Shown here: piece after piece, positions 1-64,000 of the stretch
Layout: each line of letters starts with the position of its first letter
Position numbering within the stretch: position 1 is the stretch's first letter
DNA from: Planctomycetota bacterium
GTDB lineage: Bacteria > Planctomycetota > GCA-002687715 > CAIWVZ01
Reading direction: 5' to 3'
Length of the DNA stretch: 64,000 nucleotides
NCBI GenBank assembly: GCA_044222185.1
Contig: JBGANV010000005.1
Location: 224,001 to 288,000, forward strand
Made by a program: the position numbers and the translations under genes
Notes under the pieces: generated by a model
What the model was told of the DNA's origin: nothing
What the model saw: only the letters and a program-made list of their open reading frames with translations
Database searches by the model: none

Positions 1-439
1 CCCGGGGATTGCTACTGCCGCGAAGGAGCAGGGATATGGCGATCAGCACCAGCGTGAGGCTCGTGCTCGAGGGCATCTGCATGGAATCCGACCCCGCCGC
101 GGCCGTGGCGCCACCGAGCCCCCAGTCGTCGATGCCGAAGTCCTTGCCGGAGAGAGCCTCGACGAGAGAAAGGGCGGCGAGAAGGAAGACGGCGGTCGCG
201 CAGGCGTTCGCGGCCCAGTTGGCCCAGCCGTGTCGGCCGCGGCTTCCGAGCCACACCGCCGCGGCGGCAAGGATGATCGCGAGCGAGGTGTTCGGCTTCT
301 GCGTCGCGAAGGTCGGGACGAACCGGGTGAGGATGTCCAAGCCGAGGATCCAGCCGGAGAGCGAAACGAGCGCCAGAACCGCCGCAACCGCCGCGCTCCA
401 GGTCGCCACCCGTATCGCCGACGCGTTCCCGGGCTGCAT
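1..439 (-). CDS. N-terminal multi-TM part of a membrane sensor protein (histidine kinase or GGDEF type); runs off the window edge
   Basis: Not in the ORF track because there is no stop in the window. ATG at 439 reads MQPGNASAIRVATWSAAVAAVLALVSLSGWILGLDILTRFVPTFATQKPNTSLAIILAAAAVWL..., with several hydrophobic helices and a GW...P...KPNT-like motif seen in membrane input domains of sensors. Confidence 0.6.
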   Translation of the reverse strand, partial: MQPGNASAIRVATWSAAVAAVLALVSLSGWILGLDILTRFVPTFATQKPNTSLAIILAAAAVWLGSRGRHGWANWAANACATAVFLLAALSLVEALSGKDFGIDDWGLGGATAAAGSDSMQMPSSTSLTLVLIAISLLLRGSSNPR

Positions 440-730
440 GGCGCCGCCCTCACGTGCGTCCGTATCCGCTGTGCTCACGACAACCTCCGTCGAATCGGCC
501 CAACCTGTGGCGGATCCTACACTGAAACTGAAAATCTGTCTCAACGCCGTCCGGCGTTTTCAGCCTCCTCGCGCTCCGCCCCCCCGGCGGACCCAAAACC
601 GTCGAATTCCCACCCCTCGCTGAACCGCTGCGACGCACTCGCGTTTACCAAGGCATTCAGCAGGTTCCCCGCCAGACCTCTGCGGCAAGTCCCCGGAGGC
701 ACGAACCGGCCCACAGGAGTCACTCAGCCA

Positions 731-1498
731 ATGGAATCCGTCATCGTGGAACGCCGCGCCGGTCACACCGGCTTCACGCTCGTCGAACTCGTCGTCGTGA
801 TGGCCGTTCTTGCCGTCCTTTCAGGCCTCATCCTCCCGAAACTGGACGTGTTCAAGCTCAAGGCCAACAAGTCGGCGTCGGCGTCCAACATGCACGGCGT
901 GACCCGCTTCGTCACGCAGTACAAGGTCCAGAAGGACCTGTTCCCGGACGGCTGGGATTCCCTCATGGACGTGGCGTCGACCAGCACGCTGTTCTCGGCC
1001 CTCGATCCGCAATGCACCGGCTCGACTCCCGGATCGCCGGTGAAGCTGACGACGACCACGATCGCCGACCAGAATGAACTGCGCTCGCTGCAACGCGTCG
1101 GGATCACGACCGTGTTCGATCACAGCACCGGAACGTTCCCCCCGGACAGCGCCAACGGCGCGCCCCGGCTGCTCCAAGTCGGCGACACGCTGGCGACGAT
1201 CAACGCGGCCGATCCTGACGGCCAGGCGGTCATCTCCCAGCTCTACGCCGCCAACGCCGGGGTCATTCCCTCGAACCGCAAGGTCGTGGTGTTCGGTCTC
1301 GGACCGCGCAACCAGATCGTGGGCAACGAGCTGCACGAGGCGCCGTTCTACGCCAACACGGATCAGAACTCCTATTACAGCCGCTTCTTCGTGGTGTTCG
1401 AGTTGAGCTCGACGGGCGGCCGTGCGCGCCTCGTCGGCACTCTCGGATCCGATGGCGACACGATCGGCGAGGAGATCGCCGACTTCTACCAGAACTGA
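731..1498 (+). CDS. Prepilin-type N-terminal cleavage/methylation domain protein (type IV pilin / T2SS pseudopilin-like)
   Basis: ATG at 731 after AGGAG. Class III signal G|FTLVELVVVMAVLAVLSGLILP followed by a soluble domain. Confidence 0.9.
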   Translation: MESVIVERRAGHTGFTLVELVVVMAVLAVLSGLILPKLDVFKLKANKSASASNMHGVTRFVTQYKVQKDLFPDGWDSLMDVASTSTLFSALDPQCTGSTPGSPVKLTTTTIADQNELRSLQRVGITTVFDHSTGTFPPDSANGAPRLLQVGDTLATINAADPDGQAVISQLYAANAGVIPSNRKVVVFGLGPRNQIVGNELHEAPFYANTDQNSYYSRFFVVFELSSTGGRARLVGTLGSDGDTIGEEIADFYQN

Positions 1499-1511
1499 CG
1501 CCGCGCGCGCT

Positions 1512-1536
1512 GCGGCGCGGCCACCCGCCGCGCCGC
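1512..1536 (+). other. GC-rich hairpin after the pilin gene (possible terminator or stability element)
   Basis: GCGGCGCGGC-CACCC-GCCGCGCCGC, a perfect 10-bp stem starting 14 nt after the stop; no U-tract. Confidence 0.35.
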
Positions 1537-1606
1537 GCGCGAACCCGCGCTGGGGCGCGCCTTCGCCGCTGCCTCGCCCACCATCCGACCGCCGCTCGGA
1601 TGGCGC

Positions 1607-1635
1607 TTGACACGGACGACTTTGCAGTGCAAAGT
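1607..1635 (+). promoter_or_regulatory. Sigma70 -35 box plus palindromic operator, copy 1
   Basis: TTGACA at 1607-1612, then the perfect palindrome ACTTTGCA-G-TGCAAAGT at 1619-1635, upstream of the ATG at 1662. Confidence 0.75.
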
Positions 1636-1661
1636 GCTCTCGACCCAATCGGGAGTCCCGC

Positions 1662-2285
1662 ATGGAAGTCGCCGACGCACTCGATCGCATCTCCCACATC
1701 CACGCACAGCTCGCGAAGACCGAGGTCTACCGTGGATCGCGGCCATGGCCGATTCTCGCCGCGGGCGTCGTCGGGTTCGCGGCGGCCGCCGCCCAGCCAC
1801 ACGTCGTCCCCCTGGGGGATGGCCGCGGTTTCGTCTCCTACTGGACGGTCGTGGGATCAATCGCCGCAGTCGTCTCGGCTTTCGAGATCGTCGTCGGGTA
1901 CGCCCGTCCTCGGTCGGACGTGGCGCGGCGCGGCACGCGCATCGTCGTCTCGCAATTTGCTCCGGCGCTCGTCGCCGGAGCCATCCTCACCGTGGCGATC
2001 GGTCGTACACCGGACGCCATCCCGCTACTCCCCGGCCTCTGGGCCGTCGTCTTCGCCCTCGGGCTGTTTGCCCTACGGCCCTATGCGCCGCGCGGCACCG
2101 GCTGGGTCGCACTTTTCTACCTCTGCGCCGGCGGTTTGATGCTCACTGGCACGGTGGACGACGCGAGCCTCGGAGGGTGGCGTGTCGGCGGAGTCTTCGG
2201 CGTCGGGCAATTGGCGGCGGCATTCGTCATGCACCGGGATCTGAAGAGGGATCGACATGCAGAAGAAGCCGCGCCGCAGCTCTGA
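1662..2285 (+). CDS. Hypothetical integral membrane protein (about 6 TM)
   Basis: GGAG before the ATG. Starts with MEVADALDRISHIHAQLA followed by several hydrophobic segments; overlaps the downstream regulator gene. Confidence 0.8.
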   Translation: MEVADALDRISHIHAQLAKTEVYRGSRPWPILAAGVVGFAAAAAQPHVVPLGDGRGFVSYWTVVGSIAAVVSAFEIVVGYARPRSDVARRGTRIVVSQFAPALVAGAILTVAIGRTPDAIPLLPGLWAVVFALGLFALRPYAPRGTGWVALFYLCAGGLMLTGTVDDASLGGWRVGGVFGVGQLAAAFVMHRDLKRDRHAEEAAPQL

Positions 2286-2649
2286 TACGGGCCGGTTCTC
2301 CTATGACGGTCTCGACCGCGTCCTCCACGAGAAGGCGCGCCTCGGGATCATGACGTCGCTCACGACGCGGCCGGAAGGACTCGTCTTCTCCGAGCTGAAG
2401 CAACTCTGCGCGCTCACGGACGGCAACCTCGCGCGTCACCTCGAAGTGCTCGCCGACGCTGGCCTCGTTCAAAGCTGGAAGGGGACCGACGGCAGCCGCC
2501 CGCTGACGCTGCTTCGAGTCACCGCGTCCGGGCGCGAACGGTTCCTCGAATACCTCGGCGAACTGGAGCGCGTTCTTCGCGATGCGCAGGGCGCGGCGCA
2601 GTCCCGACGGGCGATCGGCGGCGTGCCGCCGGGATTCGTCTCCGCCTGA
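2257..2649 (+). CDS. Winged-helix transcriptional regulator (ArsR/MarR-like, HTH_34 type)
   Basis: LDRVLHEKARLGIMTSL...FSELKQLCALTDGNLARHLEVLADAGLV...T.SGRERFLEYL is the typical family pattern. Confidence 0.9.
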   Translation: MQKKPRRSSDTGRFSYDGLDRVLHEKARLGIMTSLTTRPEGLVFSELKQLCALTDGNLARHLEVLADAGLVQSWKGTDGSRPLTLLRVTASGRERFLEYLGELERVLRDAQGAAQSRRAIGGVPPGFVSA

Positions 2650-2692
2650 TCGGGAGTTCGGCATCAACGGGACTCGAACACCATGCCGAATC

Positions 2693-2709
2693 ACTTTGCA
2701 ATACAAAGT
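2693..2709 (+). promoter_or_regulatory. Palindromic operator, copy 2
   Basis: ACTTTGCA-A-TACAAAGT, 15/17 identical to the site at 1619-1635, immediately upstream of the ispH fusion. Confidence 0.75.
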
Positions 2710-2726
2710 AACTCGTCACGAAACTG

Positions 2727-5126
2727 ATGGAGGAACGTGAGATGGACGTCCTGAAAGCCCGGTTCGCTGGCATGTGTTTCGGCGTTCGCGACGCGCTCGC
2801 GGCAACGGAGGAAATCCGCGATCCGGCTGCGGTCACGATCTTCGGCGAACTCGTCCACAATGGCGAGGTCCGAACGCGACTGTCGAGGCGAGGCTTCGCG
2901 CAGGTTGCCGAGTCCGAGCGCGAGAGGATCCCTTCGACGCCCAAGGTGCTCATCACGGCGCATGGGATCAGCGATGGGCAGAGGGATCAGCTCGAGCGCG
3001 CCGGCAAGACACTGGTGGACACGACCTGCCCGCTCGTGCGGGACGTCCACGCTGCCGCGCGCCGCTTCCGCGACGATGGCCGATTCGTCGTGATCCTCGG
3101 GCGCAAGGGTCACGTGGAGGTCCAGGGAGTCACGGGTGATCTGACGCGGTTCATCGTCGTGGAATCGGAGGCAGACATCGCGTCCTGGGGCGAGCCGCGA
3201 ATCGGGATCGTGTGCCAGAGCACGCTCCCACCGGTCGCTTCTGAGTCGCTTCGGGCGGGCATCTCGGCGGCGAATCCCGGTAGCGACGTGGCATTCGCCG
3301 ACACCATCTGCCTGCCGACACGCCAGCGGCAGTGGGCGGTCGGCGAGATCCTCGACCGGATCGACGCGCTCGTCGTCGTCGGCGGACGCAACTCGAACAA
3401 CACGCTTCAGCTCGTGACGCTCGCTCGCAACCACGGCGTTCCCGCCGTCCACGTGGAGACCGCGGACGACCTCTCCGTCGAGGCGTTCCGCGGATGCCGC
3501 GTCGTCGGGCTGACGGCCGGGACATCGACGCTCGACCGCACGATCGACGAAGTCCACGCCGCGCTCGCGCGCATGACTCCAGCGTCGGCGACGATTCCAG
3601 GCCGCCCGCCATTCGACCCGCCGTCGATGCACGAGGCGCCGCCTCTGCCGGAGGTCTCCGACCCAACTCCGCCGAAGTCGCGTCACGCGCTGCTCCTGAA
3701 CCCCTTCTACCCGAAGGCTCCTCACGCGAGTTTCGGCAAGCACGTCCTCACTCCGTCCCTCGCATTGACCTCCATCGCCGCCGCGACACCCGACGACTGG
3801 ACGGTCAGCTACTGGGACGAGAATCTCCTCCAGGGACCTCCGCCCCTCGATCCGTTCCCGGAAGTCGTCGGCATCACCGTCCATCTCACTTTCGCGCGGC
3901 GGGCGTACGAGCTCGCGCGATGGTTTCGCTCGCACGGGGCAAAGGTCGTGCTCGGCGGACTGCACGTGACGACCTGCCCCGACGAGGCAGCCGCAAATGC
4001 CGACGCGATCGCACTCGGCGAAGGCGTGCAAGTCTGGCCTCGGATCCTCGCGGACGCGGCCTGCGGACGCCTTCAGCGCGTGTATCGCGGGACGTTCCGC
4101 CAGGCCTACGCGAACGCCCCCTCTCCCCGGCGCGACATACTCCCGCAGCGTTCGTTCCTCACGACCGCGAGCCTCATCGCAACGCGCGGATGCCACAACC
4201 GATGCGACTTCTGCTACCTGGCGACGAACGGCCTCGACATCCCGTACCAGATGCGCGACCCGGAGGACGTGGTCCGCGAATTCCTCGCGACCGATGAGCC
4301 GTACGGAGTCTTCATCGACAACAACCTCGGTTCACGGCCGTCCTACCTGCGCGCGCTGTGCGCAACGCTGGAGCCGGCCGACCGGATCTGGAGCGCCGCC
4401 GTGACGATCGACGTCGCCGACGATCCCGCGCTCGTTCGTGCCATGGCGCTTGCAGGCTGCACGGGAGTGTTCATCGGCTTCGAATCGCTCGATGGCGCCA
4501 ACCTGGATGACGCCGGCAAGCGGTCCCCGCGCCCGGCGGACTACCTGCGCCGGGTCGAGATCTTCCATGCCAACGGGATCCAGGTGAACGGGAGCTTCGT
4601 CCTTGGATTCGATCATGACGGCCCGGACGTCTTCGAGCGCACGGTCGACTGGATCGAGCGCGCACGGCTCGAGTGCGCCACGTTCCACATCCTCACGCCG
4701 TATCCGGGAACGCCCCTGTTCGAGGCCATGGAGCGCGACGGTCGCATCCTTCACCGGAACTGGGGCCTCTATGACACGGCTCACGCGGTCTTCCGGCCCC
4801 GTCACATGTCCGCGACGATGCTCGAGCGCGGATACGCGTGGTGCTATCGCCGCCTGTTCTCGCACCGCTCCATCTGGCGCCGGCGCCCGCAGCGCTTCGC
4901 GGAGCTGCCTGGATACCTCGCGATGTCGTACCTGTACAAACGCGCGAACCGCGTCTGGCCGCTCCTGATCCGCCATCAGCTCACACACGCGGTGTGGCGG
5001 CCGCTGGTCGAAGCCGCCCGCCGACGCCACCTGCGATTTCGTCGGGTCCTTCGGGCCGCGCATTCCGGCTCGTGCGAACGCCGCACGCTCCACACGGGCG
5101 TCGCCTCGGTACCGACGATCAGTTGA
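2727..5126 (+). CDS. ispH: IspH/LytB (HMBPP reductase) fused to a B12-binding radical SAM domain
   Basis: N-terminal part has AGMCFGV, VHN, AHG, DTTCPLV, GHVEV, TICLPTRQRQ, SNN and TAGTST. A Pro-rich linker follows, then VVLGGLHVT, the CHNRCDFC motif, FIDNN, GFES and ILTPYPGT. The start may be 2742 (GGAGG upstream). Confidence 0.88.
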   Translation: MEEREMDVLKARFAGMCFGVRDALAATEEIRDPAAVTIFGELVHNGEVRTRLSRRGFAQVAESERERIPSTPKVLITAHGISDGQRDQLERAGKTLVDTTCPLVRDVHAAARRFRDDGRFVVILGRKGHVEVQGVTGDLTRFIVVESEADIASWGEPRIGIVCQSTLPPVASESLRAGISAANPGSDVAFADTICLPTRQRQWAVGEILDRIDALVVVGGRNSNNTLQLVTLARNHGVPAVHVETADDLSVEAFRGCRVVGLTAGTSTLDRTIDEVHAALARMTPASATIPGRPPFDPPSMHEAPPLPEVSDPTPPKSRHALLLNPFYPKAPHASFGKHVLTPSLALTSIAAATPDDWTVSYWDENLLQGPPPLDPFPEVVGITVHLTFARRAYELARWFRSHGAKVVLGGLHVTTCPDEAAANADAIALGEGVQVWPRILADAACGRLQRVYRGTFRQAYANAPSPRRDILPQRSFLTTASLIATRGCHNRCDFCYLATNGLDIPYQMRDPEDVVREFLATDEPYGVFIDNNLGSRPSYLRALCATLEPADRIWSAAVTIDVADDPALVRAMALAGCTGVFIGFESLDGANLDDAGKRSPRPADYLRRVEIFHANGIQVNGSFVLGFDHDGPDVFERTVDWIERARLECATFHILTPYPGTPLFEAMERDGRILHRNWGLYDTAHAVFRPRHMSATMLERGYAWCYRRLFSHRSIWRRRPQRFAELPGYLAMSYLYKRANRVWPLLIRHQLTHAVWRPLVEAARRRHLRFRRVLRAAHSGSCERRTLHTGVASVPTIS

Positions 5127-6357
5127 ACGTGACGCGAACGACCGGGGTGGTCCGGACCTGGAACGCCGGATTGAACGCCACGCCCATGAGGTCGAGGGTC
5201 AGGCCCGGTGCGAGAGACCCTGGCCCGAAGGAGAGCGGACTTGCGGGGAACAGGCTGGATGGAGTCACGGGCCACGTCCAATGGATGGGGCTTCCGGGCA
5301 CGGCCGTGGGAAAGGCCGTCACGAGCGCCGTCGTGAAGGCGTCGGGATTCAGCCCGAACAGGAAGCCCGCGCCTACGGGGAGCGAGACATCGAGGCTGGC
5401 TGCCGTGAAGCCCTCGATCGTGCCCGCAGGTACGCCGGTGATCGCGAGCGTCGCGGCGCCGGCCCCGAGCGGCGTCGCCGTGAGGCGGAACGGCGGAACG
5501 ACGGGGCTCGCGCCAGTTGCCGCACCGATGACGCCCGTCGCGTTGCCCAAGAGCTGCGCCGAGCCTCCCGCATTCGGGACGCGATAAATGTCGCCGAAGC
5601 TGGCACCGACGATGAAGTTGCCGTTGGCATCGACGTCGAGAGAGTTGGGGCCGGGCGTTGCGCCGGAGGGACATAGGTTGGTCAGCACGCCACCGGCATC
5701 GAACCGCACGATCCGGTTCACCGTCAACAGCGCGCCGCACGGTCGTCCCGTGACGGGATCCATGGCAAGCCCGCTCACCGACGAGGACCCGGCGGTCCAT
5801 CCGCTGGCGAAGGGCTGCGGCACGGAGCTGCCGGCGGGGATCCGGAAGACTGCGTTGTTGGCACCGACGTAGATGTCGCCCGAGATCGGATCGAAAACGC
5901 CCGAGTTCAACGCGGTTCCCCAAGGCTGCGCGCCGGCGGTGATGGGCGTGATCGCGCCGTTGGACGGATTCAGGCGGTACACCTGCTGCGTGCCCGAGTC
6001 GGCGACGACGACGGATGGTCCGTCGAACGACATCTGGGCGATCACGCCGACGCTCGCCGGGATCAGCGCGTAGGTCGCAGTCGTGGTGCCCGTGATCGTG
6101 ACGCGGCCCACGAACCCGACGCCGCCGACGAGGAACGAGTTGGCAGTCGACGGGTCGTACAGGATGGCCTGGGTGGTGCCCGTCCCCCCAAAGCTCCCGA
6201 TGTTGAACACCGTCGCCCCGCCCGCCGCACGAAGAAGCGTGAACGACGTTGTCGAGAATCCCGTGACCCCGATGTCTCCCGGCGCCAACTGGGCCGACGA
6301 GTGCGAGGCGAGCAGGAGTGCCGACGCGGCCACGAAACAGAACGCGTGACGGTTCAT
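5119..6357 (-). CDS. Secreted beta-propeller-like protein (SMP-30/NHL-like repeats) with a distinct C-terminal domain
   Basis: GGAG 6 nt before the ATG at 6357. Signal peptide MNRHAFCFVAASALLLASHSSA|Q and repeated units such as FDPISGDIYVG, MDPVTGR and VDANGNFIVG. Confidence 0.7.
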   Translation of the reverse strand: MNRHAFCFVAASALLLASHSSAQLAPGDIGVTGFSTTSFTLLRAAGGATVFNIGSFGGTGTTQAILYDPSTANSFLVGGVGFVGRVTITGTTTATYALIPASVGVIAQMSFDGPSVVVADSGTQQVYRLNPSNGAITPITAGAQPWGTALNSGVFDPISGDIYVGANNAVFRIPAGSSVPQPFASGWTAGSSSVSGLAMDPVTGRPCGALLTVNRIVRFDAGGVLTNLCPSGATPGPNSLDVDANGNFIVGASFGDIYRVPNAGGSAQLLGNATGVIGAATGASPVVPPFRLTATPLGAGAATLAITGVPAGTIEGFTAASLDVSLPVGAGFLFGLNPDAFTTALVTAFPTAVPGSPIHWTWPVTPSSLFPASPLSFGPGSLAPGLTLDLMGVAFNPAFQVRTTPVVRVTFN

Positions 6358-6517
6358 TCGCATCTCCGAGATCGACCCGACGGCGTTCCGGCCTGCGGCG
6401 GCGAAAATGCCTGGCGGCAGGAGGAATCGACGAGTCCGTTTCCAGCGGGGCAGAGCGCGCCGCGCGGGCGCAGGCGGCACATCATAGCGAGCGGCCCTCG
6501 CGCGCCCGCCCCGCCGC

Positions 6518-7015
6518 TCAGCAGATTCCCGTTTCCTGACGCCGCTGTTCTGCGAGGAAGCCGATGATGGCTCCCGCACCCGCCCAGAAGATCCAGGCGA
6601 ACATGAAGCGGATCCGAAGCGCGCTTCCCAGGCTCACCGGCTCGAAGAGCGCCACGAAGCGAAAAAGGTGCGCGGCGAGGCTCGCGAGGATCAATCCCCC
6701 ACCGAACGTTCCGACTCCCCCCAGCTGCGAGTGCTCACGCGCGACGACCCGCCGACCGAGCCACGCGCCCAACCCGCCCCAGCATGGGTAGATCCACGCG
6801 GGCACGACGGCGATCAACGGGAGGAAGAGGAGCGCCGATACGCATCCGACGATCGCGCCCTGCCGCAGTGCGAGCGCCTCTCGGCGTGCCGCGTTGCGGA
6901 TCGCCACGTCCTCACGATCCCACTTGTCCAAGAGCTTGCGCTGGGCTTCTGCGGGAAGCTCCTCAAACCGGAGCGGCGGGGGATCTTTGACCGTCTCGAC
7001 CATCTCCCATCGCAT
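6518..7015 (-). CDS. Hypothetical membrane protein (about 4 TM)
   Basis: Charged N-terminus followed by hydrophobic helices; co-oriented with both neighbours. Start is 7015 or 7003. Confidence 0.6.
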   Translation of the reverse strand: MRWEMVETVKDPPPLRFEELPAEAQRKLLDKWDREDVAIRNAARREALALRQGAIVGCVSALLFLPLIAVVPAWIYPCWGGLGAWLGRRVVAREHSQLGGVGTFGGGLILASLAAHLFRFVALFEPVSLGSALRIRFMFAWIFWAGAGAIIGFLAEQRRQETGIC

Positions 7016-7076
7016 CGACAGCACCCCGCCCGAAGCTGAACGGCAGGTGTCGGTCGAAGCACTGGTCGAGACCTCG

Positions 7077-8129
7077 TCACGGCCCGGACAAGGCCCGCAC
7101 GGCCGCCGCCACGGCACCGACGACGGACGCCATCCGCGGATAGTCGAGCGTGTCCGGCGTATCCGACGCCTCGTGGTAGTTCGCGTTCCGATAGAACGCC
7201 GTGTCCGAAATCATCACGGCCGGATAACCGGCATCCCAGAAACTCGCGTGATCCGAGAAGTCGATCCCGGGTAGCGACCGCGGCGCGTTGATCGACCGAA
7301 CGTCGACCGTCGTCGCCGCCGCCATGGACCGCTTCACGGTCCGAACGAGCGAGGTCTCGCCGACGCGCCCCACGACGACGGCGAAATTCCCCCGCGACGG
7401 ATACAGCAGCGACAGCGGGGCGACCGGGTACCGCTGGCTTGCCGGCGCATCCGTGTAGAACCCGATCATCTCGAGGCACAGCATGGCGCGCACGACGACG
7501 CCCGACTTCTTCAGGGACTCGGCATAGACGGCGCTCCCCATGGCCGGCGCACGGAAGAACGGCGGTTCCTCCAGCGTGAAGGCCACCAGGTCGACGCGCG
7601 TCGCGAGTTTCGCGGATGCCAGGATGCGAGCGATCTCCAACAATCCGGCGACACCGCTCGCATTGTCGTCGGCGCCGATGCCCGGGCCCGCAGCGTCGTA
7701 GTGCGCGCCGACGACGACCCGCGGGCCGTCCGATGGTCCGACGTGAGCGACGACGTTCTGATACCGCTCCCGCGAAGCCGTGAAGACCTGGCGTTCGGAC
7801 GCGACCCCGGCGGACGCGAAACCACCTGCGATGAAGTCGGCGGCGAGGTCGAGGTTCTGGCGGTGCGACGCCGTCCGCGGCGCGAGGCTGACGAGGCGCT
7901 CCACCGTCGTCCGCAGACTGCTTGGATCGACGGCCAAAGTCGTCGCAACCGTCTCGACGCCGAAGATCGGCTGCGCAACGTAGAAGGCACCGCCGAGCGA
8001 GAGGGCGAGCGAGGCGACGGTGAACCGGAAGACGAAGCGGCGGTACCAGGGGCGAACACGAGGTCCCGCGGCGCGGCCCTGGGCGCCACCCGTCGCCGAC
8101 GACACCGCCGAGCCATGATTTCGTTCCAT
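7077..8129 (-). CDS. M28 family metallopeptidase, membrane anchored
   Basis: GAHYD, GADDNASG, LEE, LEMIG, FSDH and YH..SDT motifs; N-terminal TM helix. Confidence 0.92.
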   Translation of the reverse strand: MERNHGSAVSSATGGAQGRAAGPRVRPWYRRFVFRFTVASLALSLGGAFYVAQPIFGVETVATTLAVDPSSLRTTVERLVSLAPRTASHRQNLDLAADFIAGGFASAGVASERQVFTASRERYQNVVAHVGPSDGPRVVVGAHYDAAGPGIGADDNASGVAGLLEIARILASAKLATRVDLVAFTLEEPPFFRAPAMGSAVYAESLKKSGVVVRAMLCLEMIGFYTDAPASQRYPVAPLSLLYPSRGNFAVVVGRVGETSLVRTVKRSMAAATTVDVRSINAPRSLPGIDFSDHASFWDAGYPAVMISDTAFYRNANYHEASDTPDTLDYPRMASVVGAVAAAVRALSGP

Positions 8130-8294
8130 CTCGCTCCTCTCGAATCATCCGCCGCGAATCGCAAGCACGCCCCATGCCCGTAATCGCAACCCCATGTCTG
8201 CCCGAGACGTGTCGCGAAGCCAGCGGACATTCCAGGCTCGCGCGCTGGAGTCGGTTCGGACCGCGGCATACCGTGGCCCCGTTCTCGCTGATCC

Positions 8295-8462
8295 ATGCCG
8301 AATGGAGATCTCGCCCAGAGAACTCCAGCGGGGGACCCAAAAGAAACGGTCTCGAAACGGACGGCGCAAGCCGGTCCAAAGTCGAGATCGCAGGGGCTAA
8401 TTCACCACGCCGGTGAACGGAGACGCAGCGCTCCGAGCCCGTCAGCTAACCTCGCAGGCGAA
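8295..8462 (+). ncRNA. Cyclic di-AMP riboswitch (ydaO/yuaA leader)
   Basis: Conserved elements in the expected order: GCCGAA; stem TGGAG/CTCCA (8303-8327); GCGGGGGACCC; GGGGCTAA (8393-8400); stem TTCACC/GGTGAA; stem CGGAG/CTCCG; and the 3' signature AGCCCGTCAGCTAACCTCGCAGGC (8436-8459). Confidence 0.85.
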
Positions 8463-8764
8463 CGCTCGAGGCGGAACAGACGAAGGCATCGGCCGCGGAC
8501 TCGTGGCCGATCCGACGCCCGTTCCGAAACACATCATGATCCGCGCGACTCTGCTCGCGGCCCGCCGGCGCATCACGCAGCGCCGAACTTCCAGGCCCAA
8601 ACGTCACGACCACATCGCTCCCGATCAGACGTCCGATCAGGCGAGCGGTCACGCGTAGCCGCGAATTCAGGCCCATTCGCCGTCGCTGAACTGCGGCGGC
8701 CGGATTCCACATCTGTCGAGTTCTGCGACGCCGTTCGGCGTCCGCATGGAATGGAGGTCTCTTC

Positions 8765-10762
8765 ATGCTTCTCTTCGAGATCATCGGTGGCGCCTTGCTC
8801 CTCCTCGTGTTCCTCTTCCTCCGTTACGTCCCGAACAAGAGCGTCGGGATCGTGGAGAAACGCTGGGCCGCCAGGGGCTCCGTCACGTCCGGGATCATCG
8901 CCCTGAACGGCGAGGCGGGTTACCAGCCCGAGGTTCTGCGGGGTGGAGTCCATCTGCTGATGCGCGTCCAGAACCGTCTGCACATCGCACCCCTCGTGAC
9001 GATCCCGCAAGGCGAGATCGGTTACGTGTTCGCTCGCGACGGTCGACCCTTGCCCGCGACGCAAGCTCTCGCCTCGAACGTCGCCACCGGCTCCTTCGAG
9101 AACGTCCGCACGTTCCTCGTGAACAAGGGGCAGCGCGGTCCGCAGCGCCAGATCCTTCGAGAGGGAACCTATGCGATCAACCTGTCCCAGTTCGTCGTGA
9201 TCACGCGTGAGAAGACGTACTTCCTCCCTCTCGACCGCGACGACAAGGACGTCTTCGCGCGGATGTCGCGAATCATCATGGAACGTGAGGGGTTTCACCC
9301 GGTCGTCATCCGTGGCGCGGCCGACTCCGTGGGCATCGTCACCGTTCATGACGGACCTTCGCTCGCCGAGGGCGAGATCATCGCGCCTGCGGTGGGGACC
9401 GACCCGACGGACCGCGACACCTATCACAACAACTTCCAGGACGCGGAGAGGTTCCTGGAAGCCGGCGGCCAGCGGGGCCGGCAGCTCCAGGTGCTCGTCG
9501 AGGGCACCTACTACATCAACCGGCTGTTCGCGACGGTCGAGCTCACGCCCAAGACGACGGTCGACGTAGGCAGCGTCGGCGTCGTCGTCTGGTATGCGGG
9601 AAAGACGGGCACGGACCTGTCAGGAACCGACTACAAGCACGGCGAACTCGTGAAGAAGGGCGAGCGCGGCGTCTGGAGCGAGCCCCTCCTCCCCGGCAAG
9701 TACGCCTTCAACACCTACGCGGGAAAGGTCATCGTCGTCCCCACCACCAACATCATCCTCAAGTGGATCCGGACCGAGAGCGGCGCGCACCACTTCGACG
9801 AGAATCTCACCGAGGTGTCCCTCATCACGAAGGACGCCTTCGAGCCGTCGCTCCCGTTGTCCGTGGTGATCCACATCGACTATCGGAAAGCGCCGCTCGT
9901 GATCCAGCGTTTCGGCGACATCCGGCGTCTCGTGGAGCAGACGCTCGATCCCATGGTCTCCGCGTACTTCAAGAACATCGGCCAGACACGCACGTTGATC
10001 CAGCTGCTGCAGGATCGCAGTGCGATCCAGACGACGGCTGGCGAGGAAATGAAGATCAAGTTCGCGCACTACAACCTGGAGCTCGAGGAAGTGCTCATCG
10101 GCACGCCGGTGTCGCCGCCCAACGACGATCGCATCGAGGTCATCCTCGGCCAGTTGCGCGCGCGGCAGGTCGCCGAAGAGCAGGTCGAGACCTACCGCCG
10201 GCAGGAACAGGCGGCGGTGAAGGAGCGCGAGCTGAGAGAGGCCGAGGCCCGCGCCCGCCAGCAACAGGCGCTGACGGAATCCGAGATCGGCATCGCGATC
10301 CAGGGCAACGAGGGTCGCGCGGAGTACGCACGTGCGCTCCAGAAGGCGTCGCAGGTGCGAGCACTCGCCGAGGCCGAAGCGGAACGCGCGGCGCGGGTCG
10401 GTATCGGCGAGGCGATCGCGATCGAGGAACAGGTCCGGGCCTACGGCGGCCCCCAGTTCCAGCTCACACAGCAGGTCATGCAGAGGTTCGCGCAAGCCAT
10501 CGAGACGTCGCGCGTGGACGTCGTCCCCAAGATCGTCCTCGGCGGGGGCAAGGACGGTGTCGGCGGATCGAGCAACGTCCTCGAAGGCCTGCTCACCATG
10601 CTCCTCGCCGATCGCCTCGGTGACGCGACCACGGTCTCGACGACGAGCGAACGCGGAGAGGACGCGGAGCGCCTTCGCGCCGAGCTGCGCAACCGGTTGA
10701 CGGCCAAGAGGAAGGACGACACGCCGCCGGCCGATCCGGCGGCACCGAGGCCCGCAGGCTGA
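8765..10762 (+). CDS. SPFH/band 7 (flotillin-like) membrane protein
   Basis: GGAGG RBS and an N-terminal TM. Repeated GQRGPQ..ILREGTY / GQRGRQ..VLVEGTY / PLLPGKY motifs, an SPFH core (LITKDAFEPSLPLSVV) and an E/A/Q-rich coiled coil. Confidence 0.9.
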   Translation: MLLFEIIGGALLLLVFLFLRYVPNKSVGIVEKRWAARGSVTSGIIALNGEAGYQPEVLRGGVHLLMRVQNRLHIAPLVTIPQGEIGYVFARDGRPLPATQALASNVATGSFENVRTFLVNKGQRGPQRQILREGTYAINLSQFVVITREKTYFLPLDRDDKDVFARMSRIIMEREGFHPVVIRGAADSVGIVTVHDGPSLAEGEIIAPAVGTDPTDRDTYHNNFQDAERFLEAGGQRGRQLQVLVEGTYYINRLFATVELTPKTTVDVGSVGVVVWYAGKTGTDLSGTDYKHGELVKKGERGVWSEPLLPGKYAFNTYAGKVIVVPTTNIILKWIRTESGAHHFDENLTEVSLITKDAFEPSLPLSVVIHIDYRKAPLVIQRFGDIRRLVEQTLDPMVSAYFKNIGQTRTLIQLLQDRSAIQTTAGEEMKIKFAHYNLELEEVLIGTPVSPPNDDRIEVILGQLRARQVAEEQVETYRRQEQAAVKERELREAEARARQQQALTESEIGIAIQGNEGRAEYARALQKASQVRALAEAEAERAARVGIGEAIAIEEQVRAYGGPQFQLTQQVMQRFAQAIETSRVDVVPKIVLGGGKDGVGGSSNVLEGLLTMLLADRLGDATTVSTTSERGEDAERLRAELRNRLTAKRKDDTPPADPAAPRPAG

Positions 10763-10766
10763 TACC

Positions 10767-10803
10767 CGCGGCCCGCACCCCCCGGTGCGGGCCGCGCTCT
10801 TTT
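10767..10803 (+). terminator. Rho-independent terminator
   Basis: 13-bp stem CGCGGCCCGCACC-CCCC-GGTGCGGGCCGCG followed by CTCTTTT, 5 nt after the flotillin stop. Confidence 0.75.
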
Positions 10804-10925
10804 CCGCCGGCGCGAGCCCGCCAATCCCGCGCGCGGCCTCAAGTTTCGAGGGCCGGCTCCCGAAAAGGCTTCGGGGGGCATTCCGTCCCCAGATGCCATC
10901 GACCGAGGGAAAGGGAGCCGGCGAA

Positions 10926-13900
10926 ATGCCCGCGACGAGTTGGACGTGCATCGCTGCATCCGTTGATCGGATCCGCCAGTGGAAGCCCGCTTCCGTGCTC
11001 GACCTGGAGTGCCGCACGGCGCGGTTTGGGTTCGTTTGCCGGGACGTCCTCGACGGAATCGACTGCGCGTCCGACACGGCGACGCAGGGACCGGTGCGCC
11101 TCGAAGGAATCACGCCGGGAACCTCTTCCCTCACCCCACTGCACGAGAATCTCTACGACCGCGTGCACGCCGGGGATCCATGCACCGTCATCGCACGGCT
11201 GCGCGACACGTTCGACCTGATCATCCTCGGTGACGCGCTCGCCGATCTCGGCGAAGAGGACGGCGTCGATCTCCTGCGAGCTGCGCTGGACCGACTCACG
11301 TCCGCGGGCCACGTGATCGCCGTGGTCCCCGCGAGCGGCATTGCGCGCGGCGCGGGAGTCGTCGCGGGGTCGGACTGGACGGCGGCTGCGATCGAACGGC
11401 TCGGGCCGGATGGAATCACGATCCGCACGGTCGCGGGAGTGACGGACCGCGTCGTCGTCGAGTTCACGCCTGCATGCCGGCCGGCCTTGAAGCCTCGGCG
11501 AACGCCGCCCCCCGGCGCGCGGCTCACCATCGCCCTCGCGACCCACGAGTATCCGGCGACGGGAGCTCCCACGGGCGGACTCGGCGTCTACGTGCAGACG
11601 ATCGCGCGCGAGTTCGTGCGCCGCGGCCACGAGGTCCACGTCGTCACGTGTTCCCAGGGAGCCGGCCGAACGACGTGGGACGACTGCGGAGTGCGCCTGC
11701 ACGCGGTCGACCATGCGGCGCCGGACGCCCGCGACCCGGGGAGCCTTCTCGACTACAGCCGCGCCGTCGCCGAACGCATCCGCGCGTTGGACCAGACGCA
11801 CCGCTTCGACGTGGTCGAATTCCAGGAGTGGGCCGGTGAAGGCTGGGCGTATCACCCGCGTCGCGACCAGCTGCTGTCGCTTCGGATCCAAGCGCCGTCG
11901 TTCTTCGTCCGTCGTCACGAGTACGGCTCGGGATCGCCGAGCGAGTTTCGTGTGGATGAGATCGAACGGTGGCCACTGGAACGCGCCGACCTCGTCACGG
12001 CACCTTCGCGCTACATCGCCGACGTCGTGACGAAGGCCTGGTGCGTGGATGGCCCATCCGTGGTGATCCTGCCGAACGGCATCGACCCCGAGCAGTTCCC
12101 TCGAGCCGCCGATCGGCCCGAGACGGACGCGCCCCTCGTCCTTTGCGTCAACCGACTGACGCCCATCAAGGGTCCCGACGTGTTCGTCCGCGCGGCGGCC
12201 CAGGTGCACCGCCGTTTCCCCAAGGCGCGGTTCCGCATGGTCGGCCGTCTGGGCGAGATCGATGGAAAGCCCTCCGACGTCCGTCTCCGTGAACTCGCCG
12301 CCGACCTTGGGCTCCCGATCGATCGTCTCGAGATCGCCGGCGCCGCACAGCGGGATCGTCTGCCGGCGGAGCTTGCCGCCGCCGACGTCTGCGTGAACCC
12401 CTCACGAGACGAGAGCTACTCGTACACGAGTGCCGAAGCGCTCGCCGCCGGGCGTGCGTGCGTCCTCAGCGGAGGCATGGGAATCACCGAGCACCTCCGC
12501 GATGGCGACGACTGCTTCATCGTCCCCGCCGGCGATGCGGAGGCTCTCGCCGACCGGATCGTCCGCCTGCTCTCGAACGCCGGGCTGCGGCGTCGCATGG
12601 GCGCCAGCGCCCGTCGCGCCGCGCAGACGCGACTTTCGGCCGCACACGCCGCCGAACTCGCCGAAGCAGCCTATCGCGAGCGCCTCGCGGTGATCCGCGC
12701 ACGCCCCGCCGTCCCCCGCGCCGAGATCAACCTGGCGGTCCTCACGTGGAACGGGCTTGCGGACACGAAGCGCTGCCTCGAGAGCCTCCGCCGGACGACG
12801 CCCGCGCCATACAACGTCTTCATCCTCGACAACGGATCGAGTGATGGCACCGTCGAGTGGCTTCGCTCGCAGAATGATCCGGTCTGGCAGATCATTCCGA
12901 GCCCGGTGAACCTCGGCGTGGGCGGGGGCCGCACGCGGCTCATCCTCGAGATGCTCCCCCATGTCAAGGACGGCTCCTTCGCCGTCTTCCTCGACAACGA
13001 CATGGAGCTCCTCGAAGGTTGGTACCAGCCATTCGTCGATCTCTTCGCCTCCAACCCGGATGCGGGGATCGCCTCGGCCGCAGGACACGCGATCATCGTC
13101 AACGACGAGACGCGTGACCTCCTGGCCGGCCCGACGGGCGCGCCGGCGCAAGTGGACGTGGCCTCCGGCGGCTACTGCTGCTGGGTCCGTGCCGAGGCGC
13201 TCCGCAGCATCGGCGTGTTCGACCCGGCGCTCGGCCGGTTCTGGCACGAGGACGACGACTACTCCGTCCGTGCAATCCATCGCGGCTTCGAGGTCTGGGC
13301 GATCCCCGGCGTACCCGTGATCCACCACGAGCACGGAACGGGCGTCGCACTCCCCGCGGTGGCCGGCGGCGGCTCTCCGGACAACCAGCGATACCTCTGC
13401 GCCAAGTGGAGGCGCCTGGGATTCATCGACGAGCAAGGTCAGGTCATCCGCCCCGACATGCAGGCGGATGCCGCCATCGCGCGCGAGGTCGGCGAACGAC
13501 TGGGACGCACCGGCTCCATCCCTCGCGAAGAGCTGGTCCGGGCGAGCGGCGATCTGGCCGCACTGGTCCAGTCGTCGAACCTCGAAGTGCACATGGCCAC
13601 GCATCGAGCCGACATCACGCCGACGTTCGTGGCGCTTCTCGACGTCCTCGCGTCGAGAGCGGACGCCACCGGGACCTGTGATCTCGCAGAGGCCTACCGG
13701 CAGATCCGTGACGCGGCCGAGCATCATCGTCACAGCCAGGCGATGAAGACGGTCCTGGTCCTCCCGCCGGATCGCCGCGGCGCGCACGCGGCTGCGTCGC
13801 TATCCAAGCTCTGCGACGCCGCCGACTGGGACACACCGTCGTGGCTCGCGGTCGCGGGAGGCGTGTTCCGCGATCAGGGAGGCCGTGACTACTACCGCCG

Positions 13901-14585
13901 CCACCGGAAGGTGTGGGAGTACACGCAGACGTGGATGGCGCTCGACGCGGCGGACGTGCTTCGCTCCGATGCGCGCGTGCTCGTCGTCCACGCCGGCGTC
14001 GAGACGATCACGTTCGCCCTGGCACGCCGCGTGGCGTCGGTCGTCGCCGTCGACAGGTGGGGCAACCGACCCGGCGCACCGGCGACGATGCTCCGCGCCC
14101 CCGAGACGCACACACCGTTCCCCTACCCGAGCGAAGTGCTGTCCGTCCGGCCCCTGACCGACGAGCTCGACGAGTTCGAAGAGGGCGAATTCGACGCCGT
14201 CATCGTCTGCTCGCTGCACGCCTGCGGATCGGTGACGCAGGCCGGGCGACTGCTCCGAGGACTGGAGAGGGTCGTGAAACCGGGGGGCACCGGGGTTCTC
14301 GTGGCCGAGGTCATCCTGAACGGCGTGGCCAATCCTCCGTTCCTGCGGCCTCACGAGATCCTGGGTCTCCTCGATGGCACGGAGTTCGACCCCGCGGAAC
14401 CGTTCGACTTCACCATCAGCGCCGCCACACTCGATGGGTTCGTCGATGCGGCCGTCAACCCGTCCAAAGTGCCTCACCTCGTGGTGAAGCTCGGCCCGGC
14501 ACTCTTCACCTCCGGCGTCTTCGTCCTCGAACGACGGCCGGCGCCGGTCCCGATGGAGCCCGACGCCGCCGCACCTCGCGTGTGA
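10926..14585 (+). CDS. Multidomain glycosyltransferase: methyltransferase-like + GT4 + GT2 + methyltransferase-like
   Basis: GT4 motifs: EYP..GGLGVY, RLTPIKG, NPSRDESYSYTSAEALAAG. GT2 motifs: VLTWN, LDNGSSDGT, NLGVGGGR, FLDND, EDDDYS. SAM-fold-like segments at both ends (VLDLEC.. and HRKVWEY..RVLVVHAG..RVVKPGG). Start uncertain. Confidence 0.85.
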   Translation: MPATSWTCIAASVDRIRQWKPASVLDLECRTARFGFVCRDVLDGIDCASDTATQGPVRLEGITPGTSSLTPLHENLYDRVHAGDPCTVIARLRDTFDLIILGDALADLGEEDGVDLLRAALDRLTSAGHVIAVVPASGIARGAGVVAGSDWTAAAIERLGPDGITIRTVAGVTDRVVVEFTPACRPALKPRRTPPPGARLTIALATHEYPATGAPTGGLGVYVQTIAREFVRRGHEVHVVTCSQGAGRTTWDDCGVRLHAVDHAAPDARDPGSLLDYSRAVAERIRALDQTHRFDVVEFQEWAGEGWAYHPRRDQLLSLRIQAPSFFVRRHEYGSGSPSEFRVDEIERWPLERADLVTAPSRYIADVVTKAWCVDGPSVVILPNGIDPEQFPRAADRPETDAPLVLCVNRLTPIKGPDVFVRAAAQVHRRFPKARFRMVGRLGEIDGKPSDVRLRELAADLGLPIDRLEIAGAAQRDRLPAELAAADVCVNPSRDESYSYTSAEALAAGRACVLSGGMGITEHLRDGDDCFIVPAGDAEALADRIVRLLSNAGLRRRMGASARRAAQTRLSAAHAAELAEAAYRERLAVIRARPAVPRAEINLAVLTWNGLADTKRCLESLRRTTPAPYNVFILDNGSSDGTVEWLRSQNDPVWQIIPSPVNLGVGGGRTRLILEMLPHVKDGSFAVFLDNDMELLEGWYQPFVDLFASNPDAGIASAAGHAIIVNDETRDLLAGPTGAPAQVDVASGGYCCWVRAEALRSIGVFDPALGRFWHEDDDYSVRAIHRGFEVWAIPGVPVIHHEHGTGVALPAVAGGGSPDNQRYLCAKWRRLGFIDEQGQVIRPDMQADAAIAREVGERLGRTGSIPREELVRASGDLAALVQSSNLEVHMATHRADITPTFVALLDVLASRADATGTCDLAEAYRQIRDAAEHHRHSQAMKTVLVLPPDRRGAHAAASLSKLCDAADWDTPSWLAVAGGVFRDQGGRDYYRRHRKVWEYTQTWMALDAADVLRSDARVLVVHAGVETITFALARRVASVVAVDRWGNRPGAPATMLRAPETHTPFPYPSEVLSVRPLTDELDEFEEGEFDAVIVCSLHACGSVTQAGRLLRGLERVVKPGGTGVLVAEVILNGVANPPFLRPHEILGLLDGTEFDPAEPFDFTISAATLDGFVDAAVNPSKVPHLVVKLGPALFTSGVFVLERRPAPVPMEPDAAAPRV

Positions 14586-14622
14586 TCCTGAGCCGCGAGG
14601 GCGTCGCCGCCGGGTTCGACGA

Positions 14623-16197
14623 TCATCGCAGCGCGTCCTCTGCCGCCTTGCGAACGGCGGCGTCGTACGACGAACTCTGAGCGATCGCCCGCAGCCGTTC
14701 CCGCGCGAGCGGCGTCGCGACCTGGCGGTAGTACTCGATCGCCATGGTGACGATCTGCTTCTTTCCGTTGAACTGGGCGACCGTCGCATCGATGATCGAC
14801 ATGACGTTCTCGTTCCCAAGGAGCGCGATATTCGCGCCGAGCGTCGCACGTGCAGTGGCATCGCCCGACGTGTCGTTGATCCACGCGAGGGTCTGCTCAA
14901 GCCCTCGCTGATCGCCGTACTTGCACAGTCCCCACAGCCCGTTGACCTTCGCGGCCCACGAGCGATTGGCATCGACGATCTCGCGCAGCGCGTCGACCGC
15001 ACCGGGCTGATCGAGAAGCGCGAGCGCGTGCCCCGCCATGTTCGCCGCCATCTCGTCCGTGTCCTTCAACGCCTGATCGAGCAGCCCGGGGATCGAGGCC
15101 GGATCCCCCATGTCCTCGAGCAACTTGGCCGCGAGGAACCGGTCCTTCGCGTCCTCGGACTTCAGCAGCTGAAGGACCGCGTCGGTTCCATCCTTGCCGA
15201 GGCCTTTCAGATCGGCGACGAGGTCGGCCATCTTGCCCGGCGAGATCAGCGCTTGGAGCGAGCTCTTCAACTTCAGGTCGCTGATCCGCGCCATCACGCT
15301 CTGAACCGTGACGCCTTTCTTCTGAACGAGCTCCGACGCCAGCTTCTCGCCGTCCTTCTTCGCGGCGGCGAGTTTCTTTTCCAGCTCGGCGAGCTTCCGC
15401 TCCGCTTGCGCACGGAGCGTCCGCTCCGCGGCGAGCTCTGCGGCAGTCGAGTCGGCGGGGCGAGTCTCCGGCTTGGTGATGATCAGCGGCTTCTCGATCG
15501 CCGCGAGCGTCGTCGGTCGGGAGTCGGAGGGAGACGTGACGTCCACCTGCCCCGCGTGCATGAGTACGGCGACGATCGCGCCGCCCGCAATGAACGCACC
15601 ACTTGGAATCAGCCACTGTTTCGACATGGACATGCCTCCGGAAGTATCGGATTCGATCTCGCAATCGGCGCTGGCCGACGCATGGACCTCGACGTCGTTC
15701 ACGCGAACGATGACGGGCTGTTTGGTTTGGATCCGCGTGTAGCCGTCCTCGACGGACAGGACCGCAGGGAACCCCGGCTCGTAGCTGACGCTCACCCCGT
15801 CGCGCAGCTCGGCAGTGACCACGTGACCGAACTCGACCAGCCCTCGTGCGTGCCTGGGCACGGAAACGACCGCCGGAACGTCACTCGGCAAACGGCGCAT
15901 CCCCGCGGCCAGGAGCTGGGCCTCCCCTGGTGCAGCCACCGGAGGCACGGGGCGTGCCGATTCTTCCACGCCCCAGATGATCGCGGCGCCGAGCAGTGCC
16001 GCCGCAGCGGCGCGCGTCCACGCCTGAAATCTCCCGGGCCGCGTGGAGGTCGCGTCGAGTTCCCGCCGCAGCTTCGCGGCCTCCCCGAGGAGTTGCTCGC
16101 GCAGCCTGGCCCGGAACATCGGATCCGCGACGACTGGCTCGTGGGCCTCGTTGAGGAGACGGTCGACGTTCCGATCGAAGTCCTGGTCCCGGCTCAT
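14623..16197 (-). CDS. Putative anti-sigma factor: N-terminal TM, FecR-like region, coiled coil, HEAT repeats
   Basis: ATGA overlap with the ECF sigma gene. Has a P.FRARLREQL anti-sigma-like N-terminus and TM; the C-terminal part has HEAT-like repeats (RFLAAKLLEDMGDPASIPGL, AGHALALLDQPGAVDAL). Confidence 0.7.
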   Translation of the reverse strand: MSRDQDFDRNVDRLLNEAHEPVVADPMFRARLREQLLGEAAKLRRELDATSTRPGRFQAWTRAAAAALLGAAIIWGVEESARPVPPVAAPGEAQLLAAGMRRLPSDVPAVVSVPRHARGLVEFGHVVTAELRDGVSVSYEPGFPAVLSVEDGYTRIQTKQPVIVRVNDVEVHASASADCEIESDTSGGMSMSKQWLIPSGAFIAGGAIVAVLMHAGQVDVTSPSDSRPTTLAAIEKPLIITKPETRPADSTAAELAAERTLRAQAERKLAELEKKLAAAKKDGEKLASELVQKKGVTVQSVMARISDLKLKSSLQALISPGKMADLVADLKGLGKDGTDAVLQLLKSEDAKDRFLAAKLLEDMGDPASIPGLLDQALKDTDEMAANMAGHALALLDQPGAVDALREIVDANRSWAAKVNGLWGLCKYGDQRGLEQTLAWINDTSGDATARATLGANIALLGNENVMSIIDATVAQFNGKKQIVTMAIEYYRQVATPLARERLRAIAQSSSYDAAVRKAAEDALR

Positions 16198-16811
16198 GGT
16201 CTTTCATCTCCCAGGCGCGCTTTCGCGAACACTCGCACGAGCCTCGCGAACGCCACTTTCGCCCGCTGCACCGTGGACTCCACCGCCTTCGGCGACCTCC
16301 GACTCATCTCGGCGATTTCGACGAACGATCGCCCGTCGACGTACTTGTGGAGGAGCGCGGTCCGGTAGTTCTCGGGGAGCTGCGACATGGCCGCGTCGAC
16401 GACGCCGCGCGTCTCCTCGGCCCGCAGGACGGCGTCGGGCAGGGCCGTCGACTCGATCCGCTGGAGGGCCGCCGATACCGCCGGATCGCCGGAAGCCTGT
16501 CTCTCCCGCAGCCGCCGTTTCGACCGATCACGGACCTTCTCGCGCACCTTGTTCTTCGCGATCCCGCAAAGCCACGTGTAGAGCGACGACCGGCCGTCGA
16601 AGGCACGAATCTGCCGGAGAGCCGTCAGGAATGTGTCGGAGACGACGTCCTCGACCTCCGCCCTCACGCCCCCGAGCCGATGGAACACGAATCCAAAAAC
16701 GCCGTCGAAGTGCTCGCGATAGAAGCAATCGACCTCGACGGGATCGCCCCGACCGAGCCGCAGAATGCGTTCCCGCTCCGTCAGCGACTTCACGATCGAC
16801 GTCTGATCCAC
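16194..16811 (-). CDS. ECF-type RNA polymerase sigma-70 factor
   Basis: Region 2: VEDVVSDTFL..FDGRSSLYTWLCGIAKN. Region 4: LPENYRTALLHKYVDGRSFVEIAEM..AVESTVQRAK. Start uncertain (GTG at 16811 or 16793). Confidence 0.92.
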   Translation of the reverse strand: MDQTSIVKSLTERERILRLGRGDPVEVDCFYREHFDGVFGFVFHRLGGVRAEVEDVVSDTFLTALRQIRAFDGRSSLYTWLCGIAKNKVREKVRDRSKRRLRERQASGDPAVSAALQRIESTALPDAVLRAEETRGVVDAAMSQLPENYRTALLHKYVDGRSFVEIAEMSRRSPKAVESTVQRAKVAFARLVRVFAKARLGDERP

Positions 16812-16941
16812 TGCCAGCACGAACACCCCACGACGCTGCGCCATCGGCACGGCAGCGATGTGTGCGCCGAGCTCGCGACTTCCTTCGCGCATCGGGAGGA
16901 AAAATCACGCGCCCCAGGGGCGGATTGGCGCCCGCCACGAC

Positions 16942-18168
16942 TCAAACGCGCATCCCCCGTCCGCGATGGCGATCGAGCGGGCTCAGCCGGCCGGGCGAGG
17001 CCTGGGCTCGCGTTGAAGCAAATCGGTGCATGCCGTCCCTGGCTCGAAGCATGACCCAGTCCCTCCGGCCCGAGCGCCCTGCACCGACGTGAACGGGCAC
17101 GCCGTACGCGTCGACGGATTCGACGCTCAGCTCCGCGACCGGCGCACCGAGTGCGTGCCACGCGGCCAACGCGCCTTCCGCCGTCGCGCGCATCGGCACC
17201 CCGGGGCGACGCGTGCCCACGAACCACGCGAGCATGGCCGCCTCGTCGGCCGTCGCCGCAAGCCGTGCCGAGAACGCGCGCCCCGGGCACCAGGTCGAGA
17301 GGTCTGCCGAGTGCCACGGCCGGGGGGGCCCCTCCGCCACGAAAACCAGATGCGCGAGCCGATCCCGTCCGACGCGGAACCTCCCGCTCCGTTGCCCGTC
17401 GAATCGCCACCCGGCGTCCAGGGCAGCATCCACGATGGCGAGGAACCGCACGAAGTTCGTCACGCGAAGCACGGCGACGAGCGCACCACCGTCTCGCGTG
17501 ACGTTCCGCCAGTTCCCCAGGATCGCGCGGACCTCGGTCACTGTGCGCCAGTATGCCGGTGCACCGCGCTCGGTCGTGCCCCGCAACCGGTGGGCCTCCT
17601 CGCCCCAGCGAAAGTCGATCCCGAGCACGGAGACGACCGCATCCACCGTGGCGAGGGAGCGAGACGCCGGCGCCGCGTAATCCCACGATCGGAACGTCAC
17701 GTTCCCCGACGTCGGACGCGCGCGCGCGAGGCGAACGAGCGATCGCGCGGCGTCCACTCCCACCACGTGCCAGCCGGGGTTCCGCTCCGCGAGCCACGCC
17801 GAGAACGCGCCCGTCCAACATCCGGCCTCGAGCACCGACGCCGCCGGACCCAGGCGCCGCTCGAGTTCACGCGTCGCACGTACCGAGGCCTCGACGACGA
17901 CATCCGCCTGATGACTCTGGAAGAGGTCCGCCGCGCGTCGTGTCGGCAGGAGTCGATAGACGCTCGCGGCCAATGCGATGCCGTCGGCATGGTCTGCGAG
18001 CCGCTGCATGAGCGTGGTGAATCTGCGCGGGCCGAGCTCCCGGGCCAGGTGCCGATCGAGCCAATCCGGCGTACGCCCGACCTTCAGCCCGCAGCGGGCG
18101 AGGAACTGCAGGCAGGATTCACGGAGGACCGGTCTTCGTGCTCTCGGTCGTCGCAGCGAGCGGCGCAT
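16942..18168 (-). CDS. Class I SAM-dependent methyltransferase domain protein
   Basis: VLEAGCWTGAFS motif I, VVGVD, and later NWRNVTRDGG. Lies directly downstream of the kinase gene on the same strand. Confidence 0.65.
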   Translation of the reverse strand: MRRSLRRPRARRPVLRESCLQFLARCGLKVGRTPDWLDRHLARELGPRRFTTLMQRLADHADGIALAASVYRLLPTRRAADLFQSHQADVVVEASVRATRELERRLGPAASVLEAGCWTGAFSAWLAERNPGWHVVGVDAARSLVRLARARPTSGNVTFRSWDYAAPASRSLATVDAVVSVLGIDFRWGEEAHRLRGTTERGAPAYWRTVTEVRAILGNWRNVTRDGGALVAVLRVTNFVRFLAIVDAALDAGWRFDGQRSGRFRVGRDRLAHLVFVAEGPPRPWHSADLSTWCPGRAFSARLAATADEAAMLAWFVGTRRPGVPMRATAEGALAAWHALGAPVAELSVESVDAYGVPVHVGAGRSGRRDWVMLRARDGMHRFASTRAQASPGRLSPLDRHRGRGMRV

Positions 18169-18175
18169 GCGTTCG

Positions 18176-21013
18176 TCATAGCACGGTCGATGCGGGATCC
18201 GGCTGCGGCAACGCGCGGGCGAGTGCGTCGCGAAGATCCTCCACCCTGACGGGCTTGGTCACGTAGTCGTTCATCCCCGCTTCGAGGCAACGGTCGCGGT
18301 CCCCGGTCATGGCGTTGGCCGTGACGGCGACGATGGCGATGTCGCGATCGCCGCTCGCACGGCGGCGGATGCAACGCGTCGCCTCGAATCCGTCCATCTC
18401 CGGCATCTGGCAGTCCATGAGGATCAGGTCGTAGGTGGATCGGTCGAGCGCGGCCAGGACCTCGACGCCGTTGGATACCAGGTCGGACTTGTATCCGAGC
18501 TTCGCAAGCTGCATGGCGATGACCTTCTGGTTCACCGCGTTGTCTTCCGCGACGAGGATCCGCGCGCGCGCGGGCCCATCGACGCCGGGGTTTTGCGGCC
18601 GAGGTGCGCGACGGCGCTCGACAAGCGGCGCCGATACGCCGCCCTGACTCCGCACGACTCGCAGGGCGTCCGTCACCGCGAGAAGCACACTGCCTCGACG
18701 AACCGGCTTCGTCAGTACGCGCCCGACGCCGAGCTCGCGGGCCCGGGCCGCCTCCGAACGCTCGGTCCACGAGGTCAGGATCAGGATCCCCGTTTCGCGG
18801 ATCCTCGCGTCCGCGCGAACCGCTTCCGTGAGCTGGAGGCCATCCATCTCGGGCATGTTGAAGTCGGTGAGCATGAGGTCGAACGGATTGCCCTCCGCCT
18901 TCGCCTCCAGGAGTTTCCCCAGGGCGGCCTTGCCGTCCCCCGTTTCCTCGCAGACGGCTCCGCAGCAATCGAGCAGGCGTCGCACGATCGTCCGGTTCGT
19001 CGGATGATCGTCGACGATGAGGACGCGAACGCCCGCGAGCCCCGGCGCAGAAGCATCGCCGCCCGGATCAGGGTGACGCTTCACGCGGACGGTGAACCAG
19101 AACGTGGAGCCTTGGTTCGGCTCGCTGAGCACACCCACTTCGCCGCCCATCAGCTCGGCGAGTCGCTTGCAGATTGCGAGCCCCAGGCCCGTTCCACCGT
19201 ATTTCCGCGTGGTCGACGCGTCCGCCTGGCTGAACGCCTGGAACAGCCGCCCGGCCGCCTCCGGGCTGATCCCGATCCCCGTGTCGCGGACCGCGACCCG
19301 CAGGAGCACGTCGTCCGCCGAACCGCCGGCGACGTCCACGCTGACGACCACCTCGCCGCTCGACGTGAACTTGATGGCGTTGCCCGTGAGGTTCACGACG
19401 ATCTGCCGCAGCCGACCCGGATCACCCGATACGAGTCTGGGTACGCTCGGATCGATCAGGCAAGCGAGCTCGAGACCCTTTGCATGGGCCTTCTCGGCCA
19501 GGATCTCGACGGCTTCCTCCACCGCCGAGGCTGGATCGAAGTCCGCGACTTCCAGATCGAGTCGGTCGGCCTCGATCTTCGAGAAGTCCAGGATGTCGTT
19601 CAGGATCGTGAGCAGCGATTCCGCCGACGTGCGAACGGTCTCCGCGAAGCTGCGCTGTTCGGCGTCGAGATCCGTGTCGAGGAGGAGCCCGGTCATTCCG
19701 ATGACGCCGTTCATCGGCGTGCGGATCTCGTGGCTCATGGTCGCGAGAAACGCACTCTTCGCGCGGCTCGCGGCCTCGGCCGCCCTGCAGGCCTGGTCGA
19801 GGGCAGCCGTGCGAGAGGCGACGCGTCGCTCCAGGTCCCGTTTGTGCGCCTCATCCGCCCTCGCACGCCGTTGGCTCATCGACAGGCCGTAGGCCATCCC
19901 GCCCACGACGCACGCACCTCCGAGCAGGGAGAACACCAGCTCCGACCTCGCAGCCTCGACGTCGGGGCGCTCCCAGAAGGCCGTATCCGGCGCGCAGTAC
20001 CACAGCGACCAGCCGCTGTGATGGTCGATCATCCGGATCGGCACGAGGTTCGATGCGAGTGCCCCGGCCGCCGGTTCGCCCCGCTCGACCGCGGCGCGAT
20101 TGCTGACCCAGGTCCCCGATGCGCGCGCGCCGGCCGTGAAGTCCAGCCGTGCGTTGCGGACCGCGTAATCGCCCGAAGGCAGGAGATCGCGGACCGCGTC
20201 GGTCAGGATCACCCCGCTGAGGCACCCGCGGAGCGTGCCGTCCGGGCCGAAGTAAGGCACGGAGTAGACGAGCCCCGACCGATCCGCGTCGTTTGGAGCG
20301 GAGGGATGAAATCGCGAGTTGTCGCAGGTGACGACCTCGGGCCCCGTGATTCCGGGAGGGTCACGCCCGAGAAGCCCCTTCTGCGTCGGATGGTTGCGAC
20401 GGAACCAATCCAGCTGTTCCCGCATCAGCCGGTACTCGAAGATCTCGATCTCGGGGATCTCCTCCGCCTCCTCGCCGTGCGATTCGTCGTGGTCTCCCGG
20501 CGAGCCCGACTCCGCCGTACGCCCCACGATCAACTCGTCGAACGTGATGATCGGCGCCTCGAGTTCGCCCGTCACGGGATCGAGACGGTCGGGATCGAAG
20601 TCCACGGGGACGACATAGACCTCCGACATCGCCACGTCCTGAGCGAGGTTGTTGTAGATCTCCTGGATGTCGGCGCGCCCGTTCGCATCGAGGTTCTCGG
20701 CGTGTCTCGAGAGCGCGCGAATCACCGGCATGCGCGCCATCGAACAGAGACCGTTGTAGATCCGTCGGAACGTGTTCTCGACGCGCCCGGCGACCGCAAG
20801 CGCCTGCTGCTCGCGCTCGGCGCGGAACCGCACCCCGGCGGCGTCGATACTGCGGCGATGGTGAACGACGGACAGCGTCACCAGGACCGCACCCAGCAAC
20901 GCGAGGGCGGCGATCGCACGACCTGAAATGCTTCTGGCGGTGTTCACTTCTCGAGCGCAGCGACGTGAACGCTCGCGTGCCGCCGCAACTCCGCGGGCAC
21001 GGGCAATTCCCAT
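18176..21013 (-). CDS. Hybrid sensor histidine kinase (periplasmic sensor, HisKA, HATPase, two receiver domains)
   Basis: Two TMs, [30 protein letters not shown] and GGTGLGL. REC1 has [15 protein letters not shown]; REC2 has [17 protein letters not shown]. The start may be slightly downstream. Confidence 0.95.
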
Positions 21014-21082
21014 TCGTTCGTCGACGCTCGACCGAGGGCGACTTGACGAGACGGCCAGCGCACGCCGTTCGCCGCACCAGAA

Positions 21083-22309
21083 TCACGAGGCCGGCGTGGA
21101 GGGAGCCTCAGCTTTCACCCGCGCGTCGATGAAGATCAGCCCCACGATCACGATCGCGCCGGCGACTCCACAAGAAAGCCACAAAGCCTGCGCGGACCAG
21201 CGCTCCCAGATCCCGACGCCGATCTCCGGCGCAAGCACGCTCGCCGCCTGGAACGCGACGGTGTATGTCCCCATGTATTCACCGGTCCGCCCCAGCGACG
21301 CCCGGGTGGAGACGAAGCCGCCGATCGGGGGCAGGAACAGAATCTCACCGGCAGTCCACATCAGGATCGAGGCCAGGAGCGCAACGACACCATCGGCAAA
21401 GCCGGTCATGGCGAACCCGCCGCAGAACAGGCCGGCACCGATCATGGCGACGCGGAGCGGGTTCCGCCCCTTCAGTCCGTGCACGATCAGCATCTCGAAG
21501 AGCACGATCAGGGCCGGGTTCGCCGCCAGCACGTAGCCGACGGTGTCCTTCCGCATGTGACGGACCTGCGTCAGGTACAGCGGGTAGGTGCTGAACAGCT
21601 GAAACAGCACGCACGAGACGAGGAACATGAGCCCGCACAGCGCAAGGAACGGACCGTCGGAGCGCACGCGACGGCGCGTGCCGTCGGCCAGACTGCTCTT
21701 GTGACGCGCGTGCTCGGCGTGGCCTGACGGCAGGCCGAAGAACATGACCACGGCCGCCGCCATCGACGTGGCGCCGTCGAGCGTGAATAGGAGCCCGAAG
21801 GCGTGATGCTCCGCGATCACGCCGCCGATCACCGGACCGATCGCCATGCCCAGGTTCGCCGCGAGGCGGCTCAGCGCGACGGCACGCGCACGATCGGACA
21901 CGGGCGTCATTTGAGCGACGAGCATCTGCGCAGCGGGACGCATGGCCTCGCTCACGATGCCGAGCGCAACCATCGCCACCAGGATCGACGTCGGATCGAC
22001 GATGTGACCGATCACGAAGAACCCGGCACCGTTCGCGATCAGGCTGACGACGTGAACGAGCTTGGGGTTGAATCGGTCGGCCGCCATCCCGCCGAGCCAC
22101 GCCCCGGCCACGCCGCCGATGCCGTAGCACGCGACGACGTTCGCCGCCGCCTGGTTCGAGAACCCGTGCGCCTCCGTCAGGTAGACCGCCATGAACGGCA
22201 GCACCATGGTCCCGCAACGATTGATCAACGACGCGACCGTCAGCAGCCAGGTGGCTGCCGGCAGACCTGCGTACGCTCGCCGATAGGCGCTGAAGATTGC
22301 GGTGACCAT
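21083..22309 (-). CDS. MFS transporter
   Basis: About 12 hydrophobic segments, INRCGTMVLPF, motif A GGMAADRFNPK and NLGMAIGPVIGG. Confidence 0.92.
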   Translation of the reverse strand: MVTAIFSAYRRAYAGLPAATWLLTVASLINRCGTMVLPFMAVYLTEAHGFSNQAAANVVACYGIGGVAGAWLGGMAADRFNPKLVHVVSLIANGAGFFVIGHIVDPTSILVAMVALGIVSEAMRPAAQMLVAQMTPVSDRARAVALSRLAANLGMAIGPVIGGVIAEHHAFGLLFTLDGATSMAAAVVMFFGLPSGHAEHARHKSSLADGTRRRVRSDGPFLALCGLMFLVSCVLFQLFSTYPLYLTQVRHMRKDTVGYVLAANPALIVLFEMLIVHGLKGRNPLRVAMIGAGLFCGGFAMTGFADGVVALLASILMWTAGEILFLPPIGGFVSTRASLGRTGEYMGTYTVAFQAASVLAPEIGVGIWERWSAQALWLSCGVAGAIVIVGLIFIDARVKAEAPSTPAS

Positions 22310-22486
22310 GGTCGAAGACGGGCTGCGATCACCTGACTGGGAGATTCGCGGCCGGATTGGGTCAGCACGGTCCGAACACTTCGCCGGAGGGACAAGGTCG
22401 CCGGGACGAGTCGGGCCGACGGCGCCGCGATCGCGGGCGCGCCTGGTTCGTGTGCCGTATGATCTCGCCCACGAAGGGAACTCGGG

Positions 22487-23854
22487 ATGGAACCTCGAAC
22501 GATGAGACGGAATCGACGGCGCGTCATGTGGGCGAATGGCCTGGCAGCCGTGGTCGTCGCACTCTTCGCGACGATTGGCCGAGCGCAGGATGCGGCGCAA
22601 GTCGAGCGTTGGACACTCGTGCATTCGGCTCGCGTCCTCGCGACGCCGGGGACCGCCCCTCCCTCCGAAGCCACCATCATCGTTCGAGAGGATCGGATCG
22701 CCGCGGTGAAGCCCGGACGGATCGCCGAGCAGGATTGCGGTGCACCGGCGGGTTCGCGGATCGACGTCATCGATCTCGGAGACCGGTTCGTGCTCCCCGG
22801 GCTCATCGACAGCCACACGCACCTGACGAGCCGGTACGATCGCGGGATTCGCATCCGCGCCGTGGAGGAATCGGATGCGCACGCGGCCATCCGAGGAGTC
22901 GCTGCCGCGAAGAAGACGCTGGAGGCCGGCTTCACGACCGTGCGGGATCTCGGCAGCACAGGGGCCTCTTCATTCGCACTGCGCGATGCCATCAACGCGG
23001 GGCTGGTCCCCGGCCCGCGCATCCTGACGGCCGGGCAATCGATCACCCCCACGGGCGGACATAGCGACGAGACGCTCGGGTACCGCGAGGATCTCTTCGC
23101 CGTGCCGGGCGCCATGCAGGGCGTGGCGGACGGGCCGGACCTCTGTCGGCAAGCGGTTCGATCGCAGGTGAAGCGGACGGCGGACGTGATCAAGCTGACC
23201 GCGACCGGTGGAGTGCTTTCCAACACGGCCGCGGGCATGGAGCAGCAGTTCTTCGACGACGAACTCGTGGCCATCGTCTCGACGGCGCACCTGCTCGGCC
23301 GCAAGGTGGCTGCCCACGCTCACGGTGCCGGCGGAATCAAGGCGGCGCTGCGCGCTGGCGTGGATTCCATCGAACACGGCACGTTCCTCGACGACGAGGC
23401 CATCGAGCTGTTCAAGAAGTCGGGCGCGTGGCTCGTCCCCACGCTCACTGCCGGCGACGCGGTCACGAAGTCGGCCGAGATCCCGGGCTACTACACGAAG
23501 CCAGTCGCGCAGAAGGCGAGGACGATCGGGCCGGCGATGAAGGTCGCCATCGCGCGTGCCGTGCGCAGCGGCGTGAGGGTCGCCTTCGGAACCGACGCGG
23601 GCGTGTTCGACCACGGCGAGAACGGTCGCGAGTTCGAACTCCTCGTGGAAGCGGGCATGTCTCCGGAGGCGGCGATCGTCTCGGCGACGACGTCTGCGGC
23701 GGAGCTCCTGGGCCTCCGCGCCGAGATCGGCACGCTCGAAGCGGGGAAGGCCGCGGACATCATCGCCGTGGAGGGTGATCCGCTGGCTGCCATCGGCGCG
23801 ATCCGTCGGATCCGCTTCGTGATGCACGCCGGAGTCGTGGCCTTCCGGCCCTGA
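22487..23854 (+). CDS. Secreted amidohydrolase-family protein (Xaa-Pro dipeptidase-like)
   Basis: Signal peptide, PGLIDSHTH, GFTTVRD, IKL, AHAH, SIEHG, FGTDAG and GKAADII. Start may be 22502 or 22526. Confidence 0.92.
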   Translation: MEPRTMRRNRRRVMWANGLAAVVVALFATIGRAQDAAQVERWTLVHSARVLATPGTAPPSEATIIVREDRIAAVKPGRIAEQDCGAPAGSRIDVIDLGDRFVLPGLIDSHTHLTSRYDRGIRIRAVEESDAHAAIRGVAAAKKTLEAGFTTVRDLGSTGASSFALRDAINAGLVPGPRILTAGQSITPTGGHSDETLGYREDLFAVPGAMQGVADGPDLCRQAVRSQVKRTADVIKLTATGGVLSNTAAGMEQQFFDDELVAIVSTAHLLGRKVAAHAHGAGGIKAALRAGVDSIEHGTFLDDEAIELFKKSGAWLVPTLTAGDAVTKSAEIPGYYTKPVAQKARTIGPAMKVAIARAVRSGVRVAFGTDAGVFDHGENGREFELLVEAGMSPEAAIVSATTSAAELLGLRAEIGTLEAGKAADIIAVEGDPLAAIGAIRRIRFVMHAGVVAFRP

Positions 23855-23877
23855 GGCGTCGCGGCCTGCGCCGGGGA

Positions 23878-25032
23878 TCAGACGGGAGCGGGTGTGACGG
23901 CCGACCCCGCGGGCCTCGGTGTCACCTGCGCGAGGATGCGCTCCCGCACTTCCATCGGTGAGGCGAACTCGCCGCCGATCTCGTCGCGGAAGTAGCGGTA
24001 ATACGCGCGGCACGAATCGAGGAATCGATTCACGTCGTCTTCCGTCCGCGTGTAGTCGGTACAGCCCGGCTTCAGCGTCGGTGAGTGGAAGTAGAACGTG
24101 AAGATGCGTTGCCCGCGATCGAGGAGCGCGCGCGTCAGGCGCCGGTGATCCGACTGGGCGTAGTCCTCGGGCGAAAGACGGAGGCGCTCGATCAACCCCA
24201 CGCGCGCCGCGACGGCTCCCAGTCGCGTCCACTCGATCGAACGATGACGCAGAAGGCGATACAGCACGTCCGGTCGCCAGCGCCAGCCGCCGACGAACGC
24301 TCCCGTCGTCGGGATCGCAAGCATGCGACGCCTGGTGCCGAACCAGCGAACGGACGAACCGAGTCGGGAGAAGTCCGGCCCGCCGTCGGCGCTGCAGTCC
24401 AACGGCGGCGCGCTGCTCAGATCGATGTCGAAGCCGAGGTCATCGAGGACCGCCGGGGTGTTCGGGCCGATGCCATAGCGGCCAGCGTGATAGAACGTCG
24501 GCGCCACGCCGATCGAATCCACGATGGCGTCACGAAGCCGCTGGAGCTTCTCGCGTTCGAGCGCCTTGGGCAGGTTGCCCGGATAGGAGTTGAAGTAACT
24601 GAGCTCCTCCTCATGCGGCGGCGTCACCCACGGGTGCAGATGCGCGCCCACCTCGGCCTTCCCGGATTCGACGAGCGAGCGGATGACGCTCGACGCCGAG
24701 GACTGCGTCGCCACGGGGTAGGTGAGCGCCAACGCCGGTCGGATGCCGAACTCGTCGAACATCCGCTGCGCATCGAGGAGCCGCGCGACCGAGCTCACCG
24801 CCGTGCAATTCCTGTCGAAGTCCGCCGACCAGTCGAACTCCTCCTCCACCGCGATGAGCGTCATCAGCAAGGGACGACGTCCAGGAAGCGGTTCGATGAG
24901 CTGTTGGTTGGGTCCGTACACGGTGCGACTGCGATTGAGTCGGAGACTCCTCAGCACGGGAACATGTAGGTCATACCCGCCGCTTCTCGCGGATGCAATC
25001 TCCGCGTTCGAGTCGGAAGCCTGCGTCCCCAC
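23878..25032 (-). CDS. Polysaccharide deacetylase-like protein (NodB/WalW-like)
   Basis: EEEFDWS, EVGAHLHPWVTPP, AGRYG, D.S and FHSPTLKPGCTDY. Start uncertain. Confidence 0.8.
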   Translation of the reverse strand: MGTQASDSNAEIASARSGGYDLHVPVLRSLRLNRSRTVYGPNQQLIEPLPGRRPLLMTLIAVEEEFDWSADFDRNCTAVSSVARLLDAQRMFDEFGIRPALALTYPVATQSSASSVIRSLVESGKAEVGAHLHPWVTPPHEEELSYFNSYPGNLPKALEREKLQRLRDAIVDSIGVAPTFYHAGRYGIGPNTPAVLDDLGFDIDLSSAPPLDCSADGGPDFSRLGSSVRWFGTRRRMLAIPTTGAFVGGWRWRPDVLYRLLRHRSIEWTRLGAVAARVGLIERLRLSPEDYAQSDHRRLTRALLDRGQRIFTFYFHSPTLKPGCTDYTRTEDDVNRFLDSCRAYYRYFRDEIGGEFASPMEVRERILAQVTPRPAGSAVTPAPV

Positions 25033-25059
25033 GCGAGATAGACGACGAGCACCCGCGCA

Positions 25060-25950
25060 TTACAAGGCGGAATCAGGCTGCCGGGGACGGCGCGATTGGC
25101 GATCGACGGCTGCGGCGAGCGTGGCAAGCACCGCGCGGCGCGTCTGCTCCCGAGCGGCGCGGGGGGTCATCAGGTGGTCGCACGCCGGGACGACATCCAG
25201 CGTCGCCGCCCCGCTCCCCACCATGGCGTCGAGCGACGAACCGAGCACGGTGCGCAGGTAGCCAAGGGCCCAGTCCCCATCCGCGATGACGAGGCGCAGC
25301 AGTACCCCCCGCTCGACGAGGTCGGCGAACGCGCGGGCATCCGGGTTGGAACCCCCGCGGGTCGTGCTGCGCCCCATCCGAGAACGCAGCGCCCGCATCA
25401 GCCCGCGGTAGTCCGCACGCCCGGTCAGCAGCCGTGCCCAACTGCCCCACGAGAACAGCGAGACGCGCCACGTGTACGCCGCCGCCTGCCGCTCCTCCAC
25501 CGCGCGAACCGTGGTCGGCGAGGGCTCTTCGAGGAACCGCGGCGCGTTGATCATGACGGCGGCGACGACGCGCGGGTCGGCATGGGCCGTTTTGAACGAA
25601 ATCTCCGCCCCGGAGCAGAGCCCAACGAGGACGAATGCCTCCGCACCGGTCGCCTGATGCATGAAGTCGAGGGCTTCGCGCGTCTCGGCGACGGCGGCAC
25701 GCTCGAAGCGGACGGTATCGGTGCGAGGAGCGCTGTCGCCGATGCCGGAGAAATCCATGCGCAGCGCGGCCGTGTCCGCGCCCACGCATTCGCGGGCGAG
25801 GTCCACCCACAACCGGTTCGGGCCCACGTGATGCACGACGCCGGCGTTCAAGAACACGACGCCAAGCCGTGCGCGCGCGCCGTCGTCGACGGCCGTGAGC
25901 ACCCCTTGCAACTGGGACGCCGAGCCGAAACGTGCGACGGATTCCCTCAT
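25060..25950 (-). CDS. Alpha/beta hydrolase with a Cys at the nucleophile elbow (exosortase-associated hydrolase 1-like)
   Basis: NAGVVHHVGPNR, RMDFSGIGDS, GLCSGA elbow and C-terminal DH. ATGA overlap with the upstream hydrolase. Confidence 0.82.
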   Translation of the reverse strand: MRESVARFGSASQLQGVLTAVDDGARARLGVVFLNAGVVHHVGPNRLWVDLARECVGADTAALRMDFSGIGDSAPRTDTVRFERAAVAETREALDFMHQATGAEAFVLVGLCSGAEISFKTAHADPRVVAAVMINAPRFLEEPSPTTVRAVEERQAAAYTWRVSLFSWGSWARLLTGRADYRGLMRALRSRMGRSTTRGGSNPDARAFADLVERGVLLRLVIADGDWALGYLRTVLGSSLDAMVGSGAATLDVVPACDHLMTPRAAREQTRRAVLATLAAAVDRQSRRPRQPDSAL

Positions 25951-26738
25951 GGCGCGAACGTCTCCCCGATCCAATCGGCGATGGCCTCGATGGGTTCGGC
26001 GACGACGAGGGCCTTCTCGGCATCCCCCCGCCAGAACCGGGGCGCAGTCAGCAGTTTGTCACGCGAGGCGCCGATGCGCGCCCACCTCTCTCGCAAGCGC
26101 GCGAGGTCGCTACCGTCGCTCGACAGGGTGAAGCGGCGGCGAGCGCGCGGAACGCACGTCGAGAGGTCGATCGTGGAGAGTTCCCCGACGAGGGCGGATG
26201 GGTAGTCGAACCCACAGACTTCCTGCGTCGGTCCGGTCGCCGGAGGCTCGGCACCCGGAAGCCGCGTGAGAAGATCGCGATGCTCGGCCAGTCCGTCCTC
26301 GAAGAAGCTGCCGCCGCGAACGACCGGATCCCACAGGACGAGGCCGTCCACGGCCCCGGTACGCTCGGTCGCCAACGCGGCGACGGTGGCGCCGAGCCGC
26401 AGTCCAACGACGACGACCGGGGATGCGCCACTTCGACGCCTGGCCTCGTCGGTCGCGAGCTTCAGATCGAGTGCCCAGCGGTCGAGAGAGGCGTCGGTGA
26501 GATGGCCCCACGAGTCCCCGGTCCCGGTCCAATCGAACCGTAGGACCCCGCAGCCGAGGTTCGAGAGCCGGGTCGCAAGCTGGGCCGTCGCCCTGTGTGC
26601 GCGCTGATACTCGTTGCCGAACGACGGGCACACGACCGCTGCAACCGGCCCCACACCGTGCCCGGACGCGCCGTGGAACACGCCGTAAAGGCGATGATCG
26701 GCGTCACCGAAATGCAGTGCAGTCACGTCGGCGGCCAT
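25947..26738 (-). CDS. Alpha/beta hydrolase fold protein lacking the nucleophile (exosortase-associated hydrolase 2-like)
   Basis: CPSFGNEYQRAHR, RFDWTGTGDS, GLRLGA elbow (Arg in place of Ser) and LVLWDPVVRG. Confidence 0.82.
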   Translation of the reverse strand: MAADVTALHFGDADHRLYGVFHGASGHGVGPVAAVVCPSFGNEYQRAHRATAQLATRLSNLGCGVLRFDWTGTGDSWGHLTDASLDRWALDLKLATDEARRRSGASPVVVVGLRLGATVAALATERTGAVDGLVLWDPVVRGGSFFEDGLAEHRDLLTRLPGAEPPATGPTQEVCGFDYPSALVGELSTIDLSTCVPRARRRFTLSSDGSDLARLRERWARIGASRDKLLTAPRFWRGDAEKALVVAEPIEAIADWIGETFAP

Positions 26739-26804
26739 GCGTCTCGTGGTCTTCCTCGAATGAGGGACGGAAGTCGGGGTCGGCGCGCAAAAGGGGCCGG
26801 GAGT

Positions 26805-31894
<5,090 letters not shown>

Positions 31895-31898
<4 letters not shown>

Positions 31899-32086
31899 GA
31901 GCGGAGGCTCCGGGGCCGCATGTCGGCCCAGGACTCGTCGATGCGGGACAGGCACTCAGCGAGAATCGCCGGGCTGCCGGTGGCTTCCCAGCCCGCGGGC
32001 AGCGGTCGGCCGGACTCCCAGACGGAGAATCGGCCCTCGGCGTTGACGACCACCACGTAAGTCGGGCTCGAGTCTCTCGGGTTCAT
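31895..32086 (-). CDS. mbtH: MbtH-like NRPS accessory protein
   Basis: 63 aa with VVVNAEGRFSVW...LPAGW...CLSRIDESWADMRP (three conserved Trp). It is the C-terminal part of a longer shadow ORF in the track. Confidence 0.95.
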
Positions 32087-32389
32087 CGGCTGTGTGCGTT
32101 CATGTCGACGGCGCGCGACGAAGTCGCTGCAAAGTGCCCTGCCATGCGGCCGGATCAAGTCAGCGAGGAGGACCGGGCGATCAAGGACAGCACGCACGCT
32201 GGACGGCGGCGCGCTCGCGAGGGCCGAGAGTCTACCAGCCCGGTTTCGGGCCGTCCAAGCGCGCCGTCCTCGTGCGCAACCGGTCGCCCGGCCGGCCGTG
32301 ACACCCTTGATTGCGATGGCGCGCCGCACAGACTTCGGGATCGTCGCGGCCGCAGTCGCTCGGCGCCACGTGAAGAGACTCGTCGAGTC

Positions 32390-33976
32390 GTGTTCAAGAA
32401 CGTCGGATCGAACTGGGTCGTGAACATCGTGACCTTGGTGGTGACGTTCGTCGTCACTCCCAAGATCACGAAATGGCTGGGCGTCGAAGTCAACGGCGTC
32501 TGGACGGTCGTCGTCAACCTGACCGGGTACCTGACGCTTCTGGTCGTCGGCGTACCGATGGCGTCCGTTCGCTACCTGACGGAACGGATCACCCAGTGGG
32601 AGCTGGCCAAGAAGGCCGGCGATGAGGCGGCGACACGCGACCGGCTCGAAGCCGTCAACAGCACGATCGCCAATTGCGTCGGGCTCTACCTGAGGCTGGG
32701 CCTCCTCGGGTGCCTCGCGGGCTGCGTGCTCTACGGCATCCACGAGGCCGTCTACGTGCCGGTCTACGTCGCGAAGAGCCATCTCGCGGATTCCACGATC
32801 GCCGATGCTCGCGTCGCCTTCGCCGTCGTCGTCGTGCAACTCATCGGCGCGTTCATGAGCCAGGTCCCGATCGCCATCCTCGCGGCGAACCGGGACTTCG
32901 TGTTCCGCAACTTCGTGGCGATCGGCTCGATCCTCCTCAGATTGGTGCTGGTCCTGACGGTCTTTCGCGCCTACCCCTCGCTGCTCACGCTCGCGACCAT
33001 CCAGCTGACGCTCCTCGTCTTCGATTACTTCGTTTCGATCGCGATCATCCGGTCCAGGCATCCCGGCCTTCGCATCGGGCTTCGCGGCTACGACCGGGCA
33101 GGCGTCAGGCAGATCCTCGGCTTCAGCGTCTTCGTCCTCCTGCTCCAACTGGGCAACAAGCTCGCGTTCAGCACCGATGCGCTCATCATCGGTGCATTCG
33201 TGGACAACATCTCCGCTGCGACGACGTTCGAGTACGGCAAGCTCTCCGTGCTCCAGTTCAGCGAGTTCGTGTTCGCCATCGGCGTCGTGCTGAACCCCAC
33301 GGCGACGCGGCTGAAGACCCAGGGAAACATGGACGAGCTGCGCGAGACGTTCCTGAAGTGGTCGAAAATCGGCCTCTCCGTGACGCTCATGGGCGGCCTC
33401 TATCTCGTCGCCTTCGGTGACGAGTTCCTGCGCGCCTGGGTGGACGCTCGCGACTTCGATTGGGAGGGCGCGGGGGCGATCCAAGTCGTATTCATGGTGT
33501 CCCATTTCGCGTTCCTCCCCGCCCGAGGAATCGCCATGCCGATCCTGATGGGTCTGGGACATGCCAAACGGCCCACGGTGGCGTTCCTCGCGTGTGCCGT
33601 CATCAACCTCCTGCTCAGCCTCGCGCTCGTGAAGCCATTCGGCCTCCTGGGCGTCGCGCTGGGCACGGCGATCCCGGACGTTATGTTCGCCGTGTTTCTA
33701 CTGCGCGAGGTCTTCGGCATGCTGCGGGTTCAGACCGCCGAGTACATCCAATACGTGGCCGTGAAGGCCGCCATCGGCTCCGCCCTGCTTCTATCGGCGC
33801 TCTATCTCGCGAAACCGCTGGTCGTCGGGAAGTCACTCACCGGCATGGTGCTGGCCGGTGTCGTCTACACGCTCGCGTTCGGCCTCGTCTGGGTCTCGTT
33901 CGTGTATCGCGGCGACTCCCGCCTCGACCTGTGGGGCATGATCCGCGGCAGGCTCGACGGGAGGCGCAGATCGTGA
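32390..33976 (+). CDS. Oligosaccharide flippase (Wzx / MOP superfamily polysaccharide exporter)
   Basis: FKNVGSNWV..FVVTP...LG...GVW, 12-14 TMs, TDALIIGAF and FGLLGVALGT. Start uncertain. Confidence 0.85.
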   Translation: MFKNVGSNWVVNIVTLVVTFVVTPKITKWLGVEVNGVWTVVVNLTGYLTLLVVGVPMASVRYLTERITQWELAKKAGDEAATRDRLEAVNSTIANCVGLYLRLGLLGCLAGCVLYGIHEAVYVPVYVAKSHLADSTIADARVAFAVVVVQLIGAFMSQVPIAILAANRDFVFRNFVAIGSILLRLVLVLTVFRAYPSLLTLATIQLTLLVFDYFVSIAIIRSRHPGLRIGLRGYDRAGVRQILGFSVFVLLLQLGNKLAFSTDALIIGAFVDNISAATTFEYGKLSVLQFSEFVFAIGVVLNPTATRLKTQGNMDELRETFLKWSKIGLSVTLMGGLYLVAFGDEFLRAWVDARDFDWEGAGAIQVVFMVSHFAFLPARGIAMPILMGLGHAKRPTVAFLACAVINLLLSLALVKPFGLLGVALGTAIPDVMFAVFLLREVFGMLRVQTAEYIQYVAVKAAIGSALLLSALYLAKPLVVGKSLTGMVLAGVVYTLAFGLVWVSFVYRGDSRLDLWGMIRGRLDGRRRS

Positions 33977-35154
33977 ACGTGCTGCTCTGGCTCGCGGGTG
34001 TCGGCGCCGCCGGCGTCCTCGCGGAACTCCTCCTGCGGATTCTCAGACGGCGATTCGTCGTTCCTGCCGTTTGTCAGCCCGGATTGCGCGAGCACCTGGC
34101 CGTCGTGCAGGAGGAACTGGCGACCCAGGGCTCCACCGTCCGGTTCGAAGTCAACCGGCTCGGAGAACGCGGCGCCGATCCGCCGTCGGACGGGGCCGAC
34201 GCATTTCGGATCCTCGTCTGCGGAGGCAGCGCCGCCGAGTGCTTCACACTCGACCAGCCTCAGACGTGGCCGGAGATCGCGAAGCGCCACCTGCAGACCG
34301 CGGAGTCGCTGCGCACGCTGGGCCGACGGCTCGTTCACCTGGGCAACGTGGCCCGGTCACTGGCTCTCCCGAGCTTCGTCGAGCAGATCCTGCTGAAGAT
34401 CGCGCCGCGATATCGCAACCTCGACCTCATCGTCATCATGACCGGCGCGAGCAACACGGCCATGTGGCTCGCCAACGGCGCCCCGGCCGCCGTCGAGGCC
34501 CGCCCCGCTCTGCCGGACAACCTCTTCGCCGTGAATCCCGACGGGCCTTACAAGTGGACGATCCGAGGGTCGGCCCTGTACCAGACGATCTACGGGCTGT
34601 GGTGCCTCCTCTTCCGCCCGATCAAGCGGGGACGCGTGGGTCGAACGATCGGCGCGTCGCGCAAGATGCGCGCGACGACGAAGTCGATACTCACGACGAT
34701 CCCCGACCCCCGTCCGATGCTCGACCAGTTCGACTCGGGATTCAGAAGTCTCATCGCCACGGCCAGGCGCATGGCCAGGCGCGTGCTCGTCGTCCGCCAG
34801 CCATGGTTCGACAAAGACGAGTTTTCGCCGCAGGAGCAGGCGGCGTTCTGGCACGGAGCGGCCGGTCATCCGCACCTGGGGTCCGTGGAGGCGTTCTACT
34901 CCTTCGAGATCGTCACCCGCCTCGTCCGTCTCGTCGATCGCCGCGCCGCCGAGATCGCCGACGAACTGGGCGTCGAGCAGATCGACCTTCTGCCCAGCCT
35001 CGAGCCCACGCTCGCGAACTTCTACGACTTCTGGCACTTCACACCGGCGGGCGCGGAGATCGTCGGTCGCATCGTCGCGGACGAAGTGCTGCGCAAGAAC
35101 GACGCGCCATCGGTGAATCTTGCGGGTGACGCCACGGCCACACGATCTCGGTAA
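33973..35154 (+). CDS. Membrane-anchored SGNH/GDSL hydrolase family protein
   Basis: GTGA overlap with the flippase stop, N-terminal TM, block I RILVCGGSAAEC, GASN and block V DFWHFT. Confidence 0.8.
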   Translation: MNVLLWLAGVGAAGVLAELLLRILRRRFVVPAVCQPGLREHLAVVQEELATQGSTVRFEVNRLGERGADPPSDGADAFRILVCGGSAAECFTLDQPQTWPEIAKRHLQTAESLRTLGRRLVHLGNVARSLALPSFVEQILLKIAPRYRNLDLIVIMTGASNTAMWLANGAPAAVEARPALPDNLFAVNPDGPYKWTIRGSALYQTIYGLWCLLFRPIKRGRVGRTIGASRKMRATTKSILTTIPDPRPMLDQFDSGFRSLIATARRMARRVLVVRQPWFDKDEFSPQEQAAFWHGAAGHPHLGSVEAFYSFEIVTRLVRLVDRRAAEIADELGVEQIDLLPSLEPTLANFYDFWHFTPAGAEIVGRIVADEVLRKNDAPSVNLAGDATATRSR

Positions 35155-35596
35155 GGCCGGCGGATCCCCTGTTGCGTGACGGGGACGGTCGGCCGGCACC
35201 CCGTTCGGATCGAACACGACTCCGGCGCCGGCGGACGCCGACTCCGGCGATGCCGCTCCAATCGAAGCGAGTGTCGAAGGGATGGTCCACCCGCGCCAGC
35301 TTCCCGATGACGAGGCTCGAACCGAGCCGGGCCGCGACGCTCGCGGCCGAGTGTGTGGCGATCGCGCCCGCGACGGATCGGATCTGGCGGATGCTCGCGC
35401 GCGTCGACCTGGCGTGCGATTCGCGCATCACGCTCGTGGGCCGTGGCGTCGGGCGGTAGATGCCGCCCCCTCGGGCGGTGCTCCGCGCCCACCGAGAGGC
35501 TGGCGTGTGGGGCCCAGGGCGACTCGCGCGGCAGGGCGCGAGCCCTGCCGGTCCGACCACGCGGAGCGTGGCGCTCCGGCGTGGCCGGCGACGGGG

Positions 35597-38500
35597 TCAG
35601 AACGACCGGGTCGTCACGTTGCCGTACTCGTCCTTTGCGAGGACGTTGAACGTCGGGTCCTTCGCCGCGGGGACGTTGCGTAGCGTGACCTGGTGCGTCG
35701 TGCCGAGGGTGTTCGAGGCCTCGATCGAGTAGAGCCGACCAGCGACCGAGATCCCGTCACCACTCACCGTGATCGCGCCGATGGCAAGCTTGTCGGTGAC
35801 GAACGTGGCCGTGATCTGATCGAAGCCAGGAGCGTTCGGCTCGGGCGTGCGACGAACCACGAGGCGACGGATCTCCGGCATTCGGCTGTCGACGGGAATC
35901 GTCGGCAGCGGGAACGTGTAGTTCTGCGAGTAGATCGAGTTCCGCAGCACGAAGTAGATGTAGTCGCGCATGTCCTTGCCCGTGATCTCGGGCCGCGGGA
36001 TCGCGCCGCCGAATCCCGCCCGGATGCTGTTGGCGAGCGTGTCGTAGGCCGACTGAACCGTTCCCGTCGACGCCTGGTACAGGTAGTTCAGCGCGACGTC
36101 GTCGAACGTCGGCACCGTCCCCAGCCGCGTGTATCCGAGAGGCCCATGCAACGCGATGAACGACGGCCGCGCGTTGTACGGGAACTTCGTCACGGTGCCG
36201 GCCCAGTGGATGGCTTCGCCGTTCAGGTACGCATTCTTGTCGTTCTGCACGACGTCGACGCCGGGGATGTACCGCCGCACCAGGGCGGGGCCGGTCGAAC
36301 CCATTCCCGTGGTCAACGCCACGGACTCGTTGTCGTCGATGCAGATCGCCCACGGATAGTGACGGCCCAGGTCCGGCACGCATCCGTCGACCTTGCCGCC
36401 CGAGAACACGCCCTGCGCACCGATGAAGTTCTGGCAGTACGTGCCGTCAGCCGAGATGCGCAGGATCGACGAGTTTCCGAGGCCGCCGACGAGCGGGACG
36501 AAGATGTCGTCGACGGGACCGATGTTCCCGTTTCGGTCGACCTCGGCCCAGATCCAGTCGTTCATGTTGGTCGTCTCGAGGATGTGCGTCTTGACCAACC
36601 GGACGACGCCGGTCCCGAGGTCGATGTCCTTGACGGTCTTCGTCAGGTTCTCGCTGACGATCAGGTGCCCGAGGGAGTTCAGGCGAACCGACTGCGGATA
36701 GCGAATCCAATCGTGGATCGTCTGCGTCGGATTGGCGCCGGGGACGTTCGCCGGATACGCCGACGGGTTGACCGTGCTCTCGACCGGCTTCGTGCCGCCG
36801 TTGAGCGAACCACCGGCCACCGTGACGACGGTTCCGGCCTGCGGGCCGTTGAAGAAGATCTTGCGGATCGCGCAGTTGTTCCGGTCCGCCACGATCAGGT
36901 TGCCCTGGGCGTCGAACACGAGGCTCGTGGGACGCCAGAAGCGCGCCTGCGACAGCGGGCCATCGACGTACTTCACGGTCTGGTTCGGGAGGCCGGCGAA
37001 CGTCGTGATGCTCGGCACGCCAGTGCCGATGTTCACGAGCGCCTGCGCCGATCCGCGGAGATCGACCTTCGCGATCCGGTCGTTCAGGATGTCGGCCACG
37101 TAGATGATGTTCGGGTCCAAGGGGTCGACGGCGAGGTCGTTGCTGACCTTGAAGTACGTCCCGTTGAAGTTGCCGATCAGCTCCTTGTCCGCGGCGAACG
37201 CGGTCTGGAGCGGCAGCGCCGTGTCCGTGAACAGGTAGGGCGGCTTGATGTCGAGGTTGCCCGGGTTGCGCGTGTTCACGTATCCCGCGAGGGTGCGCAT
37301 CTGCCCCGTGGGGTAGATGTGGAAGAGGCGACCGCTGACGTCGATGCCGATGAAGCCGCGCTCCGTCGGGTGCGGCACGAACGTGGAGTACGGACTCACG
37401 GACGAATTCCCGCGCTCGCCGCAGTACCAGTCGTACCGGTCGTTCTCGGGAAGAGCGCCCTCGCTGCTGCTGGCTCCGCGGGCGTAGTGCGGGTGCACGA
37501 GGATCTTGTCACGCAGCGGATTGGACGCATTCAGCGTGTTGCGCGCCCGATAGAACCGTGGTTCGGGACGGTACAGGCCTGGGCACGCGGCGAGCAGCGG
37601 CGTGTAGACCCAATGCTGCGGGCTCCGAAGCGCGAGCCGCGTCGCCGAATCCGTCGGAAGAGGCGAGTTCACCCACTGATAGGCGTGCGGCTGGTTCAGC
37701 TGCAGATGGCCCGGGTAGTAGACCGCGTCCACGCGCTGCGAACCGAACATCTGGCGGTAGGTGGGCGCCAGCGCGGGGACCCACTGCGGCTGGTTGATGA
37801 GCGGCGGACTGGCGGTGTTCTCGACGGCGAACGGGATGATGCGCGACTGGAATCGATGCCACTGCGAATCCGCGTCCACGCATTCGACGGACATGGCGTG
37901 CGTCCCGTCGACGACGGTGTTCGTGTTGAACGTCACGTTCGTGCCCAGCGGCGCCGGGCCCGCGACCCGGGTGTCATCGACGTAGTAAGCGACCTTCACG
38001 CCGGCCGGCGGAGTGTGTGCCGCGGCGCCGCCCTTGTCGAGCAGCACGGCATTGAGGGTCATCGTGCCCGCGTACGTCCGCATGGGGATCGGGTGGTGAT
38101 TGATGACCGTTCCGACCTGCGCGACTCCGTTGAACTTCGGGATGATGAAGATGTACTCGTCGCTCTGGACCTGGTCGATCACCCTCATCTGGAAGGTGAA
38201 TTGCGACTGCCGGGCCGCGCTGTCCGTCGAGGTCAGAACGACCGTGTAGAGCCCCGCGCTTGCGCCCGAGCAGTAGCCCGAGATGTAGAAGACGTTCGTC
38301 GAGTAGGGGTTGACGGTGAGGCCGGCGGGCAGGCTCGCGGCCGCGAGCGTGCAAGCGCCCGTCGCGCCCGTCGTCGGTGTCGTCTCGACCTTCATCACGA
38401 CCTGGGGCGAGCCCTCGGACACGTCGACGACCTGGCCCGGTCGGATGTAGTCGCTGGTCGGCGCCGAGGACGACGGCTTCACGCGAATGATCGGCCCTGC

Positions 38501-39262
38501 CGTCGTCGCGCGTGCGGCCACGGTGATGGTGACGTCACGCTGGGCACTCACGCCCTGTGCATCGACGACGCGAAAGCGGAAAACGTGCGTGCCCGCGTCG
38601 CCGAGCGCGGTCCACCAGTGAAAGCGGCGCGTGTTGGGATCGAACCACGTGCGGGTGGGAAGCGCGCCTGCAACCCCGTTCACCACTTTTTGCACGGTGT
38701 ACGTATCGGTGGCGTTGGCGTTGTCATCGACCTCGAAGAACGCGCCGAAGACCTCGCCTTCGGTCACGTTGTAAGCCAAGAGCGGGCTCACGATGGTCTT
38801 GACGTTCTGCGGCGCGCCGCCGGAGGGCTGGCTACCGTTCTGGATGCGCACGGGGATTTGCGCCGTGATCGTCGTGCCGCCCGCAACGAGCACGTCGGCG
38901 CTGAGCGTGTGTGTTCCGTTCGCGAACGTTGTCGTCGCGAGGTTCGCGGAATACGGCGCGACCGTGTCGGGGGCCCCGACGGCCGTCGAATCCAGGCGGA
39001 ACTGGACGGAAGTCACGCTGAGCGTCGGTAGTACGCGAGCGCGCAGAAGCACCGTCTCCGAGAGCACCGCGCCGCTCGATGGCGCCGTGATCTCGACCGA
39101 ACCGGCGCCCTGCGGAGGCAATGACACGTTCATCGACGCGAGCGCCGCCGGAGCGAGCAGCAGCGCGATCGACGCCGTCGTGACGAGTCGAAACCGATTG
39201 CGATTGGGTTCGGCGAGCGACACGCCGTGATTCGGCGAGCCTTGGGAGTGCCTGGAGGCCAT
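35597..39262 (-). CDS. Large secreted protein with Ig-like domains and NHL-type propeller repeats
   Basis: Signal peptide (RFRLVTTASIALLLAPAALA), Ig-like units (VQFRLD..PYS...NGTHTL; VAYYVD..DGTHAM) and NHL-like units (DLAVDP..IYVADILNDRI; DGPLSQARFWRPTSLVFDAQGNLIVADRNNCAIRKI). Confidence 0.75.
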   Translation of the reverse strand: MASRHSQGSPNHGVSLAEPNRNRFRLVTTASIALLLAPAALASMNVSLPPQGAGSVEITAPSSGAVLSETVLLRARVLPTLSVTSVQFRLDSTAVGAPDTVAPYSANLATTTFANGTHTLSADVLVAGGTTITAQIPVRIQNGSQPSGGAPQNVKTIVSPLLAYNVTEGEVFGAFFEVDDNANATDTYTVQKVVNGVAGALPTRTWFDPNTRRFHWWTALGDAGTHVFRFRVVDAQGVSAQRDVTITVAARATTAGPIIRVKPSSSAPTSDYIRPGQVVDVSEGSPQVVMKVETTPTTGATGACTLAAASLPAGLTVNPYSTNVFYISGYCSGASAGLYTVVLTSTDSAARQSQFTFQMRVIDQVQSDEYIFIIPKFNGVAQVGTVINHHPIPMRTYAGTMTLNAVLLDKGGAAAHTPPAGVKVAYYVDDTRVAGPAPLGTNVTFNTNTVVDGTHAMSVECVDADSQWHRFQSRIIPFAVENTASPPLINQPQWVPALAPTYRQMFGSQRVDAVYYPGHLQLNQPHAYQWVNSPLPTDSATRLALRSPQHWVYTPLLAACPGLYRPEPRFYRARNTLNASNPLRDKILVHPHYARGASSSEGALPENDRYDWYCGERGNSSVSPYSTFVPHPTERGFIGIDVSGRLFHIYPTGQMRTLAGYVNTRNPGNLDIKPPYLFTDTALPLQTAFAADKELIGNFNGTYFKVSNDLAVDPLDPNIIYVADILNDRIAKVDLRGSAQALVNIGTGVPSITTFAGLPNQTVKYVDGPLSQARFWRPTSLVFDAQGNLIVADRNNCAIRKIFFNGPQAGTVVTVAGGSLNGGTKPVESTVNPSAYPANVPGANPTQTIHDWIRYPQSVRLNSLGHLIVSENLTKTVKDIDLGTGVVRLVKTHILETTNMNDWIWAEVDRNGNIGPVDDIFVPLVGGLGNSSILRISADGTYCQNFIGAQGVFSGGKVDGCVPDLGRHYPWAICIDDNESVALTTGMGSTGPALVRRYIPGVDVVQNDKNAYLNGEAIHWAGTVTKFPYNARPSFIALHGPLGYTRLGTVPTFDDVALNYLYQASTGTVQSAYDTLANSIRAGFGGAIPRPEITGKDMRDYIYFVLRNSIYSQNYTFPLPTIPVDSRMPEIRRLVVRRTPEPNAPGFDQITATFVTDKLAIGAITVSGDGISVAGRLYSIEASNTLGTTHQVTLRNVPAAKDPTFNVLAKDEYGNVTTRSF

Positions 39263-39475
39263 GTCGGGGATCCTCGGAGAAGCTGTGGGAGGGATGCGGT
39301 GCCGCGTGCGACCGGGCCGAGCGCAGCCCGTGTCGCAAAAGTCAAAGAAACGGCACATGACGAGATGCATCGACGCTCCGAAGATCGAGCTTGAGTCCCG
39401 TACGACATGGCGGAATTCCGCCCCGCGGAGGTCTCTTCGACCCGCGGCGCCGCCCAGGCGCGGCTCGTGGCGCGA

Positions 39476-40153
39476 TCAGCGGCGCAGAAGCGCGACGCCG
39501 CAGGCGACGTGGCCGTCGCTGACGACGAAACGTGCGCGCACGATCGCATCGTGCGGCCACAGTTCCGCCGCATTCGTGGCTCGTCGCGCGGCAAACGTGC
39601 CCGCATCTTCGTCCAGCTCGACGATGACGTCCGCGAACTCGAGGAACCGTCGTGTCAGCGGGTACTGACACTTGTACACGGCTTCCTTGGCGCTGAAGAC
39701 GAGCTTGGCGAGGAGCCCACGGCGTGCGAGCGGCTGCGCCTCGAGCCAGCGGATCTCCTCCTCCGTGCAGATCGAAGGGACGAGTTTGTCGGCGAGCGCG
39801 TCCGACTGTTCCACGTCCACACCCACGGAGACGACGCCGGGGTCGTTCGACACGGCGACGACGCACCAGTCGCTCGTGTGCGAGATGCTCCCGACGATTC
39901 CCGCGGGCCACTGCGGCGCGCGGTCGGGCCCCATGGGGATCACGACGTCGCGCACGGACAGCGCGCCGAGCGCTTCGCGGGCGAGCTGGCGGCCCGCCAC
40001 GAACTCGCGCCGACGCTTTTCCACGGCGCGCGCGACCGCCAACGCCTCCTCGTCGGGCAGCGGCACTTCACCGGCCCCCGGCGCCCCCTCGGCCGTCACG
40101 ATCGGCGGCTCGAAGATCCGTGGTCCCAGAGATTCACGACGACGCTGCATCAC
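39476..40153 (-). CDS. 4'-phosphopantetheinyl transferase (EntD/Sfp type)
   Basis: RRREFVAGR, PQWPAGIVGSISHT, GVDVE and FSAKEAVYK. Overlaps the upstream stop. Confidence 0.93.
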   Translation of the reverse strand: MMQRRRESLGPRIFEPPIVTAEGAPGAGEVPLPDEEALAVARAVEKRRREFVAGRQLAREALGALSVRDVVIPMGPDRAPQWPAGIVGSISHTSDWCVVAVSNDPGVVSVGVDVEQSDALADKLVPSICTEEEIRWLEAQPLARRGLLAKLVFSAKEAVYKCQYPLTRRFLEFADVIVELDEDAGTFAARRATNAAELWPHDAIVRARFVVSDGHVACGVALLRR

Positions 40154-42951
40154 CGCCCTGGCGCCTCGTCGAGGTGATCCACCACCAGATCGTGGAACCC
40201 GCGCCGCACCTCCGCGATCAATCCGTTGTCGCGCGTCGGGTAAACCCGGTTCGTCAAGAGGACGATGCAGAGATCGGTCTGCGGATCACACCAGATCGAC
40301 GTCCCCGTGAACCCCGTGTGCCCGAAGGCTCCACGGGACAGCTTGTTTCCGCCGGAGCCGCCGGGTGTGAACGTGTCCCACACGAGCGCGCGCGAGCTGT
40401 CCCTCACCAGCGACGCTGGCCGCGTGAAGAGGGAGGCCGTGCTGCGTTTGATCCAACCGGAGCCGCCACCGAGGAACGCGTTGCCGACGCGCGCCACGTC
40501 GCGCGCCGTCGCGAACAAGCCAGCGTGGCCGGACACTCCACCCATGGCGAAAGCGTTCTCGTCGTGAACCTGCCCACGAACGACCGTTCCCCGCCACGCG
40601 CAGTTCTCCGTCGGCGCGGCGTCGATCGGTGTGCCCGTGTGCGTGAATCCGCTCGCCTGCATGTGCAGCGGCTTCAAGACCTCGTCGGTGACGACCGTCT
40701 CGAACGGACGACCCGTCACGCGCTCGACGCACGCCATGAGCAGGATGAGACCCAGGTCCGAATACACGGTCTTTGCGCCCGGTTTGTCGACGAGCGGCTC
40801 GCGCGCCGCCGCATCCACGATGGCATCGCGGCCCTTCAACGTGGCGTAGAACTTCCGGAACGGCGGCAGACCGGCGCAGTGCGTCATCAAATGGCGAAGC
40901 GTCACCGCGTCCTTGTCGCCGCCGGCGAATGCCGGGACGAGTTCGCTCACCTTTTGATCCAGCGAGAGTTTCTTCTGCTCCACGAGGCGTGCGAGGACGG
41001 GCATGGTCGCGCAGACCTTCGTGAGTGAGGCGAGGTCGAAGCGGGTCGTCGCCCTGATCGCCGGCGCGCCCGCGTCGTAGGTCTCGCGACCGGCGGCGAC
41101 CTCGCAGGCGAGCTGGCCTCGACGCGTCACGACGGCGACGGCGCCCGAGAACGCGCGCCGCGCGATCTGCGAGTCGAGGAACGCGCGCACGTCGTCGGCG
41201 AGGGTCGGGCGGAAGCCCAGGTCGCTCGCGGCGGCGCGCGAGTCGGTGGCCGCATCGAGCGATTCGCCGTAGGCCGACAGCCCACCCCCGAGCGGCGCCA
41301 CGTCCGGAATCGTCACGGGCAATCGCCCCGTGATCGGCGCGCGGCCGAGCAACGCATCGCCGACGGCTTCCTCGATGGGCTCCGTCGAATCGAAAGCGCA
41401 GATCGCCGTCGGAGCCTCGGGCAACTGCCGCAGGAGGTACGGATCGCCAAACAGCACGAGGATCGATGACGGCCGGCGCTGCAGGAGCGTTCGGATCGCC
41501 GCCACGGCGCGCGCCTCCACCTCCGCCCCCACGTCGAAGTAGTGCAGGTGGACGGCCACGATCGTGACGTCGGCGTTGGCGCCAGAGATCGCCGCCGAGT
41601 CCCAACTTGCCGAGGGGTCGGTCGGCGTCACGGCGTGTCCACTGACTTTCAGGTGACCCTCCATCAACCGCTGGCGGAGAGCCCGCCGGCCGAGGTCCGA
41701 CTCCTTCGCGACGACGTTCACCACGTGCGCGCTTCGCGACGCCGTGAGGGGCAAGAGCTCCGCATCATCGCGCACGAGCGTGATTCCGCGGCGGGCGATT
41801 TCCCGCGCGACGTCCCGATGGGCTTTCGCTTCGATGAGGGACTTCCAGTCGTCGCGACCTCCGCGGCGCCCCGCGAGGAGGCCGAGCCGCTCTTTCGCGC
41901 CGAGGATCCGACGGACGGCCTCGTCCAGACGCGCCATGGGCACGCGTCCGGACTTCACCGCGGCGACGACGGCTCCGTGCGTCGCGATCGGGTCGGGCGG
42001 CATGAGCAGCACGTCCGCCCCCGCGAGCAGCGCGCGTACGGCCGCATCTCCCGGCGGCTGACCGCGCGTGATCGCCTGCATGTCGAGCGCATCCGTGATG
42101 GCGAGTCCCGTGAATCCCATCTCCTCCCGCAGGAGCTTCGTCATCACCGAGGCTTCGAGCGTCGCCGATCGATCGGGCGGCACGCCGAGCGCCTCGACCG
42201 TGAGGTGCCCGGACATCACGGCCTGCAACCCCGCCTTGATCGCCGTGCGAAACGGCAGCAGCGACGTCCGCTCGAGTTGCGCGCGATCTCCTGGGACGAC
42301 CGGCAGCTCCTTGTGCGAATCCGCCACCGTGTCGCCGTGACCGGGGAAATGCTTGCCCGTGGCGATGCATCCCGTCGATTGCAGCCCTTCGACGAACGCC
42401 GTGCCCAGTCGCGCGACGGCGGGCGCGCTCTCGCCGAACGACCGCGCGTTGATGATGGGGTTGAGCGGGTTCGTGTTCACGTCGAGGTCGGGCGCGAACA
42501 CGAGGTGGACGCCGAGTGCCGACGCCTCCTCCCCCGTCACGCGTCCGTGTTCGCGTGCGAGTCGGGTCGAACCCGTCGCGCCGAGCAGCATGGGATACCC
42601 CAGCGGCGTCGCGCCCGTGAACCGCGTGGTGACTCCACCTTCGAAGTCGCTGCCGAGCCACAGCGGCACCTTCGCCAGATCCTGCAGCTCGCCGCCCAGT
42701 CGTTTCGCATCCGCCGCCGTGCCGAGCGAGAGGATCACGCCCCCGATCCCCAGATCCTTCACGAGCGCCTTCATCTTCGCCGGCGCCGTCCCCGTCCCGT
42801 CGTCCGTCGACAGGATCCAGCACATGAACAGTTGCCCCGCCTTCTCCTCCACCGTCATGCGCGCGAGGAGCGCGTCGGCGGACTGTTGGGCGCGGGCGGA
42901 CGTGCCAAGCATCGAGACGAACGCCAGGAGAAAAAGCGCGGTGCGCTGCAT
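40150..42951 (-). CDS. Secreted GH3 beta-N-acetylglucosaminidase (NagZ-like) fused to a beta-lactamase/serine hydrolase domain
   Basis: Signal peptide, DFEGG, NP.NPIINARSFG, KHFPGHGDT..DSH and ITDALDM. C-terminal domain has FDLASLTK (SxxK), YSD and GHTGFTG. Confidence 0.93.
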   Translation of the reverse strand: MQRTALFLLAFVSMLGTSARAQQSADALLARMTVEEKAGQLFMCWILSTDDGTGTAPAKMKALVKDLGIGGVILSLGTAADAKRLGGELQDLAKVPLWLGSDFEGGVTTRFTGATPLGYPMLLGATGSTRLAREHGRVTGEEASALGVHLVFAPDLDVNTNPLNPIINARSFGESAPAVARLGTAFVEGLQSTGCIATGKHFPGHGDTVADSHKELPVVPGDRAQLERTSLLPFRTAIKAGLQAVMSGHLTVEALGVPPDRSATLEASVMTKLLREEMGFTGLAITDALDMQAITRGQPPGDAAVRALLAGADVLLMPPDPIATHGAVVAAVKSGRVPMARLDEAVRRILGAKERLGLLAGRRGGRDDWKSLIEAKAHRDVAREIARRGITLVRDDAELLPLTASRSAHVVNVVAKESDLGRRALRQRLMEGHLKVSGHAVTPTDPSASWDSAAISGANADVTIVAVHLHYFDVGAEVEARAVAAIRTLLQRRPSSILVLFGDPYLLRQLPEAPTAICAFDSTEPIEEAVGDALLGRAPITGRLPVTIPDVAPLGGGLSAYGESLDAATDSRAAASDLGFRPTLADDVRAFLDSQIARRAFSGAVAVVTRRGQLACEVAAGRETYDAGAPAIRATTRFDLASLTKVCATMPVLARLVEQKKLSLDQKVSELVPAFAGGDKDAVTLRHLMTHCAGLPPFRKFYATLKGRDAIVDAAAREPLVDKPGAKTVYSDLGLILLMACVERVTGRPFETVVTDEVLKPLHMQASGFTHTGTPIDAAPTENCAWRGTVVRGQVHDENAFAMGGVSGHAGLFATARDVARVGNAFLGGGSGWIKRSTASLFTRPASLVRDSSRALVWDTFTPGGSGGNKLSRGAFGHTGFTGTSIWCDPQTDLCIVLLTNRVYPTRDNGLIAEVRRGFHDLVVDHLDEAPGR

Positions 42952-43095
42952 TGGCCGAGTGTATCGAGCTTCGGACCTCGGCGCCTCGCAGGACGCGGGC
43001 GAATCTCCGAGGAATTCCCCAGGTTCAAGAATTACCGCCGATCCATGGCAGACCCGATACCCTGGGCGAGACATGAAGCCGGCAACACCGTGAGG

Positions 43096-43542
43096 GTGAA
43101 CGTGTCGCTTCCGCCGTAGCTCGCGCGCTTCGTCCGCGCGATCGTGGACAGCGGCAACCACGCATCCGTGAGCGAGATCGTCCGCGAGGCCCTGCGAGTC
43201 CTCGCGTCGCATCAGGCGGCGCAATCGGGGACGCGTGGGCACGTCGCCCGGTCTCCGTCCACCACGAAGCTTCACAGGAACAAGGCCATGCGATCCGCCG
43301 CCGCCATCCGGAAGCTGTCACGAGAATGCCGACTGGACGGGCTCTCCATCGAAGACCTCATCGATGAAGGCCGAGGTCGGAGAGGCTCGCACCGGACCTC
43401 GCGCAGGCCGTCGGGCTGCCGCTCGGCACGTTGGATTGAGGTGGCCGCAAGCCCCGGGCTCGAGCACGCGGCGCAGAAGTGCGGAGTGGAGATCCTCTCC
43501 CTCGAGATGATCCGCAGGTGGACGGATCGGCCCGAGGCATGA
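43096..43542 (+). pseudogene. Decayed type II toxin-antitoxin module: ParD/VapB-like RHH antitoxin with an internal stop, fused to a PIN-toxin-like C-terminal remnant
   Basis: Reads VNVSLPP*LARFVRAIVDSGNHASVSEIVREALRVL with TAG at 43117-43119, then the antitoxin-like end LSIEDLIDEGR, then LEHAAQKCGVEIL, which resembles VapC C-termini. Confidence 0.65.
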
Positions 43543-43618
43543 ACGCTCCATTCCACCCGACCGTTGCGCATGGAGGTCGGGCGACTCACGAACGACGACC
43601 TTCAGAGCGCGGAACGCG

Positions 43619-44224
43619 CTAACGGTCGGACACATCCAAGACCTCGTCGATCTCCAAAATCGCCGGCGGCGCCGGCACGTCGACGTCGCGCACGATGGAC
43701 GGGAATCCCGGAAAGTCGAGGCTCACGCGACAGGGCCCTACGGGCGCCGCGAAAGAGGTCCCATTCGCGACCACGAAAGGCCGCCACCCACGGGATTCGC
43801 CGACGGGAGCAAGACTCACGCGGACACGACCGACCGGAAGGCCGAGCGGACACTTGCCGCGCACGGTGATCTGACCGAGCGTGGATGCACAACGCAACTC
43901 GACGCGGACCGGCGCGCCGTCGACGGTGACGAGGGTTCGCATGAGCGGTACCACCGACCCGTCCGGCCGCGAACAAAGCGGTTCGAGGCGATACTCTCCC
44001 CGCGACAACGAACCGATCGCGCGGCCCGTCGCGCCGAGCGAGAGGATCACGCCCCCGATCCCCAGATCCATCACGAGCGCCTTCTCCTCCACCGTCATCC
44101 GCGCGAGGAGCGCGTCGGCGGGCTGTTGGGCGACCGCGACCCGAGCGAGCGACGTCAGGATCAGGCCGAGGCAGAAGGTGATGCGCAGCCGGTGTGGAGT
44201 GAACCCGCCCGCGGTCCACACCAC
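43619..44224 (-). CDS. Chimeric ORF or pseudogene: signal peptide + deleted copy of the GH3 5' end + paralog of the C-terminal domain of the upstream gene
   Basis: QQPADALLARMTVEEKALVMDLGIGGVILSLGATG matches the GH3 N-terminus. The remainder aligns with the last ~130 aa of 44294-46129. Confidence 0.55.
   Translation of the reverse strand: MVWTAGGFTPHRLRITFCLGLILTSLARVAVAQQPADALLARMTVEEKALVMDLGIGGVILSLGATGRAIGSLSRGEYRLEPLCSRPDGSVVPLMRTLVTVDGAPVRVELRCASTLGQITVRGKCPLGLPVGRVRVSLAPVGESRGWRPFVVANGTSFAAPVGPCRVSLDFPGFPSIVRDVDVPAPPAILEIDEVLDVSDR
44025..44132. repeat. Near-identical spliced copy of parts of 42572-42892
   Basis: Matches 42572-42586 + 42721-42772 + 42838-42892 with about 3 substitutions, joined at the 7-bp microhomologies GCCGAGC and CGCCTTC. 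Confidence 0.88.
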
Positions 44225-44293
44225 TGCGCGGCGCGCCGGCGCAGGTGCGGGGCTCGATCGGCGACGCCAACATGCCCGTGGCTGGCCAACGAA

Positions 44294-46129
44294 TCATGGG
44301 ACGTCGAGATCCAGGGCCAGGTCCACGGTGCAGATCGCCGGCGGCGGAGGTATGACGACCCTGCGCTCGAAGGTGCCGAAACCGGGGATGTGCACGCCGA
44401 CGGCGCATTGCCCCTCAGGCGCGGCGAACGACGACCCGTTCTGCAACGCGAAATCCGGCCGCGGAAGGTCGTCGACCAGGGAGCGGAACATCACGCGCAC
44501 GACGCCAACGGCGAAACCGAACGGCGGTTGCGCGCGGACCATGACGTGCCCGAGCGCAAATCGGGGGCGGATCTCGATACGCGCAAGACCGCCATCGACC
44601 TTGACCAGGCAGAGCACGGCTTGCTGGATCGGCGGCCCCGCGTTGGCGCCAGCCGGACTCACCATGTACTCGCCTGCAGGAAGCCACAGCGTCCCTCTTC
44701 CGTTCGCGTCGAGGGTGACGTTCGCGAACGTGTGCGTCGGGCTTGCGAGTTGGTCTTCCATCATCCGCACCGGGTCACGATCTGCGTTCTCGGTGGGCAG
44801 CACCCGCAACGAAAGCGCCCCGTTCGACGCAGGAAGGAACTCCCGGTCGACGACGACCTCGACGGGCCAGCGCCGTGGGTCCCCAGGCGCATCCTCGAGG
44901 TCCACCGTCGTCACGGGGGGTGGGCTCCCCGCGGTGACGGGAGCGACGCGGACGGTCGCCGACTTGTCGCGAAACCCCAGGACTCCGAACGTCGTCGTGA
45001 TCCGCGGTTCCTTGGGACGGGTCTCCGTCATCAGCCACGGCCGATCCAAGTCGACGGCAAAATAGAGAACGTCGACGGTCCCGACGTCCGCGACGACGAT
45101 CTGCGCGGGGTACCTCGCTGGATCCAACGCCACCGATCGTGAGATCGGGACGAGCCCTCCCGCTTCGGCGGTGCCACCGACCCTCCGGTCGAGCCGTGCC
45201 TCGGAGATGGGGTACCGGGTGCCCGTCCGCGCGCTCTGCAAGACGACGGCTGCGGACCACACACGCACTGCCGTCAGACCTTTGACCATTTCTGAGCTGC
45301 CGGCGGTCACGGTGACAGGCGATGGAGACGGCAAGATGCGGAACCCGTGGACCAGGGGCTCCGCGTCGAGCACGTACCTGCCCGCGGAGATTCCTTGCGC
45401 ACTCCACTCGCCTCGAGCGTTGGTGGTGCCGCGCCTGGCGCGAAGCAGATCGGCAAGGAACGGCGTGCCGTAGCCTGGTCCGGCCGATGGGTCCTGCGTC
45501 GCCGGAAATGCGGGGCCGGAACGGCGGAGCGTCACGCTCACGTCCCCCACGGGAGCCCCGTCTTCGCCCTTCACCAGCACGGTAATCCGCCCGACGCCGC
45601 GCAGCGCCAGGTTCACGCACAAGAGTTCGTCGTCGGACACCACCTCCATGCGCGCGAAGGCGTCGCCGTGGTCCGGATGGCTTGCGAACGCATAAATGCG
45701 GTCCGCCGACGGAGGGACGTGCTCCAGGCTGATGACAGCCATCCCATCCGGCCCCGTGAACAGGCTCGCCGTGCGAACGACGGATCCGGCCTCGAGAACG
45801 TCGGCTTCGACCCGTGCACGTTCGACCGGCGTCCCGCGCGCGCTGACCTCGACCCGGATCGTCAGGATCCGCCCCGCAGTCGTTCCAAATGGAGCAGGCA
45901 CGAGGCCGTCGGGCGGTGCATTCGCGGGACGCGACTCGGCGGATGCGGGATCCCCTGCGGACGCGGGAAGCGCCGCCCGATCCGATGTCACAGCGTTCTC
46001 CGTCGGACCGTCGGCGACTGAGGTGGTGTGTCCGTCCTCCAACGCCCGGATCACCAGCCAGACGAGCACGACGAGCAGGATGGTGGCGGCATATGGGACG
46101 CCACGGGCTTCCTTACCGTGACCACGCAT
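44294..46129 (-). CDS. Membrane-anchored protein with carboxypeptidase-regulatory-like (prealbumin-fold) beta-sandwich domains
   Basis: N-terminal TM and low-complexity linker, then repeated GTPVERARV..TGPDG / GAPVGDVSV..TNARG..GISAGRY / DANGRG..LPAGEY motifs. Confidence 0.65.
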   Translation of the reverse strand: MRGHGKEARGVPYAATILLVVLVWLVIRALEDGHTTSVADGPTENAVTSDRAALPASAGDPASAESRPANAPPDGLVPAPFGTTAGRILTIRVEVSARGTPVERARVEADVLEAGSVVRTASLFTGPDGMAVISLEHVPPSADRIYAFASHPDHGDAFARMEVVSDDELLCVNLALRGVGRITVLVKGEDGAPVGDVSVTLRRSGPAFPATQDPSAGPGYGTPFLADLLRARRGTTNARGEWSAQGISAGRYVLDAEPLVHGFRILPSPSPVTVTAGSSEMVKGLTAVRVWSAAVVLQSARTGTRYPISEARLDRRVGGTAEAGGLVPISRSVALDPARYPAQIVVADVGTVDVLYFAVDLDRPWLMTETRPKEPRITTTFGVLGFRDKSATVRVAPVTAGSPPPVTTVDLEDAPGDPRRWPVEVVVDREFLPASNGALSLRVLPTENADRDPVRMMEDQLASPTHTFANVTLDANGRGTLWLPAGEYMVSPAGANAGPPIQQAVLCLVKVDGGLARIEIRPRFALGHVMVRAQPPFGFAVGVVRVMFRSLVDDLPRPDFALQNGSSFAAPEGQCAVGVHIPGFGTFERRVVIPPPPAICTVDLALDLDVP

Positions 46130-46462
46130 CGCCAGCCCCCATGCAGTTGCCCGCCGCTACGACACCCGATCCCGCATGACGCATGCGGTTCCTCGCAGGG
46201 CCCGATCATCCCCCCAAACCCGCCTCCGCGCCAACCGTTGGGCAGATCTTTGCTTGCGCATGCGACGCGGAGCTGCCACACTCGCCGGTCGGGTTTTCCC
46301 TGGTCGATCATTTCCATGCGCCCACGCGGCGCGGATGCGACCACGGTTTCGGGATCCTTTCCGGTCGAACGTCGACCGCATTGCCGCCTGCCGCAGGTGG
46401 CTCGCCCTCCCCGGCTTTTCGCGCATGTCCCCGCGGCGGGACGGCGCACCGAGGCTCATCCG

Positions 46463-48055
46463 TTGACCCAATCGTCATTCGAGACGTTTTCCGATCTCAA
46501 ACTCCATCCATCGATCCTGCGCGGCGTCACTGACGCCGGCTACTCCGAACCCACTCCCATCCAGAAGGCGGCGATCCCGCCCGGACTCGACGGCCGCGAC
46601 GTCATCGCCTGCGCCACGACCGGCAGCGGCAAGACGGCCGCGTTCCTCCTCCCCATCCTCGATCAACTCATCGACGAGAAGCGCGGCAAGACGCGCGCGT
46701 TGATCGTCACGCCCACGCGCGAGCTGTGCGCGCAGATCCAGGAGCAGGCCATCATCCTCGGACGCCACACGGGCATCGAGAGCGTGGCCGTGTACGGCGG
46801 CGTCGGCATGGGCCCGCAAGAGCGCGCGCTGCGCAAGAAGGTCGACATCGTCGTCGCCACTCCGGGACGCCTCCTCGACCACGTCGAACGCGGGACCGCG
46901 CGCTTCGACGACCTGGAAATCCTCGTGCTGGACGAAGCCGACCGCATGCTGGACATGGGCTTCCTCCCGGACGTGAAGCGGATCCTCCGCCTCCTGCCGC
47001 GGGATCGCCAGACGTTGTTCTTCTCCGCGACCATGCCGCCGCCGATCGCGGCGCTGACCCGCGAGATGCTGAAGGACCCGGTGAGCATCGACGTGGCGCG
47101 TCGGGCCGAACCGGCCCAGAGCGTCACGCAGTCCGTCTACGCGATCCGCGGCGACCAGAAGACGTCGCTGCTGCTCAAACTGCTCGCCGAGCCGGGCCTC
47201 GAGCGCGTCCTCGTGTTCACGCGCACGAAGCGCCGCGCGAACCGCGTGGCCGAGCAGCTCGTGGACGCCCGCGTCGGCGCAGCCCGAATCCACGGCAACC
47301 GCAGCCAGTCCCAGCGCGAACTGGCACTCGACGGCTTCAAGTCGGGCAAGGTGCGCGTCCTCGTGGCGACGGACATCGCGTCGCGCGGCATCGACGTCAC
47401 GAACGTGACGCACGTCATCAACTACGACGTGCCGTACGTGCCGGAGGATTACATCCACCGCGTCGGTCGCACGGGCCGGGCGAGCGCGCTCGGCGATGCG
47501 ATCACCATGGTCTCGCCCGAGGAGGAATCCGTCTTCCGGCAGATCGAGAAGGCCATCGGCAAGAAGTTGCCTCGGCAGCGTCACGAAGGGATGAAGGCGG
47601 AAGCCGGTCATCACACCCGCGGCCCGATCAACCGAGACCCGGAGGATCGCGAGGACGACGAGCGCCGGGCGCCGACGACCGCGCCGCGCCACGGGCACGC
47701 CCCGGCTGCGCACGGTCCACGCCGGACGCCCGGCCATCACGGCCCGGCCCAGCACGGCGGAACGCCGCGGCACCACGGACACGGCGCCGGCCACGGACGG
47801 CCCGCCGCAGCCCACGGCGGCGAGCGCCGCCACGCCGCGTCCCATGACGGCCGAGGCGCCCATTCGAGTCACCGCACCGAGCGATCGAGCGGCGCCTCCC
47901 ATGGGAGCCATCACGCCTCCACGCCCCATCGCGGGCCGGCCTCGAGCACGCGCACGCATGGATCGAGCCACGCGCCTCGCGGCTCGGGCCGCCCGTCGCA
48001 CGGCAAGTCGCACGGACGGAATTCGTCGTCCGGCCGCAACCACGGTTCGCGCTGA
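46463..48055 (+). CDS. DEAD-box RNA helicase (RhlE-like) with a His/Gly/Arg-rich C-terminal tail
   Basis: Q motif PTPIQ, TGSGKT, PTREL, TPGRL, DEAD, SAT, SRGID and HRVGRTGR. TTG start after GAGG. Confidence 0.95.
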   Translation: MTQSSFETFSDLKLHPSILRGVTDAGYSEPTPIQKAAIPPGLDGRDVIACATTGSGKTAAFLLPILDQLIDEKRGKTRALIVTPTRELCAQIQEQAIILGRHTGIESVAVYGGVGMGPQERALRKKVDIVVATPGRLLDHVERGTARFDDLEILVLDEADRMLDMGFLPDVKRILRLLPRDRQTLFFSATMPPPIAALTREMLKDPVSIDVARRAEPAQSVTQSVYAIRGDQKTSLLLKLLAEPGLERVLVFTRTKRRANRVAEQLVDARVGAARIHGNRSQSQRELALDGFKSGKVRVLVATDIASRGIDVTNVTHVINYDVPYVPEDYIHRVGRTGRASALGDAITMVSPEEESVFRQIEKAIGKKLPRQRHEGMKAEAGHHTRGPINRDPEDREDDERRAPTTAPRHGHAPAAHGPRRTPGHHGPAQHGGTPRHHGHGAGHGRPAAAHGGERRHAASHDGRGAHSSHRTERSSGASHGSHHASTPHRGPASSTRTHGSSHAPRGSGRPSHGKSHGRNSSSGRNHGSR

Positions 48056-48218
48056 TTCCCACCCATCGGCTGCCGTGGATCGGGCGACGTCCTGTCGCCC
48101 GATCGCGGCACGTGCGGTGCCCGCACTCGCCCGAACGAGCCGCGCTTGGCCGCGCCGTCGCGCCGAATGAATGCCGAATCCTCGGGCGCGCGACGAAGCG
48201 CCGTCTACAATCCGCCCC

Positions 48219-48929
48219 ATGATCGACTGGTCCACCGTGAAGGCGCTTTCGTTCGACTGCTACGGCACGCTCGTGGACTGGGAGGCCGGCATCCTGCGCG
48301 ACGTGAAGGCGAACTTCGTCACTCGGACGGGAAAGCCGGCGAGCGTCCTTCACGACGACGACCAGATCCTCCGCTTCTTCGCCCAGGGCGAGCCGGCGGC
48401 CCAGGCAGGGCCCTACAAGGGCTATCGCGAGGTCCTGAAGACGACGGCGCTGCGGATCAGCGACGCCGGCCATCTGAAGCTCGCCGAGCCGGAGGTGTTC
48501 GCCCACGGCATCGCCACGTGGCCCGTCTTTCCCGACACGCAAGAGGGCCTGCGTCGGCTGAAGGACCGCTTCAAGCTCGCCGTCGTCACGAACGCCGACC
48601 GCGACATCTTCTCGGGCACTGAACCCCAGCTTGGCGTGACCTTCGACGTCGTCGTCACCTCGGACGTCGTTCATTCCTACAAGCCGGCACGCAAGCACTT
48701 CGAAGAGACGATCGCCCGACTGGGTGGGGACCCCGCGTCCATCGTCCACGTCGCATCGAGCTTGTTCCACGACATCGAGCCGGCGATGGCCATGGGACTC
48801 CGCACGGCCCGGATCGACCGCCGGGGCGGCCGGAGCGGCGGGGCGACCCAGAGACCGACGACGCCCACGACGGCCAATCTCACCGTGAAATCGCTGGCCG
48901 AGCTCGTCACCGCCATCGGCCCGCTCTGA
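48219..48929 (+). CDS. HAD-superfamily hydrolase (haloacid dehalogenase type II-like)
   Basis: FDCYGTLVDWE, VTN, YKP and HVASSLFHDI. Confidence 0.9.
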   Translation: MIDWSTVKALSFDCYGTLVDWEAGILRDVKANFVTRTGKPASVLHDDDQILRFFAQGEPAAQAGPYKGYREVLKTTALRISDAGHLKLAEPEVFAHGIATWPVFPDTQEGLRRLKDRFKLAVVTNADRDIFSGTEPQLGVTFDVVVTSDVVHSYKPARKHFEETIARLGGDPASIVHVASSLFHDIEPAMAMGLRTARIDRRGGRSGGATQRPTTPTTANLTVKSLAELVTAIGPL

Positions 48930-49037
48930 TCGTCCCGGCGCACCCCCCTGTCCGCCGGTTGAACGGAGGGAGTCTTTCCCTATCGTCCGCGTTATCTCCG
49001 GTGCCACCCACCGGAGACTGAAGCGGAGGATTTGCGC

Positions 49038-50030
49038 GTGACTGGATTCTCGATCAAAGAGATCAACGAGAAGGTCCGAGCCGAGAGCGGTTTCGTCGAC
49101 CGACTGAAGTCCCAGATGCGGCGCGTGATCGTCGGGCAGGACTACGTCATCGAGCGCCTGATGCTCGGGCTCCTGTCGAACGGCCACGTGTTGCTGGAGG
49201 GCGTCCCCGGCCTCGCCAAGACCCTCACGGTCAGCACCCTCGCCCGCTGCCTCGGTGCCAAGTTCCAGCGGATCCAGTTCACGCCGGACCTCCTCCCCGC
49301 GGACATCGTCGGCACGCTGATCTACAGCCCGAAGGACGGAGCCTTCACCGTCCGCCGCGGGCCGATCTTCGCCAACATCATCCTGGCGGACGAGATCAAC
49401 CGCGCCCCGGCCAAGGTGCAGAGCGCGCTCCTCGAGGCCATGCAGGAGAAGCAGGTCACGATCGGCGACGAGACGCACAAGCTGCCGCAGCCGTTCCTCG
49501 TGCTCGCGACACAGAACCCCGTCGAGCAGGAGGGAACCTATCCCCTGCCGGAAGCGCAGGTCGACCGCTTCATGCTGAAGATCAAGGTCGGCTACCCGCA
49601 GAAGAGCGAGGAGCGCGAGATCCTCGAACGCATGGCGACGACCCAGCCCGACACGCAGGTCGAGAAGGTCCTCGACATCCAGGAGATCCTCTCCGCCCGC
49701 AAGGTGGTCGACGAGATCTACGTCGACGACAAGATCAAGAACTACATCGTCGACCTCGTGTTCGCGACGCGCAAGCCGGCGGACTACAAGCTCGACATCG
49801 GCCCGCTGATCGAATACGGAGCCTCGCCGCGCGCGACCATCTATCTGGCGCTCGCCGCGCGAGCCCACGCGTTCCTCCAGGGTCGCGGCTACGTCTCGCC
49901 CCAGGACGTGAAGGACGTCGCCATGGACGTCCTCCGCCACCGCGTCATCGTCTCGTACGAAGCGGAGGCGGAAGACAAGACGTCCGAAGACGTCATCAAG
50001 ACCGTCATCGACCACGTCGAAGTCCCATGA
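49038..50030 (+). CDS. moxR: MoxR family AAA+ ATPase
   Basis: LLEGVPGLAKT, RIQFTPDLLPAD, LADEINRA, ATQNPVEQEGTYPLPEAQVDRF and GASPRA. GGAGG 8 nt before the GTG. Confidence 0.96.
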   Translation: MTGFSIKEINEKVRAESGFVDRLKSQMRRVIVGQDYVIERLMLGLLSNGHVLLEGVPGLAKTLTVSTLARCLGAKFQRIQFTPDLLPADIVGTLIYSPKDGAFTVRRGPIFANIILADEINRAPAKVQSALLEAMQEKQVTIGDETHKLPQPFLVLATQNPVEQEGTYPLPEAQVDRFMLKIKVGYPQKSEEREILERMATTQPDTQVEKVLDIQEILSARKVVDEIYVDDKIKNYIVDLVFATRKPADYKLDIGPLIEYGASPRATIYLALAARAHAFLQGRGYVSPQDVKDVAMDVLRHRVIVSYEAEAEDKTSEDVIKTVIDHVEVP

Positions 50031-50905
50031 TTCCGCGGGAGATCCTCCGCAAGGTCAAGCGGATCCAGATCCTCACCTCGCGCAAGGTCACGGACCTGAT
50101 GGCGGGCCAGTACTCGTCCGTCTTCAAGGGCAAGGGGATGGAGTTCAAGGAGGTCCGCCACTACCAGCCGGGCGACGAGATCCGCCGCATCGACTGGAAC
50201 GTGACGGCCCGCACGGGCGTCCCTCACGTGAAGGAACACGTGGAGGAGCGCGAACTCACCGTGATGCTCCTCGTGGACGCGTCGTTGTCGCTCGACTTCG
50301 GCTCGGTGACGAAGACGAAGATGGAGATCGCCGCCGAGTTCGCCGCCGTCATCGCGCTCTCGGCGATCACGAACAACGACAAGGTGGGCCTCATCGTCTT
50401 CACCGACGAGGTCGAACTCCTCGTTCCGCCCAAGAAGGGCAAGCGACACGTCCTGCGCGTCATCCGCGAGATCCTCGCGTTCAAACCCCGACGTCGCGGC
50501 ACGAACATCGCGCGCGCACTCGAGTACCTGAACAAGGTGACGACGCGGCGATCGATCGCGTTCCTCGTGTCCGACTTCTTCGGCGCCGGGTTCGAGCAGG
50601 CCCTTTCCATCGCGAACAAGCGCCACGACCTCGTGGCCGTCGCCGTCTCCGACCCGGTCGAGAAGGCGCTGGCGGAGTTCCCCGCCATCGCCACGTTCGT
50701 CGACGCGGAGACGGGCCGCTACCTGGAAGTCGACGGGCGCTCCGCGCGCATCCTCGACGGTTATGGCCGCACGACGGCCCGAACCCGGGCAGCGCGACAA
50801 GACGCGTTCCGGTCGCGCGGCGTCGACACCATCGAGGTGACGACCAACGGCGATCCCGTCGAGCCACTCTTCCGGTATTTCCGCGAGCGCGAGAGGAGGA
50901 TGTGA
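50027..50905 (+). CDS. DUF58 domain protein
   Basis: SVFKGKGMEFKEVRHYQPGDEIRRIDWNVTAR, EERE, LVDAS.S and SDF. Confidence 0.94.
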   Translation: MIPREILRKVKRIQILTSRKVTDLMAGQYSSVFKGKGMEFKEVRHYQPGDEIRRIDWNVTARTGVPHVKEHVEERELTVMLLVDASLSLDFGSVTKTKMEIAAEFAAVIALSAITNNDKVGLIVFTDEVELLVPPKKGKRHVLRVIREILAFKPRRRGTNIARALEYLNKVTTRRSIAFLVSDFFGAGFEQALSIANKRHDLVAVAVSDPVEKALAEFPAIATFVDAETGRYLEVDGRSARILDGYGRTTARTRAARQDAFRSRGVDTIEVTTNGDPVEPLFRYFRERERRM

Positions 50906-52215
50906 TGACGACCGATCGGCGAACCGGGTCGGCAGCCGTGATCGTGTTGCTGATCATCCTGCTGCTGCTCGCCGCAGGAACTCTCGGCGTCGTGCTCGTC
51001 GGCGTTCCGGCGGGCGGCCCGTCCGTCACGGCGGCGAGGACGTGGAACGTGGAACGCCAGCGCGAGTGGGCCGGCAAGCTGCTCGCGCGGGGGCTCCAGG
51101 ACGAAGCCGTCGGCGTCTACGAGTCGATCATCGCTTCCGGCGAGATCCCCGACGTGACGCTCGCGTCCATCTCGCTCTCGATCGGAAAGATCCACGCCGA
51201 TCGCCAGCGCTACGAGAAGGCCGTGGCGGCGCTCGACCGCGCCGCTCTCCTCACGACGTCCGACGAGCAGAAGGGCGAGATCAACCGACTTCTCGTCACG
51301 TGCCTCGAACGCCTCGGGCGATCGGCCGATGCGGCGTTCGAGCTGAAGAAGGCCGCAGCTCCGGGGACGTCGAAGGTGGAGGGCTCGGACGGCGGCGAGA
51401 CGCTCGCCGAGGCGGGTGACGTCAAGGTGACCCGCCGCGACCTGGAAGAGGCGCTGAAGCGGCTGCCCGCGAACGCAGCGTCGCAGTTCCAATCGCGCGA
51501 CGGACGCCGAGAGCTCGTCCAGAGCCTGCTGGCGAGCCGCGTCCTCTATTCCAAGGCGCGGAACCTCGGGCTCGACAAGAACCAGGAGGTCCGCGCTTCC
51601 GTGGAGGACGCCGAGAAGCAGATCGTCGTCTCCCGCTATCTGCATGACGAGGTCACCGCGAAGGTGAAGGTCGACGCCAAAGACGTGGAGACCTACTTCC
51701 AGGCGAACAAGAAGCGATACGACGAGCCTGCCCGGCTGAAGCTCGCGCACGTCGCCGTGAAGGACGCTGCGCGGGCCGACGAGCTGCGCGCGGCGATCGC
51801 CGCCGGGACGATGACGTTCGAGGACGCCGCGACGAAGGAATCCCAGGACGCCGAAACGGCCAAGACCGGCGGCGTCATCGCACAGGAGATCGTCGAGGGC
51901 GGGTACCACCCGACGTTCCCGACGGTCGCCGACGTTTTCACCGCCGTGGGTGACGCGCCCGCGGGATCGCTCGCCGCCGGCGTCGTCCGAGCTGGTGGGT
52001 ATCACCACGTCCTCAAAGTCGTTGCGCGGACGCCCGGGCGCGAACACACGTTCACCGAGATGCGGGAGCGAGTCACTCGCGACTACAAGCACGAGAAGGA
52101 GCAGAGCGGGCTCGAGGAACTGGTCGACTCGACCCTGAAGGCCGCCGGAGCCAGGATCCACGAGGATCGACTCGGGGGTGATGCGCCGGCGCCCACGACC
52201 CGTCCGGAGAAGTGA
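50902..52215 (+). CDS. Membrane-anchored TPR + PpiC/parvulin-type peptidyl-prolyl isomerase (PrsA/SurA-like foldase)
   Basis: N-terminal TM and TPR-like helices, a SurA/PrsA-like N-domain (LYSKARNLGLDK), then LAHV..FEDAATKESQD..AKTGG..GYHHVLKV. Confidence 0.78.
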   Translation: MMTTDRRTGSAAVIVLLIILLLLAAGTLGVVLVGVPAGGPSVTAARTWNVERQREWAGKLLARGLQDEAVGVYESIIASGEIPDVTLASISLSIGKIHADRQRYEKAVAALDRAALLTTSDEQKGEINRLLVTCLERLGRSADAAFELKKAAAPGTSKVEGSDGGETLAEAGDVKVTRRDLEEALKRLPANAASQFQSRDGRRELVQSLLASRVLYSKARNLGLDKNQEVRASVEDAEKQIVVSRYLHDEVTAKVKVDAKDVETYFQANKKRYDEPARLKLAHVAVKDAARADELRAAIAAGTMTFEDAATKESQDAETAKTGGVIAQEIVEGGYHPTFPTVADVFTAVGDAPAGSLAAGVVRAGGYHHVLKVVARTPGREHTFTEMRERVTRDYKHEKEQSGLEELVDSTLKAAGARIHEDRLGGDAPAPTTRPEK

Positions 52216-52221
52216 TCAACC

Positions 52222-53256
52222 GTGAGTCCCACAGGTCCTCATCCCGAATGGCGTCACCGAGCGTCGATCCTTCTGATCGCCGTCGCGTTCGCGTTCGGCG
52301 CGTGCGGCAGCAAGCCAGCGCCCGACGCGACGCCAGCGGCCGCCAGGAGTGAGGACATCCGTCCGATCACGGCGACCGCAACCGTCGACCGCGCGAAGAT
52401 CGACGTGGGCGACACCGTGAAGTACACGTTGACGGTCCGCGCGAAGAAGGGCTTCGTGCCCGACCTGCCGACGACGCTCGACAACATTCCCGTCTTCCTC
52501 GACCTCACGTCGTGGCAGAAGTCGACGCGCGAGGACGGCCTCACCGAAGCGTCACGAACGGCGACGGTCGACCCGGGCATCGGCCCGTACTTCGTCGTTC
52601 CCTCGCTCACCGTCACGTTCACGGACCCGGACGGCAAGAAGGGCGAAGTCCACGCGGACGAGGTCACCGTCGAGGTGAAGAGCCGCCTCGCCGCGGGGGA
52701 AGCCATTCCCGACATCAAGGAGCGGGTGGACGTGATCGTTCCGGCGGTACCGCCCAAGCCCGCGTCGAGGACGTGGCTGTGGATCGCGTGCGGCGCCGCC
52801 GCGCTGATGGCCGGGGCTGGCGTGACGACGTGGCTGATGCTGCGGAATCGCCGTGCTGCGCGCGTCGTCCTGCGACCGCCGTGGGAGATGGCGCTCGAGT
52901 CCATCACCAGGCTCCGCGCCGAGGGTCTCGTCGCCCAGGGCCGCGTCGAGGACTTCTACGTGAAGCTGTCGGGCATCGTCCGCACCTACATCGAGGGACG
53001 TTTCAACCTGATGGCGCCCGAGATGACGACGGAGGAGTTCCTCGCGACCGCGAAGGACGTGTCCGCGTTGCAGCCAGGCCACCAGCGATTGCTGCGTGAG
53101 TTCCTGACCGAATCCGACCTCGTGAAGTTCGCGCGCTACTCCCCTGGCGAAGACGAAGCGGGCAGTGCGGCGCGCGCCGCCGAGACGTTCGTGCGAGAGA
53201 CGACGCCCGTCAGTGCCGTGAGCGCTGGGACGCCGGCCGCGGGAGCGCATCGATGA
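52222..53256 (+). CDS. Bat-operon accessory lipoprotein/membrane protein
   Basis: Lipobox-like FGAC, VDRAKIDVGD Ig-like start, TM, then FY.KLSGIVRTYIEGRF..APEMTTEEF and SDLVKFARY. Confidence 0.8.
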   Translation: MSPTGPHPEWRHRASILLIAVAFAFGACGSKPAPDATPAAARSEDIRPITATATVDRAKIDVGDTVKYTLTVRAKKGFVPDLPTTLDNIPVFLDLTSWQKSTREDGLTEASRTATVDPGIGPYFVVPSLTVTFTDPDGKKGEVHADEVTVEVKSRLAAGEAIPDIKERVDVIVPAVPPKPASRTWLWIACGAAALMAGAGVTTWLMLRNRRAARVVLRPPWEMALESITRLRAEGLVAQGRVEDFYVKLSGIVRTYIEGRFNLMAPEMTTEEFLATAKDVSALQPGHQRLLREFLTESDLVKFARYSPGEDEAGSAARAAETFVRETTPVSAVSAGTPAAGAHR

Positions 53257-54287
53257 CGCTCCGCGATCCGTGGTTCCTGCTTCTCGCGCTCCTGATCCCC
53301 ATGTCGGAGCTCGTGCTTTGGGCCCGCCGACGTCATGGCGCCGCCGGCATTCCCGCCGTACGGTTTCCCAACCTCGCACCGCTCGCCGCCCAGGGCGGGT
53401 CGTGGCGACTGCGCGCCAGCATCACGCTCCCCATCCTCAGAGTCCTCGCCGGCGCCCTGATCGCCCTCGCCATCGCCCGGCCCCAGATCGGCCGCCAGGA
53501 GACGAAGCTCGTCTCGCACGGCATCGACATCGTGCTCGCCGTCGACGTCTCCAGCTCCATGCTCGCGGAAGACATGGGCGACGTCCCCGAGCGCGATCGC
53601 GCCGGCCTCAGTCGCGTCGAGGCGGTCAAGAAGGTCATGCACGAGTTCCTCGATCATCGGCGTGATGACCGCATCGGGCTCGTGGTGTTCGGCGGGCACG
53701 CGTTCACGCAGTGTCCGCTCACGCTCGACTACGGGATCCTTCACGAATTCATCAAGATGCTCGCCTGCGTCGAGCCTGGCTCGGAGGACGACGGCACCGC
53801 CGTGGGATCGGGGATAGCGACCGCGGTCAGCCGCCTCACGGATACGAATGCGAAGAGCCGCGTGGTGATCCTGCTGACCGACGGCAGCAACAATCGAGGA
53901 GAGCTCAGCCCGGAGAAGGCTGCAGAACTCGCCGCCGCGGAGCGCGTGAAGGTCTACACCATCGGCGCGGGATCCAAGGGCCTGGCGCCGTACCCCGTGA
54001 TGGACCGATTCACCGGACGCCGCGTGTACATCAACCAGCGGGCCGACCTGGACGAGGATTCGCTCCGCAAGATCGCCGAGACGACGTCGGCCCGCTATTT
54101 CCGAGCGACGGATCTGGAGGCGCTGCGAAAGGTCTACGACGAGATCGACACCCTCGAGAAGACCGAGCGCGAGACGCCGCGTTACCTGGAGTACGACGAG
54201 AAGTTCGGCTGGCCGCTGGGCGCCGGGATCGCGGTCCTGCTGGCGGAGCTTCTTCTCGCGGGCACCGTCTTCCGGAGGGTGCCATGA
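53253..54287 (+). CDS. batA: BatA-like VWA domain protein
   Basis: N-terminal DPWFLLL, ARPQ, MIDAS DVSSSM, DRIGLVVF, GTAVG, LLTDG and a C-terminal TM. Confidence 0.92.
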   Translation: MTLRDPWFLLLALLIPMSELVLWARRRHGAAGIPAVRFPNLAPLAAQGGSWRLRASITLPILRVLAGALIALAIARPQIGRQETKLVSHGIDIVLAVDVSSSMLAEDMGDVPERDRAGLSRVEAVKKVMHEFLDHRRDDRIGLVVFGGHAFTQCPLTLDYGILHEFIKMLACVEPGSEDDGTAVGSGIATAVSRLTDTNAKSRVVILLTDGSNNRGELSPEKAAELAAAERVKVYTIGAGSKGLAPYPVMDRFTGRRVYINQRADLDEDSLRKIAETTSARYFRATDLEALRKVYDEIDTLEKTERETPRYLEYDEKFGWPLGAGIAVLLAELLLAGTVFRRVP

Positions 54288-55324
54288 GCGAGTTCTTCGG
54301 CTCCCTCGACAGCAGCGCATGGCTCGCGGCGGCGGTGGGCGCGGCGTTGGCTCTCTGGTGGTTCGGGCGCGTGCGTGCGCGCATCACGCGGCAGCTCGTC
54401 GGCGCCCCACTCCTCGGCCGCATGCTCGTGGACGTGGATCCGCCGCGGCGTCGCACGAAGGCCGCACTGCTCGTCCTGTCGCTCCTCGTTCTCGGCATCA
54501 CGATGATGCGCCCCCACTGGGGCGTCGTCTTCGAGAAGGTGCAGCGCAAGGGCATCGACATCCTGTTCGTCGTCGACCTCTCGAAGAGCATGCTCGCGGA
54601 CGACGTGAAGCCGAATCGGCTCCAGCGAGTCACGGCCGAGATCAAACGCTTCGTCGAGGCGACGCTCGTCAGCGACCGGGTGGGCATCATCGCGTTCGCG
54701 GGAGTCAGCCACGTGCAGTGTCCGCTCACGCACGACTACGGCGCATTCCGGCTGTTTCTGGACGACATGGATCCGCGACTCATGCCACGTGGCGGAACGG
54801 CGATCGAAGACGCGCTCTACCGCGCGATCCAGTCGTTCCCGGACGAGGAGCGCAACCACAAGGCGATCATCTTGTTCACGGACGGCGAGGACAACGAAGG
54901 CGACCCCGTGCGTGCCGCGCAGGAGGCTGCCAAGCGCAACATCCGCATCTTCAGCGTCGGCATCGGTTCACCCGAGGGCTCGCTCATCCCGATCTCCGAC
55001 GGGAAGGGAGGTCGGACGTACCTCAAGGATTCGGAGGGTCAGGTCGTGAAGTCGCGCCTCGACGAAACGACGCTCGAGAAGGTCGCCCTGGCGACGAACG
55101 GCGCCTACAAGCACATGGTCGGCGGGCAGGACACGCTCGGCGAGATCTACGCGGAGGCGCGCAAGATCGAATCCCGCACCCTGGAGTCGGCGCAGGAGAA
55201 GCGCAAGGTCGAGAGATTCCAGTGGTTCGCCCTCGCCGCCCTCGTCATCCTGGCGATCGAGACGGCGCTCCCCGAGTCGCGCCGCAGGACGTTCAACGTC
55301 GTGGAGCCAAACCGTGCTGCTTGA
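54284..55324 (+). CDS. batB: BatB-like VWA domain protein
   Basis: ATGA overlap, RPHWG, DLSKSMLADDVKPNRL, PLTHDY, FTDGED and VKSRLDE. Confidence 0.92.
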   Translation: MSEFFGSLDSSAWLAAAVGAALALWWFGRVRARITRQLVGAPLLGRMLVDVDPPRRRTKAALLVLSLLVLGITMMRPHWGVVFEKVQRKGIDILFVVDLSKSMLADDVKPNRLQRVTAEIKRFVEATLVSDRVGIIAFAGVSHVQCPLTHDYGAFRLFLDDMDPRLMPRGGTAIEDALYRAIQSFPDEERNHKAIILFTDGEDNEGDPVRAAQEAAKRNIRIFSVGIGSPEGSLIPISDGKGGRTYLKDSEGQVVKSRLDETTLEKVALATNGAYKHMVGGQDTLGEIYAEARKIESRTLESAQEKRKVERFQWFALAALVILAIETALPESRRRTFNVVEPNRAA

Positions 55325-55340
55325 ACGCATCGCATCGAGA

Positions 55341-57083
55341 ATGGCCATGGGCCGCACCTTGGCGGCGCTCGTCATCCTGGCGGCCACGGCTACGGCAGTC
55401 GCGCAGCAGGACGTCGACCCCGTCGTGAAGAAGGCGCAGGACGCGAAGACGGCGCTCGACGCCGGCCGGTTCGACGACGCCCTCGCCCTCTTCAAGGACG
55501 CGCAGATCGAGCGCCCGGAGGCACCCGAGCTCGACCTCGACATCGGACTCGCCAGCTACAAGCTCGGCAAGTTCGACGATGCCGTCACGGCATTCACGAA
55601 GGCGACGCGCGCGAAGGACAAGAGGGTCGAGGCCTTCGCCTGGTTTCACCTGGGCAACACATGGTTCCGCCAGGGGAAGCTCGAGAACGCGCTCGAGGCC
55701 TACAACCAGTCGCTGCGCGTCGAGCCCAACGACGAGGATGCGCGCTTCAATCGCGAGATCGTCATCCGGCACATCAAGGAGAAGGCTCGCCAGAAGAAGG
55801 ACGAGCAGCGCAAGCAGGACATCGCCAAGCTGCTCCAGGAGCTGATCGCCGCGGAGACGACCACGGACCGCGGGACGCGGCTTTCGATCCACGAGACGGG
55901 CGAGAAGCCGCCACCGATCGCGGTGCGCGAGCTCGAGGCCGTGCTCGACGTCAGCACGGAGTCTCGCCCGACGCAGCCCCTCGCCGCCGACGCCCTGAAG
56001 GCCCGTGCGAAGGAACTGACGGACGCCCAGGCTGCCATCGTCAAGAAGACGGACGAGCTCATCGCGGCGATCAAGCTCGAGACGGAGACGAAACCGACGT
56101 CCCAGCCGACGGCGCCGTCGCAGGACGCGGAGAAGTACCAGAAGGTCCTCCCGCTCGTCGCCGAGGCGCGCGAAGCCCTGCAGGCCGCGCAGGAGACTCT
56201 CGCCAAGGCCGATCTCGGCAACGCGGTTCCGAGCCAGGATCTGGCGCTGACGAAGCTCCTGGAGGCACTCGACATCCTGATGGACGAGCTCACGCGCATC
56301 ATCCGGGACCAGGGCCTCGTCCTCGCCGACACGGCGAAGGCGGGAACGAAGCTCGGCGTCGAGCTCGAGGTTCCGGAGTCGCAGCCGACGAAACCGCCAG
56401 CGGCTTCGTCGATCAGACCATTGAAGCCGGACAGTCGGCCCGAGAGCCGGATCGTCAAGCTCGCGCCCGACGCCGCGGCCATGCTCGACCCGCTCGCGGA
56501 ACGCGAGGACGGCCTCAAGGATCGCACGGACAAGTTCGCCGTCGCCGTCGAGCAGATGCTCCAGCAGATGAAGGCGACGGACACGCGCGCGAGCGCCCCC
56601 GGCGGGCAGGCGAAGCCCGCCGATCCGCACGCCGACGGACCCAAGCCCGCCGACGTCGAGGAGGCGATCAAGCACCTGCAAGCGGCGTCCGACCACCTCA
56701 TCGATGCGAAGGGTCGCCTGACTGACCGAACCCTCCAGCCCGCCTTCGAGTCCGAGTTCCATGCGCTTCGCGAACTCCTGGAAGCCAAGCAGAAGCTCTC
56801 GCCCATGAGCCAGGGCCAGGACCAGCAACAGCAGGACGAGAAGAACCAGGACGACAAGAAGGACGATCAGAAGCAGGATCAGAAGAACGACAAGGACCAG
56901 CAGAACAAGGACAAGAAGGACGAGGCCGGCAAGAAGCCGGACGAGAAGGACAAGAAGGAGATGTCCAAGGAAGAGGCGGAGGCGCTTCTCGATCGAATGA
57001 AGCAACAGGAAAAGGAGTATCGCGACCAGAAGAAGGCCCAGCCGAAGGGTGCGAAGGACGCGCCCGTGAAGAAGGACTGGTGA
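55341..57083 (+). CDS. batC: BatC-like TPR protein with a long helical insertion and a Q/D/K-rich tail
   Basis: Signal peptide, TPRs (FHLGNTWFRQG..AYNQSL..DARFNRE), low-complexity tail, MSKEEAEALL and terminal KDW. Start 55314-55347. Confidence 0.8.
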   Translation: MAMGRTLAALVILAATATAVAQQDVDPVVKKAQDAKTALDAGRFDDALALFKDAQIERPEAPELDLDIGLASYKLGKFDDAVTAFTKATRAKDKRVEAFAWFHLGNTWFRQGKLENALEAYNQSLRVEPNDEDARFNREIVIRHIKEKARQKKDEQRKQDIAKLLQELIAAETTTDRGTRLSIHETGEKPPPIAVRELEAVLDVSTESRPTQPLAADALKARAKELTDAQAAIVKKTDELIAAIKLETETKPTSQPTAPSQDAEKYQKVLPLVAEAREALQAAQETLAKADLGNAVPSQDLALTKLLEALDILMDELTRIIRDQGLVLADTAKAGTKLGVELEVPESQPTKPPAASSIRPLKPDSRPESRIVKLAPDAAAMLDPLAEREDGLKDRTDKFAVAVEQMLQQMKATDTRASAPGGQAKPADPHADGPKPADVEEAIKHLQAASDHLIDAKGRLTDRTLQPAFESEFHALRELLEAKQKLSPMSQGQDQQQQDEKNQDDKKDDQKQDQKNDKDQQNKDKKDEAGKKPDEKDKKEMSKEEAEALLDRMKQQEKEYRDQKKAQPKGAKDAPVKKDW

Positions 57084-57086
57084 GGC

Positions 57087-58913
57087 ATGGCGCGAACTTC
57101 CACCCTGACGCTCGCATGCGCCCTGGCGATCACCTGCGCCGCGTCATCCCAAGTGACGGCCCGATTCGCCGACCGCAACGCCGTCATCGGCGAGCGCGCC
57201 GTCTACGTCATCGAGTTCACGCGCGAGGGTGAAGACGCGAAGAAGGAGGTGACTCCTCCGACCTTGCCGAAGGGCGATGCGTACGACGCGATGTACGCCG
57301 ACCGCCGTCAGTCCAGCAGCCGCCAGATGTACATCGTCAACGGCCGCGTGCAGGACCAGATGTCCGTGACGACGCAGCTTCTGTACTACGTCGTCCCGAA
57401 ACGGGAGGGCACGCTGACCATCCCAGCGTTCAACTGCGACCTCGGCGACATCACCGTTCGCGTCCCCATGGCGACGTTGATCGTCGAGCGCGAGGCGCCC
57501 GGGAACAAGTACGTCGACGTCGTCGTCACGATGAAGCCGTCGCACGCCTACATCGGGCAACCACTCGCGATCATGATCGAGGTGTTCTCGGACAAGCAGT
57601 TCCTGAACCGACCCGAGCCCGAGATGACGATCCCCTGGTTCCAGTCGCCACCGGGATTCGTCAGCGATGCGCCGCCGCCGGCGCGGCGCGAGGATGGCGT
57701 CGTCCCCGTCGCGATCGACGGGAAGTACTACAACTTCTCGCACGACTCGGTCACGCGCGATGGCCGCAACCGCTGGCGTCTGGCGTTCGAGCGCGAGGTG
57801 ACGCCCGTCAAGAGCGGCAAGGTCTTCCTCGACTCGGCGATCTTCCAGGGGGTCGTCGCCGAGCAGGTCGGTCGCGACGTATTCGGTAGCGCCGTCGCCC
57901 GCAGCACCGCGCGCGTCGTGAAGAGCTCGGCTCCCATCGAACTGGTCGTCGACGACGTGCCCGACGCGGGTCGCCCCGAGTCGTTCACGAACGCCGTCGG
58001 CGCCTACGACGTCCAGCTCAAGGCGGGGCCCGCCGAAGTGAAGGCCGGCGATCCCGTGACGATCACGCTGACGATCGAGGGCCGCGGACTTCTCGAGACG
58101 ATCAAGCTTCCCGAGCTCACCGGCTTCGATGGATTCACCCGCTACGAGCCCGAGCGGAAGATCGACACGCCGAAGCCGTCAGACCCCAAGTCGCGGCGGC
58201 TCACCGTTTCGTGGCTCGTCATCCCCAACTCCAACGACGTGAAGGAAATCCCCCGTGTGGCCTTCAGCTGGTTCGACGTGGAGGCGCGCCTGTACAAGAC
58301 GGCGACGGTCGGCCCGATCCCGCTGAAGATCCTCGGCACCGTTTCAGCCGCGCCGCTCGTCGTCGGCGCGAATCCGGAGGCGACGAAGCGCGACATCGTC
58401 GTGCGACGCGAGATCCTCTCGCACAAATCGGACTTCGGAACCATGCGGGCCAGCGGTGGTTCGCCATTCGGCGCTGGCTTTTGGACGGTGATCCTCCTCC
58501 CCGTCCTCACGTTGGCGGGGACGACGCTCTTTCAACGCCGCCGTGAGCGGCTCAGTGGCGATGCGGGGCTGCGTCGAAAGATCGTGGCGTCGAAGGCGGC
58601 GAGCATCAGGCTCGCCGAGGCCGAAGCACTCCTCGGCACCGAAGGCGATTTCGCCGGGCCGCTCGCCCGCGCCGTCAGTGGGTTCGTGGCGGACAAACTC
58701 GGGTTGCCGCCTGCCAGCGTGTCGGCCCGAACCGTGCGCGGTCAGCTCTCCATGAGGACGATCGAGCCCGCGACCGTCGCCGAGGCCGAGGCCCTCCTGA
58801 CCGACCTGGATGCTCGGCGCTTCAGCGGCGGCGCCGAGGATCGCGCCACGCGACAGTCACTCCTGGATCGCGCCCGCGAGCTCATCAAGACGCTCGATCG
58901 GAGGCTGCGATGA
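57087..58913 (+). CDS. batD: BatD-like protein
   Basis: Signal peptide, IVNG, PKREGTLTIP, FTNAVG, GDPVTITLTIEGRG, FSWFD and a C-terminal TM. Confidence 0.88.
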   Translation: MARTSTLTLACALAITCAASSQVTARFADRNAVIGERAVYVIEFTREGEDAKKEVTPPTLPKGDAYDAMYADRRQSSSRQMYIVNGRVQDQMSVTTQLLYYVVPKREGTLTIPAFNCDLGDITVRVPMATLIVEREAPGNKYVDVVVTMKPSHAYIGQPLAIMIEVFSDKQFLNRPEPEMTIPWFQSPPGFVSDAPPPARREDGVVPVAIDGKYYNFSHDSVTRDGRNRWRLAFEREVTPVKSGKVFLDSAIFQGVVAEQVGRDVFGSAVARSTARVVKSSAPIELVVDDVPDAGRPESFTNAVGAYDVQLKAGPAEVKAGDPVTITLTIEGRGLLETIKLPELTGFDGFTRYEPERKIDTPKPSDPKSRRLTVSWLVIPNSNDVKEIPRVAFSWFDVEARLYKTATVGPIPLKILGTVSAAPLVVGANPEATKRDIVVRREILSHKSDFGTMRASGGSPFGAGFWTVILLPVLTLAGTTLFQRRRERLSGDAGLRRKIVASKAASIRLAEAEALLGTEGDFAGPLARAVSGFVADKLGLPPASVSARTVRGQLSMRTIEPATVAEAEALLTDLDARRFSGGAEDRATRQSLLDRARELIKTLDRRLR

Positions 58914-59692
58914 TGCGTCTCCTCGGTCGATTCGTCGTGCTCGCGACGTGCGTCGGCATCGCTGCGTCGGCCTCCCGCGCGCAGGATCACAAGACGGATC
59001 CGCGACTCCTGTTCCTCAAGGGAAACGAGGCTCTGGATCACCGCGACTACGAGACCGCCATCGCGGCGTTCTCCGACATCGTCAAGGGTGGGGATGCCTC
59101 GGGCGAGGTGCACTTCAACTTCGGAAACGCACTCGTCGGGGTCGGTCGCATCGGCGAAGCAATCCGCGAGTACCGCCTCGCCCAGATTGCCTTGCCCCGC
59201 GACGCGGAGGTGGCGTTCAACCTGGGCATCGCCCGCGAGATGGTGGTCGACAAGGTGGCGCACGCGGAGATCGCTCCCGCCGTGAAATCGCTCCTCTTCT
59301 TCCACATGTCGACGACTCTGGAGGAAGCGCGGAACGCGTTCGTGGCGCTCTTCGTGCTGACGCTCGCGTTGCTCCACGTCCGAGTGTTCGTGCGGCGGAC
59401 CTGGCTGACGCGGCTCGCCGTCGTCGCGCTGTCGCTCGCGATGCTGGCCGGCGCGTCGCTTCTCGTCCGAACGACGATCGCCCCGTCGCCGCGCGAGGCG
59501 GTGGTCCTGTCGCCCGAGGCGGTCATCCGCTCCGGCCCCTCGTCGGACTTCGCCGAGACGTTCAAGCTGCATGAAGGCGTCGAAGTGAAGGTCGAAGAGG
59601 AACGCAACGGCTGGCTCAAGATCGACCTCGACGGCCGCAAGGGCTGGTTGTCGTCGACGTCCGCCGCCCTGATCGATCCCCTTCGCGACTGA
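58910..59692 (+). CDS. batE: BatE-like TPR/SH3 protein
   Basis: GNEA..Y..AI, FNFGNA, two TMs and the SH3b-like RSGPS..FKLHEG..W.KI..GRKGWL. Confidence 0.9.
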   Translation: MMRLLGRFVVLATCVGIAASASRAQDHKTDPRLLFLKGNEALDHRDYETAIAAFSDIVKGGDASGEVHFNFGNALVGVGRIGEAIREYRLAQIALPRDAEVAFNLGIAREMVVDKVAHAEIAPAVKSLLFFHMSTTLEEARNAFVALFVLTLALLHVRVFVRRTWLTRLAVVALSLAMLAGASLLVRTTIAPSPREAVVLSPEAVIRSGPSSDFAETFKLHEGVEVKVEEERNGWLKIDLDGRKGWLSSTSAALIDPLRD

Positions 59693-59725
59693 CGCGGAAC
59701 GCCGCGCTCCAGCGCGGCTGGACGG

Positions 59726-59978
59726 CAGGGTTTCAACCCTGCGTGGGGTGCTGAGTGCGTTTGCTCGCAACCACTGTGGCTCACGGCCGTGCCAGGCGGC
59801 AGCTCGCACGAACCACTCGATGGCTCGCCGTGGTCTCGGCAGGGCGGGAGCCCTGCCATCCAGCCGGGCGCAGCCCGGCGCTCCGACGAACCGCCGCTCG
59901 CGCGCCACTCGATGGCTCGCCGTGGTCTCGGCAGGGCGGGAGCCCTGCCATCCGGCCGGGCGCAGCCCGGCGCTCCGA
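59726..59978. repeat. REP-like palindromic cluster: two 74-bp direct repeats plus a separate hairpin
   Basis: 59813-59886 and 59905-59978 differ at one base. Each contains GGCAGGGC-GGGA-GCCCTGCC and GCCGGGC-GCA-GCCCGGC. GCAGGGTT-TC-AACCCTGC lies at 59726-59743. The cluster sits between convergent genes. Confidence 0.85.
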
Positions 59979-61001
59979 TCAGGAACCGAGGACGTCGAAG
60001 AGCATCTGGATCCGCTCCTCGGTCATCTCAGCGCCGAGGTTGCTCACGCGGAAGATCTCGGATGCGAGCTTGCCCTGTCCCTCGAAGATCACGAAGCCAT
60101 GCTCGTGAGCCCGTTCGGCGAGCTCCGTGGGCCGCCGGTCTCCGCATCGAAACGCGGTCAGGACGTTGCTGCGGAGCCCTTCCGGGAGGAGCGGCTCGAA
60201 GTGGCGACTCCCGTGCGCCCACACGGCGCGTGCAAGGCGAGCGTATCGCGCGGGTCTATCCTCGCACGCGAGGATCTCGAGCGCCGTCTCGAGGGCGATG
60301 AACGCCTGCACGTTCGGCGTGCTGGGGATGCCATGCGCGTACATCCCCAGATCCAGATACGGCACGCTCGACCGAGCGGCGACGTCGTTGCGCCAGAAGA
60401 CGCCGGCGATCCCGGGCAGCGACTCGAGTCCCCGGTTGCTGCTGAAGCAGATCACGTCCGCCCTCGTGTCGACCTGGTGAGCCGCGAACGATCCCACGGC
60501 ATCGACCAGCAGGCGTGCGCCCGTCCGCTTCACGAGATTGGCGATGGGTTCCAGCGGATTCAGCAACCCGGTCGTCGTCTCGTGGTGGACGACGGTCACC
60601 CAGTCCGGTTTGAACTTCTCCAGGCGGGTCGCGAGGTAGTCCAGGTCGGGCGGCGCGCCCCATCCCCACGAGAGCGTCTCGACGGCGGCAGCTTCGATCC
60701 CCTCGAGCGTCTTGCGCATCCGCTCGCCATACACGCCATTCTCGATGACGAGAACGCGATGTCGGACGAGGCTGACGAGCGAGGCGTCGACCGCCAGCGC
60801 TCCGGAACCGTGCAGGAGGCTGAGGCGGTGGGTCTGCGGTGTGAGCCCGGCCGCCTTGTAGAGCCGATCCCGCACGCGCATCCACAGCTCGCGGAACTCG
60901 GGCTGGCGGTGGCACAGCTCGACGTCGAAGAGCGTTTCCTTGATCCGTGGGTGGAGGTTCACGGGCCCCGGATTGAAGAGGACGTAGTCGCGAGGACGCA
61001 T
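59979..61001 (-). CDS. Class V aminotransferase-like protein (PhnW / serine-pyruvate type) with the PLP lysine replaced by Arg
   Basis: LFNPGPV, HRQPEF, NGVYGER, VHHETTTGLLNP, VDAVGSF, SSNRGLE and FRVSNLG. Confidence 0.85.
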   Translation of the reverse strand: MRPRDYVLFNPGPVNLHPRIKETLFDVELCHRQPEFRELWMRVRDRLYKAAGLTPQTHRLSLLHGSGALAVDASLVSLVRHRVLVIENGVYGERMRKTLEGIEAAAVETLSWGWGAPPDLDYLATRLEKFKPDWVTVVHHETTTGLLNPLEPIANLVKRTGARLLVDAVGSFAAHQVDTRADVICFSSNRGLESLPGIAGVFWRNDVAARSSVPYLDLGMYAHGIPSTPNVQAFIALETALEILACEDRPARYARLARAVWAHGSRHFEPLLPEGLRSNVLTAFRCGDRRPTELAERAHEHGFVIFEGQGKLASEIFRVSNLGAEMTEERIQMLFDVLGS

Positions 61002-61026
61002 CACGGGAGGGTCTCCGTTCCGAGGC

Positions 61027-62247
61027 TCAATCCGCCTGCTGCGACGCCTGGGCGACCACCGGTTCGGCGACGACGGGCCGCACCAGTTCGCCGAGGACGG
61101 CGTGCCAGGCCGTCACGAGGTTGTTCGCGACGGTCGACCAGCTCAGGTCCCGCGACGCGGCCTGGCTCATCATTCGTCGCGTGCGTACGTCGGCAGTGTT
61201 CTGGAGCAGGTGGATCATCGCGGCGCCGAGTTCGCGCGGCGCTCCCGCCGCGACGTAGAACGGCGCGTTGCCGAACAACTCGCGGTGCATGGCGATGTCC
61301 GAAGCGATGACGCACGCTCCGGCAGCGATCGCCGGAACCGCGCCTCCACCCATGGGAGCAGCGTTCGGGACGTAGACCTCGGCCGTGGCTCCGGCGCGAA
61401 GTGCGGCCAGGTCCTGCGTCGAGATGGCTCCGGTGAAGACGATCTCCGCGACGCCACGCGCACGGAGGCGCTCCGCCACGACCGCCGAAAGCGGCGTCGG
61501 TTCTCCGGCGAACACCAACCACACGAGGTGGCCCGCGGTCCACGCCTGCGACAAGCCCACGAGGATCATCTCGATGTTCGTCTGATCGCCCACCGGGGCG
61601 GCGTGGAGGAAATACGGACCGCCGATCCCGAGCCGCGTCTTCGCCTCGACGATGGCGTGAGGCGTCGGCGGCGTGTCGTCGGCCGTGACGTCCGTCCCAA
61701 CTCCGAGGGACGCGGTCACGTCGTAGGGAAGCTGCGCCTCGGTCATCAATCGCTGCCGCATGACCTCCGTCGCCGTGAGGAACACGAGGCCCGAGCGATC
61801 GAGCTGGTGAAGTCTCGAAACGCGCGCGCGCGTGGCCTCCTCGTTCGTGGCGGACGCCTCCCCGTCGAGGATCGACGCAGTGGCTGGAACACCGGGTGCG
61901 GCGGTCAGCCAGGGGTCCCCGCCACGGAGCGCTTCGAGCGGCGCCAGGATGTGCAGCAAGTCGACCGTCGAGCCGCGGAACGTCTCGTAGGTCGCCACGG
62001 AAACGGTGGGTAACGCGAGGAGGGGATCCAGCGCGGCGTTCGGCGTGAGGTCGTTCCTGACCAGAACGAATCGCCATGCCGGCCGCGACGCCGCGACCTC
62101 GTGCAGCAACCGGAGCTCGTACGCTGCGACTCGTTCCACGCCCTCGCGGCGCTCGTCGGCGACGCGAACGTCCACGGCGATCGTGTGCACGCGGCCGGTC
62201 GTACGCACGAGCGGCCCCTCCGAAGTCTCTTCCCGATGAACCTTCAT
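61027..62247 (-). CDS. GT4 (GT-B) glycosyltransferase-like protein with degenerate donor-binding motifs
   Basis: IAVDVR..GVERVA, PYFLH, FTGAISTQDLAAL and AGACVIASDIAMHRELFG; the EX7E motif is absent. Confidence 0.7.
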   Translation of the reverse strand: MKVHREETSEGPLVRTTGRVHTIAVDVRVADERREGVERVAAYELRLLHEVAASRPAWRFVLVRNDLTPNAALDPLLALPTVSVATYETFRGSTVDLLHILAPLEALRGGDPWLTAAPGVPATASILDGEASATNEEATRARVSRLHQLDRSGLVFLTATEVMRQRLMTEAQLPYDVTASLGVGTDVTADDTPPTPHAIVEAKTRLGIGGPYFLHAAPVGDQTNIEMILVGLSQAWTAGHLVWLVFAGEPTPLSAVVAERLRARGVAEIVFTGAISTQDLAALRAGATAEVYVPNAAPMGGGAVPAIAAGACVIASDIAMHRELFGNAPFYVAAGAPRELGAAMIHLLQNTADVRTRRMMSQAASRDLSWSTVANNLVTAWHAVLGELVRPVVAEPVVAQASQQAD

Positions 62248-62355
62248 GAGGGAACCTTTCGACCATTGCGGCGTCAGTCTTTCACTTTGCCTGCGGTCCG
62301 GTTTGACTTGAAAGTACGATCGCGCTCCGCGCCTCGGTCTTTGAGGGTTGATGAC

Positions 62356-63609
62356 ATGTCGTCGAAAACACGGTGGATCGCAGCGGCGCTGCTTCTCGCC
62401 ACGGCCAGGGCGGCCGGGCAGGGCGCCGACGAAGGCAAGCTGCGCGAGGCCGTCATCGCCTACGTGCAAGCCACGGGGTCCGCGGAGGCTCCGGCGCTGA
62501 AGAAGGCCTGCGACGTCGCGAAGTTCGATTTCGCGACCCTGGCGAGGATCTTCTCGACGTGGCGCCCGCTCACGAAGGCGAAGCCCGGCACCTACCATGA
62601 CGTGGCCTTCACGAGCCGCGGGCAGTCGTGGACGTATTCGATCAGGCTCCCGAAGTCGTATGACGGCACGAAGCGCTTCCCCGTTCTCGTTCTCCCGGAT
62701 CACGGGTCCGTCGATGCGGAGGACGGCATCGCGTTCTGGGAATCGAATCCCGCCGTCGAGACCTGTGTCCTGTTCCGGCCGCAGATCGCCAGGTTCAAGG
62801 AGGACGAGAAGCGCTTCCCCGACCAGCAGTTCTTCGCCATCGACCAGGCGATGGCCGAGGTCATGAACGCGGCCCTCACCCACCTTCGTCTGAACTACGC
62901 CGTCGATCCGTCGGCGTTCACCATGACCGGTCTGTCGCAGGCTGGCTACTACACCTGGTACTACGGAGTGTCCTTCCCCGATCAGTTCGCCGCGATCATC
63001 CCGGAGTCGGCCGGCGGACAGGCAGTCCGTGCCGCAGTACTCCCGCTCGCCGCGAATCTCGCCGGCGTGAACGTGCGCATCCTGCACGGACGGGGCGACC
63101 AGATCTGCCCGTTCGCCGACGCCGAGGCCATGAATGGTGCGTTGAGCTCGGCGGCTCGCGCCAAGCGAGAGTTCATCGTCTACGAGGACGCGGATTACGC
63201 GGGAACCCCACTCGCGAATCGCCACCCCGGCCCGCACCACCTCCGACTGAAGAACGTCATGAGCTGGGTCGGCGCGATGAAGCGAACCGTGCCGACGAGC
63301 GTCGAGCGCGTCATCCGCTACAAGCAACAGGGGCACGAGGGCACCTGGCGGGTGGAACCTCCCCCGACGCCCACCCAGCCCCTGACCGTCAAACTCACCG
63401 AAACGAAGGGCAAGCTCTCGGCCGTCGGCACCAACGCCACCTACCTGGTTTCGATCGCCGAGCTCGTCGCGAACAAGACGTTCACGATCGGGACCCTGAT
63501 CATGGGAACGAAGTCCGACGTCGGGGCAGCGCTCGCATCGTTCAAGGCCACGGGCGATCCCGCCCGCGTGTACGCCGCCGAAGTGTTCGTCCAGCGCGCC
63601 GGTCGCTGA
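62356..63609 (+). CDS. Secreted alpha/beta hydrolase (esterase/peptidase-like)
   Basis: GAGG RBS, signal peptide, RLPKSYD..FPVLV, GLSQAG (GxSxxG), HGRGDQIC and PHH. Confidence 0.8.
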   Translation: MSSKTRWIAAALLLATARAAGQGADEGKLREAVIAYVQATGSAEAPALKKACDVAKFDFATLARIFSTWRPLTKAKPGTYHDVAFTSRGQSWTYSIRLPKSYDGTKRFPVLVLPDHGSVDAEDGIAFWESNPAVETCVLFRPQIARFKEDEKRFPDQQFFAIDQAMAEVMNAALTHLRLNYAVDPSAFTMTGLSQAGYYTWYYGVSFPDQFAAIIPESAGGQAVRAAVLPLAANLAGVNVRILHGRGDQICPFADAEAMNGALSSAARAKREFIVYEDADYAGTPLANRHPGPHHLRLKNVMSWVGAMKRTVPTSVERVIRYKQQGHEGTWRVEPPPTPTQPLTVKLTETKGKLSAVGTNATYLVSIAELVANKTFTIGTLIMGTKSDVGAALASFKATGDPARVYAAEVFVQRAGR

Positions 63610-63625
63610 CCGGGCGACGCGGCGT

Positions 63626-64000
63626 TCACCTCGCGCCGCCGTCGGAGACCGTCACCGGCGTCCCGACTTCGGGCACGGAATCCGTCTCGTCGAGAAGGAC
63701 GCGACCGGTGGCCGCCGAGTCCGTGACGGCGACGACCTCGAAGTCGAGACGCATCGCCCGCGGCAACGCCAGCGTGATGGTCTGGCCCGGACGAAGACGC
63801 CGCTCCGGGGGCGTGATGTGAAGGAGCGAAGCGCCGCGATCGAACCGGATGACCTTGACGACGGCATCACGGGTGACCGGAGGCGCTTCGGCGAGCAGCG
63901 CCGCCGCGCCGACGGTCGCGCCGCAGCAACCGATACGCGCGTGCAGGCCGGTCGTGACCACGGCAGTCGACGCCAACAAGGCGACCACGAGGACGTTCGC
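63626..64000 (-). CDS. Hypothetical exported/membrane protein, C-terminal part (starts outside the window)
   Basis: Open frame from the window edge with a hydrophobic segment and a small beta-rich C-terminal domain; convergent with the hydrolase gene. Confidence 0.4.
   Translation of the reverse strand, partial: ANVLVVALLASTAVVTTGLHARIGCCGATVGAAALLAEAPPVTRDAVVKVIRFDRGASLLHITPPERRLRPGQTITLALPRAMRLDFEVVAVTDSAATGRVLLDETDSVPEVGTPVTVSDGGAR

Follow-up and report, generated by a model that had tools for sequence, protein, structure and literature searches.

IspH (LytB) is a reductive dehydroxylase, and proteins in which an N-terminal IspH domain shares a single frame with a C-terminal partner are represented by the IspH-ribosomal protein S1 (NF000907) and LytB-UbiA fusions, which account for 3 and 7, respectively, of 120 listed long LytB proteins. 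The apramycin 1,2-diol dehydratase AprD4 works with a reductase partner, AprD3. HpnJ is associated with hopanoid side-chain ring contraction and BchE is the anaerobic Mg-protoporphyrin cyclase. Lipid-modifying class-B radical-SAM (rSAM) enzymes are described as having an N-terminal Rossmann domain, a partial TIM barrel with a CX3CX2C motif, a C-terminal helix proposed to bind the substrate and no auxiliary cluster (PMC13459092); in that review, the terms IspH, undecaprenyl and polyprenyl do not occur and none of the enzymes is tied to IspH or UppS. On the regulatory side, the relevant precedent is the SdpR/SdpI pair of Bacillus subtilis, in which a polytopic membrane protein sequesters an autorepressor of the ArsR type (PMC2910880).

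The window analysed here, a 64,000-nucleotide stretch of Planctomycetota DNA, carries a gene (lytB::rSAM) in which an N-terminal IspH domain is continued in frame by a C-terminal partner, as in the S1 and UbiA fusions; the partner in this case is a radical-SAM enzyme. Its parts are as follows.

2742-5126 (+): fusion gene lytB::rSAM, 794 amino acids counted from the ATG at 2742; the first-pass annotation had its frame begin at 2727
2742-3575 (+): LytB/IspH domain of clade A, the module-linked paralogue, assigned by profiles, structure alignment, residues and tree
3573-3576 (+): ATGA at the junction, read from the sequence, with the ATG in frame; likely the relic of a stop/start overlap
3576-3671 (+): Pro-rich linker, once the N-terminal tail of the rSAM protein, aligning with the N-termini of stand-alone relatives
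3672-4088 (+): Rossmann-type (B12-binding-like) domain, beta/alpha in the structure model at residues 17-155, PF02310 below cut-off, GG.H motif invariant
4176-4655 (+): radical-SAM core (PF04055), with CxxxCxxC at 4191-4214
4869-5081 (+): C-terminal helices, conserved and highly basic (a stretch of 70 residues has 17 R/K and 3 D/E)

The interval from 2727 to 5126 on the plus strand is a single open frame of 799 stop-free codons, as first reported. The gene itself probably starts at the ATG at 2742 rather than at 2727, judging from a Shine-Dalgarno sequence, GGAGGA, at 2729-2734 (7 nucleotides 5' of this ATG) and from a database copy of the protein (P0002) that likewise starts at 2742 and is 794 amino acids long. 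Pfam profiles recognized LYTB at residues 8-280 (220.7 bits) and Radical_SAM at residues 484-643 (54.8 bits; cut-off 29.5). The B12-binding profile matched residues 378-435 at 27.4 bits, under its cut-off of 32.1. Thus, from the architecture originally proposed, the common frame, the IspH domain and the CxxxCxxC motif were all recovered, while the B12-binding assignment fell short of the Pfam threshold.

An ATGA at the junction, in a metagenome-type assembly (16 contigs, 7.08 Mb), could betray an assembly or sequencing indel falsely joining two genes, as the first-pass annotation had cautioned. This possibility is ruled out by contigs from runs X2, X3, X7 and X9, which belong to three studies (P2, P3 and P4) other than the possible source and which, while able as contigs to hide rare variants, cross the junction with 0 gaps. 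The X2 contig (1475 nt) spans positions 3200-4000 with 5 substitutions and 0 gaps; equally gap-free cover was provided by X3 (3365-3787), X7 (3420-3660) and X9 (3475-3625). Of the 14 variant positions listed, 13 fall at the third base of codons in the fused frame, and they lie to either side of the junction. GC content by codon position in this frame is 0.69/0.51/0.83, which, combined with the gap-free independent contigs, indicates that the frame is neither a chance occurrence nor an artefact. A false joining is thus extremely improbable, and lytB::rSAM is confirmed as a genuine gene fusion.

The origin of the fusion could be traced by comparison with split relatives. Stand-alone rSAM proteins have an N-terminal tail with a conserved ..PPL.. 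motif matching the linker of the fusion, so that the Pro-rich linker noted previously is in effect the native N-terminal tail of these proteins. Co-located split orthologues, whose absence would have spoken for a spurious fusion, were found: lytB lies directly 5' of the rSAM gene at loci L015, L080, L064, L033 and L100. In L015, a split pair from Tundrisphaera, the two genes overlap by GTGA, which fits the interpretation of the junctional ATGA as an ancestral start/stop overlap; a one-nucleotide change ahead of the ATGA would join the two frames. The search for LytB proteins with a radical-SAM domain indicated that the architecture is very rare: PF04055 was present in only 2 of the 120 listed long LytB proteins, the fusion itself and a second protein, P0003, known from one 2.4-kb metagenome contig. 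As read from this contig, the junction of P0003 differs from that of lytB::rSAM, and P0003 groups with the split Tundrisphaera pair both in the LytB tree (a quick IQ-TREE tree; support 96) and in the rSAM tree (support 95), suggesting that the two fusions look independent. No paper describing an IspH-rSAM fusion or a uppS/ispH-rSAM operon was found in the literature searched, in keeping with the first-pass annotation, to which no such fusion was known.

The IspH half looks functional. PF02401 scored 220.7 bits (cut-off 24.5), with profile positions 1-266 of 267 matched, and the ispH model TIGR00216 scored 216 against a cut-off of 187.85. When aligned to the enzymes of E. coli (3KE8) and Aquifex aeolicus (3DNF), the domain proved to be full length and to have the three cluster cysteines and all of the His, Glu, Thr, Ser and Asn substrate-binding residues. 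With numbering from the 2742 start, residues C12, H39, H74, C96, H124, E126, T161, C190, S218, N220 and S262 show no variation among the 44 LytB proteins aligned; presumably, their catalytic and substrate roles are those they have in IspH. These data bear out the description of a complete IspH with its three Cys, His and Glu residues and, since each catalytic residue is retained, lend no support to the suggestion of a repurposed IspH fold. The bifunctional IspH/S1 model NF000907 was rejected, with a score of 197.9 against 624 and only positions 1-278 of 671 matched. The first-pass annotation had advised looking for a second ispH gene in the genome; two were found, both located away from the fusion, bringing the LytB complement to three. 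Unlike the reference enzymes, the fusion LytB is a third genome copy (29-31% identical to the other two), is fused at its C-terminus and falls in a separate clade of the LytB tree, clade A, whose members go with a regulator gene and a membrane-protein gene. A search of four genomes from the same family brought up no orthologue of the rSAM protein or of the clade-A LytB.

The family of the rSAM half comprises 5167 database clusters at E <= 0.001, with identities of about 65-75% between members from phyla that include Planctomycetota, Acidobacteriota, Myxococcota and Gammaproteobacteria. Its radical-SAM motif, CHNRCDFC, lies at residues 489-496 and, with the PF04055 match above, places it within the superfamily. 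Only three Cys residues are invariant in the family, and no auxiliary cluster is therefore expected. In these respects the protein has the same layout as GrsA/GrsB, HpnP/HpnR and Gmm (PMC13459092), with which sequence comparison was made via NCBIfam models alone (HpnR 32 vs 650). The structure model of this half (pLDDT 93) gave AprD4 (6FD2) as the best match (Z 29.9, rmsd 2.6 A over 386 residues, 22% identity), the superposition taking in the rSAM core as well as the Rossmann domain; CysS, MgmA, TsrM and OxsB superposed on the Rossmann-containing model at Z 22.9-24.3. A sequence search of the PDB returned only AprD4 (35 bits, best) and 9CCB. AprD4 differs in that its substrate is an aminoglycoside; the fusion has the extra basic C-terminal helices, which may bind the membrane or an anionic substrate, and stands in another genomic context. 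Likeness to the AprD4 fold does not by itself mean that the same reaction is catalyzed.

AprD4 is listed as an enzyme without cobalamin binding in a 2026 review (PMC12931638). With AprD4 as the nearest fold and the B12-binding score under the cut-off, the label "cobalamin-binding" is not established, although some relatives score above the PF02310 cut-off (P0191, for example, at 42.2). The best curated profiles were those of HpnJ and BchE (59.2 and 52.2 bits for the fusion; 69 and 71 for the Tundrisphaera protein P0024), with which a DUF4070 tail is also shared; the scores are nonetheless an order of magnitude under the equivalog cut-offs (TIGR03471, 577.6; TIGR02026, 481.35). The family reached no curated equivalog in the profile search. 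Rejected assignments include the methylases HpnR (TIGR04367, 32.3 vs 650), PhpK (TIGR04479, 50.8 vs 600), MJ_0865 (TIGR04014, 30.3 vs 360) and Sden_1168 (NF038361, 32.5 vs 575), as well as the AprD4-family diol dehydratase (NF033070, 35.7 vs 500), even though the latter has the highest fold likeness found. An atlas search for look-alikes returned generic names only.

These results bear on the idea, put forward in the first-pass annotation, that the gene opens a route to methylated isoprenoids. In such a scheme the rSAM half would be a cobalamin-dependent C-methyltransferase whose substrate, be it a C5 unit, a polyprenyl chain or a hopanoid, would derive from a precursor made by IspH. Most characterised class-B rSAM enzymes are methylases (PMC12931638), the succession of Rossmann domain, TIM barrel and C-terminal helix recalls the lipid-modifying members of the class (PMC13459092), and the PhpK-type profile does register; an rSAM enzyme acting between IspH and UppS would, moreover, explain both kinds of genetic partner (see below). 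However, no methylase equivalog was reached, the B12-binding profile stayed under its cut-off, the top profiles (HpnJ and BchE) are those of non-methylases, and the structure matches AprD4, itself a non-methylase listed as not binding cobalamin (PMC12931638), better than the methylases compared (Z 29.9 vs <=24.3). The methylated-isoprenoid reading appears weakened by these comparisons, and we now consider it unlikely.

The fusion gene is the last element of a compact module whose other components lie immediately 5' to it.

1607-1612 (+): TTGACA, -35-like element of a putative module promoter, read from the sequence
1619-1635 (no strand): predicted operator 1, ACTTTGCAGTGCAAAGT, 5' of the membrane-protein gene; one of two exact sites in the genome
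1662-2285 (+): c5-family polytopic membrane protein, 207 amino acids, presumed to act together with the regulator; its homologue at L080 is 36% identical by tblastn
2257-2649 (+): regulator of the ArsR-like winged-helix type (HTH_34); coordinates are those of the longest ORF and the actual start is uncertain; regulators at other loci are matched by tblastn
2693-2709 (no strand): predicted operator 2, ACTTTGCAATACAAAGT, 33 nt 5' of the likely start of the fusion; the other exact site in the genome

The combination of a polytopic membrane protein, an ArsR-like HTH_34 regulator, a second IspH (as here) or, in other phyla, a second UppS, and an rSAM protein recurs at related loci. The regulator matched PF13601 at 63.4 bits, HTH_20 at 30.3 and HTH_5 at 22.2. 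The membrane protein, for which an alignment with 20 relatives was made, shows 4-5 hydrophobic segments; its family has no Pfam or NCBIfam match, and in none of seven c5/c7 proteins did a Pfam family, that of SdpI included, rise above noise. Operator 1 overlies the spacer and the -10 position 3' of TTGACA, where a consensus scanner found no full sigma-70 site. As in the SdpR/SdpI system, a small gene for an ArsR-type winged-helix protein lies beside a polytopic membrane-protein gene, with predicted operators in the promoter of the pair and before the cargo. Here, however, the membrane protein is outside the SdpI Pfam family and the cargo is metabolic rather than concerned with toxin immunity; sequestration of the regulator would be an analogy.

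The palindrome ACTTTG-N5-CAAAGT occurs exactly twice in the 7.08-Mb genome, both times inside the module. Across 141 loci (1.03 Mb), 22 exact and 37 one-mismatch sites were found, 53 of these 59 lying at most 330 nt 5' of a module gene; each of two control patterns turned up no exact site and 2 sites with one mismatch. Exact sites numbered 8 in a further five genomes, 7 of them being on the module's contig, at the module where mapped; genome-wide, the exact operator is no commoner than a reversed control pattern and is telling by its placement only. Five genomes, complete or large (Tundrisphaera, Fontivita, Archangium and two others), have no exact site. The operator carries one mismatch at L015, L012 and L057, and none was seen at L060 and L043. 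Operator scans of the two five-genome sets brought out no further members of the regulon.

The content of the position 5' of the rSAM gene was surveyed by tblastn at 77 rSAM loci with at least 1300 nt of upstream sequence; this replaced a naive clustering of longest ORFs, which took antisense ORFs in GC-rich loci (UppS 4, LytB 3). UppS was adjacent at 19 of the 77 loci, LytB lay 5' of the rSAM gene at 5, and at 7 the membrane protein and regulator were alone upstream. The remaining 46 had no recognised module gene upstream, yet 12 of them showed an operator within 300 nt. The module is absent from the Myxococcota rSAM loci. The cargo genes are extra copies: at a place away from the module, 4 of 5 genomes have a LytB with a better score, and 5 of 5 have a UppS with a better score. 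Conversely, the membrane protein, regulator and LytB often occur in the same phylum without the rSAM gene (L091, L098, L102-L104, L107 and L108), which makes the rSAM protein an optional cargo and fits co-regulation as well as it fits a shared pathway.

Co-regulation could in fact be all that links these genes: the rSAM protein would be an interchangeable cargo of a membrane-stress regulon, active on a non-isoprenoid substrate, and the fusion a neutral accident of overlapping genes. The cargo does vary (LytB alone, UppS with rSAM, rSAM alone, or a diiron protein), a GTGA or ATGA overlap makes fusion by a single-nucleotide change easy, and the fusion is very rare. On the other hand, two apparently independent fusions have been retained, with variants to either side of the junction almost wholly confined to the third base of codons; the slot enzymes of known function are all isoprenoid enzymes; and no further recurrent cargo emerged among 91 ORFs 3' of the rSAM gene (chosen from 121 selected out of 148 candidates). 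A cargo resembling linalool dehydratase was likewise absent from these 91 ORFs. Neither hopanoid nor chlorophyll genes were found in the neighbourhood. On balance, co-regulation without a common pathway seems rather unlikely to be the full explanation.

Our preferred interpretation, to which we tentatively assign a little under an even chance, is that lytB::rSAM arose recently as a Rosetta-stone fusion, uniting the two final genes of an isoprenoid module that is conserved and under the control of a repressor. It builds on the observed architecture, operators, paralogy and recurrence across phyla. The HTH_34 repressor would bind ACTTTG-N5-CAAAGT in its own promoter and before the cargo, and the membrane protein would free it when signalled by the membrane or by lipids, much as in the SdpI/SdpR pair. 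The IspH half would still reduce HMBPP to IPP and DMAPP, and the rSAM half would act on an isoprenoid substrate in the same pathway. This last link, already suspected from the fusion, gains comparative support from the slot 5' of the rSAM gene, where an additional copy of either IspH or UppS is found behind a single conserved operator; we regard it as close to evenly balanced, if anything slightly on the doubtful side. Prediction of a complex between the LytB domain and the rSAM protein spoke neither for nor against an interaction (score 0.01, mark 0.32).

As to chemistry, the reaction we would favour for the rSAM half of such a fusion is a radical, non-methylating step in which an oxygenated C5 or prenyl diphosphate would be dehydrated, rearranged or oxidised, either feeding the fused IspH or taking its product; the two halves might be likened to the two-step deoxygenation couple AprD4/AprD3. 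Any such specific assignment is doubtful at best. One variant would have the rSAM half dehydrate a MEP-pathway polyol to an HMBPP-like alcohol, to be reduced by IspH in a bypass independent of IspG. The closest solved fold being that of a 1,2-diol dehydratase paired with a reductase, and IspH being a reductive dehydroxylase, are both in keeping with it. However, IspG was found in the host genome and in 4 of 5 module genomes searched, leaving no pathway gap to fill, and the bypass alone leaves the UppS partner unexplained; we consider it very unlikely.

The rSAM family counts thousands of members with no assigned function, for which the IspH fusion provides the strongest functional lead so far. 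The lead is strengthened by the translational coupling in split forms, the UppS alternative and the shared dedicated operator, and together these narrow the substrates on which the family can be tested to a few: HMBPP, IPP, DMAPP and polyprenyl diphosphates. The data also point to a regulatory circuit, spread over several phyla, that governs surplus isoprenoid-enzyme genes; no account of it was found in the literature searched.

In many Planctomycetota, LytB proteins of the same clade are fused to a ferritin-like diiron protein, and stand-alone copies of the latter are found behind the same operator. It is conceivable, though distinctly improbable, that the rSAM and diiron proteins are O2-independent and O2-dependent versions of one undescribed isoprenoid-precursor step, like BchE and AcsF, each with a dedicated IspH paralogue. 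An oxidised C5 diphosphate would be made or recycled and then reduced by IspH, with the membrane-sensing repressor as the switch, and the MEP pathway would have a conditional extra branch in several phyla. In a 401-genome sample of the phylum, the diiron domain was matched in 6 genomes, always stand-alone; LytB-diiron fusions were absent from this sample, yet are common in the protein database, and LytB was not next to the diiron gene at 5 homologue loci confirmed by tblastn. A Foldseek search with the diiron model gave nothing at E <= 0.001, and its weak top rows were all ferritin-like diiron enzymes.

The fusion gene occupies a single open frame of 799 codons on the forward strand (window 2727-5126). 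Its likely start is the ATG at 2742, which has a GGAGGA 7 nt on its 5' side and is also where the database copy of the protein (P0002) begins; the frame of the first-pass annotation thus opens 15 nt too early. The following features were identified:

Residues 8-280, LYTB domain (Pfam, 220.7 bits)
Residues 378-435, weak B12-binding match (Pfam, 27.4 bits, under the 32.1 cut-off)
Residues 484-643, Radical_SAM domain (Pfam, 54.8 bits, cut-off 29.5)
Residues 489-496, CxxxCxxC motif
Window 3573-3576, ATGA at the junction of the LytB and radical-SAM (rSAM) halves

The protein passes the NCBIfam ispH equivalog (216 vs 187.85) and approaches none of the rSAM equivalogs in that collection, the best being HpnJ (59 vs 577.6). 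Alignment with the E. coli and Aquifex IspH proteins showed that the LytB half keeps all three cluster cysteines and the His, Glu, Thr, Ser and Asn substrate residues, positions that show no variation across 44 LytB sequences drawn from three clades. Open frame, profile scores and residue alignment agree with the original description of one frame joining a complete IspH to a CxxxCxxC domain. A convergent candidate ORF of 486 aa (window 5119-6579, reverse strand) overlaps the stop of the fusion gene by 8 nt; its only matches are faint ones to SGL/NHL beta-propellers.

An indel artefact had been raised as a caveat. The junction was checked in contigs, which can hide rare variants, of four sequencing runs from three studies other than the possible source:

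3200-4000, run X2 (record 1), crosses the junction with 5 substitutions and no gaps
3365-3787, run X3, crosses the junction without gaps
3420-3660, run X7, crosses the junction without gaps
3475-3625, run X9, crosses the junction without gaps

The caveat can thus be set aside, and a false joining of two genes has a negligible likelihood. Read in the fused frame, the 14 listed variants hit the third codon position 13 times, twice on the LytB side and 11 times on the rSAM side; therefore, both halves are read in this frame, under purifying selection. The suggestion that the ATGA is a former start/stop overlap fits the split gene pair of Tundrisphaera, in which lytB ends and the rSAM gene begins within a shared GTGA. 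We infer that, with one base removed, the window's CGC-ATG-A would read ALAR*, the stop overlapping the ATG. As for the Pro-rich linker, it is present but not purpose-made: on sequence grounds it is the former N-terminal tail of the rSAM, ..PPL.. motif included.

A search for the combined architecture, as proposed in the first-pass annotation, found the fusion to be real and very rare. In a word-indexed search of 5.8 billion clusters, LytB and Radical_SAM occurred together in 2 of the 120 best matches, the window's protein and a second fusion, P0003; the remaining 118 were stand-alone rSAMs of about 483-548 aa (about 67-74% identity). None of the 150 matches listed from an exhaustive search of 1.84 billion representatives covered both halves. 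Querying with the LytB part matched 134 proteins no shorter than 439 aa; of the 120 listed, 2 have an rSAM, 7 a UbiA domain and 3 S1 repeats, and the other 108 carry about 260 extra residues with no named domain. The fused form was absent from all 40 related genomes, 6 of which carry a stand-alone rSAM orthologue. The 2.4-kb contig that encodes P0003 truncates it at the N-terminus, and the two fusions have unrelated junction sequences. Its rSAM half is 77.6% identical to the Tundrisphaera rSAM P0024, as against 69.5% to the window's. In both trees P0003 branches next to the split pair from Tundrisphaera as its sister (support 96 for LytB, quick IQ-TREE; 95 for rSAM, FastTree). The window's protein lies away from this group in both trees, and two independent fusion events are the parsimonious reading. 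IspH fusions of other kinds are already known and both halves belong to known superfamilies; no LytB-rSAM fusion, tie of this rSAM to IspH and UppS, or regulator/operator circuit was found in print in the literature searches. The window contributes a Rosetta-stone fusion and a count of architectures for the rSAM family.

Mapping by tblastn over related loci revealed a recurring module composed of a polytopic membrane protein of ~200 aa (c5, or its relative c7), an HTH_34/ArsR-like regulator, an isoprenoid enzyme and the rSAM. The window locus holds every part:

1662-2285, c5 membrane protein
2257-2649, HTH_34/ArsR-like regulator
From 2742, fusion gene

In the 77 rSAM loci that have 1300 nt or more of upstream sequence, UppS lies directly upstream of the rSAM in 17 and directly downstream in 2, and LytB lies upstream in 5; 7 have only membrane protein and regulator upstream, and 46 no module gene beside the rSAM. 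The module UppS passes TIGR00055 (249 vs 109.55). Profile scores mark the cargo genes as second copies: in 5 of 5 module genomes a better-scoring UppS lies elsewhere, and in 4 of 5 a better-scoring LytB. The further ispH envisaged in the first-pass annotation does exist, the window's genome having three LytBs, with one IspG and one UppS. In the LytB tree, module-linked LytBs form their own clade (support 98), apart from that of the genomes' other copies. Membrane protein, regulator and LytB are commonly found without rSAM in the same phylum (for example L091, L098, L102-L104, L107, L108), and the rSAM is therefore added cargo. The four same-family genomes (G001-G004) are 2.4-3.8 Mb, that of the window 7.08 Mb; all four lack an rSAM orthologue and a clade-A LytB, so the module was perhaps acquired in the window's genome, or the family assignment is loose. 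At Myxococcota-type loci L039, L040 and L062, the rSAM stands without the module, preceded by a Bac_transf sugar transferase, a histidine kinase and a LytTR response regulator. Here too, the sugar transferase is one that uses polyprenyl phosphate. In Acidoferrum (L033:7413-8861) a second B12-domain rSAM, 36% identical, directly follows the module rSAM.

An ACTTTG-N5-CAAAGT palindrome (consensus ACTTTGYAWTRCAAAGT) has exactly two copies in the genome of 7.08 Mb:

1619-1635, between a TTGACA immediately upstream and the c5 gene
2693-2709, ahead of the fusion gene

A set of 141 non-duplicate loci, 1.03 Mb in all, contains 59 sites, 22 of them exact and 37 with one mismatch; 53 of the 59 lie within 330 nt upstream of a module gene: 21 before rSAM, 11 before c5, 8 before LytB, 5 before UppS, 5 before a diiron protein (see below) and 3 before c7. 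In the same loci, reversed and half-swapped versions of the pattern, run as controls, each yielded no exact site and 2 one-mismatch sites. A lone rSAM gene keeps the operator within 300 nt upstream in 12 of 46 cases. Eight exact sites were found in five other genomes, 7 of them on the module's contig and, where mapped, at the module; since the overall frequency there is no higher than the control pattern's, it is placement that counts. The regulator, from these sites, looks like a dedicated local repressor. The pairing of regulator and membrane protein resembles SdpR/SdpI in layout; the Pfam comparison found no homology of the membrane protein to SdpI.

From the observed architecture, paralogy, operator and recurrence we infer a mechanism in which a membrane or lipid signal would release the repressor; expression of the rSAM together with a spare IspH, or in other phyla a spare UppS, would follow, and the rSAM would act on an isoprenoid substrate within the same short pathway stretch. 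IPP, made by IspH and used by UppS, is the one metabolite common to both partners. That the genes share regulation and nothing else is possible, if doubtful.

The rSAM family matches generic Pfam domains only and no curated equivalog. Only three cysteines are invariant, so no auxiliary cluster is expected. The structural model (pLDDT 93.2, pTM 0.91) predicts a Rossmann domain, a partial TIM barrel and long basic C-terminal helices. Its best solved match is the radical 1,2-diol dehydratase AprD4 (Z 29.9, rmsd 2.6 A, 386 residues), followed by the cobalamin enzymes CysS, MgmA, TsrM and OxsB (Z 22.9-24.3). According to a 2026 review (PMC12931638), AprD4 does not bind cobalamin, though it belongs to the same similarity network. 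The nearest curated profiles, HpnJ and BchE, are both non-methylases. Cobalamin binding and methyl transfer are thus no more than putative traits of the rSAM half. Because the nearest relatives are non-methylating enzymes acting beside oxygenated carbons, radical non-methylating chemistry is favored; as a tentative proposal at best, an oxygenated C5 or prenyl diphosphate would be dehydrated, rearranged or oxidized in a step coupled to reductive dehydroxylation by IspH. Methylation of an isoprenoid seems unlikely. It is very improbable that rSAM and IspH together bypass IspG, since IspG is encoded both by the window's genome and by 4 of 5 module genomes. A 2026 review of lipid-modifying rSAMs (PMC13459092) covers Tes, Mss, Gms, GrsA/B, Gmm, Cds, HpnH/J/P/R, Jaw5 and ladderane enzymes; it makes no mention of IspH, undecaprenyl or polyprenyl. 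The family is 61-75% identical across Planctomycetota, Acidobacteriota, Myxococcota, Gammaproteobacteria, Ignavibacteriota, Calditrichota and Omnitrophota (L004-L083), and its tree mixes phyla, suggesting strong constraint and horizontal transfer. A 1210-aa protein, P0191, joins an MMPL/RND-type transporter with a weak sterol-sensing-domain match to a B12-binding rSAM. This rSAM part is 39% identical to the window's rSAM half. The combination hints that the wider family deals with membrane lipids.

Among the 120 long matches listed, those closest to the fused LytB domain are about 108 planctomycete LytBs of 449-617 aa. Their C-terminal extension carries an E...ExxH...E...ExxH ligand set, with sub-threshold matches to AurF, rubrerythrin, RNR-R2, COQ7 and desaturase models. 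The extension, seen in P0149, P0273, P0290, P0357 and others, is a ferritin-like diiron domain of ~260 aa, and most of its carriers are Planctomycetota. In superpositions, the model built for a stand-alone homologue (pLDDT 88) gave weak matches to R2lox, aldehyde-deformylating oxygenase, NrdF and AurF, and to that class only. No LytB-diiron fusion was found in print in the literature searches. In the LytB tree these fusions interleave with rSAM-linked LytBs, and among loci L138-L142 stand-alone diiron homologues have the same operator upstream (L139, L141, L142). The joining of one LytB clade to either protein suggests that rSAM and diiron protein may be oxygen-independent and oxygen-dependent versions of one isoprenoid-precursor step, in the BchE/AcsF pattern. 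Elsewhere in the window, a 1266-aa ORF (10785-14585, forward strand) combines GT4, GT2 and methyltransferase domains.
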